Assembly: GCA_037071015.1 (NCBI GenBank) | Contig: JBAMOY010000001.1 | Location: 831,478-863,477 of the forward strand | Length of the DNA stretch: 32,000 nucleotides | From: Bacilli bacterium | GTDB lineage: Bacteria; Bacillota_I; Bacilli_A; RF39; UBA660 | Direction of reading: 5' to 3' | In this document: positions 1 to 32,000 of the stretch, piece after piece | Layout of the letters: each line of letters starts with the position of its first letter | How positions within the stretch are numbered: the first letter of the stretch is position 1 | Notes under the pieces: generated by a model | What the model was told of the DNA's origin: nothing | The model's input: the letters and a program-made list of their open reading frames with translations, nothing else | Database searches by the model: none | Program-made: the position numbers and the translations under genes

Positions 1-1673
1 ATACCATTGGCAGCTATATATCTAGAATCGAAAGCATTAAACGAATGTGCAATAAAAGAAAAATTTTCACCATTATATTCAAATACCGGAATATCATCTT
101 CCACATAACTTTCTTTTTTACCTTTTAGCTCAGTTAAATTATTTTTATATAAATCGAAAAAATTATTTTTAAAAGCTCTTATAATATCATCCAACAAATA
201 AATTTCCGAATGGTTATTTTGTAATTCTAACCAAATACTATCTAATTGTTCAGTTGATAATTGACCTAGTTTTTCCAAATATTCCAAATAAGACACTAGT
301 TTTTGATCCTCTAAGTTATCATTACCATTTTTCTTTAGCAACTGTTTATACCTTAACGAATTAATTTCTTCGTGCTGTATTTCATTAAATGCAAAATGAC
401 CCTTACCAGTCAAATAGGCGAAAATTTTCTCTCTTACAACTAAATTCGATTTATCGTAAAATTCATACCTGATTCCATTAAGATTATTTAGTTGTTCAAG
501 GTCATTAATCTGAATATCATGATTACCCTCGTTAACCAAAATTCGTAGGTAATCACCATTAATATTACTATCCACTATTTGCTTTAATAACTTTATATTG
601 TTAGCAAAATAATTAACCATCTTTTGCATTTGTAAAACCTTTAATTCTCCATTCTCATTATATAATAAATCAAAAAGAGTTTTAAAGTCTTTAATGCTAA
701 TTACCTGCAGAAGCTTATCTATCTTAAACTCCGCTTTTGGGCAAATTAAATATTTGATAATCATATCAACTACTAATAGTCCAAATATTTCAACAAACTC
801 ATCACATAAAACATATGACGAAAGTTCTAAATTTTCCTTGATATATTCATCTTTTAAATACTGGGACATCAATTTTCTCGAATTATCTGAAACAAACAAA
901 TTATTATTGATGTAATTATTAAAAGCTTCATTTTCATACAAACTAAAATTGTGTAAATTATTAATAGGTATTTTATCTGATAAAGCTTTCTCTAACATAT
1001 AATTATAATACTTGTTCCTATGAGGAATATTTTCTTCATAGATAATCGCCTCATAGCCATTAATAAAACTACTAATAACTAACTCATCATAATTAAGTAA
1101 ATATAAATTATTATTCGGCTCATCAATGGCATCAGAAAAATCTTCATAATAAGGTCTCTTCACCGTTCGATTACCCATGAATTGAAAGATAAAGTTCTTG
1201 TTCTTTGCAAGCTCTACCAATTCATCAGTGACATAATCCTTTTCTACATAATTTAATAAATTAGCATTACGACTAATAGCCACTTTTAAAAATTTTTCAT
1301 TATGCATCAAGCTATAATTATTTGGATCGAATTCTAAACCATCATCTAAAGCCATAGTAATTAACTCTTCTGTTAAAATATTTCTTTCAACATGAAGTAA
1401 ATTTTGTGGATTTTGTTTTACTAAATAAGTAGCTAGTTTATAATTACTAAAAATACCACTATTATAAGAAGATGGTAAGACAAAATCATGACTAATCGCA
1501 TAATCTACTATCTCATCAGTTAAGGCCTCTTTAGAAAATTCCGCTAAATTTCTAACATTAACCATCATATTATAAAGCGCTATTCGAGGATTTTGCAACT
1601 GTTCAGGTTCAGATAAATAACGGTTAACAATTACTCTCTCATCAGCAGTAAACATATTTTCAGAAAGTTCCAT
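1..1673 (-). CDS. Hypothetical protein; the window holds its N-terminal 557 codons and the ORF runs off the left edge
   Basis: My own minus-strand translation from ATG 1673..1671 (MELSENMFTADERVIVNRYLSEPEQ...) stays open to position 3. An AGAGG RBS lies about 8 nt upstream. It is absent from the ORF track, probably because no stop falls inside the window. It is helical and repeat-like (NPQNLLHVE.., NANLLNYVE..), possibly DUF4116-like. Function is unknown. Confidence 0.6.
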   Translation of the reverse strand, partial: MELSENMFTADERVIVNRYLSEPEQLQNPRIALYNMMVNVRNLAEFSKEALTDEIVDYAISHDFVLPSSYNSGIFSNYKLATYLVKQNPQNLLHVERNILTEELITMALDDGLEFDPNNYSLMHNEKFLKVAISRNANLLNYVEKDYVTDELVELAKNKNFIFQFMGNRTVKRPYYEDFSDAIDEPNNNLYLLNYDELVISSFINGYEAIIYEENIPHRNKYYNYMLEKALSDKIPINNLHNFSLYENEAFNNYINNNLFVSDNSRKLMSQYLKDEYIKENLELSSYVLCDEFVEIFGLLVVDMIIKYLICPKAEFKIDKLLQVISIKDFKTLFDLLYNENGELKVLQMQKMVNYFANNIKLLKQIVDSNINGDYLRILVNEGNHDIQINDLEQLNNLNGIRYEFYDKSNLVVREKIFAYLTGKGHFAFNEIQHEEINSLRYKQLLKKNGNDNLEDQKLVSYLEYLEKLGQLSTEQLDSIWLELQNNHSEIYLLDDIIRAFKNNFFDLYKNNLTELKGKKESYVEDDIPVFEYNGENFSFIAHSFNAFDSRYIAANG

Positions 1674-1686
1674 AAATCACCAACCT

Positions 1687-2025
1687 CTATCTATTATGAT
1701 GTGCTTGAAAATGTCCTTCGTTATCCCGTTCCATGGCATATCTTTCCTGAAAAGTTTTACCACCCTTACTTAAACCTTGTTCTTTATGGAGCGCCATCAA
1801 TCTTTTAATTTCTGCCATGATTTCTTCGGTTTCATCGTGTGTTTTACCTAATCTAATATAAATATCGTTAATACGCATATTATCGGTTAAACGTCTATGA
1901 ACCGTTGATTGTGATATTCCCGTTAAAGAACTTATCTCATACGTATTCAGATGATTATTAATTAACAAATTAACACAAGTTATAATTTCATTTCTAACTT
2001 GTTGTTCCTGTGCATCACTTAACAT
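1687..2025 (-). CDS. SpoIIID-like helix-turn-helix transcriptional regulator (putative)
   Basis: The HTH segment ISSLTGISQSTVHRRLTD resembles the SpoIIID GVSKSTVHKDLT helix. The protein is small and basic. Its GGAGGAGG RBS is embedded in the end of lepA. Confidence 0.55.
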   Translation of the reverse strand: MLSDAQEQQVRNEIITCVNLLINNHLNTYEISSLTGISQSTVHRRLTDNMRINDIYIRLGKTHDETEEIMAEIKRLMALHKEQGLSKGGKTFQERYAMERDNEGHFQAHHNR

Positions 2026-2027
2026 AG

Positions 2028-3827
2028 TTAATCCTCCTCCATCGAAAGAACTGACAAAAAAGCCTCTTGTGGTACTTCGACACTACCAACCATTTTCATT
2101 CGCTTCTTTCCCTCTTTTTGTTTTTCTAATAATTTTCGCTTACGCGAAACATCGCCACCATAACACTTAGCTAATACATTTTTACGAACAGCTTTAATAT
2201 CAGCTCTAGCAATGGCTTTGGTTCCAATAACTGCTTGGATAGGTACTTCAAATTGTTGCCTTGGAATTAACTTACGTAAGTTTTCAACAATAGCCTTTCC
2301 TCTTTTATAAGCAAAATCCTTATGTACAATCACACTTAAGGCATCAACCATCTCACCATTCAGTAATATATCCATTCTAACTAGATTACTGCTTTTATAA
2401 CCAATCACTTCATAATCAAAAGAAGCGTAACCTTTAGTGTATGACTTTAATTTATCAAAAAAATCATATACTATCTCTGACAACGGTATTTCATAATGGA
2501 TATTAACTCTTGTCTGATCAAGATACTCCATACTAACATAATTACCACGTTTATCCTGACATAATTCCATAATCGGACCAATATAATCACTAGGAACAAA
2601 AATATTAGTTCGAATATATGGTTCTTTTATATCTTTTATTTTGACACGATCTGGTAATTTAACAGGACTATCGATTAAAATATTACTACCATCTGTCATT
2701 TCAACATCATAGATAACCGATGGACTAGTCGCTATTAATTCGATTCCAAATTCCCTCTCAATACGTTCTTCAATGATCTCCATGTGTAAAAGACCTAAGA
2801 AGCCACAACGAAAACCAAAACCTAACGCTTTAGAAGTTTCTGGAACAAACTCTAAAGATGCATCATTTAATTTAAGTTTTTCCAATGCCTCTCGTAAATC
2901 TGGATATTTTGAAGATTCAATCGGATAAATACCACAAAACACCATTGGTTTCATCGGTTTATAGCCCGGTAATACCTCTAAACTAGGATTACTATCCAAA
3001 GTAATCGTATCACCAACCTTAACATCTTCAATGCTTTTAATACTAGCACATAAAAAACCAACTTCACCAGCTACTAATTCCTTTTTCTTAACCTCTTTAG
3101 GATTATGAACTCCAAGTTCAACTACATCATATGTTGCTCCGGTAGCCATCATTTTAATTCTATCTCCGACCTTAACCTTACCATTAACAACTCTAATTAA
3201 CGTCACAATACCACGGTAAGAATCAAAGTAACTATCAAAAATTAAAGCTTGCAATTTATCATTAGCATTTCCTTGTGGAGCCGGTACTTTATCGATAATA
3301 GCCTCAACTAATTCTTTAATACCAACACCGTTTTTAGCACTCGTTAAAATAATTTCATCTTCCGAAAATCCTAAAGTATCCATTAGTTCTAACTTAACTT
3401 TTTCAGGATCCGCATTTGGTAAATCAATTTTATTAATAACGGGAATAATCGTCAAATTGTTGTCAAGGGCTAAATACAAATTAGCCAATGTTTGCGCCTC
3501 AATTCCCTGCGCAGCATCCACTACCAATACAGCCCCTTCACAAGCTGCTAAACTACGACTAACTTCATATGAAAAATCGACATGACCTGGTGTATCAATT
3601 AAGTGTAAAATATAATCATTGTTACGATAATGATAATTCAATTGAACCGCATTTAACTTAATCGTAATTCCTCTTTCACGTTCCAAATCCATATTATCTA
3701 ATAATTGAGCCTGTTTTTCACGATCAGTAATAGCGCCTGTTATCTCCAATAAACGATCAGCTAAAGTACTTTTACCGTGATCAATATGCGCAATGATTGA
3801 AAAATTTCTAATGTTTTCTCGTTTCAT
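2028..3827 (-). CDS. lepA: Elongation factor 4 (LepA)
   Basis: G1 motif [17 protein letters not shown] and NKIDL motifs, and the LepA-specific C-terminal domain. I prefer the ATG at 3827 (MKRENIRNF) behind an AAGGTGG RBS over the track start at 3836. Confidence 0.95.
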
Positions 3828-3877
3828 AACATCCACCTTTTAACATTATACCAAACAATAACAAAAAAAAGAAGAAA

Positions 3878-5212
3878 TTATTCCTCTTTAAATCCCACTA
3901 TCATCCCACTTAACATATAAAATAATGGCGCCACATCAACAACACTAATGTTAAATAGAGCTTGTACACTATAACCAATAATTGGAATAGATAAAGTCAA
4001 CATTTCAACACTTTTAATTTTAAGTCCTTTTTGTATTACCATAAACAACCATATCATATATGGTATAAATCCAATAATACCATTAGTAACTAAAATCTGT
4101 AAATATACATTGTGAGCTTTATCTACCTTTTGAGTATGATAATATTTATTATAAGCTAAACCTAGGTTATCTAAACCAACCCCAACCAAATAATTATCCT
4201 TAATTATCGGAATACTATTTTTCCATATTGTTATACGATTGCTAGATAATTGATCTAAAGTAATATCTTCTTTATGAATCAAATTAGTATTTTTCTTCAC
4301 AAAGTTACATTCCAAATCTAAAATATCACATCCATATATTAATACTCGATCAATATCACCTTTAATTGTATAATTATCCATATTTTCATAATGATATATA
4401 TCATTAAACAAATAGTCAGTACCATAAACCCCAAACAAAAAAGTGATAATAAGGCTTATACATAAAACATTTAATCTACAACCCACCTTTATTTTCCTAA
4501 CCAAAATAATCAATAATAATACAAACAGTCCCACAAAGTAACCGATAAGTGGCCCCGTCGACTGCGCTAATATAAGACTCATTATAAAGATTATAGAACA
4601 TATCAAATAATAAACACGATGTCTACTTGAAAATAAATATAGTCCAATACTTAATAACCCTAATAAAACCATATAAGAACCAAAAAAATTAGGATTACCA
4701 TTTAAACCACTTGCCATCCAAATCCATTTAAATTTCATAACAAATGGAACTTTAAATATTACTTGAAAAACAGCATATAAACTTTGTAAAATACCCATTA
4801 AAAGCCACACATTTAATATTTTAAATCTTTTATCGCAATCAATTAATCTACTATTTAAAAAGATTAAGTAATAAGATAGTAAAACAATAAAACCTTCATA
4901 ACGATGAGTATAGCCAAATATAGCAGTATCATAATCAATAGCCAAAACTGAACTAATTACACCCGCCAATATCAAAATATACATTATATAATCAAAATAA
5001 TTAGGTTTGATTATTTTTTTATATAAACAGTAAATATATATAAACCCATGTAAAGGTAATATAAGCCAATACATTCTTAATAGATTAAAAGAAAAATAGA
5101 CATTATCTAAATTAAAATATAATGAAGTATATTTAATTAACATACATATAGGAAATATTAATATACATATAAGTAGTGAATAATAGTTAAATTGATATAT
5201 TTTATTATCCAT
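3878..5212 (-). CDS. O-antigen ligase / Wzy_C family polytopic membrane protein (possible O-oligosaccharyltransferase)
   Basis: About 10-12 hydrophobic spans, with a Wzy_C-type motif KAHNVYLQILVTNGIIGF near the C-terminus. It lies directly downstream of a pilin gene. Confidence 0.7.
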   Translation of the reverse strand: MDNKIYQFNYYSLLICILIFPICMLIKYTSLYFNLDNVYFSFNLLRMYWLILPLHGFIYIYCLYKKIIKPNYFDYIMYILILAGVISSVLAIDYDTAIFGYTHRYEGFIVLLSYYLIFLNSRLIDCDKRFKILNVWLLMGILQSLYAVFQVIFKVPFVMKFKWIWMASGLNGNPNFFGSYMVLLGLLSIGLYLFSSRHRVYYLICSIIFIMSLILAQSTGPLIGYFVGLFVLLLIILVRKIKVGCRLNVLCISLIITFLFGVYGTDYLFNDIYHYENMDNYTIKGDIDRVLIYGCDILDLECNFVKKNTNLIHKEDITLDQLSSNRITIWKNSIPIIKDNYLVGVGLDNLGLAYNKYYHTQKVDKAHNVYLQILVTNGIIGFIPYMIWLFMVIQKGLKIKSVEMLTLSIPIIGYSVQALFNISVVDVAPLFYMLSGMIVGFKEE

Positions 5213-5264
5213 GATATCACCCTAAATATTATAACGTATTCTATTTAAAATAAAAATAAGCCTT

Positions 5265-5284
5265 TAAGCTTATTTTTATAGTTA
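5265..5284 (-). terminator. Weak AT-rich hairpin plus U-tract between the pilin gene and the Wzy_C gene
   Basis: Minus strand AAUAAGC-UUAAAG-GCUUAUU followed by UUUUAUUUUA. The stem is AT-rich, so termination is probably partial. Confidence 0.3.
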
Positions 5285-5297
5285 TTGTAAATTATTA

Positions 5298-5684
5298 CTA
5301 TTTATCACAGTTAACTGTATCTCCAGATTGAGTACAAGTATAATCCCCAACCTTGAAACCAGCACTTAATACAGCAGTAGCCTCACCATTTGAAGATGCA
5401 TTTTCAAATGTAAGAGTTCCTGTCATATTATCTTTGTTTTTTAAATCTAAAGCAGTTACATTAACAGTGTTTTCTGTTGGTGCTGAACCTGTTTCTAAAA
5501 TTGTATTTGCATAATATAATTCTGCAGCTTTAATTGCAGCATATGCATCACTTTCAGCAGCTCCTTTTCTAGATTGTTCAATATACTTTAATACCATTGG
5601 TGTAGCGATTAAAGCAATAATAGCTAAAATAACGATAACAGCCAATAATTCAATTAAAGTAAAACCTTTTTGATTTCTTTTCAT
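5298..5684 (-). CDS. Type IV pilin / pseudopilin with prepilin N-terminal cleavage-methylation domain
   Basis: N-terminus MKRNQKG|FTLIELLAVIVILAIIALIA is a class III signal with Glu at +5. There is a C-terminal Cys pair (C..C) and a strong GAGGAGGAAGG RBS. Confidence 0.85.
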   Translation of the reverse strand: MKRNQKGFTLIELLAVIVILAIIALIATPMVLKYIEQSRKGAAESDAYAAIKAAELYYANTILETGSAPTENTVNVTALDLKNKDNMTGTLTFENASSNGEATAVLSAGFKVGDYTCTQSGDTVNCDK

Positions 5685-5858
5685 TATTCTTTCCTTCCTC
5701 CTCTATTTTATTACGATACTAATATAACACATTTATAATATTCAAGTCAATATACAACAAAATAATTTTTTTATTTACCATAAATGTTAATATTTTCTAT
5801 TTATAGTATTAACATCATAAAATTATTTATTCAATATAATTGATTTATATAAGTTTTT

Positions 5859-7379
5859 TTACTTTTTAAAAGAAGTATTAACTGTTTGATAGTATAATTT
5901 TTCAAGTTGTTCATCTGATATTTGAATAACCTTACCACCGTTAGGATTTATTTCTTTTCCACCAAAAACAACCCATATTGCATCTAAACGTTTAGAAGGC
6001 ATATCCGCATAACCATCAGTAAAAATTATTTTATTTTCAACCCGTCTTGTAAAAGCATTAACTGCTGTTTCAAAATCAGTTCCACCACCACCAACAAATG
6101 GCATATTATCAATATCATTTACATTTTTGATTTCATTAAAACCATAAAATTTTGTATCAAAACAACCAGCTTTTACCTTAGAATTTTGCAAAATATTTTT
6201 ACATTCTCTTAAAAAATTTCGTAATAATGATTCATCGATTGAACCACTAGTATCTAATAAAATTTCCGTTTCGGGTTTTGGAAGTTCCTCTAAATAAGGA
6301 GTAATCACCCCATCTTCAATTGAGGCATTTCGATAAGACCAATCAACATCATATTTAATAGCTTCTTTTAATAAGCGACGCCAATCAATTAAAGGGTCAG
6401 CAGTACCAATATCATTCATATTTCTAATTTCAGAATTGGTATCTTTACCTGCGCCAATTGATTGTTTAGCTAACGATGAACGTAACTCATCTAACTGTTT
6501 TTTTCTGTCAATTTTATTTTGTTCAAAAATTCGTTTTTCACCAATCTGCGACAATCTATTTATCTGTTGACGAACTTTTTCGATATCTTTCTTTTCTTTT
6601 TCATCTAAAGAATCTGGTTTTGAATGACTCTTTTGTTCAGATTCTCTATGATCATTCGAGCTGTCTCTTTGAGAATCTTCATTTTGTTTTTTAGTTTCCT
6701 CTTGTTTTCTTTTTGCCACTGCTTTCTGCCACATATCATGTGTATCGTGACCCACATCCTTTGTTTGTTCTGAAGAACTTTTTTCTTCTGAATTACTTCT
6801 CTGTTGTTCACTTTCAGAACCACTGTTTTGATTATGATTACCAGATGAGCTCTGATCTTTTTGATCATTTTCCTGACCTTGTGAATTAGAATCTCTATTT
6901 TGGACATTAGATGAATCACTCTGAGATTCCGTATTTTGATTACCATTTTCTGATGATTTTTGGGCATTTTGTTTTTGCTCCAACAACTTTTGATAAAAGG
7001 CTTCGGCATCATAATTAAATGCTTCTGGCATATTAACACCATCTTTGACTATTTGTAATCCATCATGCTCTAAATAAGCATTGATAACGGCGTCAGTGGC
7101 AGTATTCCAAAGATCTGGATCTTTACCTTCGCTTCTGAAAATATGATCAAAAGCCACATGACAAACTTCATGAGCAAAAATAAACACTTGTTCATTTTTT
7201 GTTAAACTATTTATAAAATCCGGATGATAATAAATCGTATTGCCATCTGTTCCCGCAGTCGGTTGTCCATTACTATAACAATCTCTAGATTCAACATAAT
7301 TTAAATTAGCTATAATACTCCCAAAAAAAGGATATTTAACTAACATTCTTTTTTTTATAGAATCAATATTAAAACTCAT
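5859..7379 (-). CDS. Putative zinc metallopeptidase (HExxH) fused to a VWA-like domain (DUF2201-type architecture) through a long low-complexity linker
   Basis: HEVCH at 7158..7172 in an N-terminal peptidase-like domain. The C-terminal ILLDTSGSI...GGGGTDF resembles a VWA MIDAS-type region. I prefer the start at ATG 7379 (MSFNIDS) behind an AGGGGTG RBS. This architecture is typically partnered with MoxR-type ATPases. Confidence 0.75.
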   Translation of the reverse strand: MSFNIDSIKKRMLVKYPFFGSIIANLNYVESRDCYSNGQPTAGTDGNTIYYHPDFINSLTKNEQVFIFAHEVCHVAFDHIFRSEGKDPDLWNTATDAVINAYLEHDGLQIVKDGVNMPEAFNYDAEAFYQKLLEQKQNAQKSSENGNQNTESQSDSSNVQNRDSNSQGQENDQKDQSSSGNHNQNSGSESEQQRSNSEEKSSSEQTKDVGHDTHDMWQKAVAKRKQEETKKQNEDSQRDSSNDHRESEQKSHSKPDSLDEKEKKDIEKVRQQINRLSQIGEKRIFEQNKIDRKKQLDELRSSLAKQSIGAGKDTNSEIRNMNDIGTADPLIDWRRLLKEAIKYDVDWSYRNASIEDGVITPYLEELPKPETEILLDTSGSIDESLLRNFLRECKNILQNSKVKAGCFDTKFYGFNEIKNVNDIDNMPFVGGGGTDFETAVNAFTRRVENKIIFTDGYADMPSKRLDAIWVVFGGKEINPNGGKVIQISDEQLEKLYYQTVNTSFKK

Positions 7380-7390
7380 ATTTAGCACCC

Positions 7391-7792
7391 CTAAATATGA
7401 ATTAACAACGAATAAACATCTTCACTAATTGGATGATTATTTAAATTATTTGCTGTTACGATAATTAAACATTGCTCTGGCAATTCAAATGTACTTATCT
7501 TACGATATTTTAATATCTCAATAAATTTATTTTGTTCTGCCATCGGTATCATATTAATATTTTTAATCACAATAATAGGCCGCTCTTTTTTTACTCTATC
7601 AAGTAAATCTTGATACCAATCAGGTGCAACAAATGAAGTTCCCTCATAATGCCCATTCAAAAGCGATATGTCACAATCAGCATTAATAATAATATCATTA
7701 ACAAATACATCATCTGAAACATCTTCTAAAAGAAGTGGCGACATATTAGCTTTGATATAGGTTTCTAACAAATTTATTCTATCTTGTTTCAT
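7391..7792 (-). CDS. Degenerate AAA-like protein, a paralog of the Walker B to sensor-1 segment of the upstream ATPase with no Walker A
   Basis: PIIVIKNINMIPMAEQNKFIEILKYRKISTFELPEQCLIIVTANNLN aligns by eye with IHIVFFDEITNALPSIQGMAFNIVLDGEVNGIWKLPENARIVAAGNDLN of the 540-aa ORF. The Walker B DE is replaced by KN. An ATGA start/stop overlap with the upstream ORF indicates translational coupling. Confidence 0.5.
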   Translation of the reverse strand: MKQDRINLLETYIKANMSPLLLEDVSDDVFVNDIIINADCDISLLNGHYEGTSFVAPDWYQDLLDRVKKERPIIVIKNINMIPMAEQNKFIEILKYRKISTFELPEQCLIIVTANNLNNHPISEDVYSLLIHI

Positions 7793-9411
7793 CGTCTTAT
7801 CCCTCCTTCTGATAAAGATGCTGTTCGTAATTCTGCTATATACTCTAATCGTGATTCATCACCATGAATCCAGAGGTTATCAAACGTGGCACATATTTCC
7901 GCACCTAATCTTTTAACAAAATTTCTAACAGTTTCTAAATTTTCTTCATCAACAGAAGAAAGACCCACTGCTGTTGCAAATTTTTCAGCAACATTCATTT
8001 CCAAGTCATTATCATTGTAATTACCATTTATCACATCATCAACACTGATAACTTGTTGACGACAAAAAGCCGTAAAATCACTAGTTAAGTCTTCACCAAC
8101 CAAAGCTCTAAGCATTTCTGGTTGTTTGGTCTTATACAATATTTTAGATGCCATTTCCCATTTACGAGGATCAGCATTAGGTTTTTCACCATTATAAGCA
8201 GTTCTTAAGACATCCTCGCCCTTATAAGACTTATAAGCTATATATGCATAAATAGCCGGATGAATTTTAGCTTGGATATCTTCTTCTTCATAATCTAATC
8301 TTTCATATGCTTCTTTAGGCATTGACGCCCATTTTAACCACGAATCAACAGTAGTATTAATATAGACATGTGCAAAACGATTAAATAATGGTTCAGCCAT
8401 AGTATTAGCTGCCAAACTATCATTTAAATCATTACCAGCAGCTACAATACGAGCATTTTCTGGTAGTTTCCATATTCCGTTTACTTCACCATCCAAGACA
8501 ATATTAAAAGCCATACCTTGTATGGAAGGAAGCGCATTAGTAATTTCATCAAAGAAAACAATGTGAATTTTATCTGGTTCTGCCTCACATTTTTGCTTTA
8601 ATTTTTTTAACCAAGTTGGAGGAACATCTATCATTTCACCAGTTTCTGAATTGTATACACTTTTACCATTCAAACTTTCTGGTGTAGCATTCCTTAAATA
8701 AATTATTTCACAATCCGGATCCAACTGTTTTACCCGGGCACTTTTACCTTCACTAGATCTACCATGTAAAAATACAGCTACATTCCCCTTAATAGCCCCT
8801 TTAATTATATCTTCTTCACTAACCCGATCAAAATTAAAACCATATGGATTTCTTTTTCTTGTTACTGCATGTTTATCTATTATATTATTTTGCGAATCTA
8901 AATTTTGAACCAAATCTCTAATTTGCAGTAGATCATGAGATAAATGTTGATCCAAAAATTTTTTTATATCCGTATTAAGCCAATTAGCCGTTTTATAATC
9001 CCTTGTTCTATTGAACTGAACCCCAGAAAAAATTAATTTTTCTGAAACGGCTATTCCTTCTTGTTCATCAACTAACCATTTTACTGGTTCAACTGCAACC
9101 CAAACAAAATCACCGTTACGATAATTTTTCCCATTAGATAACGTAAACTCTCTAGAACCATAATCAGAATTAGCTTTAACCCTAATATATCGTTTACCAT
9201 TATATTCATATTCATCATGAACCAACGCTTGAAACGGTTGATCATAAGCATCATATGGTCGCGAATCCGTTGTATATGTATTCCCAGTCCTAATGAGTCC
9301 TCCAAAATTAAAAGCCCGTTCCAATTGAACTTGCAAATCAACACTAGCAACAGTCTGCGGATAATACCCATATTCAATTTCTAGAATTCCATCATTTGCT
9401 CTTCTACTCAC
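7789..9411 (-). CDS. MoxR-like (AAA_5-type) AAA+ ATPase with an N-terminal DUF6273-like beta-rich domain; this is the downstream part of the interrupted DGR target
   Basis: Walker A GRSSEGKS (8740..8763), Walker B IVFFDE (8545..8562), sensor-1 RIVAAGND. The N-terminal region has EPVKWLVDEQEG...NWLNTDIKKFL. The track start is a GTG with no Shine-Dalgarno, and the frame stays open upstream to 9483, so it is probably not an independent start. Confidence 0.8.
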   Translation of the reverse strand: MSRRANDGILEIEYGYYPQTVASVDLQVQLERAFNFGGLIRTGNTYTTDSRPYDAYDQPFQALVHDEYEYNGKRYIRVKANSDYGSREFTLSNGKNYRNGDFVWVAVEPVKWLVDEQEGIAVSEKLIFSGVQFNRTRDYKTANWLNTDIKKFLDQHLSHDLLQIRDLVQNLDSQNNIIDKHAVTRKRNPYGFNFDRVSEEDIIKGAIKGNVAVFLHGRSSEGKSARVKQLDPDCEIIYLRNATPESLNGKSVYNSETGEMIDVPPTWLKKLKQKCEAEPDKIHIVFFDEITNALPSIQGMAFNIVLDGEVNGIWKLPENARIVAAGNDLNDSLAANTMAEPLFNRFAHVYINTTVDSWLKWASMPKEAYERLDYEEEDIQAKIHPAIYAYIAYKSYKGEDVLRTAYNGEKPNADPRKWEMASKILYKTKQPEMLRALVGEDLTSDFTAFCRQQVISVDDVINGNYNDNDLEMNVAEKFATAVGLSSVDEENLETVRNFVKRLGAEICATFDNLWIHGDESRLEYIAELRTASLSEGGIRR

Positions 9412-9425
9412 TACGTTCGTAGAGA
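9408..9425 (-). promoter_or_regulatory. Candidate hairpin/cruciform downstream of the VR (possible DGR target-recognition element)
   Basis: Minus strand UCUCUAC-GAAC-GUAGUGA is a 7-bp stem with one mismatch and a 4-nt loop, about 28 nt 3' of the VR end. The VR 3' end (GGTTGTGGTCGTCCAG) is locally GC-rich. Confidence 0.35.
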
Positions 9426-9452
9426 TACTAAAGATGGATGAGTACGGTAAAG

Positions 9453-9524
9453 CTGGACGACCACAACCATTGCGTTTTGGACATTATTGTTGTTTCTATT
9501 TCCATTATTCTAGACGACGCGGGC
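9453..9524 (-). repeat. DGR variable repeat (VR) copy inside the target gene, currently identical to the TR at all adenines
   Basis: The 72 nt match 11050..11122 (73 nt) exactly except for one base in a homopolymer. The target frame is AAY-rich: AAT AAT GGA AAT AGA AAC AAC AAT AAT. Confidence 0.85.
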
Positions 9525-9731
9525 GTCATTATCGTTATCATCAGTTTTAGTCCAATAATAACCGGTACGGTCTTTTAAAGAACTACTTCCGTCTAGATAA
9601 TAATCTCCAACATATCCTCCTAACAATATTGAAAAATCAGTTAATGCTGCTTTAGTACCACGCTTTTTTATAATACTTAAAGCATTATTGCCAAATAACT
9701 GTTCTTCTGTTAAAAAAGTAAAGTTATTCAT
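9510..9731 (-). CDS. N-terminal fragment of the DGR target (ligand-binding module up to the VR), ended by the TR-derived TAG
   Basis: Good AAGGTGA RBS. FLTEEQL...KAALTDFSILLGG...GYYWTKT...ARVV resembles the WWLRS...V...G...VRPA-type lectin-like modules. The ORF ends at TAG 9510..9512, inside the repeat shared with the TR. Confidence 0.75.
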   Translation of the reverse strand: MNNFTFLTEEQLFGNNALSIIKKRGTKAALTDFSILLGGYVGDYYLDGSSSLKDRTGYYWTKTDDNDNDARVV

Positions 9732-9811
9732 AAGTAATCACCTTTAATATAATATCATATTTTTTTTAACTTTTAAATACATAAACATTTTGTTAATATT
9801 ATAAAACCCTA

Positions 9812-10828
9812 TTACGGTTTAACCTTTTCCTTTAAAATTTGGTTCTCATCGGTATTTTTAATTCGATTATAAAAAGCGTTTTTACGTTCATAAACATAAA
9901 TATCATCAACTAACCCTTTAGTTTTTAAATGATTTAAATTTTTAATATGTTTTTTCATTCTAATTTTTGATGATGAACGTAATTTAGTAATTATTTTACC
10001 TTCAGTAGTTAAAATGTGACGATAACCTAAAAAATCTATTCCATTTTTAACCATCCCAATTTGTGTTTTTTGATTTAATAATAGATGAAGATCATCATGA
10101 CAAATACGTCTAATTTCATACAAACATTTTTTTAAATACTCTTTATCATGATGAATCAAAATCATATCATCCATATATCGAATATAACTTTTAACTTTTA
10201 AAACCTCTTTAATATAACGATCAACACTATTCAAATATAAAAGCGCAAACCATTGACTGGATTGATTACCAAGTGGAAGTCCTTTATCAACTTTATTCGG
10301 TTGTTCTAAAATAACCTTTTTCATAAACCACATTTCATCATTTGAAAAATTAAGCTGTTTTAAAAGATTGATTAAAACTTGATGATTAATACTATCAAAA
10401 TATTTAGTCACATCGCATTTTAAAAAATAAATATTATTATTGCCACAAGAACGATATTCACGTTGTAAAAACATTCGAAGACGTTTAATAGCGAAGCTTG
10501 AACCCTTATTTTTACGACAAGCAGCATTATCATATATTAACTTATTTTCAACTCTAGGACGTAAAATATGATTACAAAAACATTTAATTACAACGCGATC
10601 TTTAAATGGTAATGCTTCAATTACTCTCTTTTTAGGTTCAAATATTAAAAATTGACGATAAGACCCTAAACAATACTTTTTTGAACATAAAGATTTTCTT
10701 AATTTGGAAATATTTAATGATAAATTAGTTTCAAATCTTATAACTTCCCCTTTATGTTGTTTAGCTTTGCGACAATCTCTATAAGCATCATACAGGTTCT
10801 CAAAAGTAAAAATATCCTCTAATAACAT
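9812..10828 (-). CDS. DGR-type reverse transcriptase
   Basis: RT motifs CDVTKYFDSINH, LGNQSSQ (10253..10273; this is the [I/L]GxxxSQ signature seen in DGR RTs, where group II and retron RTs have QGxxxSP), YMDD (10166..10177) and IDFLGYR. I prefer ATG 10828 (MLLEDIF) behind a GAGGGTGAG RBS over the TTG at 10846. Confidence 0.9.
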   Translation of the reverse strand: MLLEDIFTFENLYDAYRDCRKAKQHKGEVIRFETNLSLNISKLRKSLCSKKYCLGSYRQFLIFEPKKRVIEALPFKDRVVIKCFCNHILRPRVENKLIYDNAACRKNKGSSFAIKRLRMFLQREYRSCGNNNIYFLKCDVTKYFDSINHQVLINLLKQLNFSNDEMWFMKKVILEQPNKVDKGLPLGNQSSQWFALLYLNSVDRYIKEVLKVKSYIRYMDDMILIHHDKEYLKKCLYEIRRICHDDLHLLLNQKTQIGMVKNGIDFLGYRHILTTEGKIITKLRSSSKIRMKKHIKNLNHLKTKGLVDDIYVYERKNAFYNRIKNTDENQILKEKVKP

Positions 10829-10846
10829 AAACTCACCCTCTAACAA

Positions 10847-11122
10847 AAAACACCCCTAATAACGCCCAAAAAATAGTTTCCTATTCGTTGCTTGTGTAGG
10901 TGTTTATGTTCTTCCACCGCACTAATTAACTCTTAGCGGTTAGAAAAGAGAAAAGTTCCTTCACTCTATAGTACTGATATATTCATCTTAGAATATATTT
11001 CTCTGACCTGTTTTCTAGATTCACATAGCAAATCTCTTCAAAAGTGAATCTGGACGACCACAACCATTGCGTTTTTGGACATTATTGTTGTTTCTATTTC
11101 CATTATTCTAGACGACGCGGGC
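10847..11122 (-). ncRNA. DGR template RNA: TR plus the spacer leading into the RT gene
   Basis: A non-coding 276-nt stretch between avd and the RT holds the TR, followed by a stem-loop-rich spacer (for example CCGCUAA...UUAGUGCGG). In characterised DGRs the TR-spacer RNA is both template and primer for the RT. Confidence 0.65.
11050..11122 (-). repeat. DGR template repeat (TR)
   Basis: The 73-nt copy of the VR lies in non-coding DNA between avd and the RT. It has 26 adenines on the coding strand, 8 AAY codons in the target frame, and one TAG. Confidence 0.85.
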
Positions 11123-11191
11123 CCAAAAGGCCAAGACTTGAAGACACGCCACAGAAAATTTAACTTTTCCCTTAATTAAAAGTTTTTCAAC

Positions 11192-11785
11192 TTAAAATCC
11201 TTTTTTAGTATTTTTCCATCTTTCATCATCACTTTTTTTCCATGCTACAATCAAATTGATAGCTTCTGCTAATTGCAAAGAAATTTGTTTATATTGCTTC
11301 TTTAATATGCAACCACTATTTTCGGCCAACATAGCGACATAACCAAGAAGCTTCAATTTCACAATTGCTTCTTTTTGTAAATTTTCCCGTTTCGTTTTAT
11401 TTTCTAAACAATCCATTCGAATATAATTTGCTTTAAGAAGATCTTCTAAAGCATCTAGACAAAAGTTTTGCATTCTATTGACAAAGACTCCACGAAATCT
11501 TTTTGGTGATTTTTCTGTTACAGCAATGACATAAGCTCCCAATTTCTTTACAACAGTAATAACTACTAAATCATTTGCATTAAAAGGAATTCTAAATATT
11601 TTATCTAATTCTACATTATCCTTTTCTACTTCTTGCTTAATCTTGTCTTTTTTAAATACCTCATGTTTAGTAATAGCATCCGCTTCCTTAATGGCTACTA
11701 TATCAGAAACAGTATTAATTTGTTCAGCTTTACATACAATTTTTTTAGGTATTTTCAAATTATTATCCCTACTCACTTGTAACAT
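11192..11785 (-). CDS. avd: Avd-like accessory variability determinant (four-helix-bundle / 23S rRNA IVS-protein family) with an N-terminal extension of about 60 aa
   Basis: The C-terminal ~130 aa has KSPKRFRGVFVNRMQNFCLDALEDLLKAN ... ISLQLAEAINLIVAWKKS, which fits the typical Avd pattern, and it lies immediately upstream of the TR. The start codon is uncertain. Confidence 0.7.
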   Translation of the reverse strand: MLQVSRDNNLKIPKKIVCKAEQINTVSDIVAIKEADAITKHEVFKKDKIKQEVEKDNVELDKIFRIPFNANDLVVITVVKKLGAYVIAVTEKSPKRFRGVFVNRMQNFCLDALEDLLKANYIRMDCLENKTKRENLQKEAIVKLKLLGYVAMLAENSGCILKKQYKQISLQLAEAINLIVAWKKSDDERWKNTKKGF

Positions 11786-11804
11786 ATTAAATCAATTCCT
11801 TACT

Positions 11805-11837
11805 ACTAAAAGAAGACACTAGTAATTAAGTGTCTTC
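11805..11837 (-). terminator. Rho-independent terminator-like hairpin downstream of valS
   Basis: Minus strand GAAGACACU-UAAUUACU-AGUGUCUUC (perfect 9-bp stem) followed by UUUUAGUAG. Confidence 0.7.
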
Positions 11838-11976
11838 CAATATTAAAATTTTGATACTACTTATTACTACAAACTTCTATTTAACCAAATATTCTCTTAG
11901 TTAACTTTATTATAACATAATTTATAACATTTCAAATTTTATTTCTCATTATATAGAAAAAATAATGGATAACCCA

Positions 11977-14505
11977 TTATTTTCCTTCTAATGTTTTCAA
12001 CAATTCTTCTTCGCTCGCTAAAGTTTCTCGTTCCTTTTCGACTAAAGCTTGTGGCGCCTTGTTAACGTAATTAACATTTGCTAATAAATTTTTTCTTCTA
12101 GCAATAGAATTTTTTAAATCATTAATCTGTTTTTCCTTTAATTTTAATTCCTCTTCTGTTATAACTTTCTCAAAATATATAGTCATATCATAAACACCAC
12201 TTAAAACATTATATGAATTAAGGTTTAAATCTTGTGTAATTAAAGAATCTTTCAATTTCAACATCTTAATAATTAAACTATAATCCTCATGGTTATTTAA
12301 TTTTACTTTAGCTTCTTTAGTAATATTATTTTCAGCTTTAATATTTCTAAATAAACGAATAAAATCAATTTGATTATCGACAATTTTTTCTTCTTCCTTA
12401 AATAATAATTCTTTATTATATTCTGGGTATCTACTTACCATTATAGCTTCACTATCTTTAATTGGTAATTGATTATATAATTCATCAGTTACAAATGGCA
12501 TAAATGGTTGTAGCATCTTTAATATTCCCGTTAAAACATATGTTAATGTCGATTTAGTAGAAGCACTATCCAAACTAAACTTAGCCATTTCAATGTAATT
12601 ATCACAGAAACAATTCCATGTAAAGGCATAAATACTATTACCGGCATTGTTAAATTCATATTTATCCATAAACTTAGTTACTTCTTTGACTGTTTCTTCA
12701 TATTTAGTTAATATCCATTTGTCTTCTAATTTTAAATTTTCCGATTTAATTTCTTTTAAGCCTTCTATATTAAGAAGAACAAACCTAGAAGCATTCCATA
12801 ATTTATTAATAAAATTCCATGTGGCCTTAATTTTCTCTTCATCAAACTTTATATCTGTTCCATTTGCTGCTGTAGTTGTTAAATAATAACGCAAAGAATC
12901 AGCACCATATAACTGACACATATCCATTGGATCAACACCGTTACCCAACGATTTAGAAAATTTTCTTCCTTGCTTATCACGGATTAAACCATGAATTAAA
13001 CAATCTTTAAACGGTCTTTCCCCAGTAAATTCTAGTCCCTGGAAAGTCATTCTATTAACCCAAAAAGGTATAATATCATATCCAGTTACTAAGCAATTAT
13101 TAGGATAATATCTTTCCATATCCTCCGTGTTATTAGGCCAACCTAGAGTTGAAAAAGGCCATAATGCACTTGAGAACCAAGTGTCTAATACATCACTATC
13201 TTGTACCCATCCTTCTTCATTAGGGGCTTCCATACCACAGTAAATTTCTTCACCTTTATACCAAACAGGTATTCTATGTCCCCACCATAATTGGCGAGAA
13301 ATACACCAATCATAAGTTATTTCCATCCAATGATTCATAATCTTTTCATACCTAGCAGGAACAAAATTTACTTTCGTATCCCTATTTTTTTGATTTTCTA
13401 AAACCCGATCAGCAAGGGGACGCATTTTTACAAACCATTGTTTAGATAAATATGGTTCTATCATCGCATTACTTCTTTCAGAATGACCAACCGAATGTGT
13501 CATTTCTTCAATGTTTATTAATAAATCTTGTTCTTTTAAATCTTTTAATAACTCTTCCCGGCAAACTTCTCTTGACATCCCCTCATATTTACCAGCATTA
13601 GCATTCATAGTAGCATCAGCATTCATTACCACTATTCGCTCTAAGTTATGTCTATTACCAACCTCAAAATCGTTAGGATCATGAGCTGGCGTTATTTTAA
13701 CGACACCGGTACCAAATTCAGGATCGGCATGTTCGTCCCCTACGATTGGAATTAACTTATTTACAATTGGCAATATTACCTTTTTGCCAATTAGATGCTT
13801 ATATCTCTCATCGTTAGGATTAACAGCTACTGCCGTATCTCCAAATAGAGTTTCTGGACGAGTTGTCGCCACATCTAAATAATCATTAGTTCCCTCAATA
13901 AAATATTTAATATGATAAAAAGCTCCTTTAACATCCCTATAAATAACTTCTTCGGTAGAAAGAGCCGTCATTTGAACAGGATCCCAATTTATAATTCTTT
14001 CACCACGATAAATTAACCCTTTATTATATAAATCCACAAAAACTTTTCTAACCGCATAGTTAAGCCCTTCATCTAAAGTAAATCTTTCTTTAGAATAATC
14101 TAATGACAATCCAAGCTCGGCCCATTGTTGATGAATAGAATCAGCATATTCCTGTTTCCAACTCCAAGCATGTTCTAACCATTCTTCCCTTGTTAAACTA
14201 CGTGGATTAATCCCTTCACTTCGCAATCTAGCATCTACTTTAGCCTGCGTAGCAATCCCGGCATGGTCCATCCCTGGTAACCATAGACAATCATATCCTT
14301 GCATTCTTTTGAACCTTATAATTATATCTTGAAGCGCCGTATCCCAAGCATGGCCTAAATGTAACTTACCTGTTACATTAGGAGGAGGTATAACTATACA
14401 ATATGGTTTCTTTGTCTTATCACCGCAACTAAAATAACCTTTATTTTTCCATACATCATATTTACCTTTTTCTACATTTAAATGATTATACTTATTTTCT
14501 AACAT
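11977..14505 (-). CDS. valS: Valine--tRNA ligase
   Basis: [15 protein letters not shown] (HIGH), KFSKSLGN (KMSKS), [18 protein letters not shown], and a C-terminal coiled coil. Confidence 0.95.
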
Positions 14506-14517
14506 AAAATCATCTCC

Positions 14518-15174
14518 TTAATTATTCCCATTTATAATACTTTCATATTTTTTTCTATTAACTTTTTGAATATCATCAATTAATTCCATAAAAATCTCAT
14601 CATTTTGATATTTAGGTTTATCAAACTCTATCCAAAAATCACTCGCATCTTTAGACTTTTGATCAATTTCATCAGCGCGATCGCCATAGTATTTTAAATC
14701 TTCACGAGTTTTATCATAATCCATAACGCCCTCTAAATCATACAATTTAGCTTGAAAATCACATTCAATTTTATCAATCATATAACAAAATTTTGCTTCG
14801 GCTGTTTTTCGCTCATTAAATTCATTTAATAAAGTTTCTATTTCCTCTTGTCTAAACAAACCATATGTTACATAATTAACAAACTCTTTACCCAACTCTA
14901 TCTTCTGTTCTGGCGTTATACTTGATCTAACGGTATAATCAGGCATAATAATTTCTTCCGTTTCATGCAAAATCAACATTTTAAGGACCCTATACATATC
15001 CAAATTTAACGACTTTTCACTATCTATTGCAATGGCAAGGATAAGTGTACCATAAATATGCTCAGCAACACTTTCTATTCTCTCCTTTTCTATACCAATT
15101 TCTAACCAGCCACTTCTAATCTTTTGTTTTAAAGTATTTGCCAATACATAAAATCTTATAATATTATTATTCAT
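14518..15174 (-). CDS. HD-domain phosphohydrolase (YfbR / 5'-deoxynucleotidase-like)
   Basis: ESVAEHIYGT...LILHETEEIIMPDYT fits the HD_3-type pattern, with HE in place of HD. It is the first gene behind the T-box leader and lies 12 nt upstream of valS. Confidence 0.65.
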   Translation of the reverse strand: MNNNIIRFYVLANTLKQKIRSGWLEIGIEKERIESVAEHIYGTLILAIAIDSEKSLNLDMYRVLKMLILHETEEIIMPDYTVRSSITPEQKIELGKEFVNYVTYGLFRQEEIETLLNEFNERKTAEAKFCYMIDKIECDFQAKLYDLEGVMDYDKTREDLKYYGDRADEIDQKSKDASDFWIEFDKPKYQNDEIFMELIDDIQKVNRKKYESIINGNN

Positions 15175-15181
15175 AAACCCT

Positions 15182-15440
15182 CCTTTAAATAAAAAAAACG
15201 TCCTATATAAGGACGTGATTAACGTGGTACCACCTTAGTTTATGCATAAAAATGCACCTCAAATATTTAACGCATACATACGTAATATCTTACTAATTTC
15301 GGATATTAAACTCCCTTGCTACCTTCAATAATTCATATTATTAGTTCGCATCAACCACTAACTTTCTTAAAATATAAAATTATTTACTCCTCAAGTTCTA
15401 AGTTTTTAAATATTATAACCCATTTTATTTCTTTTGACAA
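15182..15440 (-). promoter_or_regulatory. T-box riboswitch leader with a sigma-A-type promoter, controlling the HD-domain gene and valS
   Basis: Promoter TTGTCA (15435..15440), 17-nt spacer, TATAAT (15412..15417). Conserved T-box sequence AAGGUGGUACCACG (15223..15236) overlaps the terminator CACGUCC-UUAUAUA-GGACGU plus U8 (15190..15217). Confidence 0.85.
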
Positions 15441-15446
15441 CTATTT

Positions 15447-16487
15447 TTATAATGTCTTATCACTAAAAATATTCAAGGATGCTCCCATTAAAATATCATT
15501 ATTATTAGGGTAATCCCCACTTTCTATTTTGTCCATAATTGATTTATTATAATTATTTACAATGTTTTGATAACTTTCTATTCCGATCCTTTTGATCATA
15601 TTAATCAATATATTTATAGCTTTTTGATCATAGTAACTAGCTCTAGATAAATACTGTATTTCTTCTTTGTTATCCATAACATCCCCATATATAGTACTAT
15701 ATAAATATGTATAAAAATTTTCAGCATATTTTTGCCATAATATTACTGTTTTCTCATCGTCACTGGCATAATTTTCTGAATAACAATGTTTATCTTCTGG
15801 ATATCCCTTTTTACTAATAAAATCTCTTATCATTCTTGAAGTACACGAATCAATAATATAATCCTTACCTATTAATTCAGGAACAATTCCCATTTTAGTT
15901 AACACCATGTCAACAGCCTGTTTTTGCTCTCCTCTATAAAATATAATTTGCTTAGAATCGATATCCAGATCTAAGCATTTTTGCGCATATTTTTCATCTA
16001 CTAAAATAATCGCCTCACTAGACAGTCTCAAACCTTCCTTAAAGTAAGTATCTTCTCCCCTTACAGCCAAAATATTTTCATCATTTTCATGGTATTTAAA
16101 TGGCTCAATAATAACAAAAGGATTACCCTCAAAATCACCTTGCATATGAGACGATACAATCCCATTTAAACAAAAGTGTACACTAGATCGATATTGCGTA
16201 GATAATGGTGTTAAAGATCTAACCAAATCCTTCCTATCATCCCAGGTTAATCCCTGTTCTTCTAAAATTTGATCAACGGCTACATGAGAAACATCGTTCA
16301 TCCTTTCGACAAATGGAACATTTGAAATAGCTGAAACAAATCCATTCTTTGGTAAATATGAAGTTACCCTTACCAATGCAATATCGGAAGCTAAATACTC
16401 ACCTTTTTGCAATTTTTCCTCCGTTAATTTTTCCTTCAAATATTCGAATTCTTGTAATTGAGTTGAATTAGTAGTATCTATTAACAT
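15447..16487 (-). CDS. Hypothetical protein
   Basis: Long ORF with a plausible TTGATA / TATAAT promoter upstream. I recognised no family motif. Confidence 0.6.
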   Translation of the reverse strand: MLIDTTNSTQLQEFEYLKEKLTEEKLQKGEYLASDIALVRVTSYLPKNGFVSAISNVPFVERMNDVSHVAVDQILEEQGLTWDDRKDLVRSLTPLSTQYRSSVHFCLNGIVSSHMQGDFEGNPFVIIEPFKYHENDENILAVRGEDTYFKEGLRLSSEAIILVDEKYAQKCLDLDIDSKQIIFYRGEQKQAVDMVLTKMGIVPELIGKDYIIDSCTSRMIRDFISKKGYPEDKHCYSENYASDDEKTVILWQKYAENFYTYLYSTIYGDVMDNKEEIQYLSRASYYDQKAINILINMIKRIGIESYQNIVNNYNKSIMDKIESGDYPNNNDILMGASLNIFSDKTL

Positions 16488-16533
16488 ATTATCACCTATT
16501 ATAAATTATACACACTATCAATAAATCATACAA

Positions 16534-16566
16534 TAAAAAATAGTACCAACTATATAAGTTAGTACT
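16534..16566 (-). terminator. Rho-independent terminator
   Basis: Minus strand AGUACUAAC-UUAUAUA-GUUGGUACU (9 bp including one G-U pair) followed by AUUUUUUAUU. Confidence 0.6.
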
Positions 16567-16692
16567 AAAACTAATCTTTTAAAGAAAATCCCTAACTCTA
16601 CAAAACCAGGTCTTTCTTTTTTATCTTATACAAATGCACTTGACATATTATTTACTACGATTCTCAAATTCGAATTACTGTTTTTAATTTAA

Positions 16693-16866
16693 TCATGACT
16701 GCGTTATATCATTAATGTTATTATAGGCATCATTACGCATCTTATCTAAAATATTTTTACGACTTCCCATCATCGCTAGTAGAGCAACAATTAAAATTAA
16801 AAATAATATCAAAGCTAAGTACAATACACTAGAAATAGCAAATCCCTTATTATTCAAATGCATCAT
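16693..16866 (-). CDS. Small (57 aa) membrane protein with a pilin-like class III signal-like N-terminus (not in the ORF track)
   Basis: My own translation is MMHLNNKGFAISSVLYLALILFLILIVALLAMMGSRKNILDKMRNDAYNNINDITQS. A GAGGATG RBS lies about 5 nt upstream and the stop is TGA at 16693..16695. KGF followed by a hydrophobic helix echoes the KGFTLIE of the 128-aa pilin, but Glu+5 is missing. Confidence 0.4.
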   Translation of the reverse strand: MMHLNNKGFAISSVLYLALILFLILIVALLAMMGSRKNILDKMRNDAYNNINDITQS

Positions 16867-16925
16867 ATCACATCCTCTATCATACCCTTATTATATAATA
16901 AACCGCGACCAAATACAACTTAAAA

Positions 16926-18158
16926 CTAGTAAGTAATAACCTTCAAATTTTTAGTATTGTTTAAATTACCCTTGACATCTTTAGGTATAACAATAGTAGA
17001 ACTATCACCATCAGAAATATATCTTTTACTATTAAGTAACTTCAAATTCATTTCAATATCAAAATCCTGGCCATTGTTATCATAAGCGCGAATTCTTTTA
17101 ATCAATAAAGGATCAAAATTAATATCAAAAGGAGAATAATCAGCTTCCCAACCAACACGTAATGTCGCCTTAGTTTCATAATTGTAATTATCAATACTAC
17201 CCTTAATAATATAATTAAAATTATTATGACTTTTTTTATAGGGAGAACCAAATGGCAAAGCTACGATATTCACATAACGATTAGGAATTTTACTATCCAA
17301 GAGCTGATATAGTTTGCCTATTTCAACTTGTGTTTTGCTACTATCAATTTTCGTAAAATCCGGATGCGTCATGCTGTGATTACCAATGTCGTAATCATTA
17401 TCTATTAACCAAGTTAAAATCTTATCATTATATTCCGGTTGATTGAAAAGACTACTATTAACAAAGAAAGTAGCAGTTATATGATAATCCGGATATTTTT
17501 TTTTGAATGCCTCTAAAATACCGACAGCACTATTAGGATCAATAATAATATCACCATTCTCATCAAGCCCCGTAACCTTTATATTGTTTTCTAATCCGTC
17601 ATCAAAAGTTAAAATAATAGGACTTTTTCCGAATTCAACATTGATATTACCATCGACATAATCATTCAAACTAATCATTCGGTAGCCTTGATTATAATAC
17701 GTTTCTAAATCGTTACGAAAAGCTTCACTAGTTCGCTGATAACCATCCTTATCTACATTCCCACCTGTATAATCAGTTTCACTGTTAAGTTTATTATGAA
17801 TGCCATGATACATCATGACAGGAACATTACCTAATTCATTAATCTTACTTTGAGCATATTCTTCAGTCTTTATTTTTCCTTTGGAAACAACAACATTAAG
17901 TGTTTTTATCTCCTTTAAAGGCGAACCTTTTTTTATTGATTGCTCCATAACTACATTCTCTGCCACGGTTTGACTATACTTGCGATCTATCTTTAATGTT
18001 AAATTATATTCATTAACAAAACTTTCAACCTTACTAATATCTTGACCAACAAAATCAGGCATAACCGTCTCTTGCTTCGTTTTTAAAAATAAAAGTAAAA
18101 AAAGAGTAATAAATAAAATCACCATAACAAAAACAAATAAAAGCCTTTTCCTACGCAT
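16926..18158 (-). CDS. Membrane-anchored PASTA-domain polysaccharide deacetylase (NodB/CE4 family)
   Basis: N-terminal TM helix, a PASTA-like module (MPDFVGQDISKVESFV...VVVSKG), and CE4 motifs ILTFDDG and GNHSMTHPDF. Confidence 0.8.
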   Translation of the reverse strand: MRRKRLLFVFVMVILFITLFLLLFLKTKQETVMPDFVGQDISKVESFVNEYNLTLKIDRKYSQTVAENVVMEQSIKKGSPLKEIKTLNVVVSKGKIKTEEYAQSKINELGNVPVMMYHGIHNKLNSETDYTGGNVDKDGYQRTSEAFRNDLETYYNQGYRMISLNDYVDGNINVEFGKSPIILTFDDGLENNIKVTGLDENGDIIIDPNSAVGILEAFKKKYPDYHITATFFVNSSLFNQPEYNDKILTWLIDNDYDIGNHSMTHPDFTKIDSSKTQVEIGKLYQLLDSKIPNRYVNIVALPFGSPYKKSHNNFNYIIKGSIDNYNYETKATLRVGWEADYSPFDINFDPLLIKRIRAYDNNGQDFDIEMNLKLLNSKRYISDGDSSTIVIPKDVKGNLNNTKNLKVITY

Positions 18159-18252
18159 AAAACCACCACAATTACTATACCCATTTTAACAAAATTCATA
18201 ATAAAAGTCTAACGCTTTTATTAAAAATGAATACAATAAAATAGGTGATATT

Positions 18253-18432
18253 ATGAATAATCGTTGGTGGTGTGGACGCGGTAAATGGTTTATTTGTCTG
18301 TTTATTTTTAGTCTCTTATTATTTTATCAAATTATTATATGTTTTTTTATTTTAACTCGGTTTAATCTTTTTCTTATTTTTGTTTTCCTTTTACTATTAT
18401 TTTTTAGTATCTTTCGTATAATATGGTGAAAT
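18253..18432 (+). CDS. Possible small hydrophobic protein (59 aa), the only plus-strand candidate
   Basis: An AGGTGAT RBS lies 5 nt before ATG 18253. The product is MNNRWWCGRGKWFICLFIFSLLLFYQ..., and the ORF overlaps the 3' end of the convergent ysxE-like gene by 36 nt. It could be a chance ORF in AT-rich DNA. Confidence 0.25.
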
Positions 18433-19296
18433 TAACTGTTCAGTCTTATATACACTGTCGATTAGATGACTAATTGTTTTAGTCATCGCATAATTATTTT
18501 GATCAAATTCAATCTTATCTGGTAACGCTATTAAAATAAAAAATAATTTTCGCTCTTCCGGTAATAAAGGATAATTTTTCTCATATCTACGCAATACCTC
18601 TTCAAAATCATAAGTCAAACCGTGTCGTTTATATAACTTATATAAGTCAAAGATTGGCATATCAATTTTCGCTTTATCCCAGTTTATTAAATATGCTTCC
18701 TTATTTCTAATAAAGTGACTCATATCTAAATTATTATGCAAAACAACTAAACGTTGTTTTGTTTTTTTTTCAACTATTTCATACCATTTTTCTAATTCAT
18801 CTTTACTGTAATTCAGAGCAGAAAAAATACGTGATATATTTCTAGCTAGTAAGTACTCTGCTGGGCTCATATAAACCCGACTTTCAATAACTGTTATAAT
18901 ATCATTATAATAGCTATATAAATATTCAATATTATTAGCAATATCTTCATATAATTTCTTATAATCAGCTATATCAACTTCTTTATAATGCGTCGTTTTA
19001 CTATGAAGCAAACTAACCAAATCAATCATATCCATTAGCTTCTGTTCCTCGGGCATCATCGAAGATTCTATATATTCTATTACTTCATAATCGTCTCCAT
19101 CGTCACTTAATATTTTAGGATAATAATTAAAGTTACGAGAATTTAAATATTCATAAATAGGTAAATTGCGATCACGATTTTTTTCTTTAATAACATATTT
19201 ACCATTATCCGTATCGATAATTGTTACCTTACCGCGCACCTCATAACGATGGGGTTTTAACGAATACTTATTTAGTATTCCATTGAATTTACGCAT
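18397..19296 (-). CDS. ysxE: CotS/YsxE-family spore coat kinase-like protein
   Basis: APH/CotS-like segment VVLHNNLDMSHFIRNKEAYLINWDKAKIDMPIFDL. It lies directly downstream of, and overlaps, a spoVID-like gene, as in the Bacillus spoVID-ysxE arrangement. Confidence 0.65.
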   Translation of the reverse strand: MRKFNGILNKYSLKPHRYEVRGKVTIIDTDNGKYVIKEKNRDRNLPIYEYLNSRNFNYYPKILSDDGDDYEVIEYIESSMMPEEQKLMDMIDLVSLLHSKTTHYKEVDIADYKKLYEDIANNIEYLYSYYNDIITVIESRVYMSPAEYLLARNISRIFSALNYSKDELEKWYEIVEKKTKQRLVVLHNNLDMSHFIRNKEAYLINWDKAKIDMPIFDLYKLYKRHGLTYDFEEVLRRYEKNYPLLPEERKLFFILIALPDKIEFDQNNYAMTKTISHLIDSVYKTEQLISPYYTKDTKK

Positions 19297-20026
19297 TTAA
19301 ACTTGGAATAATAATTTTATCTCCGATTTTTAACTCTTTAAGATCATTGTAGAATTCTAAATCTTCTTTACTAACATTATATTTTTGTAAGACAGTTTCA
19401 ATCGTATCACTTTCTCTTAAAATATAGACATGATAAGTGGCATATGTTTCATTACTTTCATCAAAACTATCAAAAAGAGATTTTATTTCGCCAGCCACTT
19501 CTTTCTTTTCCATAAAAACTGCTTCATCCATTTTAGTATCTAAAACTTCTGGTCTTTCATCACTACGAATAACGGTTGGTTGTTCTTCAACAGCATCTAA
19601 TTCTTCACTTCTCATCAATACAGGCTCCTCATCAGTCATCATTGAACTTTCATCAAATAATTCTTCCATCTTATCCTCTTCTTTCTCTTGTATTAAAGGT
19701 TTATCTTCTAACCTATCAATCAATACCTCTATGTTAACTGATAAAATATTATTATCTTTAATTTCATAATAGAAATCATCAATATCTATTTCGACATGGT
19801 CTAATAAATAATGATCATCCATATTAATATCAAAAGGCAAATTGTAACTAAAGTCCTCTGTATTTGTACTACTATCCGTCATTCGATAATCGCCACTGAC
19901 GATAAATTCACCCGTAATTAAATTATTATCCGCAATATGTAGTGAATGTTCTAAAGAAATACTAGTTATCTCACTTAAGTGATTTTTAAAAATAATATCT
20001 TTTTTAAAGGGTATAATCTTTTTCAT
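19289..20026 (-). CDS. spoVID: Stage VI sporulation protein D-like (SpoVID N-terminal domain, acidic linker, C-terminal LysM)
   Basis: N-terminal IPFKKDIIFKNHLSEITSISLEH...GEFIVSGDY, an acidic middle region, and a C-terminal LysM (YHVYILRESDTIETVLQKYNVSKEDLEFYNDL...GDKIIIP). Confidence 0.7.
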   Translation of the reverse strand: MKKIIPFKKDIIFKNHLSEITSISLEHSLHIADNNLITGEFIVSGDYRMTDSSTNTEDFSYNLPFDINMDDHYLLDHVEIDIDDFYYEIKDNNILSVNIEVLIDRLEDKPLIQEKEEDKMEELFDESSMMTDEEPVLMRSEELDAVEEQPTVIRSDERPEVLDTKMDEAVFMEKKEVAGEIKSLFDSFDESNETYATYHVYILRESDTIETVLQKYNVSKEDLEFYNDLKELKIGDKIIIPSLNA

Positions 20027-20086
20027 CTAAACTCCTCCTTATCAGTAAATTATATTAAAAAAGAGATAAATTATGATAATTCTAAT

Positions 20087-20815
20087 TTATCTCTTTTTAT
20101 TTTTTCTTAATTTTCTGTATACCTTTAAATTATTCTTATAAAATTGGTGATTATAAAAATAATTCAATATATAACTTAAATTAGTTTGAATAATATCAAC
20201 AGTCCGTTCGTAAATCACTTGGTCTAAAAACATATTGGGATTTTCATCGATCATTCTTCTTAAGCTAGATACAACATATTCGTTGTTTATTTCATTATTA
20301 AAACATTCATTATAATCTTGTTCACTCATATTTAAAAATAATAATACTATAAAATCGGTAGTCAGTTCCTCTCTGATTTCCTCCGGAATCAACTCTATTT
20401 GCCCACGTTTTATCAGATTTATCAACCGATATGATAATTCGTTACGCTTTAACACCTCATTAAAATAAAAATCATATGCGTTGGTATCATTACTAGTATT
20501 TAATTTAATAATCATAAGATTGATTCTTTCAACAATATTATTATAATCACTTCTAGTTTTATACACATCTTGATATCTTAAAAAGAGTAATATATCTTTA
20601 ATATTGTTTTTGACAAAATCATCTAAAAATTCAAATTCAGTATTTTGCTCAATTAACCGTTCTAAATAAACCAATAAAGAATCATTATTATATATATAGC
20701 TATTTTCATCGATATTATTTAAACAACTTTTAATATCATTAGAAAAAATATAATATATAAATAATTTATCTAAAAAATATTTACTATCATCAATTAAATT
20801 ATCTTTATTTATCAT
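20087..20815 (-). CDS. Hypothetical protein
   Basis: ORF with ATG 20815 (MINKDN) behind a GGGGGT RBS, overlapping the last codons of lon. No recognisable motif. Confidence 0.55.
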   Translation of the reverse strand: MINKDNLIDDSKYFLDKLFIYYIFSNDIKSCLNNIDENSYIYNNDSLLVYLERLIEQNTEFEFLDDFVKNNIKDILLFLRYQDVYKTRSDYNNIVERINLMIIKLNTSNDTNAYDFYFNEVLKRNELSYRLINLIKRGQIELIPEEIREELTTDFIVLLFLNMSEQDYNECFNNEINNEYVVSSLRRMIDENPNMFLDQVIYERTVDIIQTNLSYILNYFYNHQFYKNNLKVYRKLRKNKKR

Positions 20816-23141
20816 ATTTACTACCCCCAATTAAATATTTAAATACTTCATTATAATTATTAACCATAATATAATCAATATTTTTCCTTATCTCTTTAGG
20901 AATATCTTCTAAATCACGATAATTACTACGAGGCATAATAATTTTTTTAATGCCATTTCTATGGGCACCAACACTCTTCTCCTTTAAACCACCAATAGCT
21001 AAAACATTTCCTCGAAGAGTAATTTCACCAGTAAAGGCTATTTTAGCATTTACTTTAACATTCTTAAACGCACTAATAAGGGCTGTTGTTAGAGCAATAC
21101 CGGCACTTGGACCATCTTTTGGAACAGCACCATCTGGAACATGAATATGGACATCATTCTTCATTAATAAACTATAATCAATTCCAAAGATTTTATAATT
21201 AGCTTTAACATAACTATAGGCAATTGTCGCACTTTCCTTCATGACATCACCCAAATTTCCTGTTAAAATTAGCTTGCCTTCACCAGGATAATAATTAACT
21301 TCAATCTTTAAAAGATCACCACCATAATTAGTATAAGCCAAACCATTAACTACCCCAATTGTATTAGATAAATTACGTTCTTGATAATATTTTGGTTTAC
21401 CTAAATATAATTCTAATTCTTCACTAGTAATTTTCGTCTTCTTTAAATCGACATTATGCTCTAAATGTGTCGTTATAATCTTGCGCACAATATTAGCTAA
21501 CTGACGTTCTAATTCACGTACACCAGCTTCGCGTGTATAATTACGAATAATGTTCAAAACAGCTTTATCTTCAAAATTTAATAATTGTGATTCAATGCCA
21601 TGATTATGACATATTTTAGGAATTAAATGTTTCATCGCTATATCCAATTTTTCATACTCTGTATAACCTGTTAATTCAATTATTTCTAAACGATCTCTAA
21701 GTGGTAAAGGAATATCTTCCAAAGAATTAGCTGTAGCAATAAACATTACTTTCGAAAGGTCAAATTCTTCTTCAATATAGTTATCACTAAAATGACTGTT
21801 TTGCTCTGGATCTAAAATAGAAAGCAAAGCACTAGCTGGGTCACCCTTAATATCTTTAGTCATTTTATCAATTTCATCAATCAAAAACAAAGGATTACTA
21901 CTACCAGCTTTTTTCATAGCCTGTATAATTCGCCCCGGCATAGCACCCATATAAGTTCGACGGTGACCCATAATTTCAGCTTCATCATTAACACCACCAA
22001 CTGACATTTTCACAAATTTTCTGTCAATCGCTTTAGCAATACTAATAGCCAAGCTTGTTTTTCCAACTCCAGGTGGGCCCACTAAACATAAAATTGGGCT
22101 CTTTAAACTATCAGTCATTTTTTTAACCGCCAAATATTCAATAATTCGCGTCTTAATTTTATCTAATCCATGATGACTGGCATTTAATTTCTTACGAACG
22201 TCAGCCAAGTTATCGTTATCAACAGTATAATTATCCCAAGGAAGAGAAAGCATCCAATCAATATAACTTCTAATAATGCCTACTTCTGGGGACATCACTG
22301 GTGTTAATTCAAACTTTTTTATCTCATTTTGAATCTTATCTTTAATCTTGTCAGAGGCCTTTAATAATCCTAATTGTCGATATAGTTTTTCACTCTCATC
22401 ATCTTTAGAATTAATATCACCCAGTTCCTCTTTCATAACTTTAATTCGTTCACGTAGAATAAAATCTTTTTGACTTTTATCCAGTGATTTTTTAACCTTA
22501 CCATCAATTTGCCGCTCAATCGCTAACATCGCTTTACTTTGATATATATCCTCTAGAATCATTTTAGCTCTTACTTTTGCATCTAACTCATTTAAATAAG
22601 CTTGCATACGACTAATTGGAATATCTAAAACGGGCGCGATTATATCCGTAATTTTGCCAACACTTTTAACATTTTTAGTCATTGACAAAATACTATTACT
22701 AACATATGGAACCTCTTTAACAAAAGCATCCAATTCTCTTTTAATTTTATTAGTAATTACTTCTTCTTCTTTTTTAGTAATATTACTTTCAATATTTTCC
22801 GAAACTATAGATTCTAAGACTTCACTAGTACGGTTCAAATCCATATATTCGTGAACATAGGCTCTTTTAATACCATTAATAACCACACGCAAGCGGCCAT
22901 TTGGAAGCTCCATCTTATGATTAATTTTAGCGATTACTCCTACCCTAGGTAAATCCTGAATATCAGGATCTTCTTCTAAAGGATCAATTTGACTAATAAC
23001 TAAGATATTATTATCGTGAAATAATTCAGAAACGTCAATAATATTTTTACTAACATCATCATCAAATTCAATACGAATATCATTGTTAGGAAGCAAAACT
23101 AGACCTTTTAAGATAATCACCGGTAGATTAGTTTTAATCAT
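20805..23141 (-). CDS. lon: ATP-dependent Lon protease (LonA)
   Basis: LON N-domain, Walker A GPPGVGKTS, Walker B LFLIDEIDK, and the catalytic PKDGPSAG Ser motif. Confidence 0.95.
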   Translation of the reverse strand: MIKTNLPVIILKGLVLLPNNDIRIEFDDDVSKNIIDVSELFHDNNILVISQIDPLEEDPDIQDLPRVGVIAKINHKMELPNGRLRVVINGIKRAYVHEYMDLNRTSEVLESIVSENIESNITKKEEEVITNKIKRELDAFVKEVPYVSNSILSMTKNVKSVGKITDIIAPVLDIPISRMQAYLNELDAKVRAKMILEDIYQSKAMLAIERQIDGKVKKSLDKSQKDFILRERIKVMKEELGDINSKDDESEKLYRQLGLLKASDKIKDKIQNEIKKFELTPVMSPEVGIIRSYIDWMLSLPWDNYTVDNDNLADVRKKLNASHHGLDKIKTRIIEYLAVKKMTDSLKSPILCLVGPPGVGKTSLAISIAKAIDRKFVKMSVGGVNDEAEIMGHRRTYMGAMPGRIIQAMKKAGSSNPLFLIDEIDKMTKDIKGDPASALLSILDPEQNSHFSDNYIEEEFDLSKVMFIATANSLEDIPLPLRDRLEIIELTGYTEYEKLDIAMKHLIPKICHNHGIESQLLNFEDKAVLNIIRNYTREAGVRELERQLANIVRKIITTHLEHNVDLKKTKITSEELELYLGKPKYYQERNLSNTIGVVNGLAYTNYGGDLLKIEVNYYPGEGKLILTGNLGDVMKESATIAYSYVKANYKIFGIDYSLLMKNDVHIHVPDGAVPKDGPSAGIALTTALISAFKNVKVNAKIAFTGEITLRGNVLAIGGLKEKSVGAHRNGIKKIIMPRSNYRDLEDIPKEIRKNIDYIMVNNYNEVFKYLIGGSKYDK

Positions 23142-23179
23142 AAGTTCACCTCCTACGAAAATTGTTTTTTATTATAATA

Positions 23180-23208
23180 CAAAAAAAAAGAAAAGTCTAC
23201 GCTTTTCT
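23180..23208 (-). terminator. Weak terminator upstream of the lon promoter
   Basis: Minus strand AGAAAAG-CGUAGA-CUUUUCU followed by U8, then TGTATTATAAT (an extended -10) ahead of lon. Confidence 0.4.
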
Positions 23209-23218
23209 AATTTTTTTC

Positions 23219-23743
23219 TTAACCATTATTCTCTAAACGACGCATATTATCGTGATAACGATCAAGTTCCTTTTGCAAATTAATAATTAAATTATTTATC
23301 TCTTTTAATTCTAAAAATTTATCTTCACCAACTTTATAAGAAGCGGGTGGAATTTCAAATTTAGTTTTGCTAATAATAGGTGATTTAAGCGATGGTAATT
23401 CAAAATCATTAACGCTAGAAGTAATAACTTCACGACGAGCCTCGGCTATATCTGGCATATCATAGTAAAAGCTTGTAATAAGACCAGCTTCAATAGCTTC
23501 TTTAAAAGCGGTTCCATGATCATGAGCCATAAAATACCTACTTAAAACTTCTTTCTCTTGCTCACTTCGTTTACTAGCATCAATAATATAATTATCACCA
23601 TCAATCAAAATCCGTAAAATTATTGATTTATCGCTACCAACATATTGACCAATTAAATATTTAGCACTCAACTCTTTTATTTCCACAGCGTTAACATATT
23701 CAAATTGATTATCCCCAATTTGGAGTCTTTTACGTTTATCCAT
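23219..23743 (-). CDS. Hypothetical protein
   Basis: I prefer ATG 23743 (MDKRKRLQ) behind a GAAGGTGAG RBS over the track start at 23794. No recognisable motif. Confidence 0.55.
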   Translation of the reverse strand: MDKRKRLQIGDNQFEYVNAVEIKELSAKYLIGQYVGSDKSIILRILIDGDNYIIDASKRSEQEKEVLSRYFMAHDHGTAFKEAIEAGLITSFYYDMPDIAEARREVITSSVNDFELPSLKSPIISKTKFEIPPASYKVGEDKFLELKEINNLIINLQKELDRYHDNMRRLENNG

Positions 23744-23814
23744 GTACTCACCTTCTATCTTAATAATGATATCAAAAATACCTTGGAATGTCAATCAAAC
23801 AATCAGGATAATAT

Positions 23815-25998
23815 CTACCTTTTGAAGGTAATATCTAAGTTATCTCGCAAATAGTTTATACCTATTGAAAAATAATTTTTTTCATTTTCTAAAATTCTTT
23901 GACGATAATTGTAAATTGTCATAATATCATTATTATTACGAAGTAAATAACAATTATTATAAACATCCTGAAGATAACCTGTCGCTCCTAAATTATATTT
24001 ACTAAGTAAATTTAATTTTGTCACCATCGCCTCTTCATAAGCCTTACTAATTACTTCTAAATTAGGATGTCTCTGATACCTATTTTGATAATTATCAACC
24101 AGCTCTTTAATCTGATCATAACTAAGTTCATATGACAAAGTTATTTTATTGACACCAAAAGAATGCAAAAAAGCAACAGTGTATGAATTAGTAACATTCA
24201 GTGAAAAATCAGTATCAATATCATGGTATTTATATAAAGAGCCTAATTCACCAACTAATAGATGATACGGATAATTATCATAATTAGTCATAACGCGTGG
24301 TAACTTTAAGGTAACCTTCTGATTTTTTACTTGACTATATAATTCTATATTATCAACGATAATTTCATCATACTTATCAATATCCAAATTTTTATAAGTC
24401 TCAAAATCCGAAACCAATACATTATATTTTTGAACAACAGGAAAATCGAGAACTTTACAATAATATTTCTGTTTTATGTAGCCTCGTTGATAAATCCTGA
24501 ATTCATTTAACTTAGTAACCATCCGCCTTCTTAAATTATTAATATCCTTTAAATTAACAAAGATATTGTCATCCATCACAACTTTTATATGATTTATTTC
24601 ATAGACACTATCCCCCAGTTTACTAAGCTGTCTGATAACTGACTTTTCATCAATAGGATGCGTCATAGCTTTAGAAACTTGAATATCATCACTAATTTCT
24701 AGACAATTTAACCCATCATCTACCTTTAACACCACCGGTTTATTTAATCTTAGATTAACCTCAACATCCACTTGGACCTTGCGCTTAATCAAAGCTATTT
24801 CTTTATTGATATTTTGAAGTTGTAAATAATCTGTCGTAAGACGAACCATATCACCAACTTGACATTTACCCTTCACCTTCAATTCAATAATGTCACCATT
24901 ATGAGCCTCTTTAATAACTTTTTTATTTTTATACATAAAACTGATAGTTAAACCGATATCATCATTCTTATTAATAATTCGAATACCATCACCATTACGA
25001 ACATCATGAATTAACTTTATTTTAACCATATTATTAGTTACTTGAATAACCTTTCCTAGCTCTATACCAAGATGATTTGGTCTAAAATCATTATTAATAT
25101 GTTTGTAATTACTTTCAAAAATATATCCTTCAGTAAATTCACGATTAAATAGTTTCATCATCGCCCAAATATCCTGCTTCGTAATATTGGAAAAGCCTAA
25201 AGTTATATATGAGTCAATGGCTTGACGATAAAGTTTTGTTATTAAATAAACATACTCAGGACGTTTCATTCGCCCCTCTATCTTAAAACTATCAACGCCA
25301 GAGCTTATCAACCTATCAATGTTTTTAAGCGTCATCAAGTCCTTCATACTAAGCAGATAGCCTGTCTTTATCACTTGTTTCTTATCATCTAATAAAGTAA
25401 ATTTCTTTCGGCAAATTTGAGCACAAGTTCCTCTATTCCCACTTCGACCACCAATTAAACTACTAATTAAACATTGTCCAGAATAGCCGACACAAAGAGC
25501 ACCATGAACAAACACCTCTAACTCAATATCAAGATTTTCCTTTATTTTCTTTATAGTATCTATCGAAGTTTCTCTAGCCATAACTACTCTTTTCAACCCT
25601 AGTGAATTAGCAAACTTGACCCCTTCTAAACTATGAATATGCATTTGTGTCGAAGCATGAATATCCAAATCAGGATATGTCTTCCTAATTAAATCAATCA
25701 TCCCTAAATCTTGCATAATAACGGCATCAATATTATTACGATATAAAAAGTCAATATAATCTAAAAACATTTCAACTTCACTATCATATATAAGCGTATT
25801 AACCGTAATATAAACCTTTATACCATATAAATGGCATAACTTAACAGCTTCGACAATTTCCTCATTCGAAAAATTACCAGCATAATTTCTAGCCCCAAAA
25901 GTATAACCACCAAGATAAACAGCATCACAACCAGCTGCAATCGCCGCTTTTAAACATTCCATATTTCCAACCGGAGATAATAATTCAGGTTTTTTCAT
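23815..25998 (-). CDS. Peptidase U32 family protein (long form with C-terminal extension)
   Basis: N-terminus KPELLSPVGNMECLKAAIAAGCDAVYLGG...GARNYAGNFS and the E..VHGALC region are typical of the U32 family. Confidence 0.85.
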   Translation of the reverse strand: MKKPELLSPVGNMECLKAAIAAGCDAVYLGGYTFGARNYAGNFSNEEIVEAVKLCHLYGIKVYITVNTLIYDSEVEMFLDYIDFLYRNNIDAVIMQDLGMIDLIRKTYPDLDIHASTQMHIHSLEGVKFANSLGLKRVVMARETSIDTIKKIKENLDIELEVFVHGALCVGYSGQCLISSLIGGRSGNRGTCAQICRKKFTLLDDKKQVIKTGYLLSMKDLMTLKNIDRLISSGVDSFKIEGRMKRPEYVYLITKLYRQAIDSYITLGFSNITKQDIWAMMKLFNREFTEGYIFESNYKHINNDFRPNHLGIELGKVIQVTNNMVKIKLIHDVRNGDGIRIINKNDDIGLTISFMYKNKKVIKEAHNGDIIELKVKGKCQVGDMVRLTTDYLQLQNINKEIALIKRKVQVDVEVNLRLNKPVVLKVDDGLNCLEISDDIQVSKAMTHPIDEKSVIRQLSKLGDSVYEINHIKVVMDDNIFVNLKDINNLRRRMVTKLNEFRIYQRGYIKQKYYCKVLDFPVVQKYNVLVSDFETYKNLDIDKYDEIIVDNIELYSQVKNQKVTLKLPRVMTNYDNYPYHLLVGELGSLYKYHDIDTDFSLNVTNSYTVAFLHSFGVNKITLSYELSYDQIKELVDNYQNRYQRHPNLEVISKAYEEAMVTKLNLLSKYNLGATGYLQDVYNNCYLLRNNNDIMTIYNYRQRILENEKNYFSIGINYLRDNLDITFKR

Positions 25999-26136
25999 AC
26001 AACCACCATTAATAGTATAACAAAATTATGACAAAAAGAAAAAGTTCATCATTGAACTTTCTCCACTTTTACAAATTTATATGTATTATCTTTATCTATA
26101 TATTCAAATGTATATTTAAAAACAAAAATTAATATT

Positions 26137-26161
26137 AAAAAAGAGATTGTTCTTCAATCCC
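26137..26161 (-). terminator. Rho-independent terminator after clpB
   Basis: Minus strand GGGAUUG-AAGAA-CAAUCUC followed by UUUUUUAAUAUU, immediately after the TAA stop. Confidence 0.6.
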
Positions 26162-26162
26162 T

Positions 26163-28274
26163 TTACGCTATGAATAAATTATCATCACTAACATCGATAA
26201 CAACTTCACTATTATACTTTATTTCTTCTTTTAAAATAGCATTTGCTATCAAACTTTCTAAATTACGACTAACAAACCTTTTAATTGGACGAGCGCCATA
26301 TCTTTCATCATAAGCTGAATCAATAATATAGTCTCTAGCTTTATCAGTTAACTTAATTTTAATTTTTTTATCATCCAAACGTTTTTCAACATCCATGATA
26401 ATTTTGTCTAAAATACTATAAATAACATCTTTTGATAATGAATTAAAAATAATGATTTCATCAATACGATTGATAAACTCTGGTTTAAATGTATGACGTA
26501 ATTCATTCATAACTAACTCACTACTATTTTCTTTATTATCTAATATATATTCACTTCCTAAATTAGATGTCATAATAATAATCGTATTTTTAAAATCAAC
26601 TGTTCGACCTTGTGAATCAGTAATTCTACCATCATCTAATATTTGAAGTAAAATATTAAAAACATCACGATGCGCTTTTTCGATTTCATCAAACAAGACA
26701 ATGCTATAAGGGTTACGACGAACAGCTTCGGTAAGTTGTCCTCCTTCATCATAACCAACATATCCCGGAGGAGCACCAACTAAACGTGACACAGAGAAAC
26801 TCTCCATATATTCACTCATGTCAATTCGTATCATATGACGTTCGTCATCAAATAATTCATAAGCCAAGCTACGAGCCACTTCTGTTTTACCAACCCCAGT
26901 TGGTCCTAAAAAGATAAACGAACCAATTGGACGATTAGGATCTTTAATTCCAGCTCGAGCTCTAATAATTGCCTCACTTACTAAGTGTAAAGCATCGGCC
27001 TGACCTTTAACCCTTTTACCTAGATTATTTTCCAAATTAATTAGTTTCTCTCTTTCCCCACTAACTAACTTACTAATTGGAATATTTGTCCATTTAGAAA
27101 TAATAGCAGCAATACTCTCATCATCAACAGTATCACTCAAAATTTTCGATTCATCTTTACTTTGTAATTCTAATAATTCTTTCTCTAATTTTGGAATAAC
27201 ACCGTGACGCAATTTAGCAGCTTCATCTAAGTTATAATTGTTTTCCGCTTGTTCTAATTTAAAATTAGCTTTTTCAATTTCTTCTTTCTTTCTATTGATA
27301 TTATCGTTAACATTCTTTTCTTCTTCCCAAGCCGAACGCAATTTATTTTCCTTTTCTTTCATGTCTAATAATTTACAATCTATCTCATCGACTCTTTTTT
27401 TAGAAATCTCATCTTTTTCTTTCTTCAAAGCTTGTTTTTCCACTTCTAACTGCATGATTTGGCGCGTTAAAGTATCTAATTCAACGGGTACTGAATCCAT
27501 CTGTACCTTAATAGTAGCACACGCTTCATCAACCAAATCAATGGCTTTATCAGGTAAGAAACGATCAGTAATATATCGATCAGATAAAGTAGCAGCTGCC
27601 ACTATTGCTTTATCTTTGATTGTTACCCCGTGATAAACCTCAAAGCGCTGTTTTAAACCTCTCAAAATTGTAATAGTATCTAAAACCGTCGGTTCTTTAA
27701 CTTGAACTTTCTGAAAACGTCTTTCTAAAGCGCCATCTTTTTCAATATACTTACGATATTCATTTAGAGTTGTAGCTCCAATACAATGAATTTCGCCACG
27801 AGCAAGCATTGGTTTTAACATATTAGAAGCATCCATAGCTCCTTCAGCACCTGCTCCAACAATCATGTGAATTTCATCAATAAACATTATTATTTTTCCG
27901 TCAGATTCTTTAACTTCCTTTAATACGGCTTTTAATCTTTCCTCAAATTCACCACGATATTTTGCACCAGCTATTAAAGACCCCATATCTAATTCCCAAA
28001 TCGTTTTATCCTTTAAGCTATTCGGGACATCACCTTTGACAACACGCCAAGCCAACCCTTCTACAATAGCAGTTTTACCAACTCCTGGTTCACCAATTAA
28101 TACTGGATTATTTTTCGTTTTACGGGATAAAATACGTGTAATACTACGAATCTCTTCATCACGACCAATAACCGGGTCTATTTTTCCATCCTTAACACTC
28201 TGAACAATATCGCGTCCATATTTTTCTAGAACATTTTTTAAATCCTCTTCAAAAGGATTTTGATTCATATTCAT
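26163..28274 (-). CDS. clpB: ClpB-type AAA+ disaggregase lacking the N-terminal domain
   Basis: Two AAA modules (GEPGVGKTA and GPTGVGKTE) are separated by a long coiled-coil middle domain. The protein begins about 20 aa before the [10 protein letters not shown] motif, so the roughly 140-aa Clp N-domain is absent at gene level. Confidence 0.9.
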
Positions 28275-28348
28275 AAATATCCCTCCTTCTTATATCCTAT
28301 ACCTGTTTGGTTATTTAATACCAAACTAAACATATTATAACACAAAAA

Positions 28349-28375
28349 TTAGCACTCGTCAATTGTGAGTGCTAA
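28349..28375. promoter_or_regulatory. CIRCE operator (HrcA binding site) overlapping the clpB promoter
   Basis: Perfect TTAGCACTC-N9-GAGTGCTAA. On the minus strand its spacer supplies TTGACG as the -35, followed 17 nt later by TATAAT. Confidence 0.9.
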
Positions 28376-28380
28376 TTTTC

Positions 28381-29220
28381 TTAAATTGATTTGCGATACA
28401 TATCTAAATTCTTATCCAAATTAAATAATTGCTCATCAATCATATTAAGATTGTAATTAAACCATTTATTCCAAGCATTATCATCTTTCTCTATCGCTAG
28501 ATTTTTAATAATTCCACGATATTGTGGTCTAGTTAGTAAGTAATTTTTAGATAGATAAAGACTTGGATATGGTAAATCAACCATCATATTTTCCTTACTT
28601 AATTGCCACATTTTGCCGTGTTGAATCACACGTGCTAATCTAGTATTACCATTACCAAATGGTTGAATATACGCTATCAAAGCATGAACAATCAAAGGCT
28701 TAATAAAAATATTATTAAATAAATCATTATCACCTTTATTATTTAAAAAATCTAAAGTATAAGTTATTAATTCTTCTACTTCTTTGTAATCAGGTGGCAT
28801 ATAATCTACTCGTTGCTCACCATTAGTACCATAATAACCTACCCATTTATTATTATCAGCTCGATAATCATAATTTTCTGGTATATCATCAATACTTCCC
28901 TTTATTACGACACGATGTATTTTTTTTAACTCTTCTTTAGTTATTTTACCATCATTAAAATTTTTCATCATAATATCAATAGAATCTTTTCTTTGTGATA
29001 ACTGATAAAGTTCAACTAAAAAACTCTCTTCTAACTCAGTCTCTTGATTGTTGACAATTTCCCTGTTTTTTAATGTAATTAAAAAGTATTTCAGATATTT
29101 GGGTTCTAATTTCAATAAATTTGCCAAATATTCTTGATATTGTTGATAAGTATCATCCAAGTGAAATAAAGTATTATCAAATATTTTAATATTACTTATA
29201 CCACCAACTAATTTATCCAT
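28381..29220 (-). CDS. Fic-fold protein with a degenerate active-site motif
   Basis: Fic motif position reads QPFGNGNTRLAR (28630..28665), against the canonical HxFx[D/E]GNGRxxR. I prefer ATG 29220 (MDKLVGG), because the TTGACA-17-TATACT promoter lies within the first 39 nt of the longer track ORF. Confidence 0.7.
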   Translation of the reverse strand: MDKLVGGISNIKIFDNTLFHLDDTYQQYQEYLANLLKLEPKYLKYFLITLKNREIVNNQETELEESFLVELYQLSQRKDSIDIMMKNFNDGKITKEELKKIHRVVIKGSIDDIPENYDYRADNNKWVGYYGTNGEQRVDYMPPDYKEVEELITYTLDFLNNKGDNDLFNNIFIKPLIVHALIAYIQPFGNGNTRLARVIQHGKMWQLSKENMMVDLPYPSLYLSKNYLLTRPQYRGIIKNLAIEKDDNAWNKWFNYNLNMIDEQLFNLDKNLDMYRKSI

Positions 29221-29274
29221 ACTATTCACCACCAACCGCAAATAGTATAATATTAACAATTAAATTTGTCAAAT

Positions 29275-29302
29275 AGCAAAAAAATAATCCTTACGGATTA
29301 TT
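29275..29302 (-). terminator. Rho-independent terminator of the infC-rpmI-rplT operon
   Basis: Minus strand AAUAAUCC-GUAA-GGAUUAUU followed by UUUUUGC. The 5' arm overlaps the rplT stop codon. Confidence 0.65.
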
Positions 29303-29843
29303 TTAAAGCATCAATAAGTTCAGCTTTTTTCATAGTTGAAGCACCTTCAACATTCTTTTCTTTTGCTAAAGCACGAAGCTCAGCAACTGTCATTTTAGAT
29401 AAATCTTTACTTTCTTCTTTAGTTTCTTTTTTTGCTTCTTTCTTAACAGTTTCCTTTTTAACTGGTTTTTCATCGTCAAATTTCTTTCCAGCTAAAGCAG
29501 CATTGGCAACTTCAACTAAATCAGTGAAAGCTTTAGGATTATCGATAGCTATTTCACTTAACATCTTACGATTAATAGTAACACCAGCTTTTGATAAACC
29601 ATTAATAAATTTTGAATAGCTAATATTATTCATACGGCAAGCCGCATTAATTCTAGTTATCCATAACTTTCTAAAATCTCTTTTCTTTTGTCTTCTATCT
29701 CTATAAGAATACTTTAATGAATGCATTACTTGTTCATTTGCAGTCCTATAAAGTCTATGTTTACTTCCAAAATAACCTTTGGCAAGTTTCATTACTTTTT
29801 TATGACGAGCACGACTAATCGTACCACCTTTAACTCTTGGCAT
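29298..29843 (-). CDS. rplT: 50S ribosomal protein L20 with a C-terminal extension of about 60 aa (Lys/Glu-rich linker plus a Rho_N/SAP-like helix-extended-helix)
   Basis: Canonical L20 core [26 protein letters not shown]... for about 120 aa, then [53 protein letters not shown]. Confidence 0.9.
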
Positions 29844-29867
29844 TGTTATTCCTCCTTCTCAAAATTC

Positions 29868-30056
29868 CTATATAATTTCTTTAATTCTCTTATAATCACT
29901 ATTACTTAATAATGACCCTTTACGGCTTTTACGATTTGAAGCCGCATTCTTTTTACCAGTATTATGTCTACTACCAGGTGTACCTATTTTAATAGTTCCA
30001 CCAGGTCTAACTTTACATACTTTAGCAGTACCTTTATGTGTTTTTAATTTTGGCAT
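29868..30056 (-). CDS. rpmI: 50S ribosomal protein L35
   Basis: MPKLKTHKGTAKV... is a small basic protein lying between infC and rplT. Confidence 0.9.
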   Translation of the reverse strand: MPKLKTHKGTAKVCKVRPGGTIKIGTPGSRHNTGKKNAASNRKSRKGSLLSNSDYKRIKEII

Positions 30057-30067
30057 AAAATTTCCTC

Positions 30068-30598
30068 CTATTTTTCTTTTCTTGGTATTAGCATCATAGT
30101 CATAAATCGCCCTTCAAGTTTTGGTTTTTGTTCAACTTCAGCAAGAGCACTAACAGCTTCAGCAAAACGATTTAAAACAGCCTCTCCCAATTCAGGATGC
30201 GCTAATTCACGTCCTTTAAATCGAATTGAAACTTTAACTTTGTGACCCTTTTCTAAATACTTTGATGAATTACGAACTCGCGTATCAAAATCGTGAACAT
30301 CAATTGTTACCGATAAACGGTATTCCTTAATCTCTAAATTAGTTTCGCGTTGTTTCTTTAAATTTTCTTTAGCTTTCTTTTTAGACTCATACTTATATTT
30401 ATTATAATCCATGATTTTACAAACCTGTGGATTAGCGTTAGGACTAATTAATACAAGATCAAAACCTGCATAGTTAGCTAAAGTCAAAGCATCTTCACGA
30501 CTCTTGATTCCTAATTTTTCACCATTTGGACCAATAACCATAACTTCTTTGGCACGAATTTGTTCATTTATAAACAAATCTTTATTCTTACTTGCGAT
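30068..30598 (-). CDS. infC: Translation initiation factor IF-3, probably with a non-AUG (AUC) start
   Basis: INEQIRAKEVMVIGPNGEKLGI is the typical IF-3 N-terminus. GGAGGTG (30605..30611) sits 8 nt upstream of ATC 30596..30598. The longer track ORF (GTG 30631) would be translated through the attenuator hairpin and the RBS. Confidence 0.8.
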   Translation of the reverse strand: MASKNKDLFINEQIRAKEVMVIGPNGEKLGIKSREDALTLANYAGFDLVLISPNANPQVCKIMDYNKYKYESKKKAKENLKKQRETNLEIKEYRLSVTIDVHDFDTRVRNSSKYLEKGHKVKVSIRFKGRELAHPELGEAVLNRFAEAVSALAEVEQKPKLEGRFMTMMLIPRKEK

Positions 30599-30612
30599 AC
30601 GTGACACCTCCG

Positions 30613-30771
30613 ATAAAAAAAGTGAATACACACTGTATCCACTTACCTTATATAATTTGAGTATATATTTGGCATAAAACCCAAAGCTATCAGCAATCGG
30701 GTGAGTGTGGATACACTGCTTTCCTTTTTAAATTTCTATTATAGTATACATATAAATTATATGTTTGTCAA
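30613..30771 (-). promoter_or_regulatory. infC operon promoter and L20-type leader with terminator/antiterminator alternatives
   Basis: Promoter TTGACA (30766..30771), 17-nt spacer, TATACT (30743..30748). Terminator GUGGAUAC-AGUGU-GUAUUCAC plus U7 (30613..30642). The upstream segment CAGUGUAUCCAC (about 30707..30718) can pair with the 5' arm of the terminator instead. Confidence 0.65.
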
Positions 30772-30783
30772 CAAAAATTATCA

Positions 30784-31872
30784 TTAATTAATTTTTTTTA
30801 TACTTTTAAAAGCAAGAACTTGACCCTTTTTTTGTGGTTCTTCATCATAATCGCTAAAATCTTCTTTTATAATATCTGTACTAAACAATTCATCTATAAG
30901 TTCCGAAATAAATATGTATAATTTTCTACATTTAAAATTACTAGTCGTACTAAAAAGACATTTATTACTATTAATATTATTACCAATATCTTCATCAAAA
31001 CTATCATATTTACTAAATATATCAAATACTCCCTTAGTTTTAGCAACTTGTATAATTAAATTTTGAAAAGAAAAATCAAGTACCATTTTTTCTTTCTCAA
31101 TATAATCTATAACCTGATTATAAACCATAAGAACGCGAATTTCATTTAAATTGTCAAGATATATATTCCAATTACGTCCCACTCTTTGTATATCTTTATT
31201 CAAATCACTCACAATACTAATATTAGTAGCGATATAAGATGATAAATAACTGTCAACATTAGATAGGTACCCAACTATAAAATTATTAATTCCCTGATCT
31301 TCTATTTGCTCAAACTTCTTAAATTTTTCATGTAAAAATAACTCTAAAGATGTCTGATAAAATATGTTTTCTACCATCTTCTTCGCCAAATAATCCGTAA
31401 TAATTTTACTGTCACCATAACTATCAATAATAAAGAAAAATCCTTTGCCTATCGTATCCTTTACTTCTTCATTTTCTATAAATTGTAAATTCCCCACAAT
31501 TTCTGAAAAAATTCTGGTTTCTGCTACTACAAGGCATAATCCATAATCAAAGCACTCTTCCTTATCCAGTAAACCGTTCATTATAATTAATAATTCTAAA
31601 TTTTGTTTAAAATCTTTTTTCATTTCAAGAAAATCATCAGCTATGCCTTTGATAAATTTTTTATCATCTTTAAATGTTTCAACCATAAAACGAATAAAAT
31701 TATAATTTTCTTTTACATCTTTCGAACATAATTTGTAAATTTTTTTGTCTTTAGTATATTTGATAACCTCCATCATAAATTCAGGATCATTTTCAAGTTC
31801 ATCGATATCATGTCCTATAATATCTTCACCCCAGACATAATTTCTAATTAAACTATTATCATATTTTTTCAT
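30784..31872 (-). CDS. Hypothetical protein (helical; possibly the same loose repeat class as the 1..1673 ORF)
   Basis: Long ORF behind an AAGGGGA RBS. No catalytic motif recognised. Confidence 0.55.
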   Translation of the reverse strand: MKKYDNSLIRNYVWGEDIIGHDIDELENDPEFMMEVIKYTKDKKIYKLCSKDVKENYNFIRFMVETFKDDKKFIKGIADDFLEMKKDFKQNLELLIIMNGLLDKEECFDYGLCLVVAETRIFSEIVGNLQFIENEEVKDTIGKGFFFIIDSYGDSKIITDYLAKKMVENIFYQTSLELFLHEKFKKFEQIEDQGINNFIVGYLSNVDSYLSSYIATNISIVSDLNKDIQRVGRNWNIYLDNLNEIRVLMVYNQVIDYIEKEKMVLDFSFQNLIIQVAKTKGVFDIFSKYDSFDEDIGNNINSNKCLFSTTSNFKCRKLYIFISELIDELFSTDIIKEDFSDYDEEPQKKGQVLAFKSIKKIN

Positions 31873-32000
31873 TTAATAAAATCCCCTTTGGTATCCGCTA
31901 CTATACAATAAAAATAATCAATAGTCAATATTAATTAGTTATTATTTTAAACCTATAAAACCAATTTACATTAAAATACATTAGTTAACAAAAAAACTTT

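Follow-up and report, generated by a model that had tools for sequence, protein, structure and literature searches.

The window, by which we mean the whole 32,000-nucleotide stretch of DNA that was analysed, carries a chromosomal diversity-generating retroelement (DGR) made up of a bAvd-like accessory gene, a template repeat (TR), a reverse transcriptase (RT) and a target, and we put at about 0.85 the probability that this element is active and both diversifies its 647-codon target and toggles it between open and closed states. The variable repeat (VR) is placed near the 5′ end of the target gene, whose product combines a DUF6273-like domain at the N-terminus with a MoxR-like AAA+ ATPase. The anatomy of the element, the invariance of the TR, the adenine-specific variation of the VR, and the occurrence of open as well as closed alleles in near-identical strains were all observed directly. 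Since one of the mutable TR codons is TAG, each retrohoming would set codon 74 of the target back to TAG, unless the RT misincorporates at that adenine and so gives TTG, TCG or TGG.

The repeat pair and the DGR machinery

Aligned on the minus strand, the window VR and the TR (Table 1) are equal at every base, save that a run of five adenines in the TR is one of four in the VR. That an exact repeat of 72 nt arose by chance is excluded, being far beyond chance. The TR core holds 26 adenines and the window VR 25, with no A-to-N differences, and an earlier note on this DNA was therefore right to describe the VR as an unmutagenised copy of the TR. Since the window VR is without any A substitution, activity of the DGR is not demonstrable from the window alone.

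Table 1. Positions of the element's features and of the neighbouring genes in the window.
Feature	Coordinates	Strand	Remarks
VR	9453..9524	-	72 nt, core GCCCGC...CCAG; A-mutagenised in sister alleles
In-frame TAG, VR copy	9510..9512	-	target codon 74; TR-derived; TTG, TCG or TGG in open alleles
A4 run, VR	9475..9478	-	plus-strand T4; against TR A5, gives -1 frameshift
TR	11050..11122	-	73-nt core; found in 23 loci of the species cluster
In-frame TAG, TR copy	11108..11110	-	core codon 5
A5 run, TR	11072..11076	-	plus-strand T5
Accessory gene, bAvd-like, 197 aa	11192..11785	-	directly upstream of TR
TR-RT spacer	10829..11049	-	begins ATTCAC (VR: CTTTAC), IMH*-like side of boundary
DGR reverse transcriptase, 338 aa from ATG	9812..10828	-	Pfam RVT_1
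Target 5′ fragment, 73 aa	9510..9731	-	starts DUF6273 / Fib_succ_major-like domain; Shine-Dalgarno upstream
Target 3′ fragment, 540 aa	7789..9411	-	beta-rich middle domain, MoxR-like AAA+ ATPase, helical C-terminal domain
133-aa gene	7391..7792	-	overlaps target stop codon (ATGA); beside target in all sister loci
DUF2201 protein	5859..7388	-	metallopeptidase-like N domain and VWA-like C domain

Both repeats read GTC GTC TAG AAT AAT in the target frame, in which the TR translates as ARVV*NNGNRNNNNVQKRNGCGRP. As the earlier note had claimed, the TAG in the VR ends a 73-aa ORF, and it is templated by the TR; the claim that a single added A fuses the frames also held, giving 647 codons in which this TAG is the sole stop. 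The window allele is closed, by the TAG and by the 1-nt deficit. The 73-aa ORF has the Shine-Dalgarno sequence AAAGGTGA, and the 540-aa ORF starts at GTG without one, again as described. The DGR literature states that TRs avoid nonsense codons; this TR departs from the typical property of codons unable to yield nonsense, with TAG at core codon 5 and, besides it, AGA and AAA codons.

Homology between the repeats stops at CCAG, after which the TR continues with ATTCAC and the VR with CTTTAC. This is the 3′ difference between IMH and IMH* (TR ...CCAGATTCAC and VR ...CCAGCTTTAC), and the same A/C difference was found in 18 of 18 pairs of the family, where the TR runs CCAGATT and the VR CCAGCTT. 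The RT matches Pfam RVT_1 (E 6.6e-18), and its translation shows PLGNQSSQ and YMDD, corresponding to the DGR-clade motifs [LIV]GxxxSQ and YxDD. The element is assigned to the DGRs on these RT motifs, on the IMH/IMH* difference and on the TR-adenine-specific differences of the sister alleles described below. The Pfam match of the accessory gene to bAvd is weak (E 2.6e-4, 21.9 bits against a gathering cutoff of 40, aa 74-185), and its position and conservation fit Avd. The TR-RT spacer presumably belongs to the DGR RNA, a role that we infer, and an Rfam scan of the window detected no DGR RNA family, only a T-box leader upstream of valS. A hairpin downstream of the VR is a requirement in BPP-1 and is not universal in DGRs; here, no hairpin or cruciform was detected just 3′ of the VR, where the DNA fold of 9470..9375 has an energy of -6.7 kcal/mol (z = 0.09 against shuffles).

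The target gene and its neighbours

More than 100 homologues of the target were found, which are single proteins of about 645 aa covering 100% of the repaired frame, while an exact look-up of the window's 540-aa product returned no record. These single homologues, together with the lack of a ribosome-binding site on the 540-aa ORF, rule out two separately translated proteins. Programmed frameshifting was likewise ruled out, as the indels vary both by strain (-1, -2, +1, +1) and by place. The target has the Walker A motif GRSSEGKS, and its paralogues give weak matches to AAA_5. Using the full-length AF2 model (pLDDT 66.8), Foldseek returned AAA+ proteins only, with NorQ (9qhg_E, 9qh9_C) at a probability of 1.00 and low TM. 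DUF6273 was matched in 7/15 N-domains (best E 2.6e-6), and matches to Fib_succ_major were weak. When the N-terminal domain was modelled by itself, the AF2 result (pLDDT 56) was too poor for a fold search, and a PDB profile search with this domain gave chance matches only, so that the C-type lectin fold was without confirmation.

The gene two genes downstream of the target encodes a protein matching DUF2201_N (E 1.2e-33) and DUF2201 (E 8.6e-12) in Pfam, which is likely the partner of the AAA+ target. The 133-aa gene has no family match. It overlaps the stop codon of the target. Closure of the target may also lower the expression of the two downstream genes.

Open and closed alleles among sister strains

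We compared 14 distinct VR alleles of the species, including that of the window, all from metagenome assemblies. The 73-nt TR, with its TAG, is invariant in 23 loci. In nine full-length sister alleles, substitutions relative to the TR are found at 92 of 234 adenine sites, as against 1 of 423 sites elsewhere; the sister-strain comparison proposed in the earlier note thus reveals adenine-specific differences. The gene is open in three alleles, closed by the TAG only in seven, and closed by the TAG plus a frameshifting indel in four, and these open and closed alleles (3 and 11) coexist in strains that are 94-100% identical. The prediction that TAG would open the gene by becoming TTG, TCG or TGG was borne out by all three codons, found in 647-aa sister alleles (TTG in L003, TCG in L005, with 23 contigs, and TGG in L015). 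Consistent with this, the 90% protein cluster comprises 647-aa members in which codon 74 specifies S, W or L, along with closed calls of 540-583 aa. Two of the three open alleles adjoin a damaged or rearranged avd; avd is deleted in the strain of GCA_965618935.1 and rearranged at its 3′ end in the TCG lineage. A-run indels occur in three alleles besides the window's, namely L001 (-2), L110 (+1) and L111 (+1).

Retrohoming appears to be ongoing in these strains, and the indels may arise by slippage of the RT. Indels in the A-runs would be one further route to closure, as would the changes of AGA to TGA and of AAA to TAA. From the observed substitution spectrum, an open gene would be expected from about 1 in 4 events.

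The earlier note had also raised the alternative of a decayed pseudogene. On this reading the DGR would be dying, and the TAG and the frameshift would be ordinary inactivating mutations. The TAG is indeed kept in 11 of 14 alleles, with frameshifts in four, and curated surveys treat such cases as inactive and leave them out (Wu et al. 2018, PMC5758913). However, the TAG resides in the invariant TR and is no mutation of the VR, the VR differences are adenine-specific (92/234 against 1/423), and three alleles are open. Furthermore, pN/pS against sister strains is 0.25 for the target (P = 9e-5 against neutrality), 0.05 for the RT and 0 for Avd, indicating purifying selection, and the targets are otherwise intact in the related species whose TRs carry stops (10 of 18, see below). 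These data largely refute a pseudogene, and we regard decay as very improbable.

Alternatively, TAG might specify an amino acid or be subject to readthrough in this organism, in which case the TAG alleles would be open. The TAG adenine is substituted in no excess, as if TAG were not selected against, which would fit such decoding. Nevertheless, of the 24 other ORFs of the window 6 end at TAG, on which ground recoding is rejected, and in-frame TAG codons are absent from the conserved genes; in the relatives, moreover, TAA or TGA stands at comparable TR positions and all three stops terminate long ORFs. A tRNA scan for a suppressor found zero tRNA genes within the window. Recoding of TAG is thus, in our judgement, extremely unlikely.

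Stop codons in the templates of related species

Ten of 18 related species have a TR with in-frame TAA, TAG or TGA at adenine codons, and closed targets were caught in four such genomes (L032, L037, L044 and L048), in each of which the sole lesion of the target is the VR codon templated by the TR stop. The position of the stop varies by species (codons 5, 6, 12 and 14), suggesting that TR stops arose repeatedly. TGA in a TR stands where other TRs, and many VRs, carry TGG (Trp). Genetic code 4, with TGA read as Trp, was ruled out for these relatives, since each target uses TGG for all of its 10-14 Trp codons and long ORFs end at TGA.

The earlier note had proposed that the DGR is an ON switch as well as a diversifier. 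The mechanistic part of this proposal stands, with three open alleles among the strains; selection for a switch does not emerge from the data, because the TAG adenine is substituted in 3 of 13 alleles, a frequency no higher than the mean over the adenines (39%). Equally, nothing suggests that selection favours the open state among these hosts, as 11 of 14 alleles are closed. It may be, therefore, that the mechanism operates as described and the TR stops are merely tolerated, either as a by-product of drift in the TR or as the price of encoding Trp, Leu, Ser, Cys, Tyr and Phe, residues to which AAY codons give little or no access. We give this reading a little under an even chance. The open fraction of 3/14 fits the neutral expectation (P(open) about 0.24), and both the TGA standing in place of TGG and the differing, apparently recurrent positions of the stops are in agreement with it. 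On the other hand, stops in 10/18 species, together with a TR that is invariant across strains with flanks 3% different (weak evidence, P about 0.09), suggest that the TAG has not been purged, despite readily accessible, cost-free mutations of the TR.

We propose more tentatively that TR stops are a selected design of this DGR clade of gut Bacilli, whereby a single event would re-roll the binding site and set whether an intracellular MoxR-VWA sensor module is expressed. The closed state would then be the default and mutagenesis would open the gene, and favourable open alleles could be locked in if avd were lost.

Origin of the template-identical VR

Under normal mutagenesis, the probability that 0 of 25 adenines is substituted is 4e-6 to 4e-4. 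The 'naive ground state' suggested earlier is unlikely to explain this, since the strain is nested among diversified sisters that are 97.6-99.6% identical. Nor is a high-fidelity variant of the RT the cause, because the RT protein of the window is the same as that of strains with 9-16 substitutions.

Same-strain contigs from independent assemblies (Logan, k=31) match the window over 1571-4685 nt, apart from one gap described below, and all break inside the VR. In the runs SRR26750159 and SRR26750166 these breaks fall at VR adenine sites, contig L119 ending just before site 17 and L122 starting just after site 50. A further contig from SRR26750166 (L123) equals the window over 3516 aligned nt save for one 1-nt gap, and links an A5 core to the VR-specific flank CTTTACC. 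The 1-nt deficit reported earlier is therefore present in the window as A4 but is not reproduced elsewhere, the SRR26750166 assembly of the same strain having A5. It follows from L119 and L123 that the VR carries no mutation in its first 16 nt or its last 31 nt, both of which adjoin VR-specific flanks, and these ends include nine unmutated adenines (sites 14, 16, 47-51, 55 and 56).

These independent assemblies point to a strain VR that is heterogeneous within samples, or to an effect of the assembly path. It is possible, though we would not favour it, that the identity of the VR to the TR, the A4, or both are products of assembly over a VR that is heterogeneous within the sample. As any given adenine has about a 61% chance of being retained, a consensus or highest-coverage path through the variants, aided by the invariant TR k-mers, would reproduce the TR, and A4 would be an error or a minority allele. 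The breaks inside the VR, the A5 core on a VR flank with a 1-nt gap as the sole difference from the window, and the low probability of an unsubstituted VR all accord with this explanation. However, the TR is without A4, so that this part of the path must come from VR reads or from error; the 24 other ORFs are intact in a window of 29% GC, despite many homopolymers; and nine unmutated adenines in the ends of the VR are improbable for a typical allele.

The unmutated ends on VR-specific flanks in same-strain assemblies also agree with a real allele that was made without adenine mutagenesis, with a 1-nt slip in the A-run in the same event or a later one, and this we consider nearly an even bet. 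Such an allele could have come from TR-to-VR gene conversion, from template switching during replication between direct repeats 1.6 kb apart, or from a rare faithful cDNA. The A-run indels of L001, L110 and L111 place a change in length within the spectrum of the element, and mutated alleles coexist with the very same RT protein. Against a real allele, no second template-identical VR was seen among the 13 sister alleles or the 18 other species, the constant ends of the repeat (15 and 22 nt) are short for RecA-type conversion, and direct evidence for any of these routes is absent.

Discussion

Stop avoidance has been treated as a design rule of TRs, and it is broken in 10 of 18 species of this family. 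Natural populations hold open and closed alleles that differ just as adenine mutagenesis predicts, which suggests that a DGR can serve as a phase-variation device besides being a diversifier. Where T and G are fixed, a TR stop is the only route by which adenine mutagenesis can reach Trp. As curated surveys discard targets with premature stops, active elements are probably undercounted in DGR catalogues. The read-out of the gene is simple, being a 647-aa product or none, and the VR of the strain appears heterogeneous in public runs (SRR26750159 and SRR26750166). In the DGR literature that we searched, which was not exhaustive, neither a natural TR-encoded stop nor DGR-driven ON/OFF switching was found, and the papers found state stop avoidance; the earlier remark that no described DGR is known to have a TR stop at a variable position has thus held up.

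The element resembles canonical DGRs (BPP-1 Mtd, Treponema TvpA and the Bacteroides pilus) in its LGxxxSQ/YMDD RT, its putative Avd-like gene and its TR/VR pair, as well as in VR variation confined strictly to adenines, a TR rich in AAY codons and a fixed 3′ boundary. It differs from them in the TR stop at a mutable codon, in frameshifting indels in 4/14 alleles, in that a hairpin after the VR was not detected, and in a VR near the N-terminus of a 647-aa protein, a placement seen in only 3 of 372 DGRs (Wu et al. 2018, PMC5758913).

The neighbourhood invites comparison with the DGR-linked MoxR-vWA ternary conflict systems, in which a diversified FGS domain is carried on the C-terminus of the vWA protein, chiefly in multicellular bacteria, cyanobacteria among them (Kaur, Burroughs, Iyer, Aravind 2020, PMC7159879). 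Like these, the present locus combines a diversified, putatively lectin-like domain with a MoxR-class AAA+ ATPase and an adjacent VWA-domain partner (DUF2201_N plus DUF2201), all apparently cytoplasmic. Unlike them, it has a DUF6273-like domain on the N-terminus of the ATPase, a DUF2201 partner and hosts that are small-genome gut Bacilli; in place of an FGS domain on the vWA protein and a VMAP/iSTAND third component, its third gene encodes 133 aa without a family match.

Contingency loci undergo phase variation via slipped-strand mispairing at homopolymers or short repeats. The DGR shares with them a frame that is opened and closed at a hypermutable tract in a stochastic, heritable and potentially reversible way, with mixed populations of alleles, and both open and closed alleles of the one gene were found here in near-identical strains. 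The same-strain contig breaks at adenine sites hint at reversible switching within a single lineage. In contrast to contingency loci, the toggle is reverse-transcribed from an invariant template, and each event would reset a 73-nt tract and diversify the protein as well.

A further parallel lies in engineered kanR repair reporters with stops in the TR or in the target (Guo et al. 2011, PMC3240598; PMC12875486). As in those reporters, the adenines of a stop codon are mutagenised in retrohoming and the outcome is read as a gene that is ON or OFF; whereas the reporters are laboratory constructs, the stop described here is a natural and conserved feature of the TR.

Organization of the DGR module

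All genes of the window (GC content 29%) lie on the minus strand, on which the diversity-generating retroelement (DGR) module runs from a bAvd-like accessory gene (avd) through the template repeat (TR), a spacer, the reverse transcriptase (RT) and the split target gene to a 133-aa gene and a DUF2201 protein. Its neighbours are valS, which has a T-box leader, and a group of genes further downstream (pilin-like, Wzy_C and lepA), indicating that the element is chromosomal. The T-box leader (15206-15409; Rfam RF00230, 128.8 bits) precedes an operon of an HD-domain gene and valS that adjoins the DGR, and the type IV pilin-like gene (N_methyl motif) and the Wzy_C O-antigen-ligase-like gene (3878-5684) lie directly downstream of the module in all strains. 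The DUF2201 protein contains a long low-complexity linker rich in S, Q, N, E, D and K, and its length varies by strain (506, 509 and 552 aa among the window, L001, L003 and L015).

Features of the DGR module, with positions in the window
Feature	Position	Strand	Remarks
bAvd-like gene	11785..11192	minus	Pfam bAvd, E 2.6e-4, below threshold
TR core	11050..11122	minus	between bAvd-like gene and spacer; TAG at 11108..11110
Spacer, 221 nt	between TR and RT	minus	
RT	10828..9812	minus	RVT_1 E 6.6e-18; motifs LGNQSSQ and YMDD
VR core, GCCCGC...CCAG	9453..9524	minus	inside split target gene
Target 5' ORF, 73 aa	ends at TAG 9510..9512	minus	good Shine-Dalgarno sequence
Target 3' ORF, 540 aa	9411..7789	minus	GTG start
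133-aa gene	3' of target	minus	overlaps target's stop
DUF2201 protein	5859-7388, 3' of 133-aa gene	minus	metallopeptidase-like domain and VWA-like domain

The cores of the TR and the variable repeat (VR) differ only in one homopolymer, which is A4 in the VR (9475..9478) and A5 in the TR (11072..11076); the TR core contains 26 adenines and the VR 25, with no A-to-N differences, and both repeats read GTC GTC TAG in the target frame. Adding one A fuses the 73-aa and 540-aa ORFs into a frame of 647 codons whose sole stop is the TAG, and all of these features, described in the earlier note, were present in the sequence. The repaired frame was covered 100% by more than 100 database proteins of ~645 aa (62-71% identity), and the target is, judging by these homologues, the single gene that had been proposed rather than two separate proteins. 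Read past its own stop, the avd frame enters the TR directly (11123-11194) and terminates at the TR's TAG (ending in AFWARVV), which is probably a coincidence.

When the window was compared with one sister strain (98.5% identical), the target's 3' part showed 14.5 non-synonymous and 15.5 synonymous changes, a pN/pS of 0.25 (neutrality rejected at binomial P = 9e-5); the corresponding ratios were 0.05 for the RT, 0 for Avd and ~0.1 for the two downstream genes. On the values for the target, RT and Avd we rejected the possibility that the target is a pseudogene. Recoding of TAG was likewise rejected, since six of the window's 24 other ORFs end in TAG (stop usage in the whole window: TAA 17, TAG 7, TGA 1). 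The single TGA is the target's own stop, within an ATGA overlap with the 133-aa gene.

VR alleles among sister strains

DNA was fetched for 40 loci of the window's species cluster; the target's 90%-identity cluster has 12 members, three of which are 647 aa long. The 73-nt TR, including TAG and A5, was identical in all 23 loci containing it, even where the TR flanks differ by 3%. The comparison of sister-strain VRs that the earlier note had suggested yielded 14 distinct alleles, and in the nine full-length ones 92 of 234 adenine sites (39%) were changed relative to the TR, against 1 of 423 other sites; such confinement to adenines is the DGR signature. Codon 74, the TAG, was open in three of the 14 alleles, as TTG (L003), TCG (L005) and TGG (L015), precisely the sense codons that had been predicted, and the 647-aa product of the TCG allele is encoded on 23 contigs. 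The TAG was kept in an otherwise open frame in seven alleles and accompanied by a frameshifting indel in four: the window (-1), L001 (-2), L110 (+1) and L111 (+1). The -2 allele was present in two independent samples, and an independent SPAdes assembly also contains it. In the ENA SPEN21 scaffolds (L002, L017, L018, L024, L025, L026), valS, the RT or the 133-aa gene is broken into several ORFs but intact elsewhere, so these assemblies are probably indel-rich and frameshifts unique to them are suspect.

Three adenines, at TR core positions 28, 37 and 72 (window 11095, 11086 and 11051), were never substituted in the nine full-length alleles (P ~0.01 each at the 39% rate); the first two begin an AGA and one AAT, respectively, and the third lies in the terminal CAG. 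Selection could account for this, as could an RT bias that depends on sequence context. The open-TTG strain (L003 1109-1540 and L004; GCA_965618935.1; SRR33956143) carries an in-frame 162-nt deletion in avd (corresponding to window 11192-11785), leaving 143 aa versus 197 and removing much of the bAvd-like core, and its DGR may be dead and the open allele frozen. A G-to-T substitution in its VR is also the only one at a non-adenine site in the core's 5' part. Six fetched contigs of the open-TCG lineage (L005, L006, L115, L117, L120, L121) share an identical start point: positions 1-25 are 25 unrelated bases, TATTGTATCTACTCTAAGGGGTTCA, absent from the window, and homology to the window begins at 11196, in the last avd codons. 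This shared junction suggests that avd has undergone an insertion or rearrangement at its 3' end.

A model of retrohoming outcomes, built on the observed substitution spectrum, gave a probability of 0.34 per event that no stop results, the sources of stops being retention of the TAG (0.61), AGA to TGA (0.075) and AAA to stop (0.073). With indel-free alleles at 10/14, the modelled probability of an open allele is ~0.24, and the observed fraction was 3/14; substitution of the TAG adenine (3 of 13 alleles) was not above average. The allele spectrum across hosts looks like raw mutational output. The earlier view of the DGR as an ON switch therefore stands in part: natural open and closed alleles demonstrate the ON/OFF consequence of adenine mutagenesis at the TAG, whereas an adaptive "switch" role is something we only infer, with open alleles about as frequent as modelled.

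The template-identical VR

Normal mutagenesis would leave all 25 adenines unsubstituted with a probability of 4e-6 (4e-4 if the lowest per-allele rate applies), which bears out the judgement that such a VR is very unlikely after normal mutagenic homing; no second template-identical VR was found among the 13 other alleles or 18 other species. Logan k=31 contigs (SRR26750159, SRR26750166) matched the window over 1571-4685 nt, with a 1-nt gap in L123 as the sole exception, and thus come from the same strain. All of these contigs break inside the VR: L119 extends from the TR 3' end to VR position 16, just short of adenine site 17; L122 begins immediately past adenine site 50; and L123 starts with TCCAAAAACGCAATGGTTGTGGTCGTCCAG and then CTTTACC, the unmutated 3' core and VR-specific flank, with A5. 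The unmutated VR ends are real in the window's strain, and the breaks indicate that the VR is heterogeneous within the samples. The identity to the TR may represent an actual allele that arose with no mutagenesis, through gene conversion, template switching or a faithful cDNA, or else an assembly path across this heterogeneous region. The 1-nt deficit is present in the window, but the A4 run did not recur in the same-strain Logan contigs, L123 having A5; like the identity to the TR, this run is real in the window's sequence and of uncertain origin.

TR stops in related species

A scan of species-representative genomes gave 78 loci with the target, often in tandem paralogue arrays. Arrays of 2-4 target paralogues were seen in L083, L084, L086, L093, L100 and L103, and in L083/L084 three target copies share an identical 181-nt VR region, with one TR serving all. 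Eighteen distinct TR/VR pairs showed mismatches specific to adenines, and 10 of their TRs had in-frame stops at adenine-bearing codons (TAA, TAG or TGA; core codon 5, 6, 12 or 14). Four of these genomes (L032, L037, L044, L048) have a target damaged solely at the VR codon that the TR stop templates, and in the remaining six genomes that codon now encodes Leu, Trp, Arg, Ser, Pro or similar. Genetic code 4 does not explain these stops, since the target Trp codons are all TGG and TAA, TAG and TGA each terminate long ORFs in these species. The position of the TR TGA is TGG in other TRs and VRs, which suggests that TR stops bring Trp, Cys, Leu and Ser within reach.

Residues of homologues at the TAG-aligned codon vary (I, D, L, D, S, N). 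Of 15 N-terminal domains, seven matched Pfam DUF6273, the best with E 2.6e-6, and seven gave weak matches to Fib_succ_major; no confirmation of a lectin fold was obtained for the diversified domain. The full-length AF2 model was mediocre (pLDDT 66.8), and its ATPase core matched MoxR-class NorQ with a Foldseek probability of 1.00.

Comparison with known DGRs

The codon choice of TRs is said to avoid nonsense codons (Ye 2014; Paul et al. 2015; Nimkulrat et al. 2016; Doré et al. 2024; Macadangdang et al. 2024; PMC12875486), and in the literature covered TR stops are otherwise known from engineered reporters only (PMC12875486), in keeping with the statement in the earlier note that no described DGR with such a template was known. 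Wu et al. 2018 discarded more than half of their candidate DGRs for premature stops or truncations, noted frameshifting indels and found N-terminal VRs in only 3 of 372; Roux et al. 2021 do not mention stops. The element described here is a genuine DGR, and as such of a known kind. What is new for a DGR is the TR-encoded stop at a mutable codon, a reading supported by natural open and closed alleles, by recurrence across species and by a VR position at the 5' end of the gene for an AAA+ ATPase. In the MoxR-vWA conflict systems described by Kaur et al. 2020, FGS domains diversified by a DGR are joined to the vWA component, whereas here the diversified domain is fused to the ATPase.

Follow-up and report, generated by a model that had tools for sequence, protein, structure and literature searches.

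A probable diversity-generating retroelement with a stop-bearing template and a MoxR-type ATPase as its target in an uncultured gut Bacilli bacterium

The locus described here is most probably (we put the probability at about 0.85) a chromosomal, recently active diversity-generating retroelement (DGR) of the avd-TR-RT type, which diversifies the N-terminal variable module of a MoxR-type ATPase. This reading is supported by a reverse transcriptase (RT) that is nearest to the Bordetella phage DGR RT and by variation in the variable repeat (VR) that is confined to adenines of the template repeat (TR). To our knowledge, DGRs are the only prokaryotic system of targeted protein hypermutation, and the roles of the diversified proteins in cellular DGRs are, as far as we know, largely unknown. 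The locus defines a large, conserved family with the module on a MoxR-type ATPase (>3500 homologues, >70 species of uncultured gut Bacilli). The idea of a "DGR-diversified antigen sensor", proposed for multicellular cyanobacteria and proteobacteria, is thereby extended to gut commensals with small genomes, in which the wiring differs.

Core components of the element

On the minus strand of the window (the whole stretch of 32,000 nucleotides that was analysed), the order is avd, TR, a 203-nt structured spacer RNA, RT and target. The core features and the repeat pair are as follows:

11192..11785, minus strand: Avd-like accessory gene, 197 aa, with a four-helix bundle (aa 68-195) and a ~65-aa N-terminal extension
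11050..11122, minus strand: template repeat (TR), 73 nt with 26 adenines, non-coding, between the Avd-like gene and the RT
10847..11049, minus strand: spacer RNA, seven predicted helices between TR and RT
9812..10846, minus strand: DGR reverse transcriptase, 344 aa from a TTG start, with LGNQSSQ and YMDD motifs
9453..9524, minus strand: variable repeat (VR), 72 nt, in the window an unmutated copy of the TR minus one A
9403..9423, minus strand: hairpin TCTAC-gaacgtagtga-GTAGA, 29 nt 3' of the VR, within coding sequence

Both RT motifs had been pointed out in the initial annotation, and the first fits the [I/L]GxxxSQ pattern that it regarded as diagnostic. Among solved structures, the best match of the RT is the Bordetella-phage-type DGR RT 8ub7 (141.7 bits, E 3e-40, residues 8-303), far ahead of the group II and retron RTs that follow at ≤48 bits (best 47.7) and E 1e-11 or weaker. 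The NCBIfam models gave sub-threshold matches alone, to group II and Drt RTs. In other strains the RT start is called at ATG 10828, which gives a protein of 338 aa.

The gene upstream of the TR had been proposed as an Avd, with a search of Avd-family models as the check. It is covered end to end by the NCBIfam DGR Avd model NF033474 (model positions 3-103 of 104), but at E 4e-7 and 30 bits against a cut-off of 80. The Pfam bAvd model matches the same region at E 2.6e-4, also below cut-off. An AF2 model of the protein has four long helices, and the best Foldseek matches are 2gsc, 2rld (TM 0.84) and the Bordetella Avd 4dwl (TM 0.75), all with weak E-values; the top matches belong to the 23S-rRNA-IVS/Avd family. 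PDB sequence searches with the protein and with its profile returned nothing useful. The position and conservation of the gene fit an Avd. The identical protein at NCBI is labelled 'four helix bundle protein'.

The spacer between TR and RT is predicted to fold into a conserved structure, in whose first helices the TR 3' end and ATTCACTTT would pair with AAAGTGAAGG ~85 nt downstream. In a 16-species alignment the structure has 46 pairs, with 96.4% of cells paired and compensatory changes in 25 pairs. None of 500 shuffles was as good as the real alignment, and pairing fell to 37-56% when the 3' partner was slid by 1-3 columns. Rfam at gathering thresholds found a T-box leader alone in the window, and no retron, group II intron or DGR RNA family. 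A tRNA scan of the window found none, and the promoter and terminator scan gave signal at the level of shuffled sequence.

The direct repeat noted in the initial annotation is borne out, the two copies matching at 72 of 73 positions, and one of them does lie in non-coding DNA upstream of the RT, separated by 70 nt from the Avd-like ORF on one side and by 203 nt from the RT ORF on the other. The single difference is one A missing from an A5 run: CCAAAAACG in the TR reads CCAAAACG in the VR, leaving an A4 run at 9476..9479 (minus strand) and causing a -1 frameshift. For a 16-mer taken from the repeat's 3' end, the window has exactly two matches with up to 3 mismatches allowed, versus 0 expected from 100 shuffles; a second VR, sought across the window in this way (up to 3 mismatches), was not found. 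In the frame of the upstream ORF, AAY codons make up 9 of 24 in the TR and 8 of 24 in the VR as assembled, and the TR adenines fall 10, 11 and 5 times at codon positions 1, 2 and 3. The two copies share a G/C-rich end, GGTTGTGGTCGTCCAG, which is followed in all species by CTTTAC in the VR versus ATTCAC in the TR. This junction is a candidate directional boundary, IMH in the VR versus IMH* in the TR. The stem at 9403..9423 covaries between species (TCCTC/GAGGA, TCCCC/GGGGA, TCCCT/AGGGA, CCAC/GTGG), and by analogy with the hairpin in PMC3240598 it is a candidate target-recognition structure.

If the Bordetella paradigm holds, the avd-TR-spacer-RT region would be transcribed, and the RT and Avd would bind the structured spacer. 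The 73-nt TR would then be copied into cDNA with its adenines misread, and this cDNA would replace the VR.

The target gene and its operon

The target and the two genes downstream of it comprise these features:

9510..9731, minus strand: 5' part of the target gene, 73 codons, with AAGGTGA 7 nt before the ATG, ended by the TAG of the VR
9510..9512, minus strand: in-frame TAG, codon 5 of the repeat, copied from the TR
7789..9452, minus strand: rest of the target, with a beta-rich domain, a linker, a NorQ/MoxR-like AAA+ ATPase and a helical C-terminal domain
7391..7792, minus strand: gene for a 133-aa protein, overlapping the target stop and kept beside the target in nearly all related loci
5859..7388, minus strand: DUF2201_N putative zinc metallopeptidase with a DUF2201 VWA-like domain (Pfam E 1.2e-33 and 8.6e-12)

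The second repeat copy had been described as an AAY-rich stretch inside a coding frame. The AAY-rich character is there, but the frame is broken by the TAG and by the missing A. As assembled, the sole ORF of the target's remainder is 9411..7789 (540 aa), frame-shifted by the missing A. When the TR sequence is swapped in for the VR, one frame of 647 codons results, broken by the TAG alone. This TAG is a real stop in the window, since 6 of its 24 ORFs end in TAG, and a reassignment of the codon was rejected for this reason. Separate translation of the 540-aa ORF was judged unlikely from the sequence, as a Shine-Dalgarno-like sequence precedes ATG 9731 and none precedes GTG 9411.

The extent of the target to 7789, its identity as an AAA+ ATPase and the N-terminal position of the VR had been overlooked in the initial annotation. 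The VR makes up codons 70-93 of the 647-aa protein, at the end of its own ~100-aa module near the N-terminus. Target homologues run unbroken to about 645 aa, and more than 3500 of them are strongly conserved apart from a hypervariable stretch at the VR. The ATPase motifs are conserved (Walker A GRSSEGKS, Walker B IVFFDE), and Pfam gave weak AAA_5 matches alone. For a homologue, P0005, the AF2 model has a pLDDT of 84.7. A Foldseek search with the full-length target model reported the AAA+ domain alone, with NorQ, MCM and MoxR (2r44) at E about 1e-7. The variable module itself has Fib_succ_major and DUF6273 matches that are all sub-threshold, and a PDB sequence search with a profile of the N-terminal module returned nothing useful. 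It aligns by hhalign with the VR segment of phage DUF6273 proteins (88.7% probability, E 2.6e-6), and the phage DGR targets used in this comparison match DUF6273 at E 1e-31 to 1e-41. These profile comparisons and models support the domain assignments: the target, a cytoplasmic protein, begins with a DUF6273-like variable module and continues into a NorQ/MoxR-like AAA+ ATPase. According to Roux et al. 2021 (PMC8144416), the typical VR occupies the C-terminal end of its target and has a C-type lectin fold; the present VR, near the N-terminus, departs from that pattern. VRs at internal or N-terminal positions have been described, though rarely (PMC5758913).

Between strains, pN/pS in the target downstream of the stop is about 0.2, and the target is thus kept under selection. 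Conservation of the trio of target, 133-aa protein and metallopeptidase-VWA protein extends to more than 70 species of gut Bacilli, with the VWA gene two genes downstream of the ATPase in syntenic order in more than 70 loci. The two domains of the metallopeptidase-VWA protein are linked by a long acidic Ser/Asn/Gln-rich stretch, and this protein is presumably the VWA partner of the ATPase. Many related loci have no RT within 6 kb. No NCBIfam or PADLOC model gives a name to any of the three proteins of the trio, and the defence-system models run on the locus gave no match.

What might such a trio do? Going by the comparison of related loci, the ATPase gene is co-transcribed with the genes for the 133-aa protein and the metallopeptidase-VWA protein. 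The variable module may sense ligands, probably proteins of invaders, and its occupancy would be relayed through the ATPase to the VWA-protease partner. The function of the trio is inferred from its domain content and from published MoxR-vWA predictions (PMC7159879, PMC10907252).

The host is an uncultured gut Bacilli bacterium, and the element lies in its chromosome between valS and pilin/Wzy genes.

Allelic variation and stop codons in the template

The TR is identical in all same-species contigs from which the TR region was recovered (11 exact matches and 4 more). Eleven other alleles of the species were sampled, nine of which were read as DNA. Repeat differences outside the TR adenines had been named in the initial annotation as the evidence that would speak against a DGR. 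In seven 73-nt alleles from these identical-TR contigs there are 71 A-to-N changes (7, 7, 12, 7, 9, 16 and 13 per allele) and a single other change over 329 non-A positions, an outcome that favours a DGR. The VRs of other species (n = 20) have 246 A-to-N changes versus 68 substitutions at other bases, most of the latter coming from alignments that overrun the repeat or from the decayed locus L055. The TR and VR of the window differ by one A deletion and by 0 substitutions, so that activity is evident solely from other strains.

By itself, then, the window has no adenine-specific divergence, and this, together with the sub-threshold group II and Drt matches of the RT, could be read as a plain segmental duplication beside a retron, group II intron or defence RT. 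Such an origin is exceedingly improbable, and it is refuted by the RT match and by the adenine-specific variation in 11 alleles of the same species and in 20 other species. The RT is closest by far to a DGR RT and has the [I/L]GxxxSQ motif, Rfam detects neither a group II intron nor a retron RNA, and the Avd-like gene and the covarying spacer are further points against it. The earlier call of a complete DGR is thus upheld by RT, Avd-like gene, covarying spacer, TR/VR pair and adenine-specific variation.

At the observed rate of 0.39 changes per adenine, each adenine is unchanged in about 61% of alleles. Intact same-species alleles have TCG, TGG or TTG at the TAG site, as adenine mutagenesis predicts. 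Most sampled alleles are nonsense or frameshift: the TAG is kept in 7 of the 10 alleles read as DNA, indels occur in 3 of 10, and intact alleles number 3 of 11 when P0127 is counted in, close to the stop-free fraction of 0.35 expected without selection. The indels fall in A runs, at -2 in L001, +1 in L098 and, in another species, -1 in L038. Nonsense and indel alleles are carried by short-read contigs of low coverage, and several were met again in separate samples (L001/L002, L080/L084, L081/L083).

The allele in the window, with its unmutated TR sequence, its TAG and its -1 frameshift, is an off allele, and it is either a real null or the consensus of a mixed population. That the identity of VR and TR, and perhaps the missing A as well, is an assembly or consensus artefact of a population with many variants is a serious possibility, if somewhat short of an even chance. 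In such a population, taking the majority base position by position would restore nearly every adenine, since any one of them is left as it was in about 61% of alleles, and the result would be the TR with its TAG. A single mutagenic event would leave all 26 adenines unchanged with a probability of 2.6e-6, all nine other alleles of the species that were read as DNA are mutated, and the MAG contig, at 1,203,482 bp, suggests a long-read or consensus-polished assembly. However, the missing A is the sole indel in 5.6 kb between the window and same-species contigs; the assembly is therefore not generally indel-prone. The nonsense and indel alleles of the short-read contigs, moreover, are real. A real null might also arise if the VR were reset by non-mutagenic transfer from the TR, through faithful reverse transcription or gene conversion, with one adenine skipped. 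The allele does equal the TR save for a deletion in an A run, the kind of site at which L001, L098 and L038 also have indels. Such a reset is nevertheless rather doubtful: no second allele without mutations turned up, a flanking identity of 12-16 nt gives recombination little to work on, and, with the error rate observed, it is very unlikely that 25 adenines would all be copied faithfully.

A further explanation is that the DGR is decaying in this species, its TR having suffered a nonsense mutation and its target having become a pseudogene, with the variation left as a neutral remnant. The proportions of TAG-bearing, indel and intact alleles, near the selection-free expectation, are compatible with this, as are a split RT in L080, a shortened avd call in L095 and the retention of RT remnants alone in several related species. 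It is still unlikely. All strains have the same TR, most of them have an intact RT and avd, as does the window, the target evolves under constraint downstream of the stop, and lesions outside the VR are absent. In-frame stops, furthermore, are present in 12 of the 17 distinct TRs of the ATPase-target family, versus 0-1 of 43 related phage DGRs. Since they occur in so many distinct TRs, they are a long-lived trait of the family and no one-off lesion.

Why would a template encode stops? The DGR literature consulted emphasizes AAY-rich templates that are unable to generate them, a view that TR-encoded stops contradict. The initial annotation had likewise described AAY codons as the class that adenine mutagenesis diversifies with no stops arising; the repeat is AAY-rich, as stated, but the TR itself encodes a TAG, reading ARVV*NNGNRNNNNVQKRNGCGRP in the target frame, and this has been carried into the window VR. 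With this TAG and the A5 run, homing would yield an intact protein solely if the TAG adenine is mutated and no adenine is skipped. We tentatively consider it possible, though not the likelier case, that the DGR in this lineage is both a diversifier and a reversible on/off switch, with each retrohoming event drawing either a null or a new sensor variant. Nonsense codons (TAA, TAG, TGA) at mutable adenines and indel-prone adenine runs in the TRs of most species could provide such switching, and Trp and other aromatic residues may be reachable via nonsense codons alone. If this is true, populations would hold a large stock of off alleles, open to re-activation, of a cytoplasmic ATPase-VWA-protease sensor, and these off alleles could keep down the cost or the self-reactivity of a receptor that is generated at random. 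TR stops thus offer a testable link between hypermutation and phase variation. Stop-bearing loci of this kind would have been dropped as non-functional in curated surveys (PMC5758913). In the literature searched, no earlier account turned up of TR-encoded stops, of a DGR in RF39-type Bacilli or of DUF2201 together with MoxR; their coverage was incomplete and novelty is unproven.

Relation to known systems

The core resembles that of the Bordetella phage BPP-1 DGR (avd-TR-brt with target mtd; architecture B1, Wu et al. 2018, PMC5758913), which has the same avd-TR-RT arrangement. The RTs are alignable over nearly their whole length, with IGxxxSQ and YMDD motifs. Both also have a four-helix Avd (here a predicted bundle in an Avd-like protein), a structured spacer after the TR, adenine-specific TR-to-VR differences and a hairpin 3' of the VR, and in both the repeat ends 3' in G/C-rich sequence, at a junction that differs between TR and VR. 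Unlike in BPP-1, the target here is downstream of the RT and the element is chromosomal. The VR belongs to the N-terminal part of a cytoplasmic ATPase rather than to the C-terminus of a tail-fibre lectin, the Avd-like protein has an extra N-terminal extension of ~65 aa, and the TR has an in-frame stop.

Phage DGRs with DUF6273 targets (IMG/VR L099-L105, L147, L168) include, in L099-L105, the closest viral RTs found, at 41-43% identity. They share with the present locus the order TR-RT-target. This order is indeed the less common one, as previously remarked: out of 43 related phage DGRs, 6 have their target downstream of the RT. Their VR is likewise internal to the protein, at the end of the DUF6273 domain, with a shared pattern WWLRTP..AR.V...G....GVRPAL. 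The phage targets differ in being structural-looking, with Ig-like repeats after the VR and without an ATPase or VWA partner, and the phage TRs have no stop codon in their mutagenised part.

Cyanobacteria and gammaproteobacteria have comparable systems, the DGR-diversified MoxR-vWA 'VMAP ternary' conflict systems (Kaur et al. 2020, PMC7159879; Dore et al. 2024, PMC10907252). In both cases a DGR-diversified, presumably ligand-binding module is part of a MoxR-type AAA+/vWA/protease operon and is predicted to be cytoplasmic. In the ternary systems, found in multicellular hosts, the variable FGS/C-lectin domain is C-terminal, usually on the vWA protein, and VMAP is present. Here the variable module is N-terminal on the ATPase, a DUF2201_N zincin is fused to the VWA domain, and the hosts are small-genome gut Bacilli. 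The locus has a MoxR-clade ATPase and a vWA partner but lacks the combination of VMAP and FGS on the vWA protein; a VMAP-like family search on the 133-aa protein and the other genes of the locus gave no match.

NorQ-NorD differs from the present pair in two respects: no nitric-oxide reductase or metalloenzyme maturation gene is linked here, and the ATPase carries ~300 extra N-terminal residues, including the hypervariable module. The best structural matches of the AAA+ domain are nevertheless NorQ hexamers in complex with the NorD VWA domain, and, as in NorQ-NorD and other MoxR-VWA chaperone pairs, the ATPase is accompanied by a VWA protein, here encoded two genes downstream.

Layout and parts of the retroelement

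Every gene in the region of the diversity-generating retroelement (DGR) lies on the minus strand, in a window of 29.4% G+C, and the flanks consist of ordinary chromosomal genes: valS with a T-box leader upstream, and pilin-like, Wzy-like and lepA genes downstream. (The leader, at 15206-15409 on the minus strand, scores 128.8 bits (gathering score 93) and stands upstream of an operon of an HD-domain gene and valS.) The features are, in order along that strand:

11785..11192, minus: Avd-like gene
between the Avd-like gene and the template repeat, minus: 70 nt of non-coding DNA
11122..11050, minus: template repeat (TR)
between the TR and the reverse transcriptase gene, minus: spacer, 203 nt
10846..9812, minus: reverse transcriptase (RT) gene; gene callers begin it at ATG 10828 in sister strains
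between the RT gene and the 73-codon ORF, minus: gap of 80 nt
9731..9510, minus: 73-codon ORF with a good ribosome-binding site
9524..9453, minus: variable repeat (VR)
9411..7789, minus: 540-codon ORF
7792..7391, minus: 133-codon gene
7388..5859, minus: gene with DUF2201_N putative metallopeptidase (E 1e-33) and DUF2201 VWA-like (E 9e-12) domains

The TR reads GCCCGCGTCGTCTAGAATAATGGAAATAGAAACAACAATAATGTCCAAAAACGCAATGGTTGTGGTCGTCCAG, and the VR departs from it only in having four adenines where the TR has a run of five. Past the end of the repeat, weak similarity continues over 6 further bases (ATTCAC versus CTTTAC). A 16-mer from the 3' end of the repeat has only two sites in the window with up to three mismatches allowed, and none are expected by chance.

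Residues 8-303 of the RT align with PDB 8ub7 (328 aa; IGSLTSQ and YMDD in its sequence), which we take to be the Bordetella phage bRT, at 141.7 bits (E 3e-40), against at most 48 bits for group II, retron and Cas-associated RTs. NCBIfam, which holds no DGR RT model, yields sub-threshold matches to other RT families only. The Avd-like protein matches positions 3-103 of the 104 in the NCBIfam Avd model (E 4e-7, below cut-off) and, over residues 75-185, Pfam bAvd (E 2.6e-4). Its predicted structure has four long helices at 68-195 and an N-terminal extension; the top PDB folds, all with weak E-values, are 2gsc and 2rld (23S rRNA IVS family, TM 0.84) and 4dwl, the Bordetella Avd (TM 0.75).

The spacer is kept in 16 species with a seven-helix fold. 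Its alignment supports 46 pairs, with 96.4% of cells paired and compensatory changes in 25 of the pairs; none of 500 column shuffles was as good, and sliding the 3' partner by 1-3 columns left only 37-56% pairing. The first helices join the 3' end of the TR, together with the ATTCACTTT that comes next, to AAAGTGAAGG about 85 nt downstream; four species show the covariant ATTTGC with GCAAA. The AGAAAAC stretch between helices 3 and 4 is single-stranded and nearly invariant; by analogy with Bordetella, our guess is that it might hold the priming adenosine. On every feature tested but one, the usual C-terminal position of the VR, the element belongs to the DGR family; its Avd scores fall below the curated cut-offs.

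The interrupted target and its alleles

Codon 5 of the repeat is TAG, which terminates the 73-codon ORF, and the adenine lost from the VR shifts the reading frame. With the TR put in place of the VR, a single frame of 647 codons appears, broken only by the TAG, a codon that serves as an ordinary stop in this genome. The target is a single gene; its annotation as two products, a 73-aa ORF and a 540-aa "ATP-binding protein", stems from the VR state, whatever the origin of that state.

The reconstructed protein has more than 3500 homologues, most of them about 645 aa long, with 100% query cover and 62-71% identity. Conservation is very strong throughout, save for some 20 residues between DARVV and G-x-RPALPYSS, which are the VR; the Walker A (GRSSEGKS) and Walker B (IVFFDE) motifs vary hardly or not at all. 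The target sequence shows no visible signal peptide or membrane segment. An AlphaFold model of one homologue, P0005 (mean pLDDT 84.7), predicts an N-terminal module of about 100 residues with the VR in its final strands, then a beta-rich domain (107-270) and a disordered linker, followed by an AAA+ domain (about 300-470) and a helical C-terminal domain. Its top structural matches are MCM subunits, the MoxR protein 2r44 and NorQ, a MoxR-family ATPase whose structure was solved with the NorD VWA domain.

The VR module has Pfam matches to Fib_succ_major and DUF6273, both sub-threshold, while the second module copy of a two-module homologue, P0002, clears the DUF6273 threshold. The targets of the closest phage DGRs (by RT) match DUF6273 strongly (E 1e-31 to 1e-41) and carry the VR where that domain ends, and profile-profile comparison aligns phage WWLRTP..AR.V...G....GVRPA with YWTKTD..ARVV...G....G.RPAL of the present family (probability 88.7%, E 2.6e-6). 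Residues 1-100 of the target resemble the C-terminal half of DUF6273, and residues 107-270 (with motifs like VEPVKWLVDE and TDIKKFLDQHL) the N-terminal half of that domain in phage targets; together (9731-8920, minus strand) they may be a circularly permuted DUF6273.

Since its VR equals the TR, the window alone cannot tell whether the system is active. At 90% identity the 540-aa product falls in a cluster of 12 proteins, and the contigs behind most of these were fetched. All carry exactly the TR of the window.

VR alleles in same-species contigs, compared with the TR (contigs; adenine changes; state of the TAG; other differences)
L079; 7 A-to-N; TAG kept; none
L080, L084; 7 A-to-N; TAG kept; none
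L081, L083; 12 A-to-N; TAG kept; none
L082; 7 A-to-N; TAG kept; none
L085-L094; 9 A-to-N; TAG to TCG; none
L097; 13 A-to-N; TAG to TGG; none
L095, L096; 16 A-to-N; TAG to TTG; one G>T
L001, L002; 13 A-to-N; TAG kept; C>A and a 2-nt deletion at the A run
L098; 7 A-to-N (read from the alignment); TAG kept; +1 insertion beside adenines

On whether repeat differences in related strains extend beyond the TR adenines, the outcome favours the initial annotation, which had claimed a complete DGR at 9453-11785: the seven alleles of TR length hold 71 A-to-N changes against one other, in 329 non-adenine positions. Among 20 other species with the same cassette, there are 246 A-to-N substitutions and 68 at other bases, the latter nearly all in alignment overrun past the repeat or in one decayed locus (L055). 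Length differences between TR and VR (-1, -2 or +1; in L001, L098, L038 and the window at 9476-9479) all fall at or beside adenines, suggesting that at adenines the RT omits or inserts bases besides substituting them. In the SPEN21 METAG scaffolds L002, L080 and L081, valS, avd or RT is broken into several ORFs, so some frameshifts there may be assembly errors; the allele counts rest mainly on other contigs.

Why is the VR of the window unchanged? For one mutagenic event, the probability of leaving all 26 adenines intact is 2.6e-6. A majority consensus over a mixed VR population would recreate the TR, and such a collapse is plausible for a MAG contig of 1.2 Mb, like the one that holds the window. 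On the other hand, the single-adenine deletion is the sole indel in 5.6 kb relative to sister strains, which counts against a generally error-prone assembly. A faithful transfer from the TR with one adenine skipped, or recombination, would also explain it.

Stop codons in the template

The TAG belongs to the TR, and the TCG (Ser), TGG (Trp) and TTG (Leu) found in its place in the three intact alleles are the exact products of mutating its adenine. By manual count, 12 of 17 distinct TRs of the family (DGRs of related gut Bacilli with the same cassette and ATPase target) have TAA, TAG or TGA in the target frame at diversified codons, preferentially at the second or first variable codon past VV or at a codon where other species have TGG (Trp). 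The VR still has its stop in five of these 12 species (that of the window, L003, L008, L015 and L019), and one further species, L038, has an adenine deletion in the VR. Among species with a stop-free TR, no VR-located interruption was found.

As a control, 80 phage DGR loci were obtained via the RT (30-45% identity), and one automatic TR/VR/frame pipeline was applied to both sets. The 43 distinct phage TRs have no stop within the mutagenised part (one has a stop at the extreme alignment end, beyond the conserved G.xP motif closing the VR), against in-frame stops in 7 of 11 family TRs (Fisher p 1e-5; 5e-8 with the manual count).

At the empirical change rate of 0.39 per adenine, about 35% of homing events on this TR are expected to be stop-free, before indels; intact and null alleles occur side by side in the species, 3 of 11 sampled being intact. 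Downstream of the stop, pN/pS between strains is about 0.2 and no lesion lies outside the VR; the target gene is therefore kept by selection. Published work emphasises that AAY codons can never yield stops (bioRxiv 10.1101/2024.11.15.621889), and a curated set is reported to have excluded candidate DGRs with premature stops (PMC5758913). No description of template-encoded stops was found in the searchable literature. An ordinary complete DGR would be routine; this one is of moderate interest for its target architecture, which is widely conserved among uncultured gut Bacilli, and most of all for its template-encoded stops and frequent null alleles.

Distribution and proposed way of working

When one genome was scanned for each species, 76 loci came to light. 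Almost all are in MAGs that bear the labels Bacilli, Tenericutes, Coprobacillus sp. CAG:605, Clostridium sp. CAG:417 or Candidatus Faecisoma, and they come from the gut of human, rabbit, mouse, chicken and ruminant hosts. Target, 133-aa and metallopeptidase-VWA genes occur together as a trio in essentially all loci of sufficient length, with the avd-TR-RT cassette immediately upstream in about two dozen. Some others retain RT fragments (L023, L046, L049, L057); in L080 the RT is split into 56 + 186 aa, and in L095 avd is called as 143 aa. These features suggest that the cassette has repeatedly been lost or has decayed while the trio stays intact. Many loci have tandem target copies. Either two VR-type modules within one protein, as in P0002 (909 aa), or two to four target genes in tandem occur in some species (L012, L014, L017, L053, L055, L067, L069, L070, L075-L077), which points to a sensor repertoire expanded by duplication as well as hypermutation.

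Within the coding sequence, 29 nt downstream of the VR, a hairpin at 9423..9403 (minus strand; 5-bp stem, 11-nt loop) covaries at the nucleotide level across species, at the same position in L003-L078. Loci with no adjacent RT have it as well as those with one, suggesting that targets without an RT beside them were or are served by a DGR, possibly encoded elsewhere.

Following the Bordetella paradigm, RT and Avd would bind the spacer and prime on RNA, the TR would be copied with adenine misincorporation, and the cDNA would then replace the VR, the direction of transfer presumably depending on the difference between the 3' junctions and perhaps also on the hairpin. Domain logic, and what has been predicted for other DGR-linked MoxR-vWA systems (PMC7159879, PMC10907252), suggest that the variable module may bind a ligand inside the cell, perhaps an invader protein, and that the ATPase may couple this binding to the VWA-metallopeptidase. 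More speculatively, the template stops might turn the system on and off. Such a way of working would resemble that of the DGR-diversified MoxR-vWA sensors of multicellular bacteria. Here, however, no gene was recognised as a VMAP, the ATPase carries the variable module, and both the protease-VWA fusion and the hosts differ; the element is therefore outside the MoxR-vWA family as defined.

In the DUF2201 gene, a long acidic low-complexity linker rich in Ser, Asn, Gln, Glu and Lys (6400-6950, minus strand) separates the metallopeptidase and VWA domains. Its length differs between strains of the species (products of 506, 509 and 552 aa), and the alignment of the window with sister contigs breaks in this linker region, at about 6792-6920.
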